Below, piece after piece: positions 1 to 64,000 of a DNA stretch of 64,000 nt. Every line of letters begins with the position of its first letter. Position 1 is the stretch's first letter. The DNA is from Promethearchaeia archaeon. GTDB lineage: Archaea; Asgardarchaeota; Lokiarchaeia; Sigyniarchaeales; SOKP01. The stretch lies in contig JAWOCD010000080.1 in the NCBI GenBank assembly GCA_046483985.1, positions 1 to 64,000 of the forward strand. The letters are read 5' to 3'. The notes under the pieces were generated by a model. The model did not search any database. It was not told where the DNA came from and saw nothing but the letters and a program-made list of their open reading frames with translations. Both the position numbers and the translations under genes were made by a program.

Positions 1-3000
1 TGGTCAATATCTTCCGGTGACAGTGGAACCATAACCATGAGCGGGGAAATAGACCCCAGTAAGATGAGCGGAGCATCGGATATAATCGTTCGGTTGGGAA
101 TAAATTTCGAACGGACCGATAGAGGTGACGGATTTGAACTGGAGTGGAATAGTGAAAAATCATCATCACATGTGAACTTTTCGAACACAGAATTATGGAT
201 TAGATCCATACCAAAACCCGAAGATGTCGATTTAAGATTAGGGTGGGAGAGTGATGAGCAAAATCTACAAACTGAACCTCTCCAAGGGGAAAACCCCGGA
301 GAGGGGACGATCACATTAGATAACAATGATATAACTTGGAGTGCTGACAATGAACCTGACTTTACCTTTTATTCTACCTCAAAACAATTATCCTTTGAGG
401 TCGAGCACGAGATTCAATGTGACTTTGAAGAAATAGGAAATGAAGGGATTGACACGGTAATAACTGCGGAAAACGACTCAGACGAGGTTAAATACGATGT
501 GAACTTTGATTGGGAGGTCCCTAATAATGCGACCGAAACAAAATCAGGTTATGATTTCTCGGATTCCTTTAATTTTACGGTAATCTACCCGCGATTTGAA
601 GAAGAGGGAGAAGTTTATTGGGCTTTTCAGGAGGGAACGTTAACTACCGACTCATTAACCGAACAATTTACTCACCGCGATGGTGACTTAGATATATTAG
701 AAAATACAACCTATGAGGATTCCAATGAGGATTATTCAAATACTCAACTCATGGGGGTAGAGCACAATCTAGCGGGTGCTGGGATTGATGAAGACACTGG
801 GTATGGACAAGAGTGGGACTTTAACTTTACCGCACCGAATGCCATCTCGAATATGATAATTGATAGCAATGAAGATTTTGACTCCCACATGGATCAAATT
901 GTGTATGGTGAAAATGCGAGCTTTCAAGTAGATTATAGCAATGAGACGAATACCGGAACAACTGGAGCAAACTGGGCAAATGAAACGGGCTCTCTACATT
1001 CCAATTCAATTGGAACTAATGGTATAAGCGACGCTTTTACGGGAGAAAATTCTTGGAATACCGGTGATGCGGAGTTGGGGAATTATTCTGCAATAACAAA
1101 CTATACCGCTCAAGGAAGCGATTATGATATGCCAAAAGGGATGGACGAGATAGCCAGATTCGGATACATGTATAGACCTTTCGATATAGTGAGGGATACC
1201 GAAATTGCGTGGGTTGAGGTGAGTCACAACAAGACGTATGACACGAGTACGCACGGAATGGACGGAGAACTAATGAACATTACGGCAAAATGGGTTCAGA
1301 GCGGTGGTTCGGACGATGGGGACGGTATAACAGAGGGAAGCGGCAAAATATCTATATTTGACTGGTTTCACGATGAGCCAGTGGAAGAAAACGGTGTCGA
1401 GTGGTCCGAGCAAGAGATGATCGATAACGATGACGGAACATACTCCGTATTTATAGATCCCACATCTAAGGATAATGAAGGGAATATGACATGGGGCTAC
1501 CGAGACTTCACAATTTCGTTTTCGAAAAAGGATCATCTAGCAAAAGACGCGAACGATAATTTCAGTATTATCGTAGATACGGATTTGAGCGTGAGATCGC
1601 CCGATTCTAGTGGTGACTTCGAGCATTATACAACAGCAGATATGGCAAGTAATGTAACGGGAGAAGAAGAGACAGCGGATTTTAGGATGACGTATGAGCA
1701 GAATACGACCGAGTCTAATCATCTCACCGATAACCCGGGTACTCGCTATCACGATATGATTGAGTTAAATTATACGTGCTTAAATTATACAAGAGGAGAA
1801 CTCGATTGGTGGAACTGGACATGGAATGAAGACGAATTTTCCGAATCCAACGCGGGCAATCCGATCAATGGAACATTTACGTGGTCTGATTCCTCAAATC
1901 GATGGGGAGCGGATCTTTATTACCCTCGTGAAGAGCCATATTTTACTAATATCCCAGAATACGATGCGGGTATTATGCTGGAATATAACGTGACGGCTCG
2001 TGTAAAAAGAGATGATACTGAACAGCCGGATGAGGTGGAACCGCAATGGCTTGAAGAAGATAATACCATTTTTGTAGAATTAACTAATCCAGATGAGGGA
2101 AATTTTACTCGTGTGGTGCCGTTCAATGATGAAGAACACGATGGAAACCCCTTTGCAATGGGTGAATACGACAATAAATCTGAAACATATAAAATAGAAC
2201 AGTATCATAACAACCAAACAATTGGACCTCACGATAATACAAGCGATACATTCAGGCTCAGAGTACTATTTAACTGTACCGTAGAAAGATATGCCGGCGA
2301 AGATAACTTTGAGCATCCGCCGTGCGGACCGCTTAATGATACCGAAACCACCGAGATTACTCTTTCCGGGTGGGGAGATGAAATTAAGTTAGAGAGCGAT
2401 GAAGATTATCTTTGGAGTACCGAGGTTTTGTACAATGAGAGCGGAGAAGATGATTATAGAACCTATTACGGCGTTACGTATGTCACGCCTTGGTTGAATT
2501 TCTCAGATCGGGATGCTGGAAACCATAAAATTATAATAGAAGCCGATAGAGAGGGGTATCGGACAGGTAGAGCCGAAATCGATGTTAAAATACTTGAGCA
2601 AGAGACGGAACTTTTACATAAAAACGAGACCGTCTCGGACGAGGATACTTCTAAATCTATAACTCAAGACGTTCCATATTTGAATACAACGAGTCTCACC
2701 GTCACCTATAACGATATAACAAACGAAAATGTGGAAGGTGTGGGAGATGAGGGGATAACAGGAGCAGAAATAACATGTGTTGAGGATTTTTATGCTGCAA
2801 ATTATTTTGTGGAAAATAGCACGGGTGATGGAGAAGCGACATGGAGATGGATAGATGAAGGGAACGGGAAGTATACAATAGAATTCCTATATACCGATTT
2901 TATAAATTACATGGAAGACCCAGATAATACAAGGTTAGAGTTTAACATCGACTACATTAACGCTAAAGAGAGGTCATTTACGGTCAATCTAAATATTACA

Positions 3001-5454
3001 AGCCGAAGGTATGAAATTGACTTGCTTTCCTCTAACAATGAAAGCGTTTACACGGAACATGAATTTGAGGAATATAAATCGGAATATCAATTTTTAACCT
3101 ACGAGTTTGAGATACTCGATTTGGATAATAATTCAAATCCCGTTAATTTTGACCTCTCGGAGGGTACGGAGGGTACAAGCCCCCGATTTGATTTCGATTG
3201 TTGGGAAGGCGAACAAGATCCCTCAAGTAGAGACTACTATGTAATAGACAAAATCACAAACGGATCTTCAATAAGTTATAATATCACAATAGATCATTCG
3301 AAATCTGACGTAGGAGAGTATAATCTAATGTTTAGTATCTCTCCGAATGATGATAAACCTACATTTTACGAAACTCATCTCAATACCTCGTTTGATGTCA
3401 TATCAGCACCAATAACGTTAGAGGACGAGGGACTTGATTCTGGAGAGGAAATAGAATACATTATATCCACCATAGATAAGGGAGAAATTTCGAAAGATAA
3501 TTACGAGGATCTTTTTCCATATCTCACCATAAAACTAATTGATACTGCTCATACAGAAAGAGCGGGATCCGATAAAGTTGTGGAATTCGACGGGATGTAT
3601 GTCAGTACAAATTACAGTAATGATAATTATAGCGATTTCAATACACATTCACCAGAAGTATCTTTTGATAGGATGGATGAAGATCTTAGAATTGTTGAAG
3701 ATGAAGGAATTTGCGAAGTTTTTATAGATGCCCAAACCCAAGATACTGGTTCTTATGATCTAAGTCTTACATTTAACAAATCAAACTACATTACAACGAA
3801 CAAGACATTTTCATTTACGGTGGTTAATGCAACAACAATGTTAGAAGATGGCGATGTAAATTTTGATTGGCAAGAAGATGAAATTAGCGAAGATGAGAGG
3901 ACCGATTTTCCCCATAGAGCTGATTTCTATGGTGACGGAATAAAAATAATTCCGTGGGGAAAATATGTGGGAATAAGATTTGGTTATCTCACAAATAGTA
4001 CTAACAAAGAAATATCCTCCATCGGTGTCGACGATATAGAAGAAATGGACACTAAGATCAATATAATTTCCACGAATATGTCAGATATATCCAAGGGGGA
4101 AGTTCTCAACTCTACGAAGTTCTATGAGGTAGGAAGTGGAGTTCATTATATAGATCTTCCGCTTAATTTCACCGATACAGGAACGATTGAAATTAATTTC
4201 AGTTTTGGTATAAGCGCCGATAATTTTGACCCCGTTGAGTTTCCAATAAATTTAATTATTCACGATCGTGAAACGGACTATTTAAATAGATCCAGAACTA
4301 CGGAAGTTGAATGGACTGACTCAGCAGAGGTAGAGAACAGATATAGAGATCTTGACCACGAGGAGAGCAATTACTATATAACGAAAGGATGTTATATCAA
4401 CGGGACATCAGACGGATCCGGAGGGATTATGGATTTAAATGGAAACCTTGCCCGATGGAACTATACGGAATATCCAAATGATGAATACCACAAATTTCAA
4501 ATAGAGACGGAGAATTTAACAGTTGGAGAGGTATATGAAGTACATTTAAATTTGTCAAAACCGCATTACAAGGAACAGATAATTTCCTTTAAATTCGAGA
4601 TATCTCCGCTCCCGTTAGAAGCCGAATATACGATTTATCCTTCGGATGAGTTCGAAGCAGAAGAGGAGGATACGATTGAAATTCACATGAGTATGTTTAT
4701 CGAATTAAAAAATGGAACCGGGGAAACGGAGATATTAGGCGATTGTTCAATATTACCAAATATTTCAATCACGTATCAGATTAACGGAAGTGAGGGGATA
4801 GTCCATCAAGGAGAATTCGAATGGTCGGATGCCGAACAAAACTGGGTAGCAAGTTTTGCAACTCACGATGAAGATGACGACCCCTTAGCAGGTATCTTTG
4901 AAGTCGGCATAAATATTACCACGAACAGTGAAAATGTCCAAGGAAAAGTATTATCCACCAGGATTTTCGGGGTTGGGGAACCACCTGCGGAAATACCGGG
5001 ATGGTTCTACATCTTGTTAACGGCGGTTATCGGAGCTGCGGTGGCTATGGCGGGATACGGAATTCGAAAGGCTCTATATCTGCGGATTCCATTTGTTCTC
5101 AGAAAGATCGATGAGACAATTAAGAAAATTGAGAAAGATAAATATCCAGCAGTCGGAGTAATGACGGGACGACAAGAATTTATAATCAACAAAGCCATAG
5201 AACACCTTGATGAATGCGGAATACAGTGGGAACGAGAAGATAAATTCGAAGTGAAAAAGGTAGGAGAAGCGGGAGTAAAAGAGGAATTACCGCCATATTC
5301 TGAAGAAGAGATCGTAGGAGAATTAGATCAAATTCCGGGTCTCAGCAAAGAAGAATCATCATTGTTTGTCGAAGAATTAAAACGGCTTGATCGTGACGCG
5401 CAAGACGAATTTTTGGCATCATTAAGAGGAGATATTGGAGAGACTGAGAAATAA
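1..5454 (+). CDS. Very large acidic cell-surface (S-layer-like) glycoprotein with Ig-like repeats, a C-terminal TM helix and a cytoplasmic tail; 5' end probably outside the window
   Basis: The frame is open from base 1 (WSISSGDSGTITM...) and there is no signal peptide at Met37. The protein is D/E-rich with many N-x-S/T sequons and repeated beta modules (DNDDGTYSV, DEGNGKYTI, EVGSGVHYI). TM segment WFYILLTAVIGAAVAMAGYGI. Confidence 0.85.
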   Translation, partial: WSISSGDSGTITMSGEIDPSKMSGASDIIVRLGINFERTDRGDGFELEWNSEKSSSHVNFSNTELWIRSIPKPEDVDLRLGWESDEQNLQTEPLQGENPGEGTITLDNNDITWSADNEPDFTFYSTSKQLSFEVEHEIQCDFEEIGNEGIDTVITAENDSDEVKYDVNFDWEVPNNATETKSGYDFSDSFNFTVIYPRFEEEGEVYWAFQEGTLTTDSLTEQFTHRDGDLDILENTTYEDSNEDYSNTQLMGVEHNLAGAGIDEDTGYGQEWDFNFTAPNAISNMIIDSNEDFDSHMDQIVYGENASFQVDYSNETNTGTTGANWANETGSLHSNSIGTNGISDAFTGENSWNTGDAELGNYSAITNYTAQGSDYDMPKGMDEIARFGYMYRPFDIVRDTEIAWVEVSHNKTYDTSTHGMDGELMNITAKWVQSGGSDDGDGITEGSGKISIFDWFHDEPVEENGVEWSEQEMIDNDDGTYSVFIDPTSKDNEGNMTWGYRDFTISFSKKDHLAKDANDNFSIIVDTDLSVRSPDSSGDFEHYTTADMASNVTGEEETADFRMTYEQNTTESNHLTDNPGTRYHDMIELNYTCLNYTRGELDWWNWTWNEDEFSESNAGNPINGTFTWSDSSNRWGADLYYPREEPYFTNIPEYDAGIMLEYNVTARVKRDDTEQPDEVEPQWLEEDNTIFVELTNPDEGNFTRVVPFNDEEHDGNPFAMGEYDNKSETYKIEQYHNNQTIGPHDNTSDTFRLRVLFNCTVERYAGEDNFEHPPCGPLNDTETTEITLSGWGDEIKLESDEDYLWSTEVLYNESGEDDYRTYYGVTYVTPWLNFSDRDAGNHKIIIEADREGYRTGRAEIDVKILEQETELLHKNETVSDEDTSKSITQDVPYLNTTSLTVTYNDITNENVEGVGDEGITGAEITCVEDFYAANYFVENSTGDGEATWRWIDEGNGKYTIEFLYTDFINYMEDPDNTRLEFNIDYINAKERSFTVNLNITSRRYEIDLLSSNNESVYTEHEFEEYKSEYQFLTYEFEILDLDNNSNPVNFDLSEGTEGTSPRFDFDCWEGEQDPSSRDYYVIDKITNGSSISYNITIDHSKSDVGEYNLMFSISPNDDKPTFYETHLNTSFDVISAPITLEDEGLDSGEEIEYIISTIDKGEISKDNYEDLFPYLTIKLIDTAHTERAGSDKVVEFDGMYVSTNYSNDNYSDFNTHSPEVSFDRMDEDLRIVEDEGICEVFIDAQTQDTGSYDLSLTFNKSNYITTNKTFSFTVVNATTMLEDGDVNFDWQEDEISEDERTDFPHRADFYGDGIKIIPWGKYVGIRFGYLTNSTNKEISSIGVDDIEEMDTKINIISTNMSDISKGEVLNSTKFYEVGSGVHYIDLPLNFTDTGTIEINFSFGISADNFDPVEFPINLIIHDRETDYLNRSRTTEVEWTDSAEVENRYRDLDHEESNYYITKGCYINGTSDGSGGIMDLNGNLARWNYTEYPNDEYHKFQIETENLTVGEVYEVHLNLSKPHYKEQIISFKFEISPLPLEAEYTIYPSDEFEAEEEDTIEIHMSMFIELKNGTGETEILGDCSILPNISITYQINGSEGIVHQGEFEWSDAEQNWVASFATHDEDDDPLAGIFEVGINITTNSENVQGKVLSTRIFGVGEPPAEIPGWFYILLTAVIGAAVAMAGYGIRKALYLRIPFVLRKIDETIKKIEKDKYPAVGVMTGRQEFIINKAIEHLDECGIQWEREDKFEVKKVGEAGVKEELPPYSEEEIVGELDQIPGLSKEESSLFVEELKRLDRDAQDEFLASLRGDIGETEK

Positions 5455-5640
5455 AATAAGATCGCTTAAAGTTTTAAAATTAATAATTTACTTTTTTTTT
5501 TTAATTACTGATCATAAAACTCAATAGTAGTTCAATTTATTTTTAAGTTTAAAGACTTTATAATTAATTAAGAAATTAGAAATAGAAGAAAGTTAGTTTC
5601 TTTTTTTACTCATGGAATGAATAAGAGTGAATAAAAAAAT

Positions 5641-6792
5641 ATGAGCAATAATAGAAATAAAAAAACAAAATTACAGTATCGGTATATCTCTGTTCTTTTT
5701 ATGATTTTTCAAATTCTTTGCTTGAGTTTAATCTTAATGCCTACAGTAAACGAGGCGTATCCGAATATCGATTTTAATGAGCATTTGGGAACCCAGACGT
5801 CTCCGAAAGTTAGTTCTTTCAATCTTAGTGGTGTCGTGATAGATTTTTATGTAGAGGGCCCAAACAAGCACGGTGAAGATATCGTAAACATTAAAAATGT
5901 AACAATGTCTGATGAAGATGGTGGGATTATAGAGGAAAGCGACATGGAGGTCGTAAAATATCATATCTATAAAAATATAGACAACAATGAGATCTTAAGT
6001 GGAAATTTAAGCTGGAATGTAGATGAAAATTCGTGGGATGAGGAAGAGATTAGTTTAACGGGAACTGGTTTTGGCACATTTTATGTAACCGTTGAATTTC
6101 GGAACGAAACATGGGAGGACAGTAGGGAAACACTTATAAGTGAGGAGCCAAAATATACCTACGAAAGAACAGAGGAACTCGATATAGATTTTTATGTGGT
6201 TGGCCCAAGCGAGTTGGAAAGAGATCAAGTAAATATAGAAGACGTGGAAGTTTATAGAAACAAAACAAGAGTTACCGATAATGAAATGAAAGTGGCAAAA
6301 TTCCATATTTATAGGAATATGGAAGGGGATAAAATTTTATCCGGAGATTTAGAATGGGATGGGGATAAACAAGTGTGGAAGAAAGAAGGAATTGACCCAG
6401 CTTGGACAGGAAATGGTAAATTTCACGTAACGGTGGAATTCCAAACGGAAGATATGCAAGAAAGCATTGAAACGGCTATAAGCGATGAGCCAAGAGAAAC
6501 TTATGAAAGAGAAAATATTCTCGAGATAATAATTCAAGCAAGCATAATTATTGGGATAATCCTTCTCGTCGGAGCGCTGATTATCGGATTTTACTTAAAA
6601 AAGCAAAATACTAGTCTAAAGCGGAAATCCAAGAAATCGGAAAAACCGGTTAAAATTAAAAAAATTAATAAAAAGAAGATAAAGGATGTTAAGAAAACTA
6701 AAGAAAAAAAGGAAAAGGAAAAAGGAAAAACGGAAGAAACAGAAGATCTCATTTTCTCAGTTCCAAAATGGGAAGATGAGGAGGAAGATTAG
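5641..6792 (+). CDS. Membrane-anchored surface protein with two tandem ~115-aa beta domains
   Basis: N-terminal hydrophobic signal/TM, duplicated IDFYV.GP...VTVEF...EP..TYER unit, C-terminal TM and a Lys-rich tail. Confidence 0.85.
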   Translation: MSNNRNKKTKLQYRYISVLFMIFQILCLSLILMPTVNEAYPNIDFNEHLGTQTSPKVSSFNLSGVVIDFYVEGPNKHGEDIVNIKNVTMSDEDGGIIEESDMEVVKYHIYKNIDNNEILSGNLSWNVDENSWDEEEISLTGTGFGTFYVTVEFRNETWEDSRETLISEEPKYTYERTEELDIDFYVVGPSELERDQVNIEDVEVYRNKTRVTDNEMKVAKFHIYRNMEGDKILSGDLEWDGDKQVWKKEGIDPAWTGNGKFHVTVEFQTEDMQESIETAISDEPRETYERENILEIIIQASIIIGIILLVGALIIGFYLKKQNTSLKRKSKKSEKPVKIKKINKKKIKDVKKTKEKKEKEKGKTEETEDLIFSVPKWEDEEED

Positions 6793-6872
6793 GTTATCCT
6801 TGTGTCAATAATATTTTTCTTTTTAAAAAACATAACTTTTAATTCTTTTTTGTTGTGAAATACCATTGAGAA

Positions 6873-7754
6873 TTAGCTATCTTCTTCTACTCCCAATTGC
6901 GCTATCAATGTCTCCTTCATACGACTCTTATTCTTGGGGAGCCCAAACATTTCCGCATATTTATCGGTTGTGGTTAATTCGGAAGTTCTGCCCTTTTTGA
7001 CAGAATCGACAAGCCCTTGTTTTACCAGGTACTTCACATGCTGGTACGCTCCGGTTCCTCTGAGCTTTACCAACAATTTTTTCAAGATAGGCTGCTTCAA
7101 GGCAATAACCGTTAAGGTTCTTAGATACTTCTCTTTAATGGCGCCACCCTCAGCAAAGTCCGAAATACTATCGGTATATTCGTGCTTGATTTGCATCTGA
7201 TATTTATCCCCCGTTTGTGCGATGATTAATGCTGTAGATCGTTCCAGATAATCAAATGCCAGTTCATTAATTAATTCTTCTACTTCCTTTTTCCCAATAT
7301 CGAGTTTAAGCGAAATCTCCTCGATGCTTAAAGCTCGACCAGAAGCATATAAAGCGGCTTCCACTTGATTCTTATGAAATTCTCTCAGTTGTTGTTCTTC
7401 TGATTTCTCTTCGCTAATCTCTTCTTCTATCTCGTCTTTATCCTTTTCCTCTATTTCTTGGTCATTGTGATCCTCCCCATTAGGTTCCTCGGATAATTGG
7501 TCAGCTTCTCCCTTAGAACTTTCTGCAACTTCTTCCGTCGGTTGAGCTTCATTCAATTTATCAGATTTTTGGCTTTTTAAATCTTCCATCTTTTGTTCTT
7601 TATTTTTCTCTTCGGTCATACTCGCATCATTTTTTTCTTCGACCATATCCGCTTCATTTTCCTTTTCTTGATAATCTTCCGCCTGTTCTTCCTCGGGTTG
7701 TCCATTATCTGTTTTTTTTTGGTTATTCTCACTCATTATTATCAATCTCTTCAA
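6873..7754 (-). CDS. scpB: SMC-Scp complex subunit ScpB (KITE) with a long acidic N-terminal extension; true start may be MSENN a few codons in
   Basis: VEAALYASGRALS, LRTLTVIALKQPI, LRG..AY.HVK.L and TTDKYAEMFGL motifs; lies downstream of scpA and smc. Confidence 0.93.
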   Translation of the reverse strand: MKRLIIMSENNQKKTDNGQPEEEQAEDYQEKENEADMVEEKNDASMTEEKNKEQKMEDLKSQKSDKLNEAQPTEEVAESSKGEADQLSEEPNGEDHNDQEIEEKDKDEIEEEISEEKSEEQQLREFHKNQVEAALYASGRALSIEEISLKLDIGKKEVEELINELAFDYLERSTALIIAQTGDKYQMQIKHEYTDSISDFAEGGAIKEKYLRTLTVIALKQPILKKLLVKLRGTGAYQHVKYLVKQGLVDSVKKGRTSELTTTDKYAEMFGLPKNKSRMKETLIAQLGVEEDS

Positions 7755-7791
7755 AATTTTCGATAAATGACAAATTAATTATATTAAAACT

Positions 7792-8793
7792 CTATTTTCG
7801 TAGATCAACATTAATATTTTCAAATTCCCCCTCTTGACGTAATCGTAATTTTTTACCGGTCCCATCATTTGAGAGAAATAAGAGGGCTAAAAAGAGGCGA
7901 ATAAAGGCAAATTTTTTGCTAGTATCATCCTCTTCTTCTTGCTTAATTAGGTCAGTAAGTTCATACAAGCTAGTTTCTTCATTCTTTAAATTAATTGATG
8001 CTTTAATGCGGTTATACCATTTTTCATGTAATTCATCGATAGTCTCTTCACTTCCCGTGATATGTTTTAGAAGTTCTTTCGGTAAACGGGCTTTCGATCT
8101 TCTCTCCTTTTTTTGTTTTTTCTTTCTTTCCCTCCGTATCCGACGCCGTTTTAACTTTTCTTTTTTCTGCATGATATCAATAATTGACGATTTCATCGCA
8201 CTGAACAGTTCATCTTGAGTTGAAACTTTCTTTTTTGGCCGAATAGGTTGAGAAAGCGTCTTTGGTATCTTTCGGCGGTGCCTCTTTCGCATTTTTTCAA
8301 TTTTCTCTTGTTTTTGAATTTTTTCTTCTTCTTTAATAATACTCGAGATCTTGTAGTGATGTAAGGATGCAGCAGATTTGAGAGCAATTCCCGAGATCTT
8401 ATAGTTAATAAAATCTTCATGGAGCATATTATCAAAAAACTTGTCAACTAAAGTCGATAAATCATAGAAAGCGGCATCAGACTCTTTGGCAAGCTCCTCA
8501 TTTAACAAAACCCTAAATTCTGGCTTTTGCCAAAATTTCTTTTCCATCTTATTCCTATATTCTTCCGCGTGATCCTCTTCTGGACCCGCCACGATTTCCT
8601 CTTCCATATTTTCCGGTTTAGTTTTATCCACAAAATCAGGATCGGAAACCGCTTCCTTTACAATATTGATGATGTCTGCTTTTCTCGAACCAGAAGGTAT
8701 CGTGATATCATTAATCATACAGAACTCTCTTAATTCTTCCACTGTCCAATCATTTAAATTTGCTTCCTCCATCGATACTTCATCTTCACTCAT
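7792..8793 (-). CDS. scpA: Kleisin ScpA with an extra N-terminal SAP/HeH-like domain
   Basis: Kleisin N-domain (YDLSTLVDKFF...KISGIALKSAASLHHYK) and C-terminal winged-helix cap (FIRLFLALLFL...LRQEGEFENI); lies between smc and scpB. Confidence 0.85.
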   Translation of the reverse strand: MSEDEVSMEEANLNDWTVEELREFCMINDITIPSGSRKADIINIVKEAVSDPDFVDKTKPENMEEEIVAGPEEDHAEEYRNKMEKKFWQKPEFRVLLNEELAKESDAAFYDLSTLVDKFFDNMLHEDFINYKISGIALKSAASLHHYKISSIIKEEEKIQKQEKIEKMRKRHRRKIPKTLSQPIRPKKKVSTQDELFSAMKSSIIDIMQKKEKLKRRRIRRERKKKQKKERRSKARLPKELLKHITGSEETIDELHEKWYNRIKASINLKNEETSLYELTDLIKQEEEDDTSKKFAFIRLFLALLFLSNDGTGKKLRLRQEGEFENINVDLRK

Positions 8794-8811
8794 TTTATAC
8801 TTTCCACCCGT

Positions 8812-11800
8812 CTAAGTTTCTTTTACTTGAGCTTGGTTTTCATCCACATCAAGTAACCTTTTAGCCTCTTTTTGTAAATTCACGCTGAAAATATCGGTAA
8901 TTCCGCTTTTCTGCATCGAAACCCCATAAATCCTGTCCGCATTAACAATATTCTCTTCACGATGACTTATCACCAAGAACTGAGCATCAGAAGCAAACTC
9001 TTTTATAAGCATGCTAACTCTATGTACATTTGGACCATCTAAAGCGGCGTCTATTTCATCCATAACGTAGAACGGAGCAGGATAAAACTCCTGGACCGCA
9101 AAAATAAAGGAGAGGGCAACAAGGGTTTTTTCGCCACCGCTGAGGATTTCCAATGAACTTATCTTCTTTCCACGGGGTCGTGCTTCGATAGAGATCCCTC
9201 CCTCGAAAGGTTTATCGGGACGATCTAAAATCATCTTCGCAGAGCCTCCCGGCGAAAGTTTCTGAAATATTTTAGAGAAATCACGATTGATATCATGATA
9301 GGCTTTCATAAAGGTTCGAGTCTTTTCTAATTCAATTTTCTCTATTGCATCAAGAATGGATTTACGTTCTCTTTGAATGGCTTGCCGTCTCATATCTATC
9401 TCATCGAACCTCTCCTTGACCTGATCATATTGGTCAATAGCCTTTAGATTTACTGGTTCCAAGGATTTCTTTTTCTTGGTAGCAACAGCGATATCGGACT
9501 GTAAGCCCTCTTCGGAAAGCTCATCAGTAACTGGGGGAAGAGCTCCATAATCTTTTGATCGCTCATATAAGGTTTCAATTTGATCAGTTGTAATTATTTT
9601 TTTCTGTTCAGAATTTGATAATTTTGATTTTTCCAGTGATAAATCGGATTTGAGATTAGAAATTTTCTTCTGGAAACTCTTTTGTTTCTGCCAAGATTCA
9701 TCTTTTTTCTCTGTGAGGTCGTCAATTTCCTTTTGTTTCTTCTCTTTTTCTGAGACTCTTGATTCCAACTCTTCTTCAATTTGGGCAATCTCATCAGTTA
9801 TTAGGGTCACCTTATTTTCATTTTCTTTAATCTCTTGGGTTAATGAAACGATTTTTTGTTCTCTTTCTTTATTTTTATTGAGTTCATTTAAACGTTTTTG
9901 AACTTTTTGAACGTCTTTATTGAGTTTATTTAATTGTTTTTGGGCAGCTTTTTGTGCAGATAATTCTTCGTCTTTTTCTGCTCTAAGGGAATCAATTACT
10001 TCTTGTTTCGCGTCCACCTTTTCTTGGATTTCCGCAACTTCCGCATCGAATTTTTCGATCTCCATATTGTATTGTTCAATATTTTCTCTGGCTTCCTTTA
10101 CTTCCTTCTCAAGTTCTTCGATATTATTGATAATCCGGGAGATATTCTCAAATGCTCGAATCTTATCCAATACTTTTTCTAAATTCTCATTTTCATCATC
10201 AATTTTTTGATTAATAGCCTCGGTTTTTTCCCAATAATTCTCCTTCTCTTGAGAGAGTTTCTCAATCTTTCTATTAATCTCATCTTTCTCAGAATGAATT
10301 TTCTGAACCTTTTCCTCTGTATTTATAAGAACTTTCTTTTTCTCCTCTATTGCTTCCTGTAATTCTTCTTGTTGGGTGTGAATATCTTCAATGGAAGAGT
10401 ATAAGTTTTCAATTCCCTTTAGTTCTTGTAGCTTTTCTTGCGTAGATTTAAGGTCTGCTTGCACCTTTTCTATGTCTTCTTTTATTTCGGATGACCTATC
10501 CCAATATTTCTCTTTCAGCTGTTTCAGCCCATCAATCTTTTTCCCAATTTTTTCCTTCTCTGCAGTTTTTTCTTTAATAGTTTTGTTACGTTTGTTAATT
10601 TCCTCCTCGAATTTATGGATTTTTTCATTTAAATCCTCGGTTCTCTCCTTAATCTCATCAATTCTTCTGTTTGCCTTTTCAAGCGAATCTAGGTCATGTT
10701 TATTCTCCATTTCTACGCCAGCAATTTTTTTCTCAACGGTATTTAACTGAGATTCTTGAGAATTGATATTTTCTGAGATATCCTCAAGTTGTTCATATAG
10801 GTCCTTACTCTTTGACATTGTCAATCTTCGCAGAGAGAGGTGGACATTCTCTAAGATCTCCATTAGATCTTGAACAAAATCATCAAAATCAGCAGTCGAG
10901 TTTTGGACTGCCACATCCGCAGACTCTTTTACTTTATCAATCAACTGCTCTATTGTGGATTCAGTATTTTCTGTGAATAATTTTAAGGTTTGCATACTTG
11001 AGTTAAGCATCGATACAGTTTCTGAATCTGGATCCTCTAAGTTGATATCTTCCAGAGGTTTCATAATATCGACAATATCTAATACAAACTCCCTAAAATC
11101 TTCTGCAGACTTTTCAATAGCTGCTGCATTTGATTGTTGGAGATTACCCTTGATGCCCTCAACAGAGACATTAATATTTTGGACAAGCATTTTGAGGATC
11201 TCTAAGATTCCTTTAATATCCTCTTTATTTTCTTCATATTCTTTTTCGGAACGTTCAATTCGTTTTAACAAACGCTTTTTCTCTAAGTTGAGATTCCTTA
11301 ACCGCCTATTTATATTTTTTTGCTTCTCTTTATAAGATGCGCGTTTGGACTTTCTTTTATCTACTTGTTTTTCTAACGCATTTGACTTTAATTTTAGGCT
11401 TTTTTCTTCTCTTGCTAATTGTTTTACTTCTTTTTGATATAAATTCAATTCTGTTTTTATATTATTTATTTTACTTTGATTAGACTTGATTTCGGTATCG
11501 AATGAGTCCTTTTTCATCTTAGCCACTTCAAATTTCTTTTCATTGCTTCTGAACTCATTCTCTTCCGATTTTAGGGCTTTTCGCAAATTCTTTATCTGCT
11601 TAGAATATTTTTCTTTTTCTTCAAGAAGTTCATTCAATACCTTTTCTGTGTCTTTCCCTTTGCTTAAGTTTTCTATTTTTTGTTTGATATTTGATTCTTT
11701 ATCTTTTAAATTTGAGAGGCGCTTTTTATTCATTGAGATTTCCGTGTTTTGAGAAGAGAGCAAGGATTTTAACTCCGAAAGTTTGTCATTTAACTCCGTT

Positions 11801-13263
11801 TTCTGCTCTTGATAATCAGAAATTTTACTTTCCAGCTCTTTTCTTTTATTACTTTCTTCTGTGATCTGATCTTTATATTTTTCAATCTTATCTCTTATTT
11901 CTGTTTCTTTTTTCTGAGCTTCTCTTTTGGCTTGTTCAATATCTTCTGCTTCGCCCTTTAAGTCTTTTAATTCCTTTTCCAGTTTAGATTTTTTCTGTTT
12001 ATTGTTTTTAATGTTTTTTTCAAGAACTTTAATTCTGGCATTATTGGAAGAGATTTTTTGTTTTACCTCAGAGATATTTGCTTTAAATTGGGCTTTTTCA
12101 TCTTCATTGCCCTTTATTTGTTCCTCTATCTCAGCTTGATTTTGTTGTCGCTTTTCAATTTCCTTATCTGTTGTTTTTATCTCTTTTTTGAAATCCGAGA
12201 TCTCCTTTTGAGTTTCCTCTATTAATGAGTTATACGTTTGCCCCTCTTCGAGTTCCATTTGTTGTTCTTCTAAATTCTTTCTATTTTGGGTTAATTTTTC
12301 AATTGAGTTTTTGGCGTGAGTTAGCGTTGTTTGTTTTGAAGATAATTCTGTTTTTAGGGTGGTTATTTGTTCACTTATTTGTTCTCTTTCCGATTCCCTA
12401 TCATTAATATTATTTTGTATTCCTTCCATAACGAGTGTTTCTTGTTTCAATAAACTTTCTTGATGCGCTATTTTTTCTTTTAGCTCCTCTATGATTGTAT
12501 TAGATTCCTTAATCTTCTTCTCTAATTCATCCTCTTTGCGTTGTAATTTAGATATTTTTAACGCAATTAACTGAGCATTATACTGGTTAATTTTCTCGTC
12601 TAATTCCTTCCATGCAAGGGCGTCATTCTTTTCTTTTTCAACCTTTTTCAGTTGTTTCGATACTTCTTTGAAGATCGCCTCAAATTGACCTAAATCTCTC
12701 TCTGCCTTGTCCAGCTCTTTCATTGTATCTTCTTTCATGTCATCGTATTTCTGCAAGCCAATTAAATCTTCAATAAAGACTCTTCTATCAATGGGATTCA
12801 TGTGTGTCAACTCCACAATTTTTCCTTGAAGGACAAATTGATTACTTCCTTCCGGATCAATATTAGCGCTTGCAAGAGCAGTAAGAATTTGCTTCCGTGT
12901 TGAAATCTTTCCGTTCATTTTATATTTATTGCCTTTATTTTTCCGTACTACTCTTGATATTTGAAATGTGTCACCACCACCAGGAAAGAGATTATCTGAA
13001 TTATCAAAATATAAGGTAACAGAAGCTTTATTGGCTGCTTTTTTGCCTTTGGCTCCAGCGAAAATCAGATCCTCTAACGTATCGGCCCTCATACTCTTTT
13101 TACTCAGACGCCCCAAGGCAAAAGTTAAAGCATCAATAATATTAGACTTACCTGCTCCATTAGGTCCGATAATACAAGTAAATCCGCTCGATAATTTAAC
13201 GGTGACCGTTCGATCGCCGAAGGATTTAAATCCTTTCATCGTAATCTTCTTGATATACGTCAC
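8812..13263 (-). CDS. smc: Chromosome segregation ATPase SMC (1483 aa, atypical central region)
   Basis: GFKSF, Walker A GPNGAGKS, Q-loop VLQG, signature LSGGEK, Walker B/D-loop YVMDEIDAALD, H-loop ISH and long coiled coils; GTG start. Confidence 0.95.
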   Translation of the reverse strand: MTYIKKITMKGFKSFGDRTVTVKLSSGFTCIIGPNGAGKSNIIDALTFALGRLSKKSMRADTLEDLIFAGAKGKKAANKASVTLYFDNSDNLFPGGGDTFQISRVVRKNKGNKYKMNGKISTRKQILTALASANIDPEGSNQFVLQGKIVELTHMNPIDRRVFIEDLIGLQKYDDMKEDTMKELDKAERDLGQFEAIFKEVSKQLKKVEKEKNDALAWKELDEKINQYNAQLIALKISKLQRKEDELEKKIKESNTIIEELKEKIAHQESLLKQETLVMEGIQNNINDRESEREQISEQITTLKTELSSKQTTLTHAKNSIEKLTQNRKNLEEQQMELEEGQTYNSLIEETQKEISDFKKEIKTTDKEIEKRQQNQAEIEEQIKGNEDEKAQFKANISEVKQKISSNNARIKVLEKNIKNNKQKKSKLEKELKDLKGEAEDIEQAKREAQKKETEIRDKIEKYKDQITEESNKRKELESKISDYQEQKTELNDKLSELKSLLSSQNTEISMNKKRLSNLKDKESNIKQKIENLSKGKDTEKVLNELLEEKEKYSKQIKNLRKALKSEENEFRSNEKKFEVAKMKKDSFDTEIKSNQSKINNIKTELNLYQKEVKQLAREEKSLKLKSNALEKQVDKRKSKRASYKEKQKNINRRLRNLNLEKKRLLKRIERSEKEYEENKEDIKGILEILKMLVQNINVSVEGIKGNLQQSNAAAIEKSAEDFREFVLDIVDIMKPLEDINLEDPDSETVSMLNSSMQTLKLFTENTESTIEQLIDKVKESADVAVQNSTADFDDFVQDLMEILENVHLSLRRLTMSKSKDLYEQLEDISENINSQESQLNTVEKKIAGVEMENKHDLDSLEKANRRIDEIKERTEDLNEKIHKFEEEINKRNKTIKEKTAEKEKIGKKIDGLKQLKEKYWDRSSEIKEDIEKVQADLKSTQEKLQELKGIENLYSSIEDIHTQQEELQEAIEEKKKVLINTEEKVQKIHSEKDEINRKIEKLSQEKENYWEKTEAINQKIDDENENLEKVLDKIRAFENISRIINNIEELEKEVKEARENIEQYNMEIEKFDAEVAEIQEKVDAKQEVIDSLRAEKDEELSAQKAAQKQLNKLNKDVQKVQKRLNELNKNKEREQKIVSLTQEIKENENKVTLITDEIAQIEEELESRVSEKEKKQKEIDDLTEKKDESWQKQKSFQKKISNLKSDLSLEKSKLSNSEQKKIITTDQIETLYERSKDYGALPPVTDELSEEGLQSDIAVATKKKKSLEPVNLKAIDQYDQVKERFDEIDMRRQAIQRERKSILDAIEKIELEKTRTFMKAYHDINRDFSKIFQKLSPGGSAKMILDRPDKPFEGGISIEARPRGKKISSLEILSGGEKTLVALSFIFAVQEFYPAPFYVMDEIDAALDGPNVHRVSMLIKEFASDAQFLVISHREENIVNADRIYGVSMQKSGITDIFSVNLQKEAKRLLDVDENQAQVKET

Positions 13264-13475
13264 TACTAATAACCCTTATTCACTCTTTTAAATATTCAAT
13301 ATATATATAAAAAAGTTCATTTTAATATATTTATTTCTTTTAGAAGCCAGATGCTAACGTCCATTTTTGTGAGAATGGAAATTTAAGAAGATTCTCTGAA
13401 ACGTACCTAGGGCATAGATAAGGGTAATTAAGCATTTCAATAAAGGAGTTAAGTAAAATTATTCAAAAATTTTGA

Positions 13476-14408
13476 ATAATTGAAACTCCACCTAGACCTT
13501 TAATTCAAGATTTAGATTCTCTGCCTATTCCTGCCTATGACCTCCTTCCAATGAAGGAATATACAAAAGCCTCAATTTTTTATCCTTACAGTGCTTCCAT
13601 TAATCATAGTCGTGGATGCATAGGAAACTGTAAATTTTGTTCTTGCTGGATCCATATGGCTAAACATAAACTGAAAAATGGAGAGGTTAAGAGATATCCT
13701 AAATACAGGAGCGAAAGCCCTGAAAAGACTGTAGAGAAAGTCGATTTGTTGGTAAATAAATACGGTGTGGAAGGCTTAGTGTGGGTCGATGATACATTTA
13801 ATTTAGACCCAGAATGGAATCGCAAGTTTTCAGAACTTATCATAGAACGTGGATTAGATAAGTTGCATTGGTGGGCTTTTCTTCGTGCAGATTTTATTGT
13901 GAGAGGTGAGAAATTAGGAATCTTCGAAAAAATGTATAGAGCCGGATTAGAGCACGCCTTAATAGGTGTAGAAAGATCTTCGGCTCTTGAAAGAGAAAAA
14001 GTTTCTAAGTCAAGATATTCACAGCAAATAGTTAAAAAAGCGTTTAAGATATTACGTGAGAAATATCCAAATATCTTCATTCAAGCGACCTTCTTAACGG
14101 GAACTCGAGAAGAAACTAGAGAAAGTATGTTAAAATTACTGGAATACGCAAAAGATCTCGGAGTAGATTATCCTTCATTTTATGCTATCACGCCAAATCC
14201 TGGAACCGATTTATGGTATGAGGCAAAAGAAAAAGGATGGATTGAAGTAGATGATTTCCGTCAATATGATTGGTTTTAAAATAATATTGAATAATATATT
14301 GGAGAAATTGGGGCTCCAAAAGATTGACCCAAATATCGCTGAGATGTCCGGTTACATGCATCTAAAGAGACCCAGTTGGTATAATTCTTAATTCCAGACA
14401 AATCTTAA
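13476..14408 (+). pseudogene. Truncated B12-dependent-type radical SAM gene (called ORF 13551..14279)
   Basis: CxxxCxxC (CIGNCKFC) is present. The in-frame upstream linker PRPLIQDLDSLPIPAYDLLP runs into a TGA with no cobalamin-binding domain. The ORF ends abruptly at YDWF*, and a C-terminal-looking remnant (…MHLKRPSWYNS…) follows. Confidence 0.7.
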
Positions 14409-14435
14409 TCGAAAAAGGTTTCAGTAAGAAAAAAA

Positions 14436-15635
14436 TTAGGAAGGGGAAAAGGTCGGATTTGAAAAAGAGGCATCCAGAATCCTTTTTAATTGATCTTTAT
14501 CAATAGTGATGAAGAATTTAGGGGATGAAGGGGTTCTATTTTTGGAAAGACTTAAGATTCCAATATTTTGGAGCATATTTAGTGCATTATGAAATTCATT
14601 TTTATTAAATGAATATTCAATTGACTCAGCAGAAAGGAGGTATAATTCTCGTAATTCTTTAAGGGTAATATAAAAAGATGAGCAATATTTAAAATGATTT
14701 GATAGATTATCTAAAAATAGGAGCATAAGGATATCTCTTTCTGAGAGAAACGATAATAAATTAAGTTCATCCGGAGAGAAAAATGTGTCGAGTTGAGTTT
14801 TAGAAATCCTTAAAATATCTGTTGGGGTATAGGTCTTTCTTTCGTTCAGATACGGATAAAGCCTTTTAAGAAGATCAATGCCTTTTCCAGGGACGGGAAC
14901 ATAATATTCGAATATCAAGTCGGTAAGAAATTCAATCAGTTCGTTATCAAGCGAAGAGGGGAATGCTAAATCGCACCGTTGCTTTAATATTTTATTTAAT
15001 TGATCATAGGAAAAATAATCGAGCTTATTCTTTAAATCAAAATCTTGAAGGAGATCTAAGGTAGAGGTTTGAAGAATTTTATTCACCGTGGATAAAATCG
15101 GTATTTTTGCTTCTTTTCCGTACTGAAGGATTTTCCTAAAGGTTTTTTCACTTAAACCGTCAATATTCGTAAATATGATGAGAACATCGTTATCGTGTTT
15201 TCTCAAAGCAAGTTTGAAGGTGGTCCACAGACTTGTTAATTCAGAATTGAGGTAGCGATTAACATCAATATTACAAGGAAACTTTTTGTTTACATCTATT
15301 AAGAGCGAATATAATACTTCTTCAATCGTTTTATTCAAGCAGTTTATATTAATAACAGATAAATCAGGATTTCGGTTTTTTCTAAGAAAGAGTTCATCTA
15401 TCACTTTAATGATGAGAGATTTTTTTCCGATCCCACTAATTCCTTGATATAATATATTAATGGAGAAATCATCCAATAGAGAATCGTTTAAGAGGGTCCC
15501 TAAAGCTTTCTCTTCTTTCTTTCTATATAATAACTTCGGAGGCACAAAGTTAGGATCGAACAACGCTTTAGGACCAACAAACATATCATTTTTTATTTTA
15601 TTTTGAATCGTTTTTAAAATCACCAAACTTATCAC
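14436..15635 (-). CDS. Orc1/Cdc6-like AAA+ protein with degenerate ATPase motifs; probable start ATG 15584
   Basis: LFDPNFVPPKLLYR N-terminus, GISGIGKK Walker A-like motif, YFSYDQLNKILKQR..LAF lid motif and a C-terminal winged-helix-like region. Confidence 0.8.
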   Translation of the reverse strand: MISLVILKTIQNKIKNDMFVGPKALFDPNFVPPKLLYRKKEEKALGTLLNDSLLDDFSINILYQGISGIGKKSLIIKVIDELFLRKNRNPDLSVININCLNKTIEEVLYSLLIDVNKKFPCNIDVNRYLNSELTSLWTTFKLALRKHDNDVLIIFTNIDGLSEKTFRKILQYGKEAKIPILSTVNKILQTSTLDLLQDFDLKNKLDYFSYDQLNKILKQRCDLAFPSSLDNELIEFLTDLIFEYYVPVPGKGIDLLKRLYPYLNERKTYTPTDILRISKTQLDTFFSPDELNLLSFLSERDILMLLFLDNLSNHFKYCSSFYITLKELRELYLLSAESIEYSFNKNEFHNALNMLQNIGILSLSKNRTPSSPKFFITIDKDQLKRILDASFSNPTFSPS

Positions 15636-15764
15636 TCTTTTTCAAATAGATATTTAAACCCCACAGAGAGGGGGGTGATTCAAAGTAAAAATAAAATCAT
15701 AACTCTATCCAGTAAAAAAAATTACTCTATGTTTCTAAGACAAGAAAAACAGAATATCTCAATT

Positions 15765-16727
15765 CTATTCGAATGTTTCCAGTACATTTCTTAATTTTTT
15801 GGCTAATATCGGTAAATACTCGTAAGATTTCTTTTTAATTCGTTTGTTAAGGCAAAGCGTCACTAAATAAAGTCGCTCTTCCTCGATATCCAACTTTCTT
15901 AAGAAAATTAGACCCTCTCTATTTGTTTCTTCTGTTTCAGTTGGAAATCTAACGTTAGTAACGATGTCTATTGTCTTAATCTCCCATTCTTCTAATTTTT
16001 CGATTGCCCTTGTCAAGCGGGGAGCCACAGATTCACATGTTTTTTGGTAGTATTCTTTAGTAGCACGACTTGCTAAAATAAAACTATGGATATCCAATAA
16101 AACGGCAGCACTATTAAAAGTGGTGGTCATATATTCTTTAAGAAGAGTATGGAGCAGTTCTGCTTTTGGTGATAGGGAAATAACTCCCTCTGAAAAGGCT
16201 CTAAGTATTGTTTCCTCGTTATAGATTGATGTCTCGTAATAAATAGGCCTAAATCTTTCCAGTACTTCAATCTGCGATAATTTCGTCTTTAAATTCTCAA
16301 TATCTTCCCGGAATTCTTCATTATGTTTTAAATCCGGGTCACATTTATGGAGTAAAATTAAAAATTTTATATTTTCATTATTCTGCTCAAATACAATATT
16401 GGCTATTTCTCTGAGATAACCTATTGCTTCAGAATATCTTTCGCTATCTTGGACATCAATGATAAAATAGATAGTCTTGAGATCTGCAAAATATTTATCT
16501 TTCTTTGAAAGATATATCTCCCGATAATTCTTTTGTCCTCCCAAGTCCCAAGTAGAGACGTTTAAGCCTAGCAAAGAGATTGATGTAGTGGAGACATCAG
16601 CCTTTTTAGTGGGAGATAATTTATTCATTAAGCTGAATTTTCTGTCAAGAAGTAAAAGGATAGAAGTTTTTCCTCCATTATCAAGCCCACAAAAAACCAC
16701 TTTTTCTTTTTCTGCTATGTTTTCCAT
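15765..16727 (-). CDS. Rag/Arf-like small GTPase with a C-terminal roadblock-like domain
   Basis: G1 GLDNGGKTS, G3 WDLGGQ, G4 HKCD, G5 ETSIY; ~130-aa alpha/beta C-terminal domain; GGAGG upstream. Confidence 0.9.
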   Translation of the reverse strand: MENIAEKEKVVFCGLDNGGKTSILLLLDRKFSLMNKLSPTKKADVSTTSISLLGLNVSTWDLGGQKNYREIYLSKKDKYFADLKTIYFIIDVQDSERYSEAIGYLREIANIVFEQNNENIKFLILLHKCDPDLKHNEEFREDIENLKTKLSQIEVLERFRPIYYETSIYNEETILRAFSEGVISLSPKAELLHTLLKEYMTTTFNSAAVLLDIHSFILASRATKEYYQKTCESVAPRLTRAIEKLEEWEIKTIDIVTNVRFPTETEETNREGLIFLRKLDIEEERLYLVTLCLNKRIKKKSYEYLPILAKKLRNVLETFE

Positions 16728-16751
16728 TTAAATATCCTCCTTTTAGTCTTT

Positions 16752-17567
16752 TTATTCGGGAACCTTTTTAACTTTAATTTGATCTTGGTCAACTTTCTCA
16801 TTTAATCTATGTTTTCTTAGCTTTCTTGGAAATTCTAAATCAAAACTGTCGCAAACGAAGGCCCGAGAATTGAAAGGACCCTCTATGATCTTTAATTTTG
16901 AAGGAGTTAAAGGCCCTTTTAAGAATGATATTAACTGACTATTGCCGGGAAATGTTTTTTCTCCAATTTCCCCCAAAGTGTTACATGCTGCTACGGGAAT
17001 CCGGTTCTCTAATGCTCTTGCCCTGAGATAGATTTTCCAATTTTCAATCCCTTCTCTTCTTATTTGAGTGGGAGAAAACAATAAATCCGCGCCATTTTCT
17101 GCTGCTAATCGGGGAGTTTCATAAAATGCCATATCAAAGCAGATCAAAATAGCAAAATTATAAGCCCCCAATTTGAAAATCTTTATTTCTTTTCCTGAGG
17201 TGAAAAATTTTCGCTCATAGGTATAAAGATGTATTTTATTTTGACGCCCTATTTCCTCTCCTCTTTCGTTATAATAATAGCATGTAATGATTGGTTTTTC
17301 TAAATGATCTCTTTTTTCCCAGATGGCTCCGGAGATAACGTTAATAGAATATCGCTCTGCTAAGCGTTTGGCAAAAGTATAATCATCCCCTCGTTCTTTC
17401 TGGAGATTTGAATTCATATCCCCATTTAAGGGGACCCATCTCTCTGGCAAACAGACAATATCGCAATCACTGTGCTCTGCTAAGAGGTTCTTCAATATGT
17501 TTTCAATCTCTTGATAGCATTTCTCTCTGGTATTTAAAATCTTTGATTGAATACAAGCAATTTTCAT
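16752..17567 (-). CDS. Carbon-nitrogen hydrolase (nitrilase family)
   Basis: Catalytic triad motifs CLPE, KIHL and ICFD; ARALEN. Confidence 0.92.
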   Translation of the reverse strand: MKIACIQSKILNTREKCYQEIENILKNLLAEHSDCDIVCLPERWVPLNGDMNSNLQKERGDDYTFAKRLAERYSINVISGAIWEKRDHLEKPIITCYYYNERGEEIGRQNKIHLYTYERKFFTSGKEIKIFKLGAYNFAILICFDMAFYETPRLAAENGADLLFSPTQIRREGIENWKIYLRARALENRIPVAACNTLGEIGEKTFPGNSQLISFLKGPLTPSKLKIIEGPFNSRAFVCDSFDLEFPRKLRKHRLNEKVDQDQIKVKKVPE

Positions 17568-17576
17568 TTTTTATGA

Positions 17577-18317
17577 TTACTTTTGATTTAATTCATCTAT
17601 AATATCATGAATCTCTTCTAAGTGACTTATTTCATAATCTGGTGAAGTTTCTGGGGGTATCTGGACGTTGGTTTTATAGCTATCATATTTTCCTCCTCTA
17701 TGTATATAGACACTATGTATATTATTTAATAAAGCTGGAATTATATCCTTATCAATTCTATCTCCAATATATATAGTTTCTTCTCCTTTCACGCCAAACT
17801 TTTTTAAACAATGCGAAAATAATTTTGGATTTGGTTTTCTAACTCCAATTTCATCAGATACGACAATTAAATCTATGAGATGATCAATTTGAAGCCTTAG
17901 TATTTTTTCGTATTGTTTTATTGGTCGGCCATCCGTAATAATTGCGGTCTTTATGTTTGAATTGTTTAATCGCTTTAAACAAGGAATGACGTCATCAAAA
18001 ACACGGATTGAACTAATTTTTTCCTGATGATATGCCATAACCGCAGCTGCAATGAATTTAAATTGCTCAGAATAAGGAATCAATACTTTATCGTGTTCGA
18101 GTCGGTTATATCGTCTCAAAAAATAGTTGTAATGCTTTGAAGAATTGGACCCGTATTCTTTCACAATTTCTTTAATTATTTTTACGGCCTCGTTCCTCTC
18201 TATTTCTAAGCCTAAATCAATCATTGCGTCAATTCCCGCAATTCTCGCACGTTCAGACAGACTTGTGGAATCAAATAAACAATCATCCAGGTCAAAAGCG
18301 ACTAATTTAATTGTCAT
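17577..18317 (-). CDS. HAD-superfamily hydrolase (archaeal TIGR02253-like)
   Basis: FDLDD motif I, IITDG, KPNP and YIGDR..KDI. Confidence 0.92.
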   Translation of the reverse strand: MTIKLVAFDLDDCLFDSTSLSERARIAGIDAMIDLGLEIERNEAVKIIKEIVKEYGSNSSKHYNYFLRRYNRLEHDKVLIPYSEQFKFIAAAVMAYHQEKISSIRVFDDVIPCLKRLNNSNIKTAIITDGRPIKQYEKILRLQIDHLIDLIVVSDEIGVRKPNPKLFSHCLKKFGVKGEETIYIGDRIDKDIIPALLNNIHSVYIHRGGKYDSYKTNVQIPPETSPDYEISHLEEIHDIIDELNQK

Positions 18318-18523
18318 TTAAATCATTACGTTATTAGATATATCAGATATAATAAGTGGTATTTTTTCTCAATCCTTATTTAATCCTTAATTTAATATAT
18401 TTAAGATAGTTATAAGATAACTATAAGATAAATTTATTTTAAACAATTTATTAATTTTAAGATAGTAAATAATATATTAGAAATAATTCAATTAAATCAA
18501 TGCATTAATGTGGGAAGTAATAA

Positions 18524-19840
18524 TTGAACACTATAGTTAGCTTATCTTGGTTTCATAGAAAAGTAGGACCAGTGGTATATTTCTCGTATCCGGAACAATT
18601 ATTAAGCGAAGATTTATCTATGAGAATAGCCAATATAATGGACCAAGCAGTTAATGAAGGCCCGTTTACTCATTCATTTGAAAATCTAATCTCAATGAAC
18701 TATTATTTTGAGATATTTTCAAAATTCGCACGGGGTCAAAAAGAGATGCTGCTTCTTACAGTAATCAAGCCGAGTAGCGATATAAATGCCGCTATGGAGA
18801 AAAAGATATTAAATCTCTGTAAAGAGTTTTCCAAGCGGTTAAAAGCTAACGAAGAGATCTATACCGCATTCTACATCAACGATATCAGTAACTATAGTGA
18901 AAAGATACAAGAGAAGATAATTAAAAACGATTCGATGATTAAATTATTAGTCAAAGAATTCTATTGGGAAATCGTTGAAGAGACAAGAGAGAAGACCGAG
19001 GAGGAGAAGATCGCTGAACTAATGAATCAAAAACATATATTTCTTACTTTAGAGAAGCTATCTAATGGTCCAATGAAATTAGAGGGTCTTAAAGAGTGGT
19101 TTGGGAATCATTTTCCAGATAAAGATTTTGAGAAAACAAAAGACACTTTAGTTGAGAAACAGTTCATCTTCATAAATGAAATCGGAAGAGTTCAAAAGTA
19201 TGTACTCCTATTAAAAGAAGTCAATGCTGAAAGAATTCCTCCTGACAGTGTTATTGAATATATTGATGATAAACCGGAATTAATAGAACTGCTTTTACCA
19301 AAAGTTCAAGAATATTTTAGTCAGTATGTAAACAAAGAAGAGGCAGATTTAAAAAAAGATGCCTTCACTCTTTTTCAAATAATGGCTGATTCAAAAAAAT
19401 ACAACGTACTTTCAGAGTTGAGAAATGATATCATTCTCCGAAATAAATTGCCAAAATTAGTATCAAAATCAACTTTAGAAAGCCTTATTGAAAATATAAA
19501 ATTTCTGAAGAAAAAAGATATCATAGAAGAATTAAGTGTAAACGAAGAAACATACGTGGTCTTAAAAACTAACATAAGAATTACTACTTCATTCCCACAA
19601 TATTTAAGAAAATTATTACCAGAAGATTCCTATTACGGAGAATCGAAGCATGTCATCGCAGATAAATACTCTCCGATCATAACGAAATTGGAAAGGCGAA
19701 GAAAGGAAGTGGCAAATATTTTTAAGGACGTCCGAGATAAGGAGCCAATCTCTTTGCCTGAATCACAGGACAAGATATCCTCATTTTTAGAAGATTTATC
19801 ATCTAATTCAAAAAAAAAAACTAAACAAAAAAATAAATAA
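18524..19840 (+). CDS. uDENN/longin-domain protein (folliculin/NPRL2-like) with two winged-helix-like C-terminal domains
   Basis: WFHRKVGPVVYFSYP and FEIFSKFARG motifs; two wHTH-like repeats; TTG start. Confidence 0.7.
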   Translation: MNTIVSLSWFHRKVGPVVYFSYPEQLLSEDLSMRIANIMDQAVNEGPFTHSFENLISMNYYFEIFSKFARGQKEMLLLTVIKPSSDINAAMEKKILNLCKEFSKRLKANEEIYTAFYINDISNYSEKIQEKIIKNDSMIKLLVKEFYWEIVEETREKTEEEKIAELMNQKHIFLTLEKLSNGPMKLEGLKEWFGNHFPDKDFEKTKDTLVEKQFIFINEIGRVQKYVLLLKEVNAERIPPDSVIEYIDDKPELIELLLPKVQEYFSQYVNKEEADLKKDAFTLFQIMADSKKYNVLSELRNDIILRNKLPKLVSKSTLESLIENIKFLKKKDIIEELSVNEETYVVLKTNIRITTSFPQYLRKLLPEDSYYGESKHVIADKYSPIITKLERRRKEVANIFKDVRDKEPISLPESQDKISSFLEDLSSNSKKKTKQKNK

Positions 19841-19864
19841 TTTTCGAGGAAAATTAAATTTATC

Positions 19865-20950
19865 ATGATTAAAAGCATTTTTATTGTTGATAAACAAAAT
19901 AATACACTAATTTTTCTTGGGATATTAGCTAAGGATTTATCGGTTGAGAAGCTTGATCTATCAGAGATTTTGGGAGATATCGTAAGCCAAACGAAGAATA
20001 TGGGACAAAATTCATTTGACTCTATTGATATAAAGGAACGATCCTATGTATTTGGCAATTTTAACCGATTACTCATTATTGCTCAATATCAAGAACTGGA
20101 TGATTCAATAAAGCAAATTCTTGAAAAAATTAAGGAAGAGTTTTTATTGCGATATTCGAATTTATTAAAGGATTATACAAATGACGACATACCCCGATTT
20201 AAGACGTTTATTAGCAATGTTAAAGAAATAATAAAGAATACATCTCAAACACAGTCTGCAAAAAGGTCTAACCGCTCAGAACAAACTGAAAGTCAATCTA
20301 AACAAGAAGACTCCATAGCTGAGGTGCCTCAAAGAGAATTGACTTCAGAAAATATAGGTGATGAATCCTTAATTGAACCTATGAAGAGAGAGGGATATCC
20401 CGAAGGCATTCCAGATTATAAACGAGACGAAGTACTATGGGAAGAATCCCAAATGGTGAAAAATGAATACGTTGCAGAGTTTGTAGAAGGAATGGTCTTT
20501 CATTTAAAAGTATTTTTAAGCATTTCCTTAACGCATCATTATACGGTTTTTATAGAATTTTCAGAATATCCTAAAAAGCCAAAACTCGAAATTAGTGACC
20601 TCTTAGAGGAGGAATTAGGGAAGGATTTAGATGAGTTATTATACATTTATAGAAATTGGGATGCTAAGGTCCCTCCCCATATAATTGAGGTAGTAAGGGA
20701 ATTAGAAGCAGTACTAATGAAATTTAAAGCATGGGGGAAGTTATCAGATACTAATCCGACGCCGGAATCTGCCTTGCCCGAACTTGAGCCTCTTCCTGAT
20801 TTACCGCCTCTTGAAGAGGAGGAACAAGAAGAAGAAATAGAAGAGGAAACACAGAGTGAAGAGAAAAGTCACGAGGGATCTTTAACTGATAAAGAACGTC
20901 CTAAAGCTAGAAACAGACAGAAGAAGAATGCAGAAAAAGAAAAAAAATGA
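19865..20950 (+). CDS. Longin-domain protein with a C-terminal UEV/RWD-like domain
   Basis: MIKSIFIVDK...longin-like N-terminus. The segment FSEYPKKP...RNWD...HIIEVVRELE resembles the UBC-like fold and has no Cys. Acidic tail. Confidence 0.6.
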   Translation: MIKSIFIVDKQNNTLIFLGILAKDLSVEKLDLSEILGDIVSQTKNMGQNSFDSIDIKERSYVFGNFNRLLIIAQYQELDDSIKQILEKIKEEFLLRYSNLLKDYTNDDIPRFKTFISNVKEIIKNTSQTQSAKRSNRSEQTESQSKQEDSIAEVPQRELTSENIGDESLIEPMKREGYPEGIPDYKRDEVLWEESQMVKNEYVAEFVEGMVFHLKVFLSISLTHHYTVFIEFSEYPKKPKLEISDLLEEELGKDLDELLYIYRNWDAKVPPHIIEVVRELEAVLMKFKAWGKLSDTNPTPESALPELEPLPDLPPLEEEEQEEEIEEETQSEEKSHEGSLTDKERPKARNRQKKNAEKEKK

Positions 20951-21197
20951 ATCTTTAGAGGATTTAAAGTATATCCTTGGAAATATGGGTGTTGAGATCT
21001 TTCGGGCGATAGATAAAGGAGCGACAAGTATAAAAACAATAAACTTATTCTCGGGAGTCTCACTCAGATGTATTAGGGGACGATTGCCCGTGCTCTTAGA
21101 TCTAAAATTGATTAAGAAAAGAAATAAAAAATATTTCATTTCGAAAAAGGGAAGAAAGTTTAGAGATAAAATCAATAAAAAGAGGAATAAATGTTAA
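20928..21197 (+). CDS. Small winged-helix protein
   Basis: HTH-wing pattern (SGVS...IRGRLPVLLDLKLI...KYFISKKG); overlaps the end of the upstream gene. Confidence 0.65.
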   Translation: MQKKKKNESLEDLKYILGNMGVEIFRAIDKGATSIKTINLFSGVSLRCIRGRLPVLLDLKLIKKRNKKYFISKKGRKFRDKINKKRNKC

Positions 21198-21200
21198 GAT

Positions 21201-21293
21201 AATTGAAACATTTCAGTCTGGGGCGACATGATCATCGCTACGAGTAAATAGCTCGATTGTCATTGTCAGAGTTTCATCATCAACGTTCCAATT
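21201..21293 (-). ncRNA. Box C/D methylation guide RNA, predicted target LSU rRNA P-loop G2251 (E. coli numbering)
   Basis: 12-bp terminal stem AAUUGGAACGUU/AAUGUUUCAAUU, box C AUGAUGA (21280-21274), box D CUGA (21216-21213) and a C'-like CGAUGA. The D guide CAUGUCGCCCCAG is antisense to CUGGGGCGGCA. Confidence 0.85.
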
Positions 21294-21308
21294 ACGCTTG
21301 AAACCAAA

Positions 21309-21833
21309 TTATTCTTCTGGGGATTCTTTAGTTTTTTTCCCCTTGTTGTAATATTTACGAATATAATATCCTGGTTTTTTAAATCCACCACTTTCCTCAA
21401 TATACCGTTTAAGCCCTCCCTTTGTGCTTATTTTCTTTAAAATTTTCTTGTGTTGGGTTTTAGAAATCTCTTCCCTTTTGAGGAGATAATCTAAAATTTC
21501 AATTGCCTCACCTTTTGTCTTGCATCTTCTTAAAAAGTCCGTTACTCCGGGATTAACTAGCTCATCAGGAGGGTCACTACTTTTGTTTTCTTGTTTTCGT
21601 TTTTGTTTTTCTTTTTCTTTTTTTTTCTCTTCTTCGACTTCCAAATCGATGCCCTCTATTTTAAGGGATCTTTTACCTCGAGCGATCTCCTTGCTCAAAG
21701 AAGGAAAAAATTTCTCAAATTCATCCTTATCATACCCTATACTTAACCCATTATCTTTGTTAATTTTGGGTTTTTTAAATTGATTTTTTCCTTCTTTCTC
21801 GTTGGGGTTCATATTCTTTGATGATTTACTCAT
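21309..21833 (-). CDS. DUF2095-family protein
   Basis: FEKFFPSL..EI and P.V.DFLRRC.T..EA.EILDYL..REEIS, with a C-terminal K.PGYY. Confidence 0.8.
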   Translation of the reverse strand: MSKSSKNMNPNEKEGKNQFKKPKINKDNGLSIGYDKDEFEKFFPSLSKEIARGKRSLKIEGIDLEVEEEKKKEKEKQKRKQENKSSDPPDELVNPGVTDFLRRCKTKGEAIEILDYLLKREEISKTQHKKILKKISTKGGLKRYIEESGGFKKPGYYIRKYYNKGKKTKESPEE

Positions 21834-21913
21834 TCAAATAAATCTATAAACGTTCGGATACTATGATAATTATAATTCTTATAACTTGATAAAATTTTGG
21901 TTTAGATTTTAAA

Positions 21914-22840
21914 ATGAAGGTTTTAATTGCAAATAAAGTGCATAAAAAAGGAATCAACTTACTCAGAGATAATGGGTTTCAAGTAGAGCAAGACTATTCA
22001 TTGTCTCCTTCTGAATTAAAAGAGAACATCGGAGAGTACGATGGAATAGTAATCCGCTCTGGCACTAAGTTAACCGCAGATGTATTGGAACAAGCAGATA
22101 AGCTGAAGATCGTCGGAAGAGCCGGGGTGGGGTTAGACAATGTAGATTTGAAAAAGGCAGAAGAATTAAACATTAAAGTTGTCAATACTCCAGAAGCTCC
22201 CTCTGTTTCAGTCGCTGAATTGACTCTGGGACTCATGATAGGTATAGCAAGACATATCTCGAGGGCCGATGAAACTATGCATTGTGGGGACTGGTTCAAG
22301 AGCGATTATGTAGGTTTTACATTAAAAGATAAAAAGGTGGGCATAATTGGATTTGGAAATATCGGCCAAGAAGTTGCCCTCAGATGTCATGCATTTGGGA
22401 TGGAGGTGGGGATATATGATGTAGATGAAACGGTGAAACAAAAAGCGAGAGAGCTTGATTATCATATATACTCCTCGGTTGATGAACTCGTTAAAGAGGT
22501 AAAGTTTGTTAGCTTACATATCCCAGCCACTGTGCATACGGAAAATACTATAAATCAGAGACGAATAGATTTAATGAGAGAAGATGCAATTATAATTAAT
22601 ACTGCTCGTGGTAATTTAATCGATGAAGATGTTTTAATCGATGCCTTAAAAAATGAACGGATCGGAGGAGCCGCCCTTGATGTTTATAGGCAAGAGCCAT
22701 TAGGATACTCAGAATTCTGCGAATGTACCCATAACTTAATATTAACACCTCACATAGGATCTCAAACAAGTGAAACACAAGTTCAAGCGAGTGTTATGGC
22801 TGCAAAACAAATAATTGACTTTTTGAAAAAACAAAAATAA
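21914..22840 (+). CDS. serA: D-3-phosphoglycerate dehydrogenase / D-2-hydroxyacid dehydrogenase
   Basis: RAGVGLDNVD, GFGNIG, INTARG, LDVY..EP and TPHIG motifs; no regulatory ACT domain. Confidence 0.85.
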   Translation: MKVLIANKVHKKGINLLRDNGFQVEQDYSLSPSELKENIGEYDGIVIRSGTKLTADVLEQADKLKIVGRAGVGLDNVDLKKAEELNIKVVNTPEAPSVSVAELTLGLMIGIARHISRADETMHCGDWFKSDYVGFTLKDKKVGIIGFGNIGQEVALRCHAFGMEVGIYDVDETVKQKARELDYHIYSSVDELVKEVKFVSLHIPATVHTENTINQRRIDLMREDAIIINTARGNLIDEDVLIDALKNERIGGAALDVYRQEPLGYSEFCECTHNLILTPHIGSQTSETQVQASVMAAKQIIDFLKKQK

Positions 22841-22891
22841 AAAAGTTATGCTTCTTTTACCTTTGTAATTATCTTAACATAAAAAAACTGA

Positions 22892-23482
22892 GTGAAAATG
22901 AAGTCTGGCTATAAACACATAAAGGAAACGTTTGAAAAGCACGAAAAGGGTTTTAAAACCCCTCACTGGTATCGGGGCATAGAATATAGGAAAGGCAAAT
23001 CAATTGAACGTATTGAGAACCCCACAAAATTACACCGTGCCCGAGAATTAGGGTATAAAGCCAAACAAGGATATATTATTGTACGAGCGCGAATTCGGAA
23101 AGGCGGAATGAATAAAAAAAGACCAAGAAGAGGGAGAAAACCAAGAGCATTAGGCGTTACCCGTTATACTACGGGGAAAAACCTCCAATGGATTGCGGAG
23201 GAACGAGCCAATAAAAAATATCCCAATTTAGAAGTACTTAACTCTTATAAGGTCTATAAGGACGGAACCCATTGGTATTATGAGATTATATTAGTAGACC
23301 CCCATCATCCTGTGATCAAGGCAGATCCTAAAATAAATTGGATCTGTGATCCTAGTCAAAGAAAGCGCGTCTTACGAGGAAAAACATCAGCAGCAAAAAG
23401 AGCCAGAGGTTTACGAGAGAAAGGATGGGGTTCCGAGAAAACTCGGGGCAAAAGCAGCGCGAAAAAGAAACAAAGAAAATAA
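22892..23482 (+). CDS. rpl15e: 50S ribosomal protein L15e
   Basis: [25 protein letters not shown] and EIILVDP..P.I..D..INWIC. Confidence 0.97.
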
Positions 23483-23617
23483 CTCATCTTTTCATTCTAA
23501 TTTTCCAAAGACATTTTCTTATATAATCGCGATTATTTTATTATTTGTTTGTATGTTTATTTGTATGCATTCTATTTCTCCTTTTAAAACAATTTCATTT
23601 ATTTTAAATCTAATATT

Positions 23618-25120
23618 TTGATAATCTTAGTACAATTACATATAATTTTAAAAAAGATGAAAGAAAACAATTTTAACCCGAAAATTTTAGACAAAGACGA
23701 ACTCACTAACATCAGCAAAGACGTCAGTACAGACGAAATCAAAGAATTCGATGATCATTGTCTTCAAGGTCACTATGAAGAGAAGGCGCTAATAAGGGCA
23801 AAAAAACCTGGTTCGCCGTGGGTTGTTGTAAAAGATATTAATACAGGAGAAGAAGGAGAAATAATCGATGCTACCTCCCAAAATTGGACCTTAGCGTTAG
23901 GATTTGCTAATTCAGATATAAATTATGCCGTCACAGAACAAATGAAAAGATTAACACATATCAAATCAAGTGTAGTTTCCCCGGCACGAGTAAAGTTCTG
24001 CAATAAATTAGCTAAACTTGCTCCCGGGAAGCTAAAAGATGGGCGGGTGGATTTAAACAATGAAGGGGGAAGCTTAGCAATAGAAACAGCCATCAAACTT
24101 GCCATGATTGATTCAAGAAACGGAAATCATTTTTTGACTTTTCGAGGTGGATACCATGGAAATACATTAACAACCTTATCTGTGAGTCAACCCATTCATA
24201 CAATAACCCGATATCCTTCATTCGGAAAGGAGTTCTTTACAAAAGTACCTCAACCGTATTGCTATCGATGTCTCTGGAATTACAACAAAGGTTTCTATGG
24301 AAAACGCGATCCAGATTGTAATTTAGAGTGCTTTGACTTAGTGGAAGAATATCTCATGGGTTTGACACCCGAACCTCTTGCTGGAGTGATTCTTGAGCCT
24401 TGGCAGGCTGCTGGAGGGCATATTCCCTTTCCGCCAGACTTTTTATTGAAGTTAAAGAAGAAATGTAAAGAAGAGAGAATCTCTCTTATTTACGATGAGA
24501 GCCAAACATGCATGTGGAGAACTGGACGATATTTTACATTAACTGGAAAATATAAAAAAGAACTGGGAAAAGATGTATCTCCGGATATGATGTGTTTTAC
24601 AAAAGCTATAGGAGGAGGATTTCCGTTAGGAGCAATGATTGCTTCAAAGAAAATCAGAAAAAGGTTTACTCCTTCTGAAAGTCATACTACCTTTTGTAAT
24701 ACACCCATTGGATGTACTGCTGGTCTCACTGCAATGGAAGCGATAGAAAAAGCTGAGATTGGAGAGAATTGCGAAGAAAGGGGGGAACAAATCACAAAAC
24801 GCCTAAAAGAGCTTCAAGAAGACTATGAAGTAATCGGTGATATTCGGGGTCCTGGACTTTTTATTGGTATTGAATTAGTAAAAGATAAAGAAAGTAAAGA
24901 ACCCTTTACTGATTTATTAGAAGAAATGCTGCTTGAAGGAATTCGGCAAAATATTATGCTTGGACCGAGTATGCCATATATAAGCGGAAGAGGGAAAATA
25001 CTGAAGCGTAATTTAATCAAAATTAAGCCCCCACTCAATATTTCGGAAGAGCAAGCCGATATTATCTTAGAAAAGTTTGAAAGTGTCTTAAAAACCTCCT
25101 TGAAGAATGTAAAAGAATAA
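23618..25120 (+). CDS. Class III PLP-dependent aminotransferase; probable start ATG 23657
   Basis: GYHG, ILEP.Q..GG, DESQT, PLP lysine in FTKAIGGG, DIRGPGLFIGIELV. Confidence 0.92.
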   Translation: MIILVQLHIILKKMKENNFNPKILDKDELTNISKDVSTDEIKEFDDHCLQGHYEEKALIRAKKPGSPWVVVKDINTGEEGEIIDATSQNWTLALGFANSDINYAVTEQMKRLTHIKSSVVSPARVKFCNKLAKLAPGKLKDGRVDLNNEGGSLAIETAIKLAMIDSRNGNHFLTFRGGYHGNTLTTLSVSQPIHTITRYPSFGKEFFTKVPQPYCYRCLWNYNKGFYGKRDPDCNLECFDLVEEYLMGLTPEPLAGVILEPWQAAGGHIPFPPDFLLKLKKKCKEERISLIYDESQTCMWRTGRYFTLTGKYKKELGKDVSPDMMCFTKAIGGGFPLGAMIASKKIRKRFTPSESHTTFCNTPIGCTAGLTAMEAIEKAEIGENCEERGEQITKRLKELQEDYEVIGDIRGPGLFIGIELVKDKESKEPFTDLLEEMLLEGIRQNIMLGPSMPYISGRGKILKRNLIKIKPPLNISEEQADIILEKFESVLKTSLKNVKE

Positions 25121-25140
25121 TTTTAAGAGGGAAACAATAA

Positions 25141-26412
25141 ATGTCGAGAGAAGAACCATTAGCCGATTATGCGTATAATTTTATTAAAGACCTATGTCAG
25201 AAATTTGGACCGAGATATTCAAGCTCTCAAGCAGAACGGAACGCTAATGAATGGATCAAGGAGGAACTCTCCAACTATTCCGATGAGGTAAATTTAGAAG
25301 AGTTCGAAACAAACCCAAATTTATATCCGCAAGGAGTTTTTAAAGTCACAGGACTTCTCACTGGTATTTCGTGGATTTTTATGCCTCTTGCTTTTCCGTT
25401 TCCACTCCTTTCTGGTATTTTAATATTTTTAGGGATTTTTGTATTAGTTACCGAATTAATGATGTTAAAACGTTGGATCAGTCCCTTTTTTAGAAAGGGG
25501 GTATCTTCAAATGTGTGGGCTCGGATTAAACCGAAAAATCAAGTTAAATTCAGAATAATATTTGAAGGGCATACTGATTCTGCAAAAATGATGAGAGCCG
25601 TAAATGAAAATGCCGATCCTCCGGTGCTTTTACTAATTTTTGGATTTGTATATATTTTCTATACTCTCATTATGTCAATAGTTAAAACAATCGCACAGAT
25701 TCTCGGAGGAAGCTCTATAATTTTATATAGAGCGGGTCTTATCAATTGGACTATGCTTGATTGGATCTATTTCATTCCATGGATCATTTTATTTCCCTCT
25801 TTCCTTTATTTAATATACGGTGTTACCGGAAATAAGATTGTTGAAGGAGCAAATGACAATTTATCCGGAAGTGCAGTTTCTGCCGCGGTGGGAAAATATT
25901 TCTATGAAAATAAGCCCGAAAATGTGGAATTGATTGTGGGTTCAATGGGTTCGGAGGAGATTGGTGACCGGGGAGCAAAAGCGTTTGTGGATAAGCACGG
26001 GGATTTACTGGAAGACTCTTATGGATTCATCGTGGATTCAGCGGGTGGTGGAGATAAGATATATATTGTGGAAAGAGATATAATGCACTTAACAAAATAC
26101 AGCCCCGAAGTCGTACAGCGCATAGAGAAGGCATATAATTTATTTAAGGAGAAAAACCCAGATGTCACGGAATGTGAAAGAGGAGGGATTCAGTTGGGGT
26201 CTTCTGATGCATGTATGTACTCCAGAGCGGGATACCAAGCCTCTTTTATTGTTACTATCGGAGAAAAGCTAAAAAAGCCGCCGAATTGGCACAGTTTAAC
26301 AGATACATGGGAAGAAATCGATAAAAAGGTTCTAAATGATGTCATTGGGATCTGTTTAAAATTTGTAGAACTTGTTGATAAAGAAATGGAAGATCATGAA
26401 CCAATAGAATAA
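25141..26412 (+). CDS. Membrane-embedded M28 family metallopeptidase
   Basis: GHTDS, GANDNLSG, SEE and WHSLTD metal ligands; four TM segments. Confidence 0.88.
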   Translation: MSREEPLADYAYNFIKDLCQKFGPRYSSSQAERNANEWIKEELSNYSDEVNLEEFETNPNLYPQGVFKVTGLLTGISWIFMPLAFPFPLLSGILIFLGIFVLVTELMMLKRWISPFFRKGVSSNVWARIKPKNQVKFRIIFEGHTDSAKMMRAVNENADPPVLLLIFGFVYIFYTLIMSIVKTIAQILGGSSIILYRAGLINWTMLDWIYFIPWIILFPSFLYLIYGVTGNKIVEGANDNLSGSAVSAAVGKYFYENKPENVELIVGSMGSEEIGDRGAKAFVDKHGDLLEDSYGFIVDSAGGGDKIYIVERDIMHLTKYSPEVVQRIEKAYNLFKEKNPDVTECERGGIQLGSSDACMYSRAGYQASFIVTIGEKLKKPPNWHSLTDTWEEIDKKVLNDVIGICLKFVELVDKEMEDHEPIE

Positions 26413-26440
26413 AAATAAAATAAAATTTTTTCCTTTTTTC

Positions 26441-27250
26441 TTACATCTTATTAATTGACGTAGTCATTCCGCCATCTATGACTAAGTTGTGGCCGTTGAT
26501 ATAATCTGCTTTTGGAGAAGCCAAGAAGACCGCCATATCTGCTACTTCTTCGGATCTTCCTATCCGATCAATAGGAATTTTAACATTTCGCATATCTAAG
26601 AATTTCCTAATTAGGGACGGATCATTGTTATAGATCGGTGTTAAGAAGACTCCAGGGGAAATGGCATTAACGGTCATGTCATTGGGTCCGAGTTCTAAAG
26701 CCCATAATTTTGTAAATGCTATCACGGTTGCTTTACTTGCGCTATAAACCCCTATAAAGGGATTCAATCCGGCAGATGTTCCCGATGTGGATGCTATATT
26801 GATTACCTTGGCCCTTACGGGTTCAAATTGCTTTTGCCTTTTCATTTTGCGGAAGAAAGTTTTAGTCATATTCCAAGTGCCCTTTACATTTACACCCATT
26901 ACATCGTCGAATAAATCTTCTTTAGACTTGAGAGATGTGTAAAGTCCACCATCAATGCCGGCATTATTTACCAGCAAAAACACATTATTAAATTTTTCAA
27001 ATACCTTTTCCTTCATTTCCTCTACTTGTTCTAAATCGGTAATGTCTGCCACCGCCAAAAGGACTTCAGAATCGTATTTATCAAGAACTAATTGTTTAGT
27101 TTCCTTTAAACTTTCCTCATCAATATCATTTAGGACTAAATCTGCACCCAGCTCTGCATAGGCAAGAGCCATTTTCGTTCCAAAGCCTCCACCTGCTCCC
27201 GTTATTAAAGCCACCTTTCCTTCTAAAAACTTTTCAGTAATTTTTTTCAC
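26441..27250 (-). CDS. Short-chain dehydrogenase/reductase
   Basis: TGAGGGFG, NNAG, YSASK and VNAISPG. Confidence 0.95.
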   Translation of the reverse strand: MKKITEKFLEGKVALITGAGGGFGTKMALAYAELGADLVLNDIDEESLKETKQLVLDKYDSEVLLAVADITDLEQVEEMKEKVFEKFNNVFLLVNNAGIDGGLYTSLKSKEDLFDDVMGVNVKGTWNMTKTFFRKMKRQKQFEPVRAKVINIASTSGTSAGLNPFIGVYSASKATVIAFTKLWALELGPNDMTVNAISPGVFLTPIYNNDPSLIRKFLDMRNVKIPIDRIGRSEEVADMAVFLASPKADYINGHNLVIDGGMTTSINKM

Positions 27251-27308
27251 CTCATTTTGGAAAAATTAATATAATAAAAAAATAAAAAAATTCTTGAATT
27301 TTTTCGTA

Positions 27309-29051
27309 TCAGCCAAATAATCCCTTGCTTTTCTTATATAATCCAATAATTTTCATAGCCGGGGGAGTCTCAAAGGCAATATCCACATCAATTACTGCGG
27401 GTTTACCCGAATTAAACGCCCTTTCTAATGCAGGCTGAATTTCACCGGGTTTCTTAATCTTCTCCGCGTAACAACCATATCCTTTAGCAATTTCGGCATA
27501 GTTTGTCGGTGGGAAATCTACATCATAATACCGTTTTGATAGGTTATTTTTTTGATTAGATTTAATCATCCCCCACGCGCTATTATTCGCAATGACGATT
27601 ACTATGGGGAGATTTAATCTTACCGCCGTATCTAATTCTTGCACATTAAACATGAAACTGCCATCGCCCGTTAAACAGAGAACTGGTTTATCAGGTTTTG
27701 CCACTTTTGCACCGATAGCATGAGGTATCCCCGTCCCCAAATGTCCCATTGATACGGGATAATAGGTACTCCGTGGTGGTCGAGGCTTTAGGTTTATGTA
27801 ATTTAATGTAAACACAAAAATATCTCCACCATCAAGTACCAACTGGGTATCTTCGGGTATGTAATCCATTACTTCATACGCAAGCCTCTGGGGCTTCATT
27901 GGAAGCTTATCTCTTTTTAAGAGTTTCTGAATTTGTGATTTTGTGTTTTTTCTGATCTCTTGAAGGGAGTTATTCCACTCGCTCCATTCGGATATCTTTT
28001 CTTTCGGAAGATTTTTTTCCATCTCCTCTAAAAATTGATTAAGTACCGCTTTTGCGTCACCAATAATTCCCACATCCACAGGGCGGTTTTTTCCTAATTC
28101 TTCGGGATCAATATCTACTTGTATAATTTTTTGATCTTGATTCCAGATAGGCGATTCACCAAAAAGTAAGGTGTAATCCCATTTACATCCGAAGGAAACA
28201 ACTGTGTCTGCTTGAGATGCAGCAGTTCGAAATGCATTAACCGTTAGGTAAGACCCTAAAAATGTTTCGTGTGAACTATTAATGCTTCCAATTCCGTTAA
28301 TAGTCGTTCCAGCCGGAATTTTATAGGTGGTTGATAATTTAACAATCTCTTCAGAAGCTTCTGAAGCTTTGGTCCCTCCCCCTGCAATAAGGAGGGGGTT
28401 TTCTGCTTCCGCTAATACTTTAACTGCTTCTTCGATTGCCTTCTGATCTCCCATAGGTCTAACTTGGGGGCGATATTTTTCTGGTTCTATAATTTTATCT
28501 TCATCTTTTTGAGATGCTTCTCTTACCAGCGCAGTTTCTTTCAATTCCAAAAAAACAGGGCCCTTTCTTCCGGTCATTGCAGCTTTCATACATCTTTGAA
28601 CTGCTTTAGGAATTTCATACGGTTCTTCCACAGAAACTTGTAACTTTGTAATAGGCTCCATTAAAGCCATTTGATCCAAACCACCTTGTAAAATACCCGT
28701 ATCATCAAACATTCTTGCGATTTGTGCACCGATTACCAGAAGCGGGATAGAATCAGCTTCTGCCGCAGCTACTGCGGGAACTAAATGGGTTACACCGGGT
28801 CCTGCCGTACCTAGGCATACTCCGATCTCTCCAGTCCCTCTCGCCCAAGCACTAGCCATATGACCTCCCGCTTGCTCGTGACGGACCATAACCGTTTCAA
28901 TTCCTGCTTCTTGACCCCAACGTTTCACTGCGTCAAAAATACGCAATAATTCTCCTCCCACAATACCAAACATCTTGGTGATACCTTCATTCTCCAAACA
29001 TTTTAATAAAAGGTCTCCACCGTCTAGAGGTTTCTTTTTATTTTTAGCCAT
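27309..29051 (-). CDS. Thiamine-diphosphate enzyme (acetolactate synthase / 2-hydroxyacyl-CoA lyase-like)
   Basis: RHEQ, GPG.T and the GDGSF...NN ThDP-binding motif. Confidence 0.92.
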   Translation of the reverse strand: MAKNKKKPLDGGDLLLKCLENEGITKMFGIVGGELLRIFDAVKRWGQEAGIETVMVRHEQAGGHMASAWARGTGEIGVCLGTAGPGVTHLVPAVAAAEADSIPLLVIGAQIARMFDDTGILQGGLDQMALMEPITKLQVSVEEPYEIPKAVQRCMKAAMTGRKGPVFLELKETALVREASQKDEDKIIEPEKYRPQVRPMGDQKAIEEAVKVLAEAENPLLIAGGGTKASEASEEIVKLSTTYKIPAGTTINGIGSINSSHETFLGSYLTVNAFRTAASQADTVVSFGCKWDYTLLFGESPIWNQDQKIIQVDIDPEELGKNRPVDVGIIGDAKAVLNQFLEEMEKNLPKEKISEWSEWNNSLQEIRKNTKSQIQKLLKRDKLPMKPQRLAYEVMDYIPEDTQLVLDGGDIFVFTLNYINLKPRPPRSTYYPVSMGHLGTGIPHAIGAKVAKPDKPVLCLTGDGSFMFNVQELDTAVRLNLPIVIVIANNSAWGMIKSNQKNNLSKRYYDVDFPPTNYAEIAKGYGCYAEKIKKPGEIQPALERAFNSGKPAVIDVDIAFETPPAMKIIGLYKKSKGLFG

Positions 29052-29120
29052 GATAATATTGAATTATGTGTATTAAAAAATAAATCTTTTTAAAATAAGA
29101 TAAAAGAAGATTTAAAAAAA

Positions 29121-29567
29121 TTAGAATTCAATAAGTTCTAAGAAATACCCTAATCTGTCGAGCGTATCCAAATAATAAAACGTTAATTTTCCGACTTCCC
29201 CAACCTGAATGGGTTTTACGTCAAATTCATTTTCAAAGGTTTGAATTAACTCATCGGCTTTTTTTGTGTAAATTCCCAAATGATGTAAGCCCTCTCTTCC
29301 CTCCTCAAGGAACTCAGTATAAAGATTCGGTCCATCCGCTTCTACGATTTCTACGATTTCCATCTGCTTTTCGCCAAAAAACTCCATTATTTTCTTCATT
29401 TTATAGGTGCCCTTCTCTCCTCGACAGGTTACAGATGCATCTTGCTCCACAATATTAATTTTTCCTCGAAAATCGAATAAAGCTCGATATAATTCTGCAG
29501 ACTTTTCAATATCTTTTACAACTATGCCGATTTGGTCAAATTTTTTCAATTTTGGAACCCTTTTCAT
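29121..29567 (-). CDS. VOC/glyoxalase family protein (methylmalonyl-CoA epimerase-like)
   Basis: DQIGIVVKDIE, EGLHHLG and YLDT...G..LELIE. Confidence 0.88.
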   Translation of the reverse strand: MKRVPKLKKFDQIGIVVKDIEKSAELYRALFDFRGKINIVEQDASVTCRGEKGTYKMKKIMEFFGEKQMEIVEIVEADGPNLYTEFLEEGREGLHHLGIYTKKADELIQTFENEFDVKPIQVGEVGKLTFYYLDTLDRLGYFLELIEF

Positions 29568-29594
29568 TATAATCCTCTATTTAATTTTAATAGT

Positions 29595-30935
29595 TTAAAA
29601 TACTTTTGGATAAAATTCTAATTTATCCGTAGGTTTTTTTAATTCAAAAGATCCATTTAAAATTTTTTGTTTCAACTCATCTGCTAATTTTATTGCGCCA
29701 TATCTGTCAGATTGCCTTAGGACAACTGGAATCTCCTTTGCCTCTTCCATATTTTTCAGTTTTTTCTGTACGGTCTTTAAGTCTGCCTTAAAGGCTTTTT
29801 TAGGACAGAGCACCGTGCATGTGCCGCAATTAAAACAACGGCTCCTATCTATTCCTGTGTTTAGATTAAAAGCATTTGTGGGACACTTTGCTTCAGGTGG
29901 ACAATCATCACAATCAACACACAGTTCGGGATCAAATTCAACCTTAAAATTATTATCCCAGACATCCCCGTATGTAATCTCTCCAACTCTAAAACGACCC
30001 ACAACATTTAGGACAGATAAAGGAACATCATGGTCTGACTTTCTAATACGTTTCCAAATTTGTTTATTTAAAATTGGGATAGGGACAGCGATGGAGCAAA
30101 TATTTTCAAGTCCATAAGAGGTTTTAAGAGCTCCCATATATTCCGGTTTCATTCCTTTAAAGTCGGCGATGGTTTGCATATTCGGCTTTTGTCGGTCATT
30201 TCTTGTTCCCGGACCAATAATATAACCCTTTCCCCCATTTACTAAGATTGGTGTTCCTACACCGAATATATCGGCATTTGGATCATTTTGGAAGGGATTC
30301 ATAGCTCCACAACCAGAGAAAGTCATCTGGGAATAATTACCTTTCATAGGAAGGACCGAAAAAATTGTTTCAACAGGATTTTCGGTGGGATTGACCATAG
30401 CGAAATAATTTCTAATAGCCTGCCGAGTACCCATCATTCGTGCAAATTGAAAATCCTCAAGAGTTAATTTTTTTTCGATCGTTTGACCCTTTTCGCCTTT
30501 TGCAACTATGTTTACTTTTTTATTCTCCACTAAATCCCTAAACAACGTTCCTCCCGAATATTCTTCACGAGTTTCACTTCGAGCGGGACCATATAGAATA
30601 AGATCAATAATGCCTAAAAATTCATTTGGACATGGTCCCGGATATCCAGGTATTCCGTTTATACTGACTTCTGTAAATTTTCTGACAGTTTTTGGTGGGG
30701 TGACTCGAAATGAAAAAATCCCAGTAATTCCGCTCATTAGTGCTTTTGTTGCAGTAGTTACCACATCGACATCTTCAAACTCAATAGATTCCCCATCCTC
30801 TAATTTATCTATTATTTCTTGTACGGAGTAGATGCGGGCAATTCCTTTTTCAATCTTCTTATTAATTTTTTTTAAGGTCCTTTCTTTAGGCAAAAATATC
30901 CACGTATCTTTTAAATGAATAGTTGATTTTATCAA
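29595..30935 (-). CDS. DUF39 (homocysteine-biosynthesis / methanogenesis marker 16-like) metalloprotein with a ferredoxin domain; probable start TTG 30893
   Basis: VDVVTTAT, GPCPNE.LG, FSGCG..NP.QNDP, G.PILVNG..GYI.G.GTR; two CxxCxxC...CP clusters. Confidence 0.85.
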   Translation of the reverse strand: MIKSTIHLKDTWIFLPKERTLKKINKKIEKGIARIYSVQEIIDKLEDGESIEFEDVDVVTTATKALMSGITGIFSFRVTPPKTVRKFTEVSINGIPGYPGPCPNEFLGIIDLILYGPARSETREEYSGGTLFRDLVENKKVNIVAKGEKGQTIEKKLTLEDFQFARMMGTRQAIRNYFAMVNPTENPVETIFSVLPMKGNYSQMTFSGCGAMNPFQNDPNADIFGVGTPILVNGGKGYIIGPGTRNDRQKPNMQTIADFKGMKPEYMGALKTSYGLENICSIAVPIPILNKQIWKRIRKSDHDVPLSVLNVVGRFRVGEITYGDVWDNNFKVEFDPELCVDCDDCPPEAKCPTNAFNLNTGIDRSRCFNCGTCTVLCPKKAFKADLKTVQKKLKNMEEAKEIPVVLRQSDRYGAIKLADELKQKILNGSFELKKPTDKLEFYPKVF

Positions 30936-31008
30936 TTAACAAAAATTAATAAAATTTTTTTGAAATCAAGATCTTTTTTTACCAAATCATTCGTCACTGT
31001 GATTATTT

Positions 31009-31728
31009 TTGGCCTATTATGAAACCCGATTAAGAGTTGATCTTCAAAATTCTGAAGAGGTCGCCGAGTATTTAAATACTTGTGAGCAAGTAGGGATAAC
31101 AAATCTTATAATAGAACCTTTAACTTCAGAATTTATGATTACAGATGCCATTAAAAACCAAATCCAAAGCTTGACAAATATTAAGATTTACTTTCGGATC
31201 ACTATGAATCCCCGAAATTTAAAAGAGTTCAATAGAAAAATCCAAAAATTTAATAATTTTAAATATCTGCTTGCAGTAGAATCATCAAATAAGAGGATTC
31301 AGTTAAAAGCTTCAAAAGATTCACGCGTAGATATTCTAACTTTCTCGAATATTAGAAAGATAAAGTCAATTTCAAAAGGGGTCTTGTCCCTTCTTTCTCA
31401 GAATAATACCTACTTAGAACTTTCATTGTCTCCCTTGCTTATTAATAATAAATCAGAACAATCCAGAAATTTCAGAATTACATATCGTTTTATGGAAAGG
31501 GTATTAAATTCAAGAGTTAAATATCTTCTTTGCGGAGATGCCCCCTCACGGTTTTGTTTACGAAATCCACGAGCCTTAATTAGTATATGTGTCTCATTAC
31601 TGGACATACCGATTCAAAAAGCAAAAATGGGGTTCGAAAAATATCCTCAAACGTTAGTAAAGGATAAATTTATCAAAAATGATACTCAGAAGTTTGGGAA
31701 CGGATTTAAATTAATTGGAGGGGGCTAA
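31009..31728 (+). CDS. rnp3: RNase P protein component 3 (Rpp30)
   Basis: DSRVDIL, LELSLSPLL and GDA......LRNPR motifs; directly upstream of Pop5. Confidence 0.8.
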   Translation: MAYYETRLRVDLQNSEEVAEYLNTCEQVGITNLIIEPLTSEFMITDAIKNQIQSLTNIKIYFRITMNPRNLKEFNRKIQKFNNFKYLLAVESSNKRIQLKASKDSRVDILTFSNIRKIKSISKGVLSLLSQNNTYLELSLSPLLINNKSEQSRNFRITYRFMERVLNSRVKYLLCGDAPSRFCLRNPRALISICVSLLDIPIQKAKMGFEKYPQTLVKDKFIKNDTQKFGNGFKLIGGG

Positions 31729-31730
31729 AC

Positions 31731-32063
31731 TTGAAAATTAAAGAAAGACAAAGATACATTTTATTCCAGATTATTAAGAAAAAGGAAAATATGAAAGTTA
31801 AAAAATCTATATTTTTAAAAACATTATGGAGTTCAATATGGAGATATTTTGGGTTGAAAGGAGCAAACAAAATGGGATTGTGGCTGGTTGAATTAAATAA
31901 TAAAAATAACTATGGAATCCTTAGGGTTTCTCAATATTCTAAAGAGATGGCCATCTCAGCGTTGACTTTAATTAAGAACATTAATGGGATGCCCATAATT
32001 TTTTCCACTGTAAAAACTTCAGGGACACTAAAATCATTAAAAAAAAACAATCGAATAGAGTAA
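31731..32063 (+). CDS. rnp2: RNase P protein component 2 (Pop5/Rpp14)
   Basis: ERQRYILF, FG..G, GILRV and TSGTLKSL. Confidence 0.9.
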   Translation: MKIKERQRYILFQIIKKKENMKVKKSIFLKTLWSSIWRYFGLKGANKMGLWLVELNNKNNYGILRVSQYSKEMAISALTLIKNINGMPIIFSTVKTSGTLKSLKKNNRIE

Positions 32064-32101
32064 GTTTTAAAATTGATAAACTAAGTTGGTAATTAAGAGA
32101 A

Positions 32102-32530
32102 ATGGATCTAAAGAAACTAACCGAGGCACACATTCAAAGAAAAAAAGAACGGTTAAACCTTCAAATTGGTTTCAAGAAATCAATTAAAGAAGCAGCTCAA
32201 CCCTATATCTTAATTATTAAATCATACACTAAAAGTTATCTTAAAATTACCATTTATCCCTTGGGAGAAAAAAAGGTTGTTAAAATCTTAATGATTTCCG
32301 AAGAAAAAGATGAAGAAATACTTTGTAACGCGATAGATATACTCAAAAAGTACGAAATTATTCATACAAGTGGATTAATGATGATTAAAAATCAAATATA
32401 CCATGAATGTTATATAAATATGAATAGGGAAACAAAAAAATATAAAGAACTAATAACATCTCTTAAGCAGATGGAAAAATATTTGGAATTAAGAATTGAA
32501 GAAATAGAATTAAAAAAGGTAAATGAATGA
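32102..32530 (+). CDS. Hypothetical protein, possibly with a C-terminal ACT-like domain
   Basis: Beta-alpha-beta-beta-alpha-beta pattern (IIHTSG...ECYIN); operonic position. Confidence 0.6.
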   Translation: MDLKKLTEAHIQRKKERLNLQIGFKKSIKEAAQPYILIIKSYTKSYLKITIYPLGEKKVVKILMISEEKDEEILCNAIDILKKYEIIHTSGLMMIKNQIYHECYINMNRETKKYKELITSLKQMEKYLELRIEEIELKKVNE

Positions 32531-32988
32531 ACATGAAATCTTGGAAAGTTGAACTCAAGTTTGAGAAAAAAAACGAGCAAGTAAAAAGAGAATTAGAATT
32601 ATATGATGCAAATCGGTATTTTAACGGCTATCTTAAAATTAAACGAAGCTATTTTAACGAACTGGTAAAAACAATTAAAATGACTAAAAAGTATGTTGTA
32701 GGAAGAGGAATAGAAAAAGTAACAGGACCAGATGATACAGATTGGACTTTCAACCCATGGATATTATTAATTGTGAAGGACAACGAAAGGGAAAAGCCTT
32801 TTTGGTTTTTTCTCAAAAGAGAGAAAGATTTATCCGGATTATTAGTTGCAATTGGTCCAAAATTATATGCAACCTACAATAGATCAAATGCAGAGGCAAA
32901 ACGAGAGATTAGAAGACTTATTAATTATATCATTGCCTATCTAAATAAATTCAGCTGTGTTTTAATTCTTCCCAATTATCTATCCTAA
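32527..32988 (+). CDS. Hypothetical protein
   Basis: 153-aa ORF with an ATGA overlap to the previous gene. Confidence 0.75.
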   Translation: MNMKSWKVELKFEKKNEQVKRELELYDANRYFNGYLKIKRSYFNELVKTIKMTKKYVVGRGIEKVTGPDDTDWTFNPWILLIVKDNEREKPFWFFLKREKDLSGLLVAIGPKLYATYNRSNAEAKREIRRLINYIIAYLNKFSCVLILPNYLS

Positions 32989-33042
32989 GGTTGCAATTTT
33001 TAAAGAGAAAAAATATTGAATTAGTATGTGGGAAGAATAAAT

Positions 33043-34539
33043 TTATAACCAATCAATTAATTTCTTTCCACAGCGCGGGCATTTTTTTGAGAATGAAGAT
33101 ACTGGCCATCCACAGTTCGGGCATGTATCGCCCGCCGTTGATTTCTGAAATAATTCTTGTTTCTTCTCCAACTTTTTGCTCATATTATTTTTTATTTTCT
33201 TAATTCTTTCATCGATTTCATCGCCAGTTAACCAGAGCAGTTCTTTTACAATCTTTTCCGTATCCTCATATTTCAATTGTGGGATTTCTTCCTGTAATTT
33301 GGCTGAAATTAGTTCTTCTTTTTTATCCCTAATCAGTTCTACTAATTTTTCTTCTCGATTTTCCTTGGTTAACTTTACTAAATCAAGCCGATACTGAGCT
33401 TTTTCCCACTCTTCCAACTCTATACCGTCTTTTTCTACTTCCGTAAATTCCTTTTCAATTTCCTTTAACCTTTCTACAACATCTTTCTGTCTTTCTTCAG
33501 ATAAGTCTTTAGCCATTTCAAATAAAGTAGATCTATTTGTTCGCGTTAAAAAGTCTAAATTTTTAAGGACCTCCTTTAAATCCCAGCCTTTCAGTTGAGA
33601 TTTCTTCTCAATCTCTTTTTTTAATCTATTAATTGTATCCTCTATACGTTTTTTATCTAATGTAATGAGATCTTTTCTGAGTTCGATAATTTTTTCTTCA
33701 CTTAAATTAATTTTAATTTCTTGGATATTTTGTTCAATGAATTCTAAATTTTCGATAATATTTCTTTTGTCTTCCATATCGACTTTATCAAGGAGATCGA
33801 GGTAATAAGAGACTTCCGCCTCATTCAAAAAGTCATATTCTTTAAGCTTGGTTTTGAAAGCTTGTTCCTCCGAGCTTTCGGGCGTTGAATCAGCAGCCTC
33901 ATCGGTAAATAGGTCATCAGAAAAATCTTCCGAGAGCTCTTGTTCTTCAATTTCCACTTCGGCCACTTTTTTGGGCTCTGCCTTTTTTTCTTCTGAAGAT
34001 GGGGGTTCCACAGGAGTCTGTTCTTCTTCTTTTAGCATTTTTATATATCCAGCTACAATGGAATCTATCTCATCCATTAGGGGGAACCTCTCAAATTCTT
34101 GTTGAAAATTTTCAACAAAGTCAGTCGCTTCTGCGTATTTTATATTAAATCCCTTCTCTTCGATCTGGTGTATTATAATATCTATAATTTCTTCTTTTGA
34201 TCTTTTCTTGGGACGATCTTCTTTGTCCAGTTCTTTCTTTTCCTTACTTTCAAGGCCTTCTTTAAGAAGATCCCAAAACTTTTCAGCTTGTTGTTTGGGT
34301 ATATTTCCTTTAACCTGAATGAAGTATTTTCCATCTTCTTCATAAATAGCGATTTTGTTATCTTTCTGAAGGTCTTTATTCTTACCCTCATCAATAAATG
34401 TAACAATTGTGAGAGTATCATCTATATTCACAGATTTTGTCGTAAAAGGAAAAGATTGTAGTATATTTTCAATTATCAACTCAAATTCTTCTAATGTTTT
34501 TCCTTCACCATCAAAGGTTAAGGTTTTTTCATAAGCCAT
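33043..34539 (-). CDS. Helical-repeat protein with a C-terminal zinc ribbon
   Basis: CPNCG...CPRCG at the C-terminus; several ~35-40-aa helical repeats. Confidence 0.85.
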   Translation of the reverse strand: MAYEKTLTFDGEGKTLEEFELIIENILQSFPFTTKSVNIDDTLTIVTFIDEGKNKDLQKDNKIAIYEEDGKYFIQVKGNIPKQQAEKFWDLLKEGLESKEKKELDKEDRPKKRSKEEIIDIIIHQIEEKGFNIKYAEATDFVENFQQEFERFPLMDEIDSIVAGYIKMLKEEEQTPVEPPSSEEKKAEPKKVAEVEIEEQELSEDFSDDLFTDEAADSTPESSEEQAFKTKLKEYDFLNEAEVSYYLDLLDKVDMEDKRNIIENLEFIEQNIQEIKINLSEEKIIELRKDLITLDKKRIEDTINRLKKEIEKKSQLKGWDLKEVLKNLDFLTRTNRSTLFEMAKDLSEERQKDVVERLKEIEKEFTEVEKDGIELEEWEKAQYRLDLVKLTKENREEKLVELIRDKKEELISAKLQEEIPQLKYEDTEKIVKELLWLTGDEIDERIKKIKNNMSKKLEKKQELFQKSTAGDTCPNCGWPVSSFSKKCPRCGKKLIDWL

Positions 34540-34686
34540 TTTATTTCCTATTTCTGTGTTTTAAATAAAATTTAGTTTTATATCCTTAAAATAATTATTA
34601 TCAAAAAATTTTTTATTATTGATAATTTTTCAATAACAATTATTTGAAAGAAGATTGAATAATTTGGATTTTAGTGGTTAATAATA

Positions 34687-35526
34687 TTGATGCAACGAAA
34701 AGCACATCTATTTGTAGTCATTTTTATTATTCATTCCATTATTTTAGTAAATTTAGTTGTCATAAATAATAATAATGTAAATGCTCAATCCGATCTTGAA
34801 GAAATTTCTCCCGAGTTTGGGAATAGCCCCGTTATTGATGGATATATTAATAGAACGGATGAGGAATGGAATAACGCTACAAAAACATCAATGAGATTAT
34901 ACACGAATTCGTCTCAAACGGACGATGGTCTTCCAATTGATTTATGGATTCTCCAGAATTCGTCGGATCTTTATATTTGCATTAAATTCGAAGTAAACGA
35001 ACATGATCCCGATGAGTATGTGGGATTTATAATTTCAGAGGATGAGACAACGGACAGTGAATCTTTTCGCGATATGAAATTCTTGCAATTTTCAGATTTA
35101 GGAGGAGAGAACCAAGATCATACATATAATGATTCTTATAAAGAAGATGGGGACTTTGTTAATGACGGAAAAAATGATGGGAATGGGGCAGCACAATTGG
35201 GTTCGGATGACGAAGAAATAACATATGAATTTTCTATACCGATCAATAACACAGAAGCACAGAATGACGAGGAGGATGTTTTTCTTGATTATGGAGAATC
35301 TTACGCATTCCGAATAATTTTCGGGAATTCGGATTCGAATCCTCCTGATTATTTCAAGAGTAACATTATATCTATGAAAATTGCATATCCAGATCTTCCG
35401 CCTGAACCTTCAATCTGGGAAACGGTTTTATTAGTTTTGACTATTATAATCTTTAGTGCCTTGGGGGCATTATTTGGTTACTACGTATATTTAATTTACA
35501 AATTAGAAAAACGGATAAAAAGATAG
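34687..35526 (+). CDS. Secreted, membrane-anchored CBM9/DOMON-like protein
   Basis: Signal peptide, SPVIDG...EEWNNA, YEFSIP and a C-terminal TM. Confidence 0.75.
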   Translation: MMQRKAHLFVVIFIIHSIILVNLVVINNNNVNAQSDLEEISPEFGNSPVIDGYINRTDEEWNNATKTSMRLYTNSSQTDDGLPIDLWILQNSSDLYICIKFEVNEHDPDEYVGFIISEDETTDSESFRDMKFLQFSDLGGENQDHTYNDSYKEDGDFVNDGKNDGNGAAQLGSDDEEITYEFSIPINNTEAQNDEEDVFLDYGESYAFRIIFGNSDSNPPDYFKSNIISMKIAYPDLPPEPSIWETVLLVLTIIIFSALGALFGYYVYLIYKLEKRIKR

Positions 35527-35529
35527 GAT

Positions 35530-35946
35530 GTGTTAACTTTGCCAAAATTCAAAAAAAAAAAAAAGCCAACTAAGAAAAAGAAAAAATATACCAAAAAAGA
35601 ACAAGCTTTTAAAAGTGTTAAAATAGCAGCGATTCTGTCTGGAATATGTTTGGTTCTTTCGGTATTATTTAATGCAGAAATTATAACCTTTTTCATGAAT
35701 AAAGGTCTAAAATGGGACATTGTTGATGTGACGATAAAAACTACGAGTATTTTGTTATTTTTTATCTTCACTTTAATTAGTATTGGTAATTTCAAAGATA
35801 TTACGGGAAAACCTATAACCTTAAAAGAAATTTCACTACTTTTTGGGCTCTCTTTATTACAAACAATTAATAATTTATGGGTTTTTCTATTCACTCTTTT
35901 AGGCGTTCCATTAATCGTTATATATCTTTATTTTGTGCAAAAATAA
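35530..35946 (+). CDS. Small membrane protein
   Basis: Lys-rich N-terminus followed by 3-4 TM segments. Confidence 0.75.
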   Translation: MLTLPKFKKKKKPTKKKKKYTKKEQAFKSVKIAAILSGICLVLSVLFNAEIITFFMNKGLKWDIVDVTIKTTSILLFFIFTLISIGNFKDITGKPITLKEISLLFGLSLLQTINNLWVFLFTLLGVPLIVIYLYFVQK

Positions 35947-35973
35947 GAAAGATATATATCTCTTTCTTTCTTA

Positions 35974-36744
35974 TTGTTAAAACAGATAATTATGTCTAGG
36001 ACCTTTTATTTTGTTGGACACCGAGGAACCCGGGTGGGTTATGACGAAAATACAATGGAAGCCTTTCAGCAGGCAATAAAAAAGGGCGCGAATGTAATTG
36101 AGTTTGACGTAAGAAAAACCAAGGATCAAAAGTTGGTCATCTTTCATGATGCAAGCTTAGAAAGAATCACCACTTGTTCTGGAAAGATTGAACAAATAAA
36201 GTATAACCAAATAAAAGACTGTAGGACCAAAAAAAGAAACAGAAAAATTCCGTTACTGCGGGATGTGCTCGAAGAATTTTTTCCAAGGGTAAAATTAATG
36301 ATCGAACTTAAAGGAAAGAATGTTAAGAAAAATATCTTCGGCCAAATTAAGAAATATAATAATATCCAAAATTGCATTTTTAGTGGACGTCAATTAGGCG
36401 ACCTTATTTCCATTCAACAACGGTTTCCAGAAAGCCAAATTTGCTATAATATTACCAAAGGAAAGGATTTAACCATATCTGAGTTCCTTCAACTTGGAAA
36501 TACAAAAGAACTTAAAGAAAAACCGGATATGATAAGTCTAAGATCGTCGTTAGTTACTAAAGATTTCATTCATATATGTCATAAGAATAAGATTAAAGCA
36601 TTATCTTGGGACTTCTTCAATTATTCAAGGGAAAAAGCGACAAATAGAATTAAGGATTTGATAAAGATCGGGATAGATGGAATTTTATTTGATGATTATA
36701 AAAATATTCCCGTAATCAAAGAATGGATCGCTAATCATATTTGA
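35974..36744 (+). CDS. Glycerophosphodiester phosphodiesterase
   Basis: GHRG, ENT..AF, IEFDV..TKD...V.FHD, IELK and GIDGI..D. Confidence 0.93.
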   Translation: MLKQIIMSRTFYFVGHRGTRVGYDENTMEAFQQAIKKGANVIEFDVRKTKDQKLVIFHDASLERITTCSGKIEQIKYNQIKDCRTKKRNRKIPLLRDVLEEFFPRVKLMIELKGKNVKKNIFGQIKKYNNIQNCIFSGRQLGDLISIQQRFPESQICYNITKGKDLTISEFLQLGNTKELKEKPDMISLRSSLVTKDFIHICHKNKIKALSWDFFNYSREKATNRIKDLIKIGIDGILFDDYKNIPVIKEWIANHI

Positions 36745-38770
36745 TTATAGAGTCCCCATTGGGGATCTCCAGGATGATATCATCTAGAGATAAAATTTCG
36801 ACCCATTTTTTCATTTCTTCTTCCGCTTGTTTAAAAAATTGATTTTTTATTTTTTTCGCCAACTTGCCCTTAGACATACCATTGCTTAGAGGTTTCATAG
36901 TTAAAGAAATATCGGATCGTTTTTGTATAGCCGAATCAGGACCGCAAATGACTTTTGGATAGAATACATCCACATCGTCGGTTGGTCGATTTTCAATTTT
37001 AACAAATTTAAGGCCAATTTCTAGTTCTGTTTTAACATGTCGGATAAACTCTTTTTTACCTGTGATCATAAAGCTTCCTTTCTTGAGATACTCCCCCGAT
37101 GGAGGATTTTTTGAAACTTGATCGGGGGTTACATAAAAAACATCTGCATATCCCCAACATTCTTTCCATGCAATAGAATAACTAGCCACGAACTGGGCTG
37201 TTTCTTTAACAGTTTGTTCGGGTATTTTTTGATCTTCTGGATTCTTAACAACTGCTAAAGGGGAACCAGGAAAATCAGTATGGAAAACTAAATCGTTTTT
37301 CTCAATATATTTGCGATATATTGCTTCATTAGATGAGGCATCTCTCCCTCCAACGACCAGAAATCCTTCTGAAGAGAAAAACGAGTGATATTTTTCAAAC
37401 CATTTCTTTTCAGGTTTTTTAACCAAGAAATCAACCTCGTCCTTTTCTAATTCTTCTTTCTTCTGTAATTTTCTAATTTTTTGCTCAGTTTTTTTAATAG
37501 CGTTTTTTGTTCCTTCCAATTTTTGTGCAGATTTTTTTCCTCTGGAATAAATCATCGAAGCGTTCTCCCCTATGGATTTATTTAAAGAGAGATATACCTC
37601 ATCACCGTTAATTTCTATTACCACTTGTTTTTTTGCAGGAATTAATTTTTTAAAATATTGAGCGCCTTCCATATTCTCTTGTTTAGCAAATTCCATCTTT
37701 CTTTCAATTTCATCCCAATCATACTCTTTTTTCCTTGCCTCTGAAATAACATTTAATAAATTTTGAAGTGAATTGAAATGAGCATAAATAAAATCTCCAT
37801 GTTTATAGTAATCTTTTTTATCCTCCTTTAACTCATTTATATATTCGCGTTGATTTTTCAGAATTTTCTTTTGGGTTTGAATTTTCTTTTTTAGTTTGTT
37901 ATCAGTTGGTTTCTTTAAGCTTTTTGAGTCTAATTTTGAAAAGAATACATCAACCGCTTCGTTGAATGTGTCAAAATATTCTTTCTGATTCTTTTTAAAT
38001 TTTTCTAATTCGAACGGAAGGACAATTTTTGGTTCTCCCTCATCATCAAATACGATATTTGCTTTAATCTTACCAAAGAGAAGTTGATTTCTTAAATCTT
38101 TCAAACTTTTGTACAAGTTTTTAGTTTGATCTTCTGTGAGATTTTCTGCAAGGGTAATCTTCTTGATCCCAGCTCTAAAACACATTTCCTCGCTATAAAC
38201 ACCGGCAATATTTATTCTTCTTGCCATTATTCTTACAATTTCGCCGTCATTCTCTTCAAATAATTCTCTGAATTCTTCTAAATCTAGTTTTAAAAAATCT
38301 TTTCCATAAGATTTTGGAAATTGATATTCCTTATTAGCTAAAATCTCTCTGTTCCGAAATTTTTTATAATTTTTCGCTATTTTTACAATATTTTCTTCAT
38401 TTAGCAAGATAAAATTTCCTTTTCCGAACAATTCGATTACAAATTTCCACGGTTCATTCCCATAGTTGGACAATTTTATGACAATGATTCGATCTAATTT
38501 ATATTGGGTAATTTCCAGTATTTTTCGATTGTTTATTTTTTTTCTTATAGATTGAACGAATTGACTTGGATAGGACGGAATCGGATATTCATACTCGGTA
38601 ATATTGATTCTTGAGTCTTTTTTAACTATTAAATCCTTATTTCCGTTTACAGTATTTATTCGAATAATTAAAATATCTTCTACTTGATAGATATTATCAA
38701 TAATGCCGTTTGCTAAGAACTCATTAAGCTCCTTTGCTAAAGCAAAAACATCGAAGTTAGAAATCTCCAT
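36731..38770 (-). CDS. rqcH: Ribosome quality-control factor RqcH/NEMF (NFACT)
   Basis: DRII, ELFGKGNFIL, WFEKY..F.SSEG.LV.GGRDA..NE and QVSK.PPSGEYL.KGSFMI.GK. Confidence 0.95.
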   Translation of the reverse strand: MEISNFDVFALAKELNEFLANGIIDNIYQVEDILIIRINTVNGNKDLIVKKDSRINITEYEYPIPSYPSQFVQSIRKKINNRKILEITQYKLDRIIVIKLSNYGNEPWKFVIELFGKGNFILLNEENIVKIAKNYKKFRNREILANKEYQFPKSYGKDFLKLDLEEFRELFEENDGEIVRIMARRINIAGVYSEEMCFRAGIKKITLAENLTEDQTKNLYKSLKDLRNQLLFGKIKANIVFDDEGEPKIVLPFELEKFKKNQKEYFDTFNEAVDVFFSKLDSKSLKKPTDNKLKKKIQTQKKILKNQREYINELKEDKKDYYKHGDFIYAHFNSLQNLLNVISEARKKEYDWDEIERKMEFAKQENMEGAQYFKKLIPAKKQVVIEINGDEVYLSLNKSIGENASMIYSRGKKSAQKLEGTKNAIKKTEQKIRKLQKKEELEKDEVDFLVKKPEKKWFEKYHSFFSSEGFLVVGGRDASSNEAIYRKYIEKNDLVFHTDFPGSPLAVVKNPEDQKIPEQTVKETAQFVASYSIAWKECWGYADVFYVTPDQVSKNPPSGEYLKKGSFMITGKKEFIRHVKTELEIGLKFVKIENRPTDDVDVFYPKVICGPDSAIQKRSDISLTMKPLSNGMSKGKLAKKIKNQFFKQAEEEMKKWVEILSLDDIILEIPNGDSIIKYD

Positions 38771-38849
38771 ATTCTCGTTCTTATAAAAAGATGCTTTAAA
38801 AAAAAATTTTTTGAATCATGGAAAATTTTCTAAGTTTAGAGAATAGAAA

Positions 38850-39269
38850 ATGACAAATAAGAAAAAATTAGAAAAACGAGATATTAGAAAAAAGCGCCAA
38901 CGTCTATTAAAAAAGCGGAGAAAAAAATATGGGACGAAAGACATTGAGGAAGATGATGAGGTTCCCGATGATAAAATGGAATTAATATTTCAACGAGAGA
39001 CAAAGTTATATTGGATCAGGGCCGTGACGGGGGCAGTGAGTGCTCTTGTCGGTAGGTTATTTCTAGGCCTAGTAGGGTGGTGGTTGCTATTATTTATGGT
39101 GTGTATGTGGTTTGGTTTCCCTTTTCTTGTAAATTTCGTTTTATTAGGATATGGTTATGATAAAGAAGATTGGAACTGGAAAAATATAATAAAGCCTGGA
39201 ATTGGTATTTACTTCTTTCTCTTTATGATTGTTGGAGTATTTATCCACACGCTATTACAATTTGTGTAA
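38850..39269 (+). CDS. EMC6/RAB5IF-like three-TM protein
   Basis: LYWIR at the start of TM1 and W..IIK.G...YF.LFMIV.VF..T at the C-terminus resemble the Rab5ip family. Confidence 0.65.
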   Translation: MTNKKKLEKRDIRKKRQRLLKKRRKKYGTKDIEEDDEVPDDKMELIFQRETKLYWIRAVTGAVSALVGRLFLGLVGWWLLLFMVCMWFGFPFLVNFVLLGYGYDKEDWNWKNIIKPGIGIYFFLFMIVGVFIHTLLQFV

Positions 39270-39290
39270 GTTCTATTCTCAAACTAAAAT

Positions 39291-39794
39291 TCAATAAAAA
39301 GTTTGTTTCACTCTTTTTTGTGGTTTTTCTTTTCGTTTAAAAATTATCTCATTTAATCTATACACTCTACCGCAATAGGCACATTGAATTTTCAAGGGTT
39401 TTTTTTCTAACACCTTAAATTCCGTATCGATAGGCTCTTTGGGAGAATTTGTTATACAATTTCTATTGACACAGATAATTAACTTTTTAATTACTTTGGG
39501 GATTTTAACTTGTTTCTTCTCGATAACCTTATAATTATTTATTAGAGAGATTGTAGCATTAGGGGCTAATATGGAGATTTGCTGCATTTGCACCTCATTT
39601 AAAAAAACTCCCTCTATTTTTACAATATCCTTAGTGCCATACTTATTAGAAGAAACATTAACTCCAATGGTCATTAAGTTTTCAGTTTCATCTAAGCCTG
39701 TCAAATTTAAAATTGTTAAGGCGTAACCAGCGTCAATATGGTCTATCACAGTGCCTTTGTAAATTCTGTCAATTCTTAATTTTTTTTCACTCAA
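39291..39794 (-). CDS. pyrI: Aspartate carbamoyltransferase regulatory chain
   Basis: GTVIDHI.AG, KD.VKIE, AP.AT...I; Zn site C.N.NC...C.YC. Confidence 0.97.
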   Translation of the reverse strand: MSEKKLRIDRIYKGTVIDHIDAGYALTILNLTGLDETENLMTIGVNVSSNKYGTKDIVKIEGVFLNEVQMQQISILAPNATISLINNYKVIEKKQVKIPKVIKKLIICVNRNCITNSPKEPIDTEFKVLEKKPLKIQCAYCGRVYRLNEIIFKRKEKPQKRVKQTFY

Positions 39795-39874
39795 TTTTTA
39801 ACATCCTTCTCCTTTTTAGAAATATTTATTATTATTATCATAAAAAATTATTCATTAATTAATTAATATCCAAT

Positions 39875-40966
39875 TCAAGCAATGAATATTGCGATAAAGA
39901 AAAGAACGGTGGTTACTAACACATTATAGCTCAAATTATCATCAATATCCAGATTCAAATAATCCAGAGATCCTATAAGAAGTGAACCAATTAAGGGGAT
40001 TAAAAAGAAACCTAAAATGCTAATGATAAAGTAACCCCTCAGAAGAATAAGGATAAGAATGCCCGAAATATATGCAGTAATAATACCAGCAAATAATCCC
40101 TCATAGGTCTTGCGGGTATCTCTTATATGATGAGCTCCAAAAACCCTCCCAATTAAATTTGACGAGATATCACTTAATATTGCCATAGTCATCGTGGTGC
40201 AGATTACTAATGGCCCAATTGGTTGAAATAAACCAAATAAAATAATTATTGAAAAGCAACCAATTGCCATGGATATCTGAGGACCAAATCGCATATGTGA
40301 TTCCTTTTCCTTCTCTCTTAGAATTCTATTAACGGGTTTAAGAGGATATAATTCAGGCTTTAAAATTCTCACAATATCTGCAGTCATTAAACCGATTAAT
40401 GAAATTCCCACGAGAAAAACAACAAGATATTGGGTAAAAATCATCAATCCTTCCTTTTCCAATTCGAAAATAGGGTTAAGTATTTCTAGTATCCAAGGAT
40501 AAGAAGTAGTTAAAATATTCACTAAGAAATTTTTAACTAGAAAACCAAGAGTAAAATAAAATAAAATAATTGTAAGTACAACTAAATGAGCTAATTTTCG
40601 ATAGATATCATATTTAAGTGGTAGTTCATTAGAATCTCCCTTATTCTTATCATTTTTATCATAATTGGTTTTTTTTCTTTTTTCCCTTATCATAAGTAGA
40701 TAAAATACTGGAAGAAAAAAGGCAATAAATACTATCATCATTAAATCGAAGGGGAATATAATAAAATTTATCGATGAAATTTTCAACTGATTTACAATGA
40801 TAAAACTGACGGTTATAGCACTCAATAATACTAAGGCATTCGCAAGATTGTTTATAAATGCTCCAGACTCCTTCTTCCTTGCTAAATAAGTTATATAGCA
40901 GAGAAAAAAACAATAAAGATAAAGAAAACAAACGATAATAAATGATAAAAGCTTCAATATGTCCAA
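39875..40966 (-). CDS. CTP-dependent polyprenol/diacylglycerol kinase-like membrane protein
   Basis: RKL.H, LRE.E, D..S..IG..FG, KT.EG and IDDNL motifs. Confidence 0.85.
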   Translation of the reverse strand: MDILKLLSFIIVCFLYLYCFFLCYITYLARKKESGAFINNLANALVLLSAITVSFIIVNQLKISSINFIIFPFDLMMIVFIAFFLPVFYLLMIREKRKKTNYDKNDKNKGDSNELPLKYDIYRKLAHLVVLTIILFYFTLGFLVKNFLVNILTTSYPWILEILNPIFELEKEGLMIFTQYLVVFLVGISLIGLMTADIVRILKPELYPLKPVNRILREKEKESHMRFGPQISMAIGCFSIIILFGLFQPIGPLVICTTMTMAILSDISSNLIGRVFGAHHIRDTRKTYEGLFAGIITAYISGILILILLRGYFIISILGFFLIPLIGSLLIGSLDYLNLDIDDNLSYNVLVTTVLFFIAIFIA

Positions 40967-41097
40967 TTAAATTATTTATTTTAGTTGAAAAAGTTTCTCT
41001 TAAATTTTAAGATTTATTCAATAAAAGGAGTCTTAAAAAATAAAGAAAAATAAAGAAAAAATTATGAATTAATCTTTTATATTACCTAAAATCATAT

Positions 41098-42501
41098 CTA
41101 AAATTGAGACTCATCAATATCCGGCATATCAGCATCGTTTAAAGCTTGCTTGATCGCCTCTTCAGAAAGCTCAAAATCCTCGAGATCTCCAGTCATATAT
41201 TCTTTATACGCTTGTAAATCAAAATGTCCGTGTCCGCTGAAATTAAAGACGATAACCTTTTTTTCATTGTTCTCTTTTGCCTTTTCGGCTTGAACCATAG
41301 CTTCCTTTATAGCGTGGCAAGTTTCGGGGGCAGGAAGAATACCTTCTGCTCCAGCGAACGTTAATCCTGCTTCAATAATCTCCGTTTGGAAGTGTGTTGT
41401 GGCAGTAATTACATCATTATTATAAAGGTTAGATATAATAGGAGCAATTCCATGATATCTTAATCCTCCTGCATGGATTGGTGTCGGAATAAAATTATGC
41501 CCTAAGGTATGCATCTTCAAGATTGGAGCTTGTTTTGCAGAGTCCCCATAGTCCCATCTATACTCTCCTTTACAGACACTAGGACATGCTTTAGGTTCCA
41601 CACCGATAATTTCCACGTCGGGGAGATCTCCACGAATTTTATCTCTTGCAAAAGGAATCATGAATCCGCTAAAATTTGAACCTCCTCCCATACACCCTAT
41701 TAAGATATCCGGTTTCTCTATACCTGCTTTTTTCAGTTGTTTCTTTGTTTCTTGTCCAATCACTGTTTGATGTAAACAGACAAAATTAATCACGCTCCCT
41801 AAAGAATAACGTGCATTATCGCCCCTCAAACTATGTTCTACTGCTTCAGAGATCGCAATCCCTAAACTTCCCGGGTGATCGGGATCCTTTTCATAGTAAC
41901 TCCTTCCAGATTCTGTAAACCGTGAAGGACTTGCATGAACTTCTCCGTTATAGGATCTCATTAAAATTTTTCTACCTGGCTTTTGTAAAAAGCTGGCTCG
42001 GACCATATAAACTGTACATTTAATATTAAATAAATTACAGCCAAATGAAAGAGCCGATCCCCATTGACCTGCACCAGTTTCAGTGACTAACTCGGTCATA
42101 CCATCTTTTTTGGCATAATATGCTTGCGCTAAAGCTGTATTCGGTTTATGAGAGCCAGTTGGGGATAACGATTCATTTTTAAAATAAATCTGAATATCAT
42201 CTCCCACGACATCTAAAACATTCTCTAATGCTAACGCTCGATGTAAGGGTGAAGGACGGTAAGTTCTCGCGTAAATTTCCCTTAGTTTCTTTGGAATATC
42301 TATAAGCGGCTCTTGAGATACTTCTTGCATTACACAACTCTTTGGGAATATCTGAAAAGCCATTTCAGGTGGTGCAGGTTTCTCATCTTGTGGGTTAACT
42401 AAGGGCGTCATAGGTGTAGGTAAATCTGGTAAAATATTTACCCATTGCTTTGGAACCTCGCTTGGTTCAAGCAAGATTCTTCCATTAAAATTGTCAACCA
42501 T
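41098..42501 (-). CDS. trpB2: TrpB2 (stand-alone tryptophan synthase beta-like, indole salvage)
   Basis: GSHKPNTA PLP lysine, TETGAGQWG, GGGSNF, IHAGGLRYHG and FNFSGHG. Confidence 0.96.
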   Translation of the reverse strand: MVDNFNGRILLEPSEVPKQWVNILPDLPTPMTPLVNPQDEKPAPPEMAFQIFPKSCVMQEVSQEPLIDIPKKLREIYARTYRPSPLHRALALENVLDVVGDDIQIYFKNESLSPTGSHKPNTALAQAYYAKKDGMTELVTETGAGQWGSALSFGCNLFNIKCTVYMVRASFLQKPGRKILMRSYNGEVHASPSRFTESGRSYYEKDPDHPGSLGIAISEAVEHSLRGDNARYSLGSVINFVCLHQTVIGQETKKQLKKAGIEKPDILIGCMGGGSNFSGFMIPFARDKIRGDLPDVEIIGVEPKACPSVCKGEYRWDYGDSAKQAPILKMHTLGHNFIPTPIHAGGLRYHGIAPIISNLYNNDVITATTHFQTEIIEAGLTFAGAEGILPAPETCHAIKEAMVQAEKAKENNEKKVIVFNFSGHGHFDLQAYKEYMTGDLEDFELSEEAIKQALNDADMPDIDESQF

Positions 42502-42550
42502 TTTTAAGTAACCATTTTTTAAGTTTTGTTAAGTTTTTTAGTACACGATT

Positions 42551-42582
42551 CGTTATATTATTGGAATTCAATAATATTAACG
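42551..42582. promoter_or_regulatory. Near-perfect inverted repeat in the trpB2 leader (hairpin or operator)
   Basis: CGTTATATTATTG-GAATT-CAATAATATTAACG, with one extra T in the right arm. Confidence 0.55.
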
Positions 42583-42588
42583 CACATT

Positions 42589-42625
42589 AAAAACCATCTT
42601 TTTATCATAGAGATTATAAAAAGAT
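42589..42625 (-). terminator. Hairpin plus U-tract in the trpB2 leader
   Basis: Perfect 10-bp inverted repeat ATCTTTTTAT (42596-42605) / ATAAAAAGAT (42616-42625), followed on the minus strand by GGTTTTT. Confidence 0.5.
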
Positions 42626-42659
42626 AAAAGAAGTAAATCAATCAGGTTTAGTCCAATGC

Positions 42660-42683
42660 AAAAAGGCGTCTATTACCAACGCC
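42660..42683 (-). terminator. GC hairpin plus U5 overlapping the leader-peptide stop
   Basis: The minus strand reads GGCGU-UGGUAAUAG-ACGCC-UUUUU. Confidence 0.55.
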
Positions 42684-42726
42684 AAGGCCACTGCCAGCGC
42701 CAAAAATCTAATTTTACAGGTGCCAT
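42673..42726 (-). CDS. Trp-rich leader peptide MAPVKLDFWRWQWPWRW (candidate trpL)
   Basis: ATG at 42726, five TGG codons among the last nine, tandem TAA TAG stops. A TATA-like ATATATATAT lies ~25-35 nt upstream. The ORF ends ~170 nt before trpB2 on the same strand. Confidence 0.85.
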   Translation of the reverse strand: MAPVKLDFWRWQWPWRW

Positions 42727-42812
42727 ATGCTTTCTAAACCATTATTTAAAATATATATATTATTATTGTCCAAATTATAAAAAGTTAATGGAATAAAAAA
42801 TCCGAAGTCTGT

Positions 42813-43220
42813 TCATTCTCTCCCTTCAAAAATTTTTTCAATGCGATTTGCAGCTACCCTTGATACCTTTACAGTTTTCATTAGGGTATCAATTGTTGTA
42901 CCCGCACAAACTATAACCAAACGCTGTGCATTTGTGATAACTATATATCCATCTTCCGCGCGCACGATGATTTCAGCCAAATCTTCTTGAAACAAGGTTT
43001 TTATGGTAGATTTCCCACTAAGTACTAAACTAGCTGCTAACCCACAAAATGCATCACTCTCTACATCGTAATTGGGTAATGCACTAAATGCTATTTGGTA
43101 CCCTTCAGACGAGACTAAGGCAATTGCTTCAATTTCAGTATTTGAAGTAATAAAGCTAATTTGCGGGCTTATCTTCTCAATATCATCTTCTGTGATACCT
43201 AAATCGGAACCAAACTCCAT
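42813..43220 (-). CDS. Roadblock/LC7 domain protein
   Basis: IEAIALVSSEGY.IA and L.EIIVRAEDGYIVI pattern. Confidence 0.9.
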   Translation of the reverse strand: MEFGSDLGITEDDIEKISPQISFITSNTEIEAIALVSSEGYQIAFSALPNYDVESDAFCGLAASLVLSGKSTIKTLFQEDLAEIIVRAEDGYIVITNAQRLVIVCAGTTIDTLMKTVKVSRVAANRIEKIFEGRE

Positions 43221-43390
43221 CGAATCAAACCATAAAAAATATTTTTATTTTGTTTATAAAATCTGTTTATAAAATTAATAGAAAACTTTTATTTAAAATT
43301 TTTACTGAAGTTTAAAATTATAATTACTGCATGACTTATTAAAAAATGAAAAAAGAAAAAAATTATCAATTCTTATACAAGGCAAGGGTT

Positions 43391-43813
43391 TTATTCCATC
43401 TTAGCTAAAATTTTGCCCATTCTGGTCATTATCCCCTGCATTGCCTGAGCCAACCCTTTCATTCCGTTCTCCTGTCTTTGTGCATAATCCCTAAGAGAAT
43501 CTAAAATAGGACGTAATTGCATGACATTATTTGACATATTCTGAATGTCATTTTTCATTGTTTCAATATCTGAACCCACCTTTTTTACGACTTCCAATGA
43601 GTTACTTAATTCATTTAAATTCTCAGATAATTTTTCTGAAACATCTGACATCCCCTTGATCGTTTCAACACTATTTGATAATTCTTCTACTTGAGGACCT
43701 AATTCAGGTAAAGATTTCTTTAGTTTTTCCACTGTACTAATCAGATAACGTCGTCCACTCATGACCTCTTGTAGAGATTCTTGTATTTCTTTAAAAATGC
43801 CTTTTTCTCCCAT
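43391..43813 (-). CDS. Coiled-coil protein (GRRY motif), paralogous to the upstream gene
   Basis: Heptad pattern; N-terminus shared with 43828..44553. Confidence 0.8.
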   Translation of the reverse strand: MGEKGIFKEIQESLQEVMSGRRYLISTVEKLKKSLPELGPQVEELSNSVETIKGMSDVSEKLSENLNELSNSLEVVKKVGSDIETMKNDIQNMSNNVMQLRPILDSLRDYAQRQENGMKGLAQAMQGIMTRMGKILAKME

Positions 43814-43827
43814 TTATATTTGCCTCT

Positions 43828-44553
43828 TTATTGATTTTTCCATTTATTGATTTTTGATTTTAAAGTTTCCATATTCTTCTCATTTATCTCAACATCGCCC
43901 AGTGCCTTTAATCTGCCAGATTCCATACTTAATTCGAATAATTTAGGATCCAACGGATTTTCTTTGGATAATTTTGTTCTCAAATCATCAATCTTATTTC
44001 CAATTTCCACCGCTGTACTTCCCGCTTCTGCTGCATCCAGTATAGTATCAAATTCGGTCCCCCCGCCAGAGGCGGAGCCCGATGGTGAACTGGATGGACT
44101 TGGACTTGGCTCTGACGGTGCGGGAGATGGAGCCGATGATTGTGATGTTGATGAACTGGAGGGCGTTGGTTGCGACTTAGTGGAAGATTGTGGTTGTGGC
44201 GTGGGCGCAGTACTGGGTGCCGTAGTGGATTTTGCACTTGTAGAAACACCGCCTTCTTTTAAAGCATTTACTGCGTTTAAAGTTGTATTTGTAGTGCTAT
44301 TGAGCGAATTTACGCTGGTACTCAGATTATTAACGCTGTTTTTTAAGTTTTTCATGGAGTTAATTGCCTCTTGCATAAAGGACTTCATTTCATTAACTGC
44401 CCCAGTAATTTCGCTTAATGAATCGCCAACTGATGTATCTTGTATATCACTTACGGTTTCTTTTAATTTACCGATCTCCGCGATAATATATCTTCGTCCT
44501 AATATTACTTCATCTAATTTCTCCATTAACTGATCAAAAACTGTTTTGGACAT
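43828..44553 (-). CDS. Coiled coil + Ser/Pro/Thr linker + C-terminal helical bundle protein (GRRY motif)
   Basis: GAGGAG SD; three-part architecture visible in the translation. Confidence 0.85.
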   Translation of the reverse strand: MSKTVFDQLMEKLDEVILGRRYIIAEIGKLKETVSDIQDTSVGDSLSEITGAVNEMKSFMQEAINSMKNLKNSVNNLSTSVNSLNSTTNTTLNAVNALKEGGVSTSAKSTTAPSTAPTPQPQSSTKSQPTPSSSSTSQSSAPSPAPSEPSPSPSSSPSGSASGGGTEFDTILDAAEAGSTAVEIGNKIDDLRTKLSKENPLDPKLFELSMESGRLKALGDVEINEKNMETLKSKINKWKNQ

Positions 44554-44789
44554 ATTTATCTCCTCAATTCTTAATTTATTGAATATATTTTTTGAGCATT
44601 ATATTTCTACTTGATCATCCTAAAAAAATGTAAAAAATTCTTTAAATAATTTTAAAGCAAATTAACCAAGTAATTATATTATAATAATATTATTATAATT
44701 TTAAAATATTTAAAAATTTAAATTGGTCAAATATTATATTGATAAATGTTCATAATTTAATTGAATCATACTAATAGAGAATAGAGAAG

Positions 44790-47090
44790 ATGATAACAAC
44801 TCGCGATTCTATAAACTTCCAATATTCTATAATCTTTGGATATTCTTCTTACAAAGAAGATTTAACCGCGGGCAATATAATTGGTCCCGGTAAATTAGCT
44901 AGGAAAAAGGTTAAAACGCTTTCTAATGAAGTAATCCAATTTTTAAAAATGTATAATGCTATGCTTCAAGACTTCTCCGGTTCAGAGGTATTTGCTATTG
45001 AATTCTCTTTGTATAATATTTCAGAAAAGGAATCTGAAATTTATCCAAAATCCATGATACTTGTTCCTGGTAAGTATAAGGAATGTGAAAGTTTATTACT
45101 AGCCTTAAAGCCAGATTTAGGATATTTAAACGTTCATAGATCAAGAAAATCGTTAAATAATATCAGTGAATTATTTTTTGAAATAGAAGAGTTTTCAGAA
45201 CATCCAAAGTTGAATAAGAAAAAACAATCCCGATTATTGGATAAGTTTGCTGATAGATTTAGCCAAAAACTTTATGGGAATTTGTTAGAGGATAAATGGA
45301 ACAAAAAAATGATAGGGTTAAATCAAGCTCTACCAACCGACAAAGAATTTTTAAAGAATTATGCTACAATTAAAACAAAATATAATATCCTCTGGAAAGA
45401 ACAACCTCACCAATTAGAAATTTTTAACCAAACATTTGAAAAATATAGTCCTCTTTCTGATGAAAAGTTACGGAAAGAACATTTAAAATATATGATTTCT
45501 GAACCTAGCGCAGAGTTCATCATAAAAAATACTCTGAAATTAGGGTCAAATCTCATGGATTTGGTCAATACAGGCACCCTTGACGAAACCCAAGATAATT
45601 TAATACGTTTGTTCTTGAATAAAATATACGAGAAAGTGGAACAAGAAAACACCAGAATAAAAGTTCATGATCTTATTTCAAAAATAGAACATATTTGTAA
45701 TGAATTAAAAGTAACCACGAATAAATATTTAGAATATCTTAATAAATTTCTCAAATCTGGGAAGCAAGGAACTCTAAATCAAGTTATAACTCAATTAGAC
45801 CAGTTTATTAAAGATCAACAAAAATTTAATAATGAGGATTTTAAAAGGATAAATAAAATCTTTACAGACCTTTGCAAAGTAAACCTATCAAACAAAGATA
45901 CATTGAGAGCGATTGATCTAAAATCATCAAATCACTACTTTTCTGAAGCAATTAAAAGTAGTTTTAATATGATTACTGAGCATATTACAAAATTTTTAAC
46001 CTTTAGGCATTTTCTTAGCTTAAATGATGTTTTTGAAGAACATCTCAGAAACGTTTTTGAAAAAGAAAAAAAGCCTGCAAAAATGTTGGCAAATAAAATT
46101 ATAACCCGGTTTAAAGACAATATCCGAGATGAAATAGAAATTCATCCTCTTTTATCCACAGAAGAGATTCAATATGAGGAAGAGAAAATTAATAAGGCAT
46201 TTAGAGAAATATTGCTTCGGAATTTATCGGAAATAACCAATTTTGATTTAAGCATTAAAGATATCGTTTCATTTGCTGAGATTTTAATGGATCAAGACAA
46301 ACGAGATATAATTAATGGTGATATCGAAAGATTTAAGAAATTTTCAGATGAAATAATCTACCTTTTAAGCTATATTCTCAGATATAATACAATAAACCTA
46401 TTCATAAAAGATTTGGAAACCAATGAATTTATAGACCCTGTTATGTTCGCCAATAAATTTCATCGATTTTTAGAGAAAAGAATTGGGGGAATAAAATTAG
46501 AATGGAAAGAATACATTCTCGAGTGGATCAAGGATTATGCTTCAAAATTTATAAAGATGCAAAAAGCACCAAGTTGGAACTTAAAAGAACTTTATGATGA
46601 TTTTGTCCAGTATTTAACGGAAAGGGGTTCAAAAGAACGAAATTCGAAAAATTTTCTCGATTTTCTCGATTACTATATCGGTCAAACTAAAAATGACCAG
46701 AAAAAGAAAGCGCTTTTAGATTTCCTAAGAAATTACGAATCGTGTCTGGGTATTAAAACGGAATTTCCAAAGTATATTAGAGACCGAATCGAAAAACAGT
46801 TAGAGGTATTTGAATTTCCATCAAAAAAAGAAAAACCAATTAATTATTTAATAGAAAATGAAGAAGAGAAATTCTATAATTATATCGTCACGAAGGAACT
46901 AAAATATTATTCAAAATTAGTCCCGCGTCCCTATACTTTAATATTGAAACATCAGTTCAATAATGAAGAACGGGAGAACTTTCGGAATGATCTCTATCAT
47001 AATTTTAATTTCAAATTTTTTAAAAATAATATAAAAATTAATATCTCAGATAATTTTAAAGAAGTCTATAAAAAGTGGGCCAAAAAATGA
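44790..47090 (+). CDS. Large hypothetical, mainly helical protein
   Basis: 766-aa ORF with no recognised motif. Confidence 0.85.
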   Translation: MITTRDSINFQYSIIFGYSSYKEDLTAGNIIGPGKLARKKVKTLSNEVIQFLKMYNAMLQDFSGSEVFAIEFSLYNISEKESEIYPKSMILVPGKYKECESLLLALKPDLGYLNVHRSRKSLNNISELFFEIEEFSEHPKLNKKKQSRLLDKFADRFSQKLYGNLLEDKWNKKMIGLNQALPTDKEFLKNYATIKTKYNILWKEQPHQLEIFNQTFEKYSPLSDEKLRKEHLKYMISEPSAEFIIKNTLKLGSNLMDLVNTGTLDETQDNLIRLFLNKIYEKVEQENTRIKVHDLISKIEHICNELKVTTNKYLEYLNKFLKSGKQGTLNQVITQLDQFIKDQQKFNNEDFKRINKIFTDLCKVNLSNKDTLRAIDLKSSNHYFSEAIKSSFNMITEHITKFLTFRHFLSLNDVFEEHLRNVFEKEKKPAKMLANKIITRFKDNIRDEIEIHPLLSTEEIQYEEEKINKAFREILLRNLSEITNFDLSIKDIVSFAEILMDQDKRDIINGDIERFKKFSDEIIYLLSYILRYNTINLFIKDLETNEFIDPVMFANKFHRFLEKRIGGIKLEWKEYILEWIKDYASKFIKMQKAPSWNLKELYDDFVQYLTERGSKERNSKNFLDFLDYYIGQTKNDQKKKALLDFLRNYESCLGIKTEFPKYIRDRIEKQLEVFEFPSKKEKPINYLIENEEEKFYNYIVTKELKYYSKLVPRPYTLILKHQFNNEERENFRNDLYHNFNFKFFKNNIKINISDNFKEVYKKWAKK

Positions 47091-49507
47091 TTAATGGAAT
47101 AAGCGGAATCAAAAGAAAGACCACTGCTGCTGAAGGGACAAAAAGGTATTTTCAAACTGTCAATTTAATCATCTCTCATTTCAGAAGAGAAGCTGACAAG
47201 AAAAAGATTTTTGAACTCCTAGATGAAGGCTCGTTAATTGATCTTTTTTTAACCACGGCTACAATTCATTTATATCATAATTTGGGGATAAGGGTAGAGG
47301 ATGCACTGGATGGGGGGACGGTATCAGTAAGTTCAACAAAGAAACTAGAAATGATGGAGAAAAAAAAAATTAAAAAAGAAATTACCCAGTTTTTAGATGA
47401 TTCAATACAACTTGAAATAGATATATTTGAAAAGAAGATCGATTTAGAGAACTCTGTATTAGAATTTCTCCAGGATTCTCGAATTAAAAATCTAAGTGAA
47501 CTTGAAACTCGGCAAACTTTGACTAATATCGAAAATAAAATTGAAAACCATATTTTAGAGATTGTAAGGGATTACCCCTCTTTTTATTTCTATGACTTTA
47601 TTGGAGATTTGATTGGAATTTCTGAACAAGTTAAATATGATATCTTAGAAAAAAGTTCTGATTTAAAGAATTTATCAGTTGAGATTGAGAAAAGGTTGAA
47701 GATGGAAGAAAAGGAGGATGATTTTATCGAAATATCCTCGCTCAATCACATTATCAAGATTGTAAAGGAAAGATTCGAAATAACTTCTCATAAGGAATTA
47801 GAAACCCAAGCAATGCCTTTAAGAATGATTAAAAAAGCAATTAAAGAAAAAACTTTCAACAAATATCCAATTTCCGTGTTTGGTCTTAGGGCGTATCGTA
47901 AAGCAAATGAAGTGAAGGAGGGTTTATTACTTAAAATTAAGGAAAAGTTAAATCAGAAATTAAATTACAACGAATTTGAAAATGAGTGCCTTAAGTACTT
48001 AAGAGATGAAATAATCTCTCAGCTACAGACAAATCCAAATGATTTCATATATTTTATGGAAAATTTAAATGAAAGCCAATTCGAAGAAATCATTTATTTT
48101 CTGAATAAACATGGAATCTACAATGTCATTCAGATGATTGGGATTAACGATGAGAAAATTCAGGCTGTTCGAAAAAATATGATTCGGTACAATATTGATA
48201 AATACGATATAATGAAATTGGAAGATTATAAAAAAGATCCCCGATACTTGCTTTCACAGTTACTATGCGATATAGATATTGGTGATTTTAGACATTTTAT
48301 TAATGAAGCGGACGTTTCGGACACAGATGAGAAATCTCTGCTTTCTCTATTAATAGAAAGCGGGAAAGAACATGAAGAGATTTGGAGATATATCCAAGAA
48401 AATGGAAATATGAGTCAAGATGAGGTGAAGGATTTCATAAGAAAAAAAAAAGTAATTGATGATATTTTCCTTGAGAAAATTAACCTTAAAAATTATTCCC
48501 AAATCCTTATCGTCCTTGAATTTGACGAATTATTGGAGAAATTAATCAAAGAGATATTTTATTATATTATCTCAAAAATACTGAGACAATTAAGTAGAAT
48601 CATTGAGTTATATCATAAAATATCCAATGAAAAAAACTTATTTTTACTTGCAATCAAGAAGATCAGGGGAACCAAGGAGTCTGAAGAATGGGTACGTATA
48701 AAACTCGAGGAATTGTTAATTCAACGGTTAGTGAAGAGACAAAAAGAATTACAAGCCCTTTTAAATGTGAAAGAAGAAAGTTATATAATTAATGGGTTTA
48801 TCTTAGCGAGATTAAGAGACCATTCCCTCGAAGACGGAGTTATGGAACTCAAAGAGGAGGACAGTCCAATTTATGAAGGTGTTGAATCTTTAGTTCTAAA
48901 AAAGGAGATTCTTTCTCCCGTTTCCTATTGTTTAGCATACGATATTTTGAAAAGATTTGAAAATTACGAAGAGCTTCGAAAATTAAAAGTAAAACGTATT
49001 CAAGAAGAGGAAAAACAAAAAGAAAAGAAAAAGAAAGAATTAATACGGAAAAAACAAGAGGATAGTACATTTAATTGGATTGAAAGAAGAATTACATCAT
49101 CATTAATGAGAATTACCAGTCCGGGGATAAATCCCAATCAATTATACTGGAAAGAAAAAGATACCCGGATCGCAGCAGATAACCTTAAGATGCATAGTGA
49201 ATTGGACGGAAATACAATTGACCTATTAACAGAATATTTTAAATTCGCCGTTGAGAAAATTGATGATCTTAAATCTCCAAATATGAAATTGCCAGGAGAG
49301 AAGAAAATTAGACTTTTAGTCAAGAAAATAATAAATAATGTGCTAAAAGAAAGATTGAAGAAGGAAGAACCGAGCATATCAACAATAGAAAACATGATTG
49401 AGGGAGAGAGAATTAAGATCTCAAAGGAAATCGCTAAAAAGATTGGAAAAATATTAGATAAAAGTCTGTATAAAAAATTTAAGTTCAAAAGAAGAAATGG
49501 AAGATAG
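47075..49507 (+). CDS. Large hypothetical helical protein; start probably ATG 47087
   Basis: 810-aa ORF overlapping both neighbours. Confidence 0.85.
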   Translation: MGQKMINGISGIKRKTTAAEGTKRYFQTVNLIISHFRREADKKKIFELLDEGSLIDLFLTTATIHLYHNLGIRVEDALDGGTVSVSSTKKLEMMEKKKIKKEITQFLDDSIQLEIDIFEKKIDLENSVLEFLQDSRIKNLSELETRQTLTNIENKIENHILEIVRDYPSFYFYDFIGDLIGISEQVKYDILEKSSDLKNLSVEIEKRLKMEEKEDDFIEISSLNHIIKIVKERFEITSHKELETQAMPLRMIKKAIKEKTFNKYPISVFGLRAYRKANEVKEGLLLKIKEKLNQKLNYNEFENECLKYLRDEIISQLQTNPNDFIYFMENLNESQFEEIIYFLNKHGIYNVIQMIGINDEKIQAVRKNMIRYNIDKYDIMKLEDYKKDPRYLLSQLLCDIDIGDFRHFINEADVSDTDEKSLLSLLIESGKEHEEIWRYIQENGNMSQDEVKDFIRKKKVIDDIFLEKINLKNYSQILIVLEFDELLEKLIKEIFYYIISKILRQLSRIIELYHKISNEKNLFLLAIKKIRGTKESEEWVRIKLEELLIQRLVKRQKELQALLNVKEESYIINGFILARLRDHSLEDGVMELKEEDSPIYEGVESLVLKKEILSPVSYCLAYDILKRFENYEELRKLKVKRIQEEEKQKEKKKKELIRKKQEDSTFNWIERRITSSLMRITSPGINPNQLYWKEKDTRIAADNLKMHSELDGNTIDLLTEYFKFAVEKIDDLKSPNMKLPGEKKIRLLVKKIINNVLKERLKKEEPSISTIENMIEGERIKISKEIAKKIGKILDKSLYKKFKFKRRNGR

Positions 49508-50705
49508 GAAATTAAAATTTAGAAACTTTTATTCCAAAACACTCATTTTTTTTAAAAATTTAAATCATTTCCCACAAAATGAGACTCAGATTCTAAAATA
49601 CATTAGAACATTAAATAATAATTTAATTAAGATTTTATCGAGTATTAAGGAAGAAATTCTTCGAAAAAACATTAATCTTGACTTTAAGGAAGAATTTAAG
49701 GAAAATAAAAGAAAAAGAGAACTCTTTTTCCGAATAAAAACATACAAAAAACTTCAAGAAAATCTCCCTCTATTCGCACAATTATTAAAACACGAATCTG
49801 TCAAAAATGAAGTTCTTAAAATTTTAACATCCTTTCTACAAAATTTCGAATTTAAAATCAGGAAACTTTTTTCAATATTTTATCGCCATTATAAAAAAGA
49901 GTTTTTATCTCTTGACCAAACAATTAGACTTATGAACATTTTGTTCGATAGGGCACCAGATATAACTCTGAACCTTTGTATAGAATCAATAAAGAAAGAA
50001 AAAGGAGTAAAGAATAAGGGAAAAATCATAACGAGACCTCTTTACCAAGTTTTAGTAGATAATGTGGATATCTATCCCGAACTTTATCGCCGAAAGTTGA
50101 ACTTCTTTACTCGGGATTTAAAACGTAATATGATTAATAAAGGTTTTAACTGGAAAAATGACGAGCGAATTATCCATTTAATTGCTAAAAATTTACCTCA
50201 AACTTTCAAATCAGCATTTTTTAAGATTCTAAATTTATACCAGCAAAAAATAATAAAAAAGTTGGAATCGAAAAATAAATACCTCGAACTCGCAATAGAG
50301 CATATTTATTCAAATAATGCCTTTAGCATCTTTGGTTATTTTCAAGAGCGTATAGATATAGGTATAAAATATATATTCGGACTTATAAAAATCAGAGATA
50401 ATTTCCTTACTGAATTCCTTTTAAGATTTCTTGTGGATCTCATCCATCATATCCGGATTTTTCTCAATGATGGTAGTTACAACAAAAATTTATACTTAAT
50501 TAGTCTAAAAATATTAAAATTTCTGAATAAGGAGAAAATTTATGACGAATATTTTCTTATTGCTATTCAATCTGAATTGAAAATTCATAGTTCTCGATTT
50601 ATTGATAATCTAACTTCTAAAAAGGATTTCAAACATAGAGATTTAGCAAGTTCTTACGATACTTTAATTAAAATCCTCGAAGATTATTTGGACACCATTT
50701 TTTAA
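49497..50705 (+). CDS. Hypothetical basic helical protein
   Basis: 402-aa ORF, third gene of the overlapping set. Confidence 0.7.
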   Translation: MEDRKLKFRNFYSKTLIFFKNLNHFPQNETQILKYIRTLNNNLIKILSSIKEEILRKNINLDFKEEFKENKRKRELFFRIKTYKKLQENLPLFAQLLKHESVKNEVLKILTSFLQNFEFKIRKLFSIFYRHYKKEFLSLDQTIRLMNILFDRAPDITLNLCIESIKKEKGVKNKGKIITRPLYQVLVDNVDIYPELYRRKLNFFTRDLKRNMINKGFNWKNDERIIHLIAKNLPQTFKSAFFKILNLYQQKIIKKLESKNKYLELAIEHIYSNNAFSIFGYFQERIDIGIKYIFGLIKIRDNFLTEFLLRFLVDLIHHIRIFLNDGSYNKNLYLISLKILKFLNKEKIYDEYFLIAIQSELKIHSSRFIDNLTSKKDFKHRDLASSYDTLIKILEDYLDTIF

Positions 50706-50766
50706 TCATAAAAAATAATATAGATTAAATACTTCGATTAATAATAAGAAACAAATTTTTCATAAG

Positions 50767-51042
50767 ATGACGTCTATACTTACTTGGTTTAAGAAAGAAG
50801 TAGTTTTTTTAAAAGATTCAATTCCATTAATATTAAAAGCATGTGTTTTATTTTTACTCATTTTCTCAGGGTTAGGAATATCTATTTTCTTAAGAGTGTC
50901 TGGTTTCAACGGAGTAATAATCTCCTTGGGGGGTATCGTCGTTGAGGCCCTTGGTATAATCGTGCTTTATTTTTTCTTGAATGGATATTTTCAGCAAGTA
51001 GAAAAGGAAAAAAGGAAAAAAGTGAAAGGTAAAAAAAAATAA
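50767..51042 (+). CDS. Small two-TM membrane protein
   Basis: Two hydrophobic helices and a Lys-rich tail. Confidence 0.75.
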   Translation: MTSILTWFKKEVVFLKDSIPLILKACVLFLLIFSGLGISIFLRVSGFNGVIISLGGIVVEALGIIVLYFFLNGYFQQVEKEKRKKVKGKKK

Positions 51043-51046
51043 TACC

Positions 51047-51769
51047 TTAAGGGACATATTGTTGCCATGCTTGGGCTATCCCTTGATTCTTTAAAAAATT
51101 TCTAATATCTGTAAGGAGAATATTTGGATCATACTCCCATGCTTTATCTTTATTAAAGGAAATACACTTTAAGTTATCGACTTTAAAAACTGATTGAAAA
51201 AGTATCCCATACATTGAAACTTGTGGTAAAGATTTAAGAAAATGGCCTTCAGGTTTATAATCCACAATCTTAAAGGCGGCTTGCTCGATTTGGACTAAAT
51301 CGATATGACCAGTGAGAAATTCATTATTAAATTTCTTCCAAATAGGGACTTCAATCGCAATAGCACATTTATCTTTGATTAAGATGTGCTTTAAGACAGG
51401 ATCATGGCCGGGTTTTTTATTGATTTTATTCTTTTTATAGATTTGATAGACATTAGCGGCATATTTTGATAGTTTATGATCAGATCCAAATTTTTTTACT
51501 TTTCCAGAATTTATCAATTCTCTACTAAAACTTGGCAGAAACCCTCTTTTTAGCCCTTTAATTCGAAATTGAGAAATTCGGGGCATGTTTCTCGCATTGA
51601 AAATTTGGTTTGGAATTGCACCCTTATGGACCTTTTTAAAGTACATTTCAAGTTTCTTGAATTGTTTACGGTTGTTTTGATATTCACTATAGGTTCTCTG
51701 GTGATTCTGAAAATTCCAATTAAAGCTATATTTTATTTTTCTATGGAAGAAATCTTTTCGTTTTATCAT
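51047..51769 (-). CDS. PD-(D/E)XK (RecB-like) nuclease
   Basis: IEVPIW, GHIDL, IVDYKP and Q...Y motifs. Confidence 0.85.
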   Translation of the reverse strand: MIKRKDFFHRKIKYSFNWNFQNHQRTYSEYQNNRKQFKKLEMYFKKVHKGAIPNQIFNARNMPRISQFRIKGLKRGFLPSFSRELINSGKVKKFGSDHKLSKYAANVYQIYKKNKINKKPGHDPVLKHILIKDKCAIAIEVPIWKKFNNEFLTGHIDLVQIEQAAFKIVDYKPEGHFLKSLPQVSMYGILFQSVFKVDNLKCISFNKDKAWEYDPNILLTDIRNFLKNQGIAQAWQQYVP

Positions 51770-51990
51770 CTAATCTTTTAAGTCCCATACAGTTTCTTTT
51801 TATTTAGACTATACATACTTATAGAGTTTTTAGATTAATTAATCCTACATATTAACGATTTATTAAAACAAATGGAATTGCTACTTAAGGACTAAAAAAT
51901 TAAACTTTTTATTTAATAAGAGCAAAATTTAATATTATATATTAAATAGGAAAAAAAGAGTAAAAATTATTATTTAGTATTGACCTGAAA

Positions 51991-52680
51991 ATGAAGAAAA
52001 AAAAGGAAAAAGCAAAAAAAAGCAAGAAGAAAAAGAAGGAAAAGCCAAAGAAAAAACCAAAAAGTATGAAAAGGCTCATGAGCATTCCTGAGCCCCGGGA
52101 ACAAGCCCTTAGAGCTGCGGGGGGTGGTCTTGCAGGTGTACTCAGTGTTGTTGCTCTTACATATATTCTTTGGGGAATAATGGAAGATGAAAGTATTTTA
52201 TATGCGGGTTTTATGCTTGATACCCTTTCAATGGGTAACGGTTTTAATGCCTTCCTTGGAATGTGGGCTTTATCCTTTACACCATTCACCTCTATTGGGG
52301 CTATTCTCGTTAATTGGCAAGATAACTTGCTTTATGTTATGATCCCTATACTTTTTTCTGGATGTGTAATTGGAATTACCACTAAAAGACTAACTACTGC
52401 GATATTGGGTGGAATCTTTTTTATTTTCTGGGGATTCGTCTTGCCCATTTTGTTTGTATATCTATTTTCTATTTTCGGGGTTTTTGATCCCGTCATAGTT
52501 AATGCAACCTTAGCGGGGATCCTTGAAAATCCGTTAAATAGTTGGAATTACGATTGGTTACTAGGTATTTTTAATAATCTTTATATCACATGGAGTGCCG
52601 CTGGAGCCTTAGAACTCGGAGTTTTAGCTACCGTTATTGCACTCCCATTTGCCGGAATTTTACAATTAATAAAAAGATAA
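51991..52680 (+). CDS. Multi-pass membrane protein
   Basis: Lys-rich N-terminus followed by about five TM segments. Confidence 0.8.
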   Translation: MKKKKEKAKKSKKKKKEKPKKKPKSMKRLMSIPEPREQALRAAGGGLAGVLSVVALTYILWGIMEDESILYAGFMLDTLSMGNGFNAFLGMWALSFTPFTSIGAILVNWQDNLLYVMIPILFSGCVIGITTKRLTTAILGGIFFIFWGFVLPILFVYLFSIFGVFDPVIVNATLAGILENPLNSWNYDWLLGIFNNLYITWSAAGALELGVLATVIALPFAGILQLIKR

Positions 52681-52795
52681 TTTTTTTTCAAATTTTAAAT
52701 TTCTTATTTTCTACTTAGATTTCTCTTATTTCAATAAAATTTAAACATTTTATTTCCTTAATAAATAGTAAGATTTAATTCTGATTTAGCAAATT

Positions 52796-52890
52796 GGACT
52801 TGTAGCCTAGCACGGTTATTTTAAAAATAGTGTAAATAGGGCGTCGGACTTCTAATCCGAATGTCGCAGGTTCAAATCCTGCCAAGTCCG
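52796..52890 (+). tRNA. tRNA-Arg(UCU) with a 20-nt intron (52816-52835) in the D-loop
   Basis: Acceptor GGACTTG/CAAGTCC, anticodon arm TCGGA-CTTCTAA-TCCGA, T arm GCAGG-TTCAAAT-CCTGC; strict BHB around the intron. Confidence 0.95.
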
Positions 52891-53083
52891 CTAATAATTT
52901 TTATGATTAAGACATATTGTATTTTTTAATATCTTTTTAATTGTCGCGATTTCAAATTAGCGTTTAAAAATTCTAATGTGAGGAGAAGAATAAATTTTTA
53001 ATAACCGAGAAAATTAATTAATTAGTGTTTGGTAAAAATTAATATAAAACTGAGGAATTATAAATAGGGAGTCTTAAAGGATA

Positions 53084-54229
53084 ATGAGTCTTGAAGATGA
53101 ATTAAAATTACAAAAAGCTAATGAAAGGATTTCAGAATTAATGTCTGAGTTAAATAAAGCAAAAGAAAAAATCTCGGAATTAATGACAGAATTAAATGAA
53201 GCAAAAAATAAAGAAATTAGATTAAATGGAGAAGTCCATAACCTAGAAGCAGAAATTAAATATATGAAAGCTCAGAGTAAGAACGTTGATTTATTAAATG
53301 ATAGAATAGAATTTTTGGAGGAAAATAGGGATAAATTAAATTCTCAAATAGAAAATCTGGAAGAAAAAATCGAAGAGAAGGAAAATAGAATTGATAATCT
53401 TTCAGAAGATAAAGAACAGTTGTTGAATGAAAAATCAGATATTTTAGAGGAAAAGAACGAGAGCCTTCAGAAAATAACGGATAAGGAGCTAGAGATACAA
53501 GAAAAAGATCAAAAGCTGGCGGATTTAAACGCAAAATTGAAGGAAGTAAACAGTGATTTACTGACCAAAACAATGGAGATTGATAAAATCGTAAAAGAAT
53601 CGAAAAAAGAAAAGAAGAAAGTTGAAGAGTTACAAGAAAAAGTAACCAATCTTCAAGAAGAAAACAAAAAATTAAAAGAACAAGTGGAGAAAGCCAAAGA
53701 TTCAGAAAATCAACAAGTTAAAAATTTAAAAGAGAAAGTCACACAACTAAAGAAACAAGTGAGATCAAAAACAGATGAGATCACACAACTAAAGAATCAA
53801 ACGAGATCACAAACAGATGAAGTCATTGGGACTTATTCTCAAATGGAAGAAATCTCCCAATATATTAAAGATACTTTAGCTAAAGGTAAAAACACAATTC
53901 GACTCATAATACCTGACATTAATGATATAAAAACGTACGGTCTTATAGATGGTTTGAAACAGACTGGTAAGAATGTGGTGGTTAATATTGCAACAAAAAT
54001 TGAGGATCCTTATACCGATCCATTTGTTAAAGAATTAAAAAACCATTGTCAATTAACTAAATATTCTGAAAATGATATTATTGGATTAAATGTCGACTCA
54101 GAGCATATGCTTATTAGTAGAGGGAAGGGAGAATCCGTTTCTGCTGTATATACCGCACATCCTGAATTTATAGAGGTCTTTAAGCAAATAATTATGGAAC
54201 CCTTTATCAATGGAAAAAGGATTTATTAA
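53084..54229 (+). CDS. Long coiled-coil protein with a C-terminal PLD/TrmB-like alpha/beta domain
   Basis: About 240 aa of heptads followed by a globular domain (TIRLIIP...IIGLNVDSEHMLI). Confidence 0.8.
   Translation: MSLEDELKLQKANERISELMSELNKAKEKISELMTELNEAKNKEIRLNGEVHNLEAEIKYMKAQSKNVDLLNDRIEFLEENRDKLNSQIENLEEKIEEKENRIDNLSEDKEQLLNEKSDILEEKNESLQKITDKELEIQEKDQKLADLNAKLKEVNSDLLTKTMEIDKIVKESKKEKKKVEELQEKVTNLQEENKKLKEQVEKAKDSENQQVKNLKEKVTQLKKQVRSKTDEITQLKNQTRSQTDEVIGTYSQMEEISQYIKDTLAKGKNTIRLIIPDINDIKTYGLIDGLKQTGKNVVVNIATKIEDPYTDPFVKELKNHCQLTKYSENDIIGLNVDSEHMLISRGKGESVSAVYTAHPEFIEVFKQIIMEPFINGKRIY
53739..53822 (+). repeat. Imperfect 42-bp tandem duplication (two heptads) within the coiled coil
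   Basis: TCACACAACTAAAGAA...GAGATCA.AAACAGATGA occurs twice (TQLKKQVRSKTDEI / TQLKNQTRSQTDEV). Confidence 0.85.
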
Positions 54230-54256
54230 TCTATTTTTGATATAAGAAGCCTTAGA

Positions 54257-55393
54257 TTATCTTTCAGTTATATAAGCATCGATCACAACTAAATCCCTCT
54301 TAGGAGAGTAGGGTTTAACAACCTTTTTGGAGAGTATTTTATTTAGGTCCCAGTCCAGATTTTTAAGGGAAGATTTTAATCTCTTTAATGCAATTTCTAA
54401 GGGAGCAGCATTTTCAGCAAATTGATAGTTATGGATTATTCCACCGCTCGGTTTTAACAAGTAGCACGCAATGTTAATAAATTCTAAGGATCTCTCAGGT
54501 AGATTCATGAGAACTCTATCAATTTTGCTGGATAACTTCCGACCAATCTCATTGTCGGGATTAGAAAGATCTCTCACATTGAGATTATATGCTTTAACTG
54601 TTCCTCGTAGTGGGTTTAAGGCTATGTTCTTTTTTAAATAACTGACCGCTTCTGGATTTTTGTCAAATGCATAAATATTTACCTTATGCTTTTTAGCAAT
54701 TTGAATGGAAAAAGGGCCTACTCCAGCAAATAAATCTCCTATAATTTCTCCCGTCTTATAATCAAAATTAGAGATTCTGTTTCGCTCATATACTAAACGA
54801 GGTGTAAAAAAAGTATGCTGTATATCTAATTTAAAAACACAGCTATTCTCCTTATATACGGTTTCAGTATTATCATCCCCGTACAAATGCTCTAATTCTC
54901 TTAATCGGTAATCCCCTTTTATTTTAGTTTTCTTTTCATAAACTCCATTAACATTTTTATTCACTTGAGTTATTGCTTTAGAAATTGCTTTCTTTATAGC
55001 GAATGGTATCTCTGAGTATTCCTCGTGAGATTTAAACTCAACAACGGCAATAGAACCAATTATATCATATGATTGGGGAATATATTGGAATGCTGCTTCA
55101 GGAATCTTGTTTTCCAAAGCTTCTTCCAAAGTTTTATATTTATAATCTTCATTTTTTATGCCTCTTCGACGAATTTTTTTAAATTCTATGCCACTCTTCT
55201 CCAATTTACGAGATATCTCAGTTAATTGGGAAGGATTTTCAATTAACGGAAAAAGAATAAAATCATCTTTATGTTCCACTTTATACCTATGATTAATTAT
55301 CGGCTTTTTGTTATTGTTATTCTTAAGAATTTTAATGAATTGATTTCCATCTTTTTTCCTAACTTTTAAGAATGGAATATTATTTTCCTTCAT
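54257..55393 (-). CDS. trm5: tRNA (guanine37-N1) methyltransferase Trm5/Taw2 family
   Basis: SYDIIG.IA, FF.PRL..ER.RI, DLFAGVGPFSI and DRVLMNLP. Confidence 0.9.
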   Translation of the reverse strand: MKENNIPFLKVRKKDGNQFIKILKNNNNKKPIINHRYKVEHKDDFILFPLIENPSQLTEISRKLEKSGIEFKKIRRRGIKNEDYKYKTLEEALENKIPEAAFQYIPQSYDIIGSIAVVEFKSHEEYSEIPFAIKKAISKAITQVNKNVNGVYEKKTKIKGDYRLRELEHLYGDDNTETVYKENSCVFKLDIQHTFFTPRLVYERNRISNFDYKTGEIIGDLFAGVGPFSIQIAKKHKVNIYAFDKNPEAVSYLKKNIALNPLRGTVKAYNLNVRDLSNPDNEIGRKLSSKIDRVLMNLPERSLEFINIACYLLKPSGGIIHNYQFAENAAPLEIALKRLKSSLKNLDWDLNKILSKKVVKPYSPKRDLVVIDAYITER

Positions 55394-55832
55394 AATTTTT
55401 AAATCTTTTTATTATTAATTGAAGCCTATTATGTCTATTTCTAAGGGCCCTTACCAATTTACGATCTATATCAGCAGCGGACTTAGAACATCTGATCAAA
55501 AGAGTTCGATTACATATAAAATCGCTGGTTCTAAATACGATATCATGTTGATGAGATAGAGTAAGATCTTCATGACCATAACCGTAAAATGAATCAATTA
55601 GATTTCCACATTTAACTTGAACGAGTAATTTTTTTCCATTATGGATACACTCAATTAATTTTTCATTTAAATCAGCACATGCTTTAGTGGCATTAACGCC
55701 TAGTATACAATCCCCATTTAGAGTAAGATCCTTCTCTTTGGTTAGTTCAATTGTGGAAGGATGAGTACAAAGAATATTTTTATGACCTATGGCTTCAATA
55801 GTATCTAATACTTTCAAAGTATCATCCTCCAT
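55380..55832 (-). CDS. DUF371 protein
   Basis: A.GH.NI...H.ST.E.TKE..LT..GDCI.GV.A and FR.S.FI..RTL.I...K.AADIDR. Confidence 0.92.
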   Translation of the reverse strand: MEDDTLKVLDTIEAIGHKNILCTHPSTIELTKEKDLTLNGDCILGVNATKACADLNEKLIECIHNGKKLLVQVKCGNLIDSFYGYGHEDLTLSHQHDIVFRTSDFICNRTLLIRCSKSAADIDRKLVRALRNRHNRLQLIIKRFKNYEGK

Positions 55833-57462
55833 TATTAAAGAAATTTAGAATCTCTTCCAGGTTATTCGATGTAAATAGATCATTTTCAAAAAATTTATTA
55901 AAGGTTTCCTTGGTGGCACCAATTAAATGCTTATCGAAAGTAACGACTTCGTCATATTCGTTGATATATGTTTTTGGTAAGAACAGTCCGCATTTTTGAT
56001 AATTGTTAGAATGGGTATTGAGAAATTTTTTGATTTTTTCTCGCGTATTGAAGATATGATAATCATTCTTTATAATATGTTTAACAGATTCATATTGACC
56101 CATAGGAAATGTTTGCGCCAATTCTAATGGAATAAGCCCAAAAACATTAGAAAGAAAGGATACATGGATTAAAGGCCTCGGACAAATCTGATTATGATCA
56201 AGTTGTTTTAGCCATCTTTTAATTGAGAGCGAATTTCCCGCTTTTAAATCTAATTCTGGAATTATTAAAAGAAAACGCGCTCTATTGGGAGCCCGATACA
56301 TATCTTTTAATCTTTGTGAATAGCGATAATTTAAAGGCCTGGAAAGGCTTTCAAATGTGGTATAAAATCGACCGTGATTCTTATATATAGGTTCATGTTT
56401 TTCGAATAAGGGTAAATATTCTTTTACAATTCTAAAAGCGTTTACTAATTCCGGATGATTTCTAATCCTTTGTTCCACTAACTCCCATAAATTACCTTCT
56501 CTAATTGCTTGGCGTACTTTTCTAAGCTCCGAAAAGGAAACATAAAGGTTGTGTTTTGCCAATAATTTCGTCTTTATATCTTCGGGCATTTTTTTTAGTT
56601 GCTTAGGAGTATATTCGCAGCAAATGGGACAACTACATGGGAACTCTTTTAAATTATCCAATTTTTTAGTCCCAGTTGATATTGTAAAATACCGATCTTC
56701 TTTGGCGAACAAAATATATGCTGCAGAATCCATCAAGTCACAACCACATGCAACGGCAAGGGAAAAAAATTGTGGTAACCCTAACCCGAACATATGTAGA
56801 GGTTTATTTGAGGGGATATATTGTTTCACTGTAAGTAGCATTTCTAAAATAGCGTTAAATCTGTATTTGAGAAAGGATTTTACGAGGCCGCCCAATGCCC
56901 AAATATCAAATTGTAATTCTCCCATTTTCTCTGCGCTTAGCCTTAATAAGTCTTTATGTATTCCCCCATGAATGGGTCCAAACCAGTGACATTTTTGGTT
57001 TCTTCTGCGCTTAATATTGTCTTTTGCTCGTTTAATTGTGGTAAGCACTTTACTTTTTGCTTTTTCATAGTCATCTTCAATTTGTACGGGAAGATCAAGA
57101 ATAACTGGCATATCAGAACCTATATCTTCTTGAAAAGCTTCAATTTTTTTAGGATCAATAGGAATTGAATTATCATACATATATTGTTGGAAAGCGCCAC
57201 TATCAGTGGCAATTAATCCATCGTACTCCAAAAATCGGTGGATATTCTGACTTATAATTTTATCTCGAAATTTTTGATTTTGGTACATAATAAAAGAATT
57301 TGTAAATATAGCATTAGCTCCAAATTCTTTTAACTCTGGTGGCTGGATAATTTGATCGAAAGGATGAACAACAGGTATTAAATTTGGAGTTATTAATTTC
57401 TTTCCGTTAATTTCCAATTGACCAATCCGGGATAAAGCATCAACTTCCTCAATTTCATACAT
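55822..57462 (-). CDS. tgtA: Archaeosine tRNA-guanine(15) transglycosylase, without a C-terminal PUA domain
   Basis: TDSGAFQ, LHMFG.G.P, GCDLMDSAAY, Zn site CSCPIC...HNL and G.LWELVE.R.R.HP. Confidence 0.93.
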   Translation of the reverse strand: MYEIEEVDALSRIGQLEINGKKLITPNLIPVVHPFDQIIQPPELKEFGANAIFTNSFIMYQNQKFRDKIISQNIHRFLEYDGLIATDSGAFQQYMYDNSIPIDPKKIEAFQEDIGSDMPVILDLPVQIEDDYEKAKSKVLTTIKRAKDNIKRRRNQKCHWFGPIHGGIHKDLLRLSAEKMGELQFDIWALGGLVKSFLKYRFNAILEMLLTVKQYIPSNKPLHMFGLGLPQFFSLAVACGCDLMDSAAYILFAKEDRYFTISTGTKKLDNLKEFPCSCPICCEYTPKQLKKMPEDIKTKLLAKHNLYVSFSELRKVRQAIREGNLWELVEQRIRNHPELVNAFRIVKEYLPLFEKHEPIYKNHGRFYTTFESLSRPLNYRYSQRLKDMYRAPNRARFLLIIPELDLKAGNSLSIKRWLKQLDHNQICPRPLIHVSFLSNVFGLIPLELAQTFPMGQYESVKHIIKNDYHIFNTREKIKKFLNTHSNNYQKCGLFLPKTYINEYDEVVTFDKHLIGATKETFNKFFENDLFTSNNLEEILNFFNNGG

Positions 57463-57484
57463 TAGGTTTCAATTCTTCTGTCAT

Positions 57485-58084
57485 TTAATATTCGAAAAAT
57501 TCAATTAAACGGTTTTCTTTAGATAAATCTTCCATCCAATTTATTTTTCCTACTTTATATTTTTTAGTATCTATCTGATTTTTAATAATTCTAATAATTA
57601 TTTTCGCTGAATCTTTTGGAGATTTTGTAGTGGTATCTAATTCATAAATAGGTTTATTCAATTCTTTTTCAAGAAGAAAATTGGTACAATTCCCTAATAT
57701 TTCTGCTTGAAGGTTTTCATAAATCTTTTTTTCTGAATACTCTCTTTCATTTAACCTTTCCTTTAGTATATCTGGATGACATCTAAGAATGAAAATATAA
57801 TCAATAAACTTACTGGGGATAATGTCTGCAAAATGGCCTTCAATTATTAAATATTTGAAACTTCGTTTTTCCAGATTTTTAATTTTTTTATTAACATAAG
57901 GAAGGAGTTTTTCAAAATCGGCAACATGAGTATCACGATCTTTATCGTAGCTGAGTGTAAATTTTTTTTTTATAACAATGTCATTTAAGGATAATAGGTG
58001 AGTATTTTTCAAAATATCAGAAATATATTTAGATATAGTAGTTTTACCTGTTCCTGGAGAACCTGATATGATTAATTTTTTCAT
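57485..58084 (-). CDS. AK6/Fap7-type adenylate kinase
   Basis: GSPGTGKTT, IIEGH and LRC.P..L..RL..R.Y...KI.EN..AE. Confidence 0.92.
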   Translation of the reverse strand: MKKLIISGSPGTGKTTISKYISDILKNTHLLSLNDIVIKKKFTLSYDKDRDTHVADFEKLLPYVNKKIKNLEKRSFKYLIIEGHFADIIPSKFIDYIFILRCHPDILKERLNEREYSEKKIYENLQAEILGNCTNFLLEKELNKPIYELDTTTKSPKDSAKIIIRIIKNQIDTKKYKVGKINWMEDLSKENRLIEFFEY

Positions 58085-58160
58085 TGATAATAAGCATGAT
58101 TAAGGTTTTAATAGTATAAAGTTATGAAAGTCTTTAAAATTATTAGTTAATCTTTAGAAA

Positions 58161-58267
58161 TGGTGCGAAAGGGGGGCTTCGATCCCCCGGCCTCACGGTT
58201 ATCAGCCGTGCGCTCTTGGTAAATTTAGGTTATACCCCAATTTTATACCAAGCTAAGCCACTCTCGC
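58161..58267 (-). tRNA. tRNA-Ile(GAU) with encoded CCA and a ~30-nt D-arm intron (~58215-58244)
   Basis: Acceptor GCGAGAG/CTTTCGC, anticodon arm CACGG-CTGATAA-CCGTG, T arm GGGGG-ATCGAAG-CCCCC; BHB-like central helix TGGT/ACCA. Confidence 0.93.
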
Positions 58268-58423
58268 TTATTTTCTTGCTAGATTATTAAAAGTTTGGGA
58301 AAATAAAAGTTGATGCTTTTATTTCCCTAATATAGATTCTTTAAAAAATTTTTTCTTCTTTCTTTAAATCGGCTATATTGTAAAGAAAAATATTTAAATT
58401 AAGTTATAACAATAAGAATTGTA

Positions 58424-58855
58424 ATGCCGAAGATTTTAAATTATTCAATTGTCGGATTAGAAGATTATAATATCAGTTTTGAACAGTATTGTTCGGTATG
58501 TGAAATTCAAAGGCATTGTACTTGGGGAAAAGATAAGCCTTTTTCCGTGAGAATAAAATGCAGCGATTTAAATAACGCAAAGGAGAAAATAAAATATAAG
58601 CAACTAAAAAAATTACAAAAAACAGAGAGCTTGGATACTTCATATGATGATTTGATGGCAAAAGTCAGTATAAATCTGCAAGGAATTTTCTCAGAGATTT
58701 GGAAAGAAAAAATAAAATCAAAAAAGGAAGAGATTAGATGCTTAGATTCCCGTAAGACAGATCCATTATTGGTTTCCCAACAAGGACAAGATTGGTGGCG
58801 AGATTTTAATGCGACAATGAAAGAGATTAATAAAGAATGTGAAAAAATTAGATAA
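58424..58855 (+). CDS. Hypothetical Cys-containing protein
   Basis: 143-aa ORF with CxxC...C...C. Confidence 0.8.
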   Translation: MPKILNYSIVGLEDYNISFEQYCSVCEIQRHCTWGKDKPFSVRIKCSDLNNAKEKIKYKQLKKLQKTESLDTSYDDLMAKVSINLQGIFSEIWKEKIKSKKEEIRCLDSRKTDPLLVSQQGQDWWRDFNATMKEINKECEKIR

Positions 58856-58875
58856 AATCTCTGATTTTCTAATAA

Positions 58876-59511
58876 TCAAAGGAATAATTTTAGATATGTT
58901 GTGAAGCCAAATAAAAGTGCTTGAATAAGAGATTCTACTAAAATTAAAGCTGCTTTATTTGGGACAACTATTTTTCGTTTCCTGCTTAAGAGAAAATAAG
59001 ATAAGGTAAATAGTCTTAAATTTGCTTCAAAAGAGCCAAGGGCAAAACAATAATATAAACATTTATTAAAGACATCATTATCATGAGGTATTTCGCTAAA
59101 ATAGTTAAGAAATTCATCTTGACCCGTCAGTAAATTTAATAGATTAAAAATATATTGATCAGATATTGGCTCTAGCAAGAAAATTAAAAGATACAAGAAA
59201 TAATTAAACAAGATTCCAATTCCAGCAAATAAAGAAAAAAATCCAAAAAATACTCTTAATTTATTGAAAAAACGGTCTTTTTCGTCAAAATCTCTATGTG
59301 GATTTTTGCTATCTTCCTTAAAAAATTTATAATTTAAAAGCGTTGATATACCAATAAAAATCAAGATTGTAACAAATATATATTTTAAATAAAAAAATAA
59401 AATGTCAAAGAATTCGACAAATGCATGAGCTATACCGGTAAATTGCTTTGTAACTTCAATGGGCTTTAAATCACCACTCCAGCTTCGTTCAGTTTTTAGC
59501 ATAAATATCAA
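58876..59511 (-). CDS. Membrane protein
   Basis: Several hydrophobic segments. Confidence 0.7.
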   Translation of the reverse strand: MIFMLKTERSWSGDLKPIEVTKQFTGIAHAFVEFFDILFFYLKYIFVTILIFIGISTLLNYKFFKEDSKNPHRDFDEKDRFFNKLRVFFGFFSLFAGIGILFNYFLYLLIFLLEPISDQYIFNLLNLLTGQDEFLNYFSEIPHDNDVFNKCLYYCFALGSFEANLRLFTLSYFLLSRKRKIVVPNKAALILVESLIQALLFGFTTYLKLFL

Positions 59512-59525
59512 TAAGTTGAAAGTAA

Positions 59526-61061
59526 TTAGGTTTCATTTAATTCAATTTTATATTTATTTAAGAATTTCGTGAGATTTTCCTCCATTCTTTTTAACTTTTG
59601 AATTTCAGTTTTGACTATAATAGACCTTACAAAAAAATCGTCAGAGTTAGGAGATATCTTTTTAGATTCTCGCTCTTTAAACTTTTCAAATTCTCTAAAA
59701 AATGCCGTTAAACTTGCTCTTAAGGATAAGCTTTTTGTAGGTCTAATAGAGAAAGAACCAAATTCTAAAAATTCTCTGGTCTTCCACCATTGGGGGATAT
59801 AATTTATTGTTCCTAATTTATTTCTTAGTTTATTTATGTGATTGTAATTAAAAGTACCTGGGAAATGGGAATATAATTTAATGTTGTAATTAATAACATC
59901 TTTCGTATCTTGGGATTTCAATTGATTTATTTTTTCAAAAGTATGACGGATCGAATTTAGTGACTCCCCCGGATGATTAAATAAAATATTTAAAATATAT
60001 GGATATTCGAGTTCTTGATTTGTTTTAAATATCTTCTTAAATTTACTTAAATATCGCTTCGGGTTACTTGTTTTATTCATAATATAAAGTAAATGATGAG
60101 AAAAAGTTTCTAAACCATACATCAGATAAAATTTCTTCTGTTGTAGTCGTTTTAATAAGTCATAATTAAGGATATCGAGCCTTGTTTCTAACCAGATTGA
60201 TTTATGTTCTTCAAAGTGGAAAAGGTCTAATAATTTATTCACCCATTTCTTTTGTAAGCCGAAAATGGGATCATAGAAACCAAATTCGGTTATACCGTTA
60301 TTATATCCGTATTCTATCATCACCTTTATTTCTTTAATTGCCCTTTTTGGGGAATATGATCTCCATCTCCTTAAATGTTTAGAATTTTCCGAGATGGTTT
60401 TCTCCATACAGAATCTACAGTTAAAAGGGCATCCACGAGATAATGAAATACTTATATGATTAAAGTTTTTAATATATTTATCAAAAAGTGTAAAATCAAG
60501 TGGAGGTAATGTATCTAAATTCTCTAAAGGGTCTCCCAAAATCCGTTTCGGCTGATCTTGTTTCTTCGTATTATTGTCAATAAGTTTATAGAGTGCAATT
60601 TCCCCTTCTCCGGTTATAATATAATCCATAGGAGACCCTTTATATTTGAAATCGTTCGGACAAGCGGATGCATGAGCTCCCCCAAATACCAGAATTGCAG
60701 GATTATAGTTTTTTTGAAAAAATCCCCCTAAAATCTTTGAAGATATAAATTGATTGGACGTTGTACCCGAAATACAAATTAAACATTCCTCATCCAGTTG
60801 AAATTCGAGTTGTTCTATAAGTTTATTCATCTCATTAGGAAAATTGTTATTATTTGATCCAATATCTTGTATATTCAGATTTCCTTTCTTTTGCTCAACA
60901 GGTAGATATAAAATGTCGAAATTCAGAGCAGAATTTTTCGACTTCAAGAAGTTTTCCAGATAAATTGGCCAGATTAAAATTTCATATGATAATTGTTTTT
61001 TAAAAAATTCAAAAGGTTGAATAAATAGGACATTTTTAATCATATTATTCGATCTACACAT
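59526..61061 (-). CDS. B12-binding radical SAM protein
   Basis: GGAHAS and GEGE cobalamin-domain motifs; SRGCPFNCRFC; GLET; PGE. Confidence 0.9.
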   Translation of the reverse strand: MCRSNNMIKNVLFIQPFEFFKKQLSYEILIWPIYLENFLKSKNSALNFDILYLPVEQKKGNLNIQDIGSNNNNFPNEMNKLIEQLEFQLDEECLICISGTTSNQFISSKILGGFFQKNYNPAILVFGGAHASACPNDFKYKGSPMDYIITGEGEIALYKLIDNNTKKQDQPKRILGDPLENLDTLPPLDFTLFDKYIKNFNHISISLSRGCPFNCRFCMEKTISENSKHLRRWRSYSPKRAIKEIKVMIEYGYNNGITEFGFYDPIFGLQKKWVNKLLDLFHFEEHKSIWLETRLDILNYDLLKRLQQKKFYLMYGLETFSHHLLYIMNKTSNPKRYLSKFKKIFKTNQELEYPYILNILFNHPGESLNSIRHTFEKINQLKSQDTKDVINYNIKLYSHFPGTFNYNHINKLRNKLGTINYIPQWWKTREFLEFGSFSIRPTKSLSLRASLTAFFREFEKFKERESKKISPNSDDFFVRSIIVKTEIQKLKRMEENLTKFLNKYKIELNET

Positions 61062-61091
61062 ATCTTTAAAAACACCCCTTTTGATTTTTTC

Positions 61092-62558
61092 TTGTACTTT
61101 TTAAAGAATCAAGAGTATCTAATTGTGATTTTAATGTCGAATGAGTATGCTTTCCTAATAAAAGAGCGTGAAAAAGAATTAACTGATTTTCTGAGATCAA
61201 AAGGAAAAATAAAAGCGGCACTCCTTTATAAAATTGAAAAGAAAATCAGTATAATAAAAAACGATAGTAAAAGTCTCATAAAATTTATTTTTACTTTATT
61301 GAAAGAGGACAAAATCGACATCATAATTCCAAAGTTACTAAAAAGGACGTATGAAAAAAAAAGAATTAATTTTTCAAAGTATTTAATTGACGGAACCTAT
61401 ATAATTAGTAACTACCAGCCAATCGACTTAAGAGAAAATACAAATCTTCCAGATGAGCCACAAAATACCTTTTTTCTTGACTCAAGAAATATGGATAGAG
61501 ACTCATTTAAAACCCAGAATTTTTGCAATTTTCTTATTGAATTAATCAAAAATCATCCCTTAATTAAAAGGCGAATTATCATACTTTTGCGAACAATTAA
61601 TTCGTCTAAAAAATACAAGAGTTTAGGACTATCGAACAAATTAAATAATTCTATTCATGGTTTAAAATCCAGAGAGGAAAATATACGGAAAATAAAACTC
61701 TCATTAGCAAAGCAAAAAGAAATTATCGAAAATATTAAAAGATATCGAAATAAAAATATGTGTTTTTATATTCCATTAATAGAGGCTTTACATAAAAGAA
61801 TTATAGAAATTAAACAAAAATATTATCTGAAATCCGAAGAAAATAGACAAAAACTAAAAAAGTTAACCGAACTATTTGCGTATTATTGTCTAAAATTTGT
61901 ATTTTCTGAGTGGGTTGAAATCCAAAAACCTAATCCCTACAAATGGGAAACCTTTTTCAAAAAATTTGATTTGCCTATTAAAATTATAAAATTGGATTTC
62001 AAATCTCTTAAATTCTCAGGAAAAACATTCGAATCCGAAGTATTAATTACATTTTTGGTATATATTAATTCTGAAAAAACTAATTTAATCCAAGTACTGA
62101 AGAACTATGGATATAAAATCTTCAATAATTTCACTGGTAGTACCAAAACTGCAATTGGAGCAGAACTCAGTATTTATATGCCTTGTCCTTCAATTGAATA
62201 TTTTTTTTTCATATTTAAATATATTTGCTATTATAATCTATTTCTCCTATATCATCATTGCTTTCCATATTTTAACAAGCTAAATAGAGAAATAAGAACC
62301 AATAAAAAAGAAAAAAACTTTTATAAATTATTTTTTCCAGTTTTGCAACCTTTATTTAATTTAAAGAAGCAAGAAATGAATAAAAATCTAAACTTTAAGT
62401 TTAATACATTAAATCCAGATGTTTTAGAAGTAATATTTAATAAATATTTAATCTCCCAAATTAAAAATATCGAGTTACCTCTTTTTAGATATTTTTTAAT
62501 GAGATTTCAAGAAATTTCTAAGAATGATTCCCATAATCTTCCCACAGAATCCGAGTAA
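61092..62558 (+). CDS. Hypothetical basic protein; probable start ATG 61134
   Basis: Long AT-rich ORF with no recognised motif. Confidence 0.65.
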   Translation: MYFLKNQEYLIVILMSNEYAFLIKEREKELTDFLRSKGKIKAALLYKIEKKISIIKNDSKSLIKFIFTLLKEDKIDIIIPKLLKRTYEKKRINFSKYLIDGTYIISNYQPIDLRENTNLPDEPQNTFFLDSRNMDRDSFKTQNFCNFLIELIKNHPLIKRRIIILLRTINSSKKYKSLGLSNKLNNSIHGLKSREENIRKIKLSLAKQKEIIENIKRYRNKNMCFYIPLIEALHKRIIEIKQKYYLKSEENRQKLKKLTELFAYYCLKFVFSEWVEIQKPNPYKWETFFKKFDLPIKIIKLDFKSLKFSGKTFESEVLITFLVYINSEKTNLIQVLKNYGYKIFNNFTGSTKTAIGAELSIYMPCPSIEYFFFIFKYICYYNLFLLYHHCFPYFNKLNREIRTNKKEKNFYKLFFPVLQPLFNLKKQEMNKNLNFKFNTLNPDVLEVIFNKYLISQIKNIELPLFRYFLMRFQEISKNDSHNLPTESE

Positions 62559-62739
62559 GACCGAAAGATTTATATATTTGATTGGAATATAAAATAGTAG
62601 ATATAAAGTAATTTTTGATACATTTCATTTCATATCTTTAATTAAACGGGGTTCCAATTTTTTCGTATTTGTATTATTGGTTATTGGATATAAATCAATA
62701 TTTTGTTCTATTTAAATATACTAAAAAGGGGTAAATTTT

Positions 62740-63627
62740 ATGGATATAAGTACTAGAGTAAAAAAGGATTTAAATTCATGTCCAGAATGTGGGGGAAAAG
62801 TTCTTTCAGTTAAAGAAAAGGGGGAGGTCGTATGTGGACAGTGCGGTCTAGTTATTAAGGAAAAAGTTTTAGATACTGCCCATAGTGGGAAAAGAGCCTT
62901 TACAAAACAAGAAAAACAAAAAAGGGAAAGAACAGGTGCTCCCATCTCTGTTTTGCTTCCAGACTTGGGTTTAAGTACAGTAATTGATAAATCAAGTATT
63001 AAAAACCCTGATTTAAAGAGGGCAGCACAATGGAATTCGAGAATGTCATGGGATAAAAGGAATATGTTGATTGCAACAACCGAATTGAAGAGAATAGCCA
63101 GTAACTTAAATCTTCCCAAACATATCAAAAAGACTGCTATAATCCTTTACAAGAAGGCATTCAAGAAAAAATTATTGAGAGGGAGATCAATTAATGGGAT
63201 GGTTGCGGCTTGTCTTTATTTTGCTTGCAGAAAGAAACGTTTACCTCGGACCTTACAAGAGATTTTGGACGAAACTTCAGTTGAAGCTAAAAATATAAGA
63301 AGATGTTATAAAACATTAATAAGGGAATTTAAATTGAAAGTGCCTATCATAGATCCTATTTCGCTTATTCCTCGATATATTGCTACACTAAATTTGAATT
63401 CGGAAATTGAGAATAAAACAATTAAGCTTCTCAGAGTATTTTTGTCCAAGTATACAATTAGTGGTAAGGATCCTAAGGGATTATGTGCCGGTGGATTATA
63501 TTTAATTTGTAAACTTTCCAACAAAAAAATAAGCCAAAAAGATATTGCTAATTTGATTGGGGTAACAGAAGTCACCTTGAGATCCAGATATAAAGAACTT
63601 GTGAGAGTTTTCAATATCTCAATCTAA
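62740..63627 (+). CDS. tfb: Transcription initiation factor B (TFB paralogue)
   Basis: Zn ribbon CPECG...CGQCG; cyclin repeats RGRSI, PRTL.EI, GKDP.GL and GVTEVTLR.RYKEL. Confidence 0.96.
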   Translation: MDISTRVKKDLNSCPECGGKVLSVKEKGEVVCGQCGLVIKEKVLDTAHSGKRAFTKQEKQKRERTGAPISVLLPDLGLSTVIDKSSIKNPDLKRAAQWNSRMSWDKRNMLIATTELKRIASNLNLPKHIKKTAIILYKKAFKKKLLRGRSINGMVAACLYFACRKKRLPRTLQEILDETSVEAKNIRRCYKTLIREFKLKVPIIDPISLIPRYIATLNLNSEIENKTIKLLRVFLSKYTISGKDPKGLCAGGLYLICKLSNKKISQKDIANLIGVTEVTLRSRYKELVRVFNISI

Positions 63628-63647
63628 TTTTTCTCCCAAAAAATTTT

Positions 63648-64000
63648 TCATTCTTTTTCTTTTTCCAATAATAATTTTATAAAATCGGGTAAAGTCAGTA
63701 AATAACTTTGAGCATTAGGTAATTGATTTTTTATCTTTATGAATAATTGAGAATAATGATGGGCCTTTTCCTTTTGTTCTAAAACATCATTTCTTTTTTG
63801 TTCCCTAATTCTTTCAACGGGAATTCCCTTCATTACGGCTCTTGTGGGTATAACTAATCCAGGAGGGACTTGGCTTTTCTCAAGAATAACAACCCCTTCA
63901 CCTATTGAAGTTTCCTCAAAGATCAAAGATCCTTCTAATATTTGCACATAGTCTTCTAAAAATGAACCCAAGATTGTAACTCCTGTTTCAATAATGCAAT
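63648..64000 (-). CDS. Gamma carbonic anhydrase / hexapeptide-repeat protein, 5'-truncated by the window edge
   Basis: Frame open to the edge (CIIETGVTILG...); hexapeptide repeats, VPPG..IP, G.P...IR and a terminal helix. Confidence 0.85.
   Translation of the reverse strand, partial: CIIETGVTILGSFLEDYVQILEGSLIFEETSIGEGVVILEKSQVPPGLVIPTRAVMKGIPVERIREQKRNDVLEQKEKAHHYSQLFIKIKNQLPNAQSYLLTLPDFIKLLLEKEKE

Follow-up and report, generated by a model that had tools for sequence, protein, structure and literature searches.

Tryptophan-codon-rich leader ORFs upstream of trpB2 and of the trp operon in Asgard archaea: a putative ribosome-read sensor of tryptophan supply

Short open reading frames packed with tryptophan codons precede both trp loci of the Asgard archaeon studied here (Promethearchaeia archaeon, assembly GCA_046483985.1) and the trp loci of about a hundred of its relatives. 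The one found before trpB2 lies on the minus strand of contig JAWOCD010000080.1, of which positions 1 to 64,000 were analysed (this whole stretch of 64,000 nt is called the window below). Our overall explanation, which we hold to be rather probable, is that it encodes a leader peptide acting in cis, i.e. one that reports the supply of charged tRNA-Trp and controls read-through into trpB2. As far as we are aware, leader-peptide attenuation, a textbook mechanism, has been established only in bacteria and in no instance in archaea; a literature search, the coverage of which was incomplete, brought up no report of a leader peptide, of attenuation or of uORF control in archaea, Asgard archaea included. 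What is described here would be a known control principle in a domain for which we found no report of it, with an architecture that differs from that of bacterial trpL.

The leader ORF starts with an ATG (42726-42724), which is followed by 16 further codons and by a TAA (42675-42673); a TAG comes directly after. The deduced peptide is MAPVKLDFWRWQWPWRW, with Trp at codons 9, 11, 13, 15 and 17, i.e. at 5 of the 17 codons for a Trp content of 1.06% in the proteome. The codons inserted between the Trp codons are CGC, CAG, CCT and CGT. The preliminary description, made from the letters of the window alone, had read the same ORF (five Trp codons in strict W-x alternation, then TAA TAG), had called the Trp run locally GC-rich and had placed the end of the ORF about 170 nt before trpB2. 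All of this was borne out: the run (42702-42676) has a G+C content of 70%, versus 35% genome-wide, the stop codon is separated by 171 nt from the ATG at 42501, and the gene that begins there is trpB2, as judged from its NF009057 match (Table 1). A TATA-like element had also been noticed before the ORF. AT-rich, TATA-like stretches are indeed seen upstream of the uORF (42783-42773 and 42760-41), but they are not discriminating in AT-rich DNA and no start site can be assigned from them. No consistent Shine-Dalgarno element was found for the uORF. The same-strand gene located upstream of the leader encodes a Roadblock/LC7 protein.

From base composition, about 8e-4 alternating runs of five TGG are expected genome-wide, both strands included, and one is observed; the five-Trp run before trpB2 is not due to chance. 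The genome contains three further alternating runs of four TGG. Two of these lie inside long ORFs, in another frame, and were discarded as leaders (they are chance occurrences). The third is in an intergenic 23-codon ORF, with a W-x-W-x-W-x-W pattern near its end. This ORF is on contig C69, at a distance of 426 nt from a downstream trpDCFBAEG operon that begins with trpD. Over 4.06 Mb, the only intergenic runs of at least four alternating TGG are those upstream of trpB2 and of trpDCFBAEG. When run on the source genome, the trpB2-leader sequence model finds the trpB2 leader and not the trpDCFBAEG one. The two are too unlike for the model to connect them, which means that a design is shared and not a sequence, and they are not recent copies of each other. 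The trpDCFBAEG leader type is common to two other genera (L036 and L037).

Table 1. Position of the elements discussed in the text (coordinates in the window unless stated otherwise)
Feature	Coordinates	Strand	Evidence
AT-rich stretch with TATA-like elements, candidate leader promoter	42741..42783	-	read from sequence
Closing helix P1, 5' arm GGTTTAG, 7 nt upstream of the uORF start codon	42734..42740	-	pairs with 42651-42645 in folds
Leader ORF, 17 codons + TAA, five Trp codons	42673..42726	-	conservation of start, frame, length and stop over 60 distinct leaders
Five TGG codons in W-x alternation, proposed stall site	42676..42702	-	only five-fold run of the genome
Hairpin P2, 5' arm in Trp/Arg codons 15-16, stop codon in loop, 3' arm post-stop	42665..42683	-	terminator scan and compensatory changes
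T5 tract directly after P2	42660..42664	-	read from sequence
Conserved motif GCATTGGA and P1 3' arm (CTAAACC)	42645..42659	-	conservation, covarying arms
Tract rich in U past the closing helix (T4 and T5 runs), possible archaeal termination signal	42613..42644	-	U enrichment in relatives
Hairpin H2, U-rich 5' arm, A-rich 3' arm, then T5 at 42593-42589	42589..42623	-	folds, covarying arms
Long hairpin/palindrome H3, apical stem 42580-42553, conserved basal strands	42541..42588	-	alignment
GGT, Shine-Dalgarno-like, 9 nt before the trpB2 start	42511..42513	-	conserved alignment column
trpB2, TrpB-like PLP enzyme, 467 aa, proposed regulated gene	41098..42501	-	NF009057 E 1.7e-193; TIGR01415 E 2.1e-179
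Second Trp-rich uORF, 23 codons, four alternating Trp	contig C69, L031:1415-1486 (outside window)	+	before trpDCFBAEG

TrpB2 orthologues were found in 39 of 41 relatives. TrpB2 loci and named 'Promethearchaeota archaeon' MAG records together provided 60 distinct trpB2 leaders, 55 of which come from the family of the source archaeon; for a leader to be selected, a Trp run had to be present at most 14 codons from a stop, and a start codon was not required. An ATG start is found in 56 of the 60, exactly 8 codons precede the first Trp in 45, the peptide is 15-18 residues long in 49, and the stop comes 1 or 2 codons past the last Trp in 52. Across leaders, the distance from the uORF stop to the trpB2 start is mostly 155-175 nt. 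As to the frame, an ATG within an open stretch of at most 16 codons upstream exists in the Trp frame for 51 of 55 leaders, versus 1 and 4 in the two other frames, and a stop at most 3 codons after the last Trp is seen in frame for 52 of the 55 family leaders, versus 0 and 0. A sequence model, R1, gave matches in 93 of 121 family genomes (31 of the 36 high-quality ones included), with one or two copies in each; each match that was cross-checked is located immediately before trpB2 or trpD. At 13 of 17 trpD loci, some of them from three sister families of the order (f2-f4), the gene has a W-rich uORF ahead of it, and so has trpB2 in the genomes sampled from six more families of the phylum (f18, f5, f6, f9, f20 and f24). 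The presence of Trp-rich uORFs in orthologous leaders, which had been left to be checked, is thus confirmed before trpB2 or trpD across the family, the order and several families of the phylum.

As a control, 28 TrpB2 loci from outside the phylum were inspected, and a comparable uORF was found in two bacterial loci only: a clear Trp-rich uORF ends 78 nt before trpB2 in a Caldithrix record (L118), and a short one ends 105 nt before trpB2 in a Rokubacteria record (L104). In both records the uORF probably belongs to a classical attenuator, and the gene that it precedes has seldom been discussed as a regulated one. No Trp-rich uORF precedes trpB2 in the five archaeal loci from outside the phylum. 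In some relatives whose trp operon has a leader of its own, that of trpB2 is missing or decayed (L006, L009, L013-15 and L017). In two decayed cases, both from genus g5 (L006 and L009), the Trp run is gone and the post-stop arm, the conserved motif and the 3' module are kept; for the trp operons of that genus, a Trp-rich uORF of their own was found in one genome (L036) and none was found in the other (L034).

The Trp codons overlap an RNA helix, P2, that a stalled ribosome would disrupt. Its arms display compensatory changes among relatives, with several distinct arm pairs, and the register is shifted from clade to clade, different Trp codons being used as the 5' arm. For that reason per-sequence duplex tests were preferred to an alignment fold (RNAalifold, applied to a MAFFT alignment of 43 leaders, recovered only 3 P2 pairs). 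Among all the segment pairs, the strongest cognate-specific signal (-2.1 kcal/mol, cognate versus non-cognate) was that of the closing helix P1; its arms covary widely, and its cognate duplexes average -9.0 kcal/mol versus -6.25 kcal/mol for the non-cognate ones. If P1 is real, the leader transcript has to begin upstream of 42740. In many relatives the conserved motif GCATTGGA pairs with the uORF start codon and the bases preceding it, and this anti-start pairing would shut the uORF after the domain has folded. Another helix, P0, joins codons 1-4 to the Trp-Gln-Trp-Pro codons in the largest clades, on weaker evidence. A terminator scan of the window flagged P2 and its T5 tract as terminator-like.

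Beyond the closing helix, the first 14 nt are 57% U, for a background of 37% (51 leaders), and T5-T7 runs hold their position across leaders. Archaeal polymerases are known to terminate at oligo-U without the help of a hairpin, a point against the scheme proposed below, which supposes that RNA structure matters to an Asgard polymerase at U tracts. Signals of the termination type are present between the leader and trpB2 (P2 with its T5 tract, and the U-rich tail); termination itself is inferred. No role is assigned to the several T tracts further downstream or to H2 with its U tail; the H2 arms (E:F) covary, with -1.8 kcal/mol for cognate versus non-cognate. The H3 motif, considered as a possible operator in common with other promoters, occurs once in the genome, and its centre and outer strands are conserved, even in the uORF-less relatives L006 and L009. 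Since G-U and A-C mismatches are equally frequent in it (19:19), an RNA hairpin cannot be distinguished from a DNA operator, and H3 could be either one, or, more precisely, either an RNA structure or the target of a DNA-binding regulator. A small hairpin, H4, shares a strand with the base of H3 and is followed by an A-rich stretch, the GGT and the trpB2 start. In 48 of 55 leaders, it is the sense strand that folds better.

A simple scheme can be drawn from these elements. When Trp-tRNA is plentiful, the ribosome would finish the short ORF and leave; the domain would then fold behind RNA polymerase at the U tracts, and transcription would end before trpB2. When Trp-tRNA is scarce, the ribosome would stall on the Trp run and keep P2 and its neighbours open, so that the polymerase would pass the U tracts and read through into trpB2. 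The trpDCFBAEG leader, although unrelated in sequence, would follow the same logic. The two halves of the scheme do not have the same weight. That the leader is a ribosome-read Trp sensor acting in cis we regard as likely, because the short ORF is in frame, packed with Trp codons, found only before trp genes and present in two unrelated forms. Sensing is in this way well supported by comparison, and translation, ribosome stalling and transcription termination are inferences. As to the output, we give a little less than an even chance to termination through occlusion of the hairpin in the manner sketched above, for which there are no transcript or ribosome data. Ribosome stalling under Trp-tRNA shortage, with control of read-through into trpB2, had been suggested in the preliminary description: the Trp-rich leaders, the hairpin and the U tail support this reading, and the control of read-through stays at the stage of inference, as does stalling itself.

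A covarying antiterminator (the 2:3 pairing of classical attenuators) was searched for with the cognate versus non-cognate scan, which returned P1, P2, P0 and H2 and no alternative partner for the post-stop segment or for H2. With no covarying antiterminator found, attenuation would have to proceed by occlusion alone, and not by the four-segment switch of bacteria. One candidate was rejected: the first codons of the uORF can form an 11-bp match with the U tract/H2 region in one relative, but no cognate signal was obtained across leaders (B:E, +0.12), so that the match is attributed to chance pairing between A-rich and U-rich runs. With occlusion, a ribosome standing at the stop codon would also block P2, and the outcome therefore depends on kinetics; P2 would be left uncovered if the stall took place at the first or second Trp codon.

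The same Trp sensor might have another output, i.e. translation of trpB2, stability or processing of the mRNA, or factor-dependent termination (of the aCPSF1/FttA type). We see this as unlikely without dismissing it, since no classical antiterminator was found, trpB2 has a Shine-Dalgarno-like GGT of its own and a long structured spacer in which H3 and H4 share a strand, and the interval between the uORF stop and the trpB2 start is kept tightly at about 155-175 nt. However, when 49 leaders were folded (at equilibrium) with the ribosome masked at the Trp codons or at the stop codon, the accessibility of the trpB2 start region was 0.36-0.37 in all states, from which it follows that the leader and trpB2-start modules fold independently. 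That result speaks against a simple translational relay, and a long-range one, with partners swapped between the anti-start motif, the strands of H3 and the region of the trpB2 start, was rejected; in L003 and L023 the change of the motif covaries with the P1 arm and not with the H3 loop. A U-rich tail placed directly past the closing helix is better suited to termination. As for factor-dependent termination, on the usual view the uncoupling that follows a stall should reduce expression under starvation, and for a biosynthetic gene this is the wrong sign.

The codons of the leader are constrained well beyond the Trp residues. Those placed between the Trp codons nearly always begin with C, which means that nearly every TGG is followed by a C. 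Arg is encoded by CGN in 77 cases out of 77, whereas the genome uses AGR for 45% of its Arg, and Gln by CAG (51) more often than by CAA (19), for a genome preference of 77:23 in favour of CAA. Such a bias is expected if the same bases are both read as Trp codons and paired in the RNA. Taken by itself, this strong nucleotide constraint would also fit an element made of RNA only, either a riboswitch or a site where UGG repeats are bound by a protein or by tRNA-Trp, the reading frame being incidental; the first codons, conserved as nucleotides and able to pair with the Trp run, and the compact, multi-helical character of the domain would fit it too. We nevertheless deem it very improbable. Conservation of the ATG, frame and stop far exceeds what is seen in the other frames, the N-terminal half of the peptide varies in sequence and is constant in length (hence a constant 8-codon spacing with varying codons), and leaders unrelated in sequence have only the ORF design in common. 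Moreover, no other sensor could be identified. No Rfam family, RF00513 (Trp_leader) included, matched positions 42000-43300 at E values up to 10, and none reached its gathering score in six related loci; there was likewise no Rfam T-box match in the leader region of the window or in these six loci. The TRAP (MtrB) gene, PF02081, was not found in the source genome, which is 97% complete (the B. subtilis control was positive), and the UGG repeats of the leader have a 6-nt period, unlike the 9-11 (G/U)AG repeats needed for TRAP attenuation in Bacillus.

The variability of the peptide bears on another possibility raised in the preliminary description, that of a nascent chain which, in the manner of TnaC, would sense free Trp or indole in the ribosome tunnel and arrest. 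TnaC recognises free Trp by means of defined residues; release at the stop codon is then blocked, and a catabolic operon is induced. The Asgard leader resembles the TnaC leader of the E. coli tna operon in being a short peptide whose translation state governs, as proposed here, read-through into a tryptophan-related gene. The C-terminal Trp segment would be next to the peptidyl-transferase centre when the stop is reached, and the stop is within 1-2 codons of the last Trp in most leaders. Against these points, the peptide is conserved at its Trp residues only: one of the between-Trp positions can be occupied by Pro, Ala, Gln, His, Leu, Arg, Ser or Thr, what conservation there is between the Trp residues is explained at the RNA level, as the codon choice indicates, and the number of Trp codons varies from 2 to 6. 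In addition, stalling at high Trp would, as in the known case, induce the downstream gene, again the wrong sign for biosynthesis. The abundance of Trp codons, the variability of their neighbours and the biosynthetic nature of the targets rather indicate that tRNA charging is sensed, and an arrest of the TnaC type retains only a slim chance. Slimmer still is the chance that the ORF is an independent gene, merely adjoining the trp genes, for a Trp-rich peptide acting in trans as does at least one bacterial trp leader peptide, peTrpL (PMC7298713), with the U tracts past the domain ending a separate short transcript: the ORF is always on the same strand, directly upstream of trpB2 or trpD and at a conserved distance in many genera, its N-terminal half is not conserved as a peptide, and the trpB2 copy decays where the trp operon has its own leader (L006 and L009).

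When the ribosome-read sensor is set beside known systems, it has most features in common with trpL of E. coli and Salmonella (RF00513). In both cases genes for Trp synthesis are closely preceded, on their own strand, by a short ORF with many Trp codons, the Trp codons are part of one strand of a helix, a hairpin and a U run precede the structural gene, and a distal segment can pair with the region of the leader start. The differences are that the Asgard leader has five alternating Trp codons instead of two adjacent ones, that no 2:3 antiterminator was detected in it, that its stop codon is in the loop of the hairpin formed by the Trp codons while a closing helix encloses the whole ORF, and that its host is an archaeon with a eukaryote-like polymerase. 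In archaea, control by tryptophan is exemplified by TrpY of Methanothermobacter, a DNA-binding repressor of the trp operon and of a separate trpB2. The likeness is in the targets, both a trp operon and trpB2; the means differ, a repressor and not a translated leader. The H3 palindrome could be the operator of some TrpY-like factor, for which there are no binding data. Lineage-specific leaders with several Trp codons were also found by comparative genomics before trp genes of Actinobacteria and other bacteria (PMC1262725). They show this design arising repeatedly; they are, however, bacterial, have classical terminator/antiterminator pairs and are unrelated in sequence to the Asgard leader.

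A broader reading, namely that ribosome-mediated transcription attenuation is used by Asgard archaea and spread over their phylum, having evolved independently of the bacterial design and with at least two unrelated types of leader, is put forward tentatively, as we would not yet wager on it. The same reserve applies to its mechanistic side, in which a ribosome translating the Trp leader would settle whether termination by a eukaryote-like polymerase takes place at a U tract, by occlusion of a hairpin spanning the stop codon and without an antiterminator. For leader-peptide attenuation to work, the nascent transcript has to be translated by a ribosome that follows the polymerase closely, and Asgard archaea are the closest prokaryotic relatives of eukaryotes. 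If true, the Trp leader would be the first case of attenuation logic in archaea, it would imply that transcription and translation are functionally coupled in the lineage nearest to eukaryotes, and it would offer a simple, mutable system to study how an archaeal polymerase responds to RNA structure and ribosomes at U tracts.

The leader would also mark trpB2 as a gene regulated by tryptophan. Within family f1, TrpB2 was found in 23 of 24 relatives and TrpD in only 9 of 24. As TrpD was not found in many genomes of the family, trpB2 may be their only Trp-forming enzyme; in these genomes, where it still has a leader, it is perhaps used for indole salvage. Elsewhere on the minus strand of the window (39291-40966), pyrI, the gene for the regulatory chain of aspartate carbamoyltransferase, comes after a 363-aa ORF that is not a recognisable pyrB and matches nothing in Pfam or NCBIfam. 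Leaders for other amino acids were looked for in a genome-wide scan of short intergenic ORFs enriched in a single residue, and only the two Trp cases were convincing; aroA and aroC, which are divergent and separated by a 63-nt spacer, have no leader. Outside the window, a 42-codon intergenic ORF (contig C45:21276-21404, plus strand) carries a repeated Cys-Lys-Cys-Gly-Gly-Gly-Cys pattern and looks, from its deduced product, like a small metal-binding peptide.

Follow-up and report, generated by a model that had tools for sequence, protein, structure and literature searches.

The leader RNA that lies between a Trp-codon-rich mini-gene and trpB2 in this archaeal genome, a stretch of about 170 bases, is conserved among relatives, and its elements exist, covary and occur in association with Trp genes. 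The comparison with relatives supports the proposal of an earlier note on this DNA that the stretch is a conserved regulatory leader joining a translated Trp-rich mini-ORF to trpB2. The three hairpin and U-tract elements that the note had described on the minus strand were all located at the positions claimed for them. Our best reading, held tentatively and with confidence slightly short of even, is a leader-peptide-gated attenuator in which transcription would end at U-tracts, probably with the assistance of aCPSF1/FttA, and in which element iii would be an added RNA module.

The host is a Promethearchaeota MAG, a Loki-type Asgard with a genome of 4.06 Mb and 35% G+C, and the window is the whole stretch of DNA analysed, 64,000 nt in length. 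The comparison set (alignment A1) comprised 55 non-identical leader-to-trpB2 regions, drawn from 40 related genomes (24 of the same family and 16 from other families) and 80 public loci. The shuffle tests ignored the relatedness among leaders, and the significance derived from them is therefore overstated. The folding energy of the 241-nt stretch was ordinary when compared with shuffles (z = -0.57); the case for more than chance structure therefore rests on the comparison with relatives and not on stability. The features of the locus are listed below.

43220-42813, minus strand: Roadblock/LC7 gene, the upstream neighbour of the leader
42800-42795, minus strand: U6 run at the end of the Roadblock gene, read in the sequence
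42775-42786, minus strand: BRE/TATA-like promoter element P1 of the leader-trpB2 transcript, its motif conserved in relatives
42673-42726, minus strand: leader ORF, 17 codons and a stop, in which Trp (five codons) alternates with other residues, conserved in relatives
42665-42683, minus strand: hairpin i, with the last Trp-Arg-Trp codons as 5' arm, the stop codon in the loop and the 3' arm just past the ORF
42660-42664, minus strand: U5 tract directly 3' of hairpin i, read in the sequence
42652-42659, minus strand: 8-nt motif GCAUUGGA ("site A") on the 3' side of hairpin i, with a conservation of about 80% across A1
42618-42629, minus strand: U4 and U5 tracts that together make up the 5' arm of hairpin ii, members of the conserved U4+ cluster
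42594-42627, minus strand: hairpin ii, 12 pairs, predicted by RNAfold
42589-42593, minus strand: U5 tract 3' of hairpin ii (GG, then U5), read in the sequence
42551-42582, minus strand: element iii, a 13-pair hairpin/palindrome described by covariance model R1
42513-42511, minus strand: GGU Shine-Dalgarno-like element following an A-rich spacer, the GGU conserved in A1
41098-42501, minus strand: trpB2, a TrpB-like PLP enzyme (NF009057, E = 1.7e-193; TIGR01415, 2.1e-179)

The Trp-codon leader and hairpin i

As in attenuators of the trpL type, a short ORF enriched in Trp codons (17 codons, five of them Trp) was found directly upstream of the biosynthetic gene. In most same-family genomes, the region 150-180 nt upstream of trpB2 likewise contained an ATG in frame with a Trp run and a stop, and these features were conserved in about 50 relatives. 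The promoter motif P1, of the form A-R-S-TTTTTA-W-A, preceded the leader ATG by 50-63 nt in 49 of roughly 52 relatives, which places the mini-ORF as the opening cistron. The codon usage of the Trp run was strongly skewed: all 72 Arg codons were CGN, AGR accounting for 45% genome-wide, while CAG made up 51 of the 69 Gln codons, against 22% genome-wide, and CCU 36 of the 39 Pro codons. The skew therefore indicates a constraint at the nucleotide level. A TRAP-like reading of the UGG repeats was set aside because the start, the frame and the stop of the ORF are all conserved. No mini-ORF between the leader and trpB2 was conserved across the clades of A1. The same genome carries a second Trp-rich leader upstream of trpDCFBAEG (contig C69), and trpD leaders were found across the whole order.

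Hairpin i consists of six pairs (42683-42678 with 42670-42665), four of them G-C, which close a 7-nt loop containing the leader stop codon (42675-42673). Together with the U5 tract that follows, it was the sole terminator-like pattern match between 42400 and 42900 (one found, 0.2 expected). Covariation across orthologous leaders, which the earlier note had suggested looking for, was borne out. A hairpin around the stop codon was present in all 55 leaders and was built from 32 distinct arm pairs, such as GGCGU/ACGCC, GUUGGC/GCCAAC, GGUCU/AGACC and GGCA/UGCC, with the pairing kept in every case; the pairs of element iii covaried as well, as described below. Across relatives, hairpin i had a mean dG of -9.6 kcal/mol and a mean z of -1.54 relative to dinucleotide shuffles, with z < -1 in 71%. 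The stop codon was positioned in the loop of 30 of the 55 leaders, in or after the 3' arm of 15, and across the arm-loop boundary of nine.

The same hairpin design was observed 3' of the trpD and trpB2 leaders in the GC-richer families of the order, where the stems reach 7-12 bp. Strict terminator patterns were not found in these GC-richer relatives, and inspection of their alternative pairings by eye gave no consistent logic. A hairpin with the regulatory codons and the end of the ORF in its 5' strand, the arrangement of the 1:2 hairpin, is thus found at this locus. Judged by sequence comparison, the leader ORF with hairpin i is an ancient, order-wide core and the putative equivalent of the trpL 1:2 hairpin.

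The surroundings of this core were less uniform. A U-run right after hairpin i was not conserved in a large clade whose 3' arm is GCCAAY. With respect to an intrinsic terminator, hairpin i with its U5 fits the pattern in the window and loses the U-run in that clade, and hairpin ii with its U5 contains only one G-C pair. It had also been proposed in the earlier note that the first Trp-Arg codons offer a GGCG that competes for the 3' arm of hairpin i. The competing GGCG is present in the window (42701-42698), but a second exact complement to the 3' arm occurred within the Trp run of only 22 of the 55 relatives, so the feature exists in this leader and is not a conserved one.

The site A motif GCAUUGGA was also found downstream of trpD leaders. 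In the predicted ensemble it paired with the Trp-run region (mean P 0.38), and its pairing with element iii had a probability of 0.01. A relay pairing between AUUGGA of the post-stop motif and UCCAAU, formed by the loop and 3' arm of iii, was considered and rejected, its ensemble probability being 0.01 and the motif varying in about 12 relatives without compensation in iii.

Element iii and hairpin iv

Element iii was the best-conserved piece of the leader, with almost no variation in the apical UUGAWUUCCAAU or in the flanks. In the window, a perfect 9-bp core (42577-42569 with 42563-42555) lies within a stem of 13 pairs (42582-42551) that contains one bulged A. When the 13-pair structure was applied to A1, 85.6% of the cells were paired, compared with 78.0 +/- 0.9% after shuffling. 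The covariation score was 0.241 as opposed to 0.131 in shuffled alignments, none of 500 reaching the observed value, and did not exceed 0.092 with slid partners. Double changes were seen at 11 of the 13 pairs, the shuffled expectation being 7.0 +/- 0.9 (reached in 0 of 500). The variable spacer of four pairs behaved in the same manner, with 63.9% of cells paired (control 50.8%) and a covariation score of 0.282 (control 0.137).

The covariance model R1 scored 59 bits at 42541-42591, which was its sole significant match in the genome; a regulon search with the model returned no further site there. A weak match (26 bits, E = 0.13) upstream of a copper-ATPase-like gene was judged to be due to chance. 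Across genomes, R1 identified exactly one site in 22 of the 24 family genomes, always upstream of trpB2 or trpD, and none in the 16 genomes from other families. Four genomes carried iii upstream of trpD, and trpB2 in these genomes had neither a leader nor iii. As the sites occur once per genome and only at trpB2 or trpD, element iii is specific to the family and to Trp genes, and it accompanies the leader.

In 60% of relatives, iii is followed by another hairpin, iv, of the CACAUC/GAUGUG type, whose variants are compensatory; hairpin iv is absent from the window. K-turn and T-loop readings of iii were examined by eye and not retained, as iii lacks the G-A pairs or the purine that define these motifs. 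We observed that the iii loop UCCAA is complementary to UUGG of the leader Trp codons and resembles the CCA anticodon of tRNA-Trp. Aragorn identified no tRNA-Trp gene in the assembly.

Element iii can also be read at the level of DNA, and the earlier note had suggested that iii could be a repressor operator. In the fuller form of this explanation, element iii, with TGYGCA-like words at its 5' edge, would be bound by a Trp-responsive repressor, which would either serve as a roadblock or control a second promoter immediately in front of trpB2. On this view, hairpin ii and the U-runs would be no more than AT-rich filler, with the leader peptide working weakly or on its own. The geometry keeps such a reading alive, since iii is a long dyad with nearly invariant words whose centre lies 58-70 nt upstream of the trpB2 ATG, matching the distance between P1 and the leader ATG. 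Its confinement to Trp genes, its low-scoring presence in two genomes where the Trp codons have disappeared from the leader, and the resemblance of the hairpin ii 5' arm in the window to the P1 TATA motif point in the same direction, and the only archaeal trp regulators described, TrpY and Tar, are DNA-binding proteins (PMC6737238).

The substitution pattern nevertheless argues for RNA. The variable spacer of iii stays complementary through double changes, and on the sense strand G:U cells exceed A:C cells 3 to 1 (33 against 11), even with C no rarer than G in the leaders; at one pair, A:C (6) is nearly as frequent as G:U (8). The apex is always asymmetric (TTGA versus TCCAA), which a symmetric dimer would not need, and the single site per genome differs from the several expected for a regulator. 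Selection at the RNA level is further suggested by the covarying hairpin iv that follows iii. A second promoter would require a conserved TATA-like site inside the leader, and none was found, with at most 8 of 55 sequences per 10-nt bin compared with 49 of 52 at P1. Boxes of the TGTACA type overlapping a promoter were likewise not seen: the window contains a single TGTAC (42546-42542), where relatives have ACACAU, and no conserved promoter lies near iii. Because of the covariation, the excess of G:U over A:C and the lack of a conserved promoter nearby, an RNA hairpin is favoured for iii, and we consider the operator explanation unlikely.

U-tracts, hairpin ii and the test for alternative pairing

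Hairpin ii was found as two arms (42625-42613 and 42608-42596), which RNAfold extends to 12 pairs between 42627 and 42594 (-7.2 kcal/mol, local z = -1.18). It is weak, as its pairs are A-U and G:U except for one C-G. A hairpin at this position was present in 64% of relatives (z < -1; mean local z -1.98), with arms unrelated in sequence, and was missing in about a third. The 5' arm in the window carries a U4 (42629-42626) and a U5 (42622-42618), and T5+ runs occupied the alignment columns of the U5 after hairpin ii in 12-13 relatives.

U-tracts were enriched beyond the level of shuffled sequences. The first 65 nt after the stop contained a mean of 2.45 U4+ tracts, compared with 0.9 in shuffles (2.7-fold; 55 leaders), an excess to be read with the 40% U content of the sequence, from which such tracts are partly expected. 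At least two U4+ tracts were present in 45 of the 55 leaders, and the tracts peaked 30-59 nt past the stop, with a secondary peak at 70-79 nt. The minimal binding element of aCPSF1 has been described as two U4 tracts in at least 18 nt (PMC8716108). Two tracts within about 18 nt were found in the window (42629-42618) and in 39 of the 55 relatives. The genome encodes an aCPSF1 orthologue (TIGR03675 at C59:37919-39799, 886.9 bits against a cut-off of 580.2). Dependence of termination on U-tracts has been reported, and the aCPSF1 of Loki acts via U-tracts in M. maripaludis (PMC8716108). The sequence of the U-tract cluster is thus consistent with a possible action of aCPSF1/FttA.

To follow the effect of a translating ribosome on folding, pairing was forbidden within a 30-nt footprint placed at each Trp codon or at the stop; folding was treated at equilibrium only. 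The mean probability of hairpin ii was 0.66 for the free RNA, 0.66 with the Trp run masked and 0.66 with the ribosome at the stop. For hairpin iii, the corresponding values were 0.79, 0.76 and 0.78. The predicted accessibility of the start site showed no consistent shift under the masks at any Trp codon or the stop, and translational attenuation was set aside on this basis. As the ribosome masks change no predicted hairpin, the modules look independent, and the folding predictions revealed no alternative pairing of the E. coli type. The results agree with the view in the earlier note that the logic cannot simply copy E. coli trpL, since the footprints altered neither hairpin probability nor start-site accessibility.

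Searches on the alignment gave a similar picture. RNAalifold on the full MAFFT alignment recovered only the 4-bp core of iii, as the other hairpins (i, ii and iv) do not stay in register from one clade to the next, and an all-against-all comparison of column pairing on the alignment returned nothing beyond trivial matches of the UUGG/CCAA type. In the search for an antiterminator, the best duplex of the strand freed from hairpin i had a different target in each clade. The mutually exclusive 2:3 and 3:4 pairings that characterise trpL-type attenuators were not found among the equilibrium predictions.

These results bear directly on a classical attenuator of the trpL type, in which the strand freed from hairpin i would pair, as an antiterminator, with the 5' arm of hairpin ii (or iii), with AU-rich kinetic folding hidden from equilibrium predictions. 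The layout does mirror trpL, the regulatory codons lying in the 5' arm and the stop in the loop, followed by a hairpin and a U-run, and clade-specific complementarity exists, for example, in one clade, a duplex of 11 bp that joins the post-stop motif to sequence beyond iii, and complementarity to the Shine-Dalgarno region in others. However, the partner of the freed strand is not constant between clades, masking the Trp run leaves hairpin ii at 0.66 and iii at 0.76-0.79, and the ensemble never joins the post-stop motif to iii. In addition, the archaeal polymerase needs no hairpin for termination at a U-tract. Taken together, we regard a classical attenuator as quite improbable.

Control of translation or of mRNA stability, through a protein or tRNA bound by iii and iv that blocks or permits trpB2 initiation, or through a stalled leader ribosome that shields the mRNA from 5'-to-3' decay, would suit the constant distance of iii and iv from the start codon at trpB2 and trpD loci, the near-invariant iii loop expected of a binding site, and the iv 3' strand that adjoins the Shine-Dalgarno element in one clade, and control of downstream genes by Cys-rich leader ORFs has been reported for mycobacteria (bioRxiv 10.1101/834739); this explanation is nonetheless hardly likely, with the predicted start-site accessibility unresponsive to ribosome masks, hairpin iv missing from the window, no binding factor known, and the conserved U-tract cluster left unexplained.

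Proposed mechanism and relation to known systems

In the leader-peptide-gated attenuator that we favour, the three hairpins would be RNA elements of one 5' leader of roughly 225 nt, with transcription probably starting at the conserved promoter upstream of the Trp-rich mini-ORF. Hairpin i would be the ribosome-sensitive element, its state showing if translation has moved beyond the Trp run. Since the last Trp and Arg codons constitute its 5' arm, hairpin i would be held open by a ribosome that pauses on this run to await Trp-tRNA, and it could fold once translation of the ORF is complete. The downstream cluster of U4-U8 tracts, which in the window comprises the 5' arm of hairpin ii along with the U5 run behind each of hairpins i and ii, would serve as an archaeal terminator-type signal. 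With Trp plentiful, the transcript would end prematurely at this cluster, probably with aCPSF1/FttA, and a stalled ribosome would lead to read-through. Element iii may be a separate, family-specific RNA hairpin whose nearly fixed loop most likely binds a trans-acting factor, giving a second input near the trpB2 start. The modules would not compete for each other's strands.

Several observations weigh against the favoured reading. Simple coupling of ribosome and polymerase predicts more termination with a lagging ribosome, which is the wrong direction for biosynthetic genes that have to be expressed under Trp limitation. The reach of a ribosome positioned on the last Trp codons ends about 10 nt beyond the stop, short of the main U-tract cluster at 30-59 nt. 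The U-run after hairpin i is missing in a large clade, hairpin ii is weak and absent in about a third of relatives, and iii occupies the same place relative to the trpB2 ATG as the promoter does relative to the leader ATG.

A more specific version would make the locus a two-input Asgard Trp attenuator without bacterial counterpart. Here, a ribosome on the alternating Trp codons would gate aCPSF1/FttA termination via hairpin i, and iii would be a new structured RNA binding a Trp-sensing protein or tRNA-Trp near the start site. We consider this elaboration possible and rather doubtful.

Leader-peptide attenuation is a textbook bacterial mechanism, and full-text literature searches returned no published case of a leader-peptide attenuator in archaea. 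The closest relative in design is enterobacterial trpL (RF00513), which shares a short, translated, Trp-codon-rich ORF directly before Trp biosynthesis genes, a conserved hairpin that includes the last regulatory codons and the stop (equivalent to 1:2), and hairpins and U-runs between the leader and the structural gene. The differences are considerable. An Rfam scan of 42300-42950 (E <= 1) gave no hit to RF00513 or to any other model, save for one 15-bit chance match to an unrelated lncRNA model, and no mutually exclusive 2:3/3:4 pairings were detected. Four to five Trp codons alternate with others in the present leaders, in place of the two adjacent Trp codons of trpL. The leader extends over about 170 nt and contains the extra, highly conserved hairpin iii, and the host is archaeal, with a polymerase that ends transcripts at U-tracts with aCPSF1/FttA.

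In the tnaC-Rho, mgtL and speFL systems, as here, a leader peptide is followed by an untranslated spacer where a general termination factor could act, and FttA has been described as a functional analogue of Rho (PMC11616081). FttA differs in being a nuclease, whereas Rho is a helicase, and a ribosome halted on the present leader would stop short of the main U-tract cluster. The logic needed here also differs from that of tnaC, as read-through would have to occur when the ribosome is starved of Trp-tRNA.

The TRP box has the sequence TGTACA. Control of trpEGCFBAD and trpB2 by TrpY and TRP boxes in Methanothermobacter thermautotrophicus is comparable in being archaeal control of the same genes, including trpB2, with a palindrome near the gene. 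TRP boxes are located in the promoter region (PMC6737238) and overlap the promoter, in contrast to iii, whose position is about 190 nt downstream of the conserved TATA and whose covariation is of the RNA type. According to a paper of 2019, which added Tar, little is known of archaeal trp control beyond TrpY (PMC6737238).

Archaeal aCPSF1/FttA U-tract terminators resemble the cluster in having at least two U4+ tracts within a short stretch and a factor encoded by the host, and the Roadblock gene upstream ends with a similar U6 run. The tracts described here differ in being located in a 5' leader and not at a gene end, and the cluster is partly paired in hairpin ii. No description of a regulated use of such terminators was found in the literature searched.

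The present analysis adds the anatomy of the spacer, its division into an order-wide core (leader and hairpin i) and a family-specific element iii, and the null result on alternative pairing. The locus thereby gains an anatomy backed by comparison, which combines a Trp-codon ORF and stop hairpin found across an Asgard order, a U-tract cluster of the kind recognised by aCPSF1/FttA, and an RNA element that occurs once per genome. It offers a natural system in which to ask whether translation and FttA-dependent termination are coupled in archaea. Such coupling was posed as an open hypothesis in the FttA structure paper, which described FttA as a Rho analogue and put forward steric exclusion by a coupled ribosome (PMC11616081). 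The locus also bears on how relatives that possibly lack a trp operon regulate their sole Trp-forming enzyme, as trpD was found in only nine of the 24 family genomes and trpB2 in 23.

A second Trp leader in the source genome

A second Trp-rich leader ORF, comprising 23 codons of which four encode Trp, was identified in the source assembly (GCA_046483985.1); a trpDCFBAEG operon follows it at a distance of ∼430 nt.

C69:35915-35983 (L111:1916-1984), plus strand: second Trp-rich leader ORF

Its stop codon was also enclosed by a hairpin, of weaker pairing than at the trpB2 leader. The post-stop motif (8 nt long in the window) was present as the variant GCAUCGG with the words CCAAU and AAUGA directly 3' of it, and no element iii was detected at this leader by R1, the covariance model of the 13-pair hairpin preceding trpB2. 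Across the whole assembly, the tRNA genes identified by Aragorn numbered only 22, with none for tRNA-Trp, a shortfall presumably due to introns or assembly gaps.

The Trp run and the upstream gene end

Within the Trp run of the window (42702-42676, minus strand), UGG was nearly always followed by C and less often by U, and the C following UGG creates a UGGC repeat that recurs every 6 nt. This repeat and the skewed codon choice together suggest a nucleotide-level signal additional to the hairpin. Further upstream, the Roadblock/LC7 gene ends a few bases before a U6 run (42800-42795, minus strand), which by its sequence is a plain archaeal U-tract terminator, a local example just upstream of the leader promoter. 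The Roadblock-trpB2 neighbourhood was kept in relatives.

Variation of the module among relatives

Two further features were located 3' of element iii in related genomes.

A1 columns 231-246 (alignment of 55 leader-to-trpB2 regions): hairpin iv, in 60% of relatives
L140:1583-1840, plus strand (G003): 85-codon ORF, with an equivalent stretch in L118 (G015)

Hairpin iv displayed compensatory variants (CACC/GGUG and CAAC/GUUG), and in one clade its 3' strand adjoined the Shine-Dalgarno element; in the window it has been lost (equivalent stretch 42550-42520). The 85-codon ORF, for which no Pfam family was found, separates element iii from trpD in one genus (G003, G015), and this small gene is therefore the first under the leader's control there. 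The leaders of L006 (G016) and L009 (G004) have lost their Trp codons; element iii was retained at low R1 scores (36-38 bits). Either the module as a whole is decaying in these two relatives, or their state is evidence that element iii can function alone.

Among the same-family genomes, trpB2 was detected in 23 of 24, whereas trpD was found in only nine. For many of these Asgard genomes, TrpB2 may be the sole enzyme relied upon, via indole or serine salvage. The Trp leader was retained in same-family genomes possibly reliant on this single enzyme.
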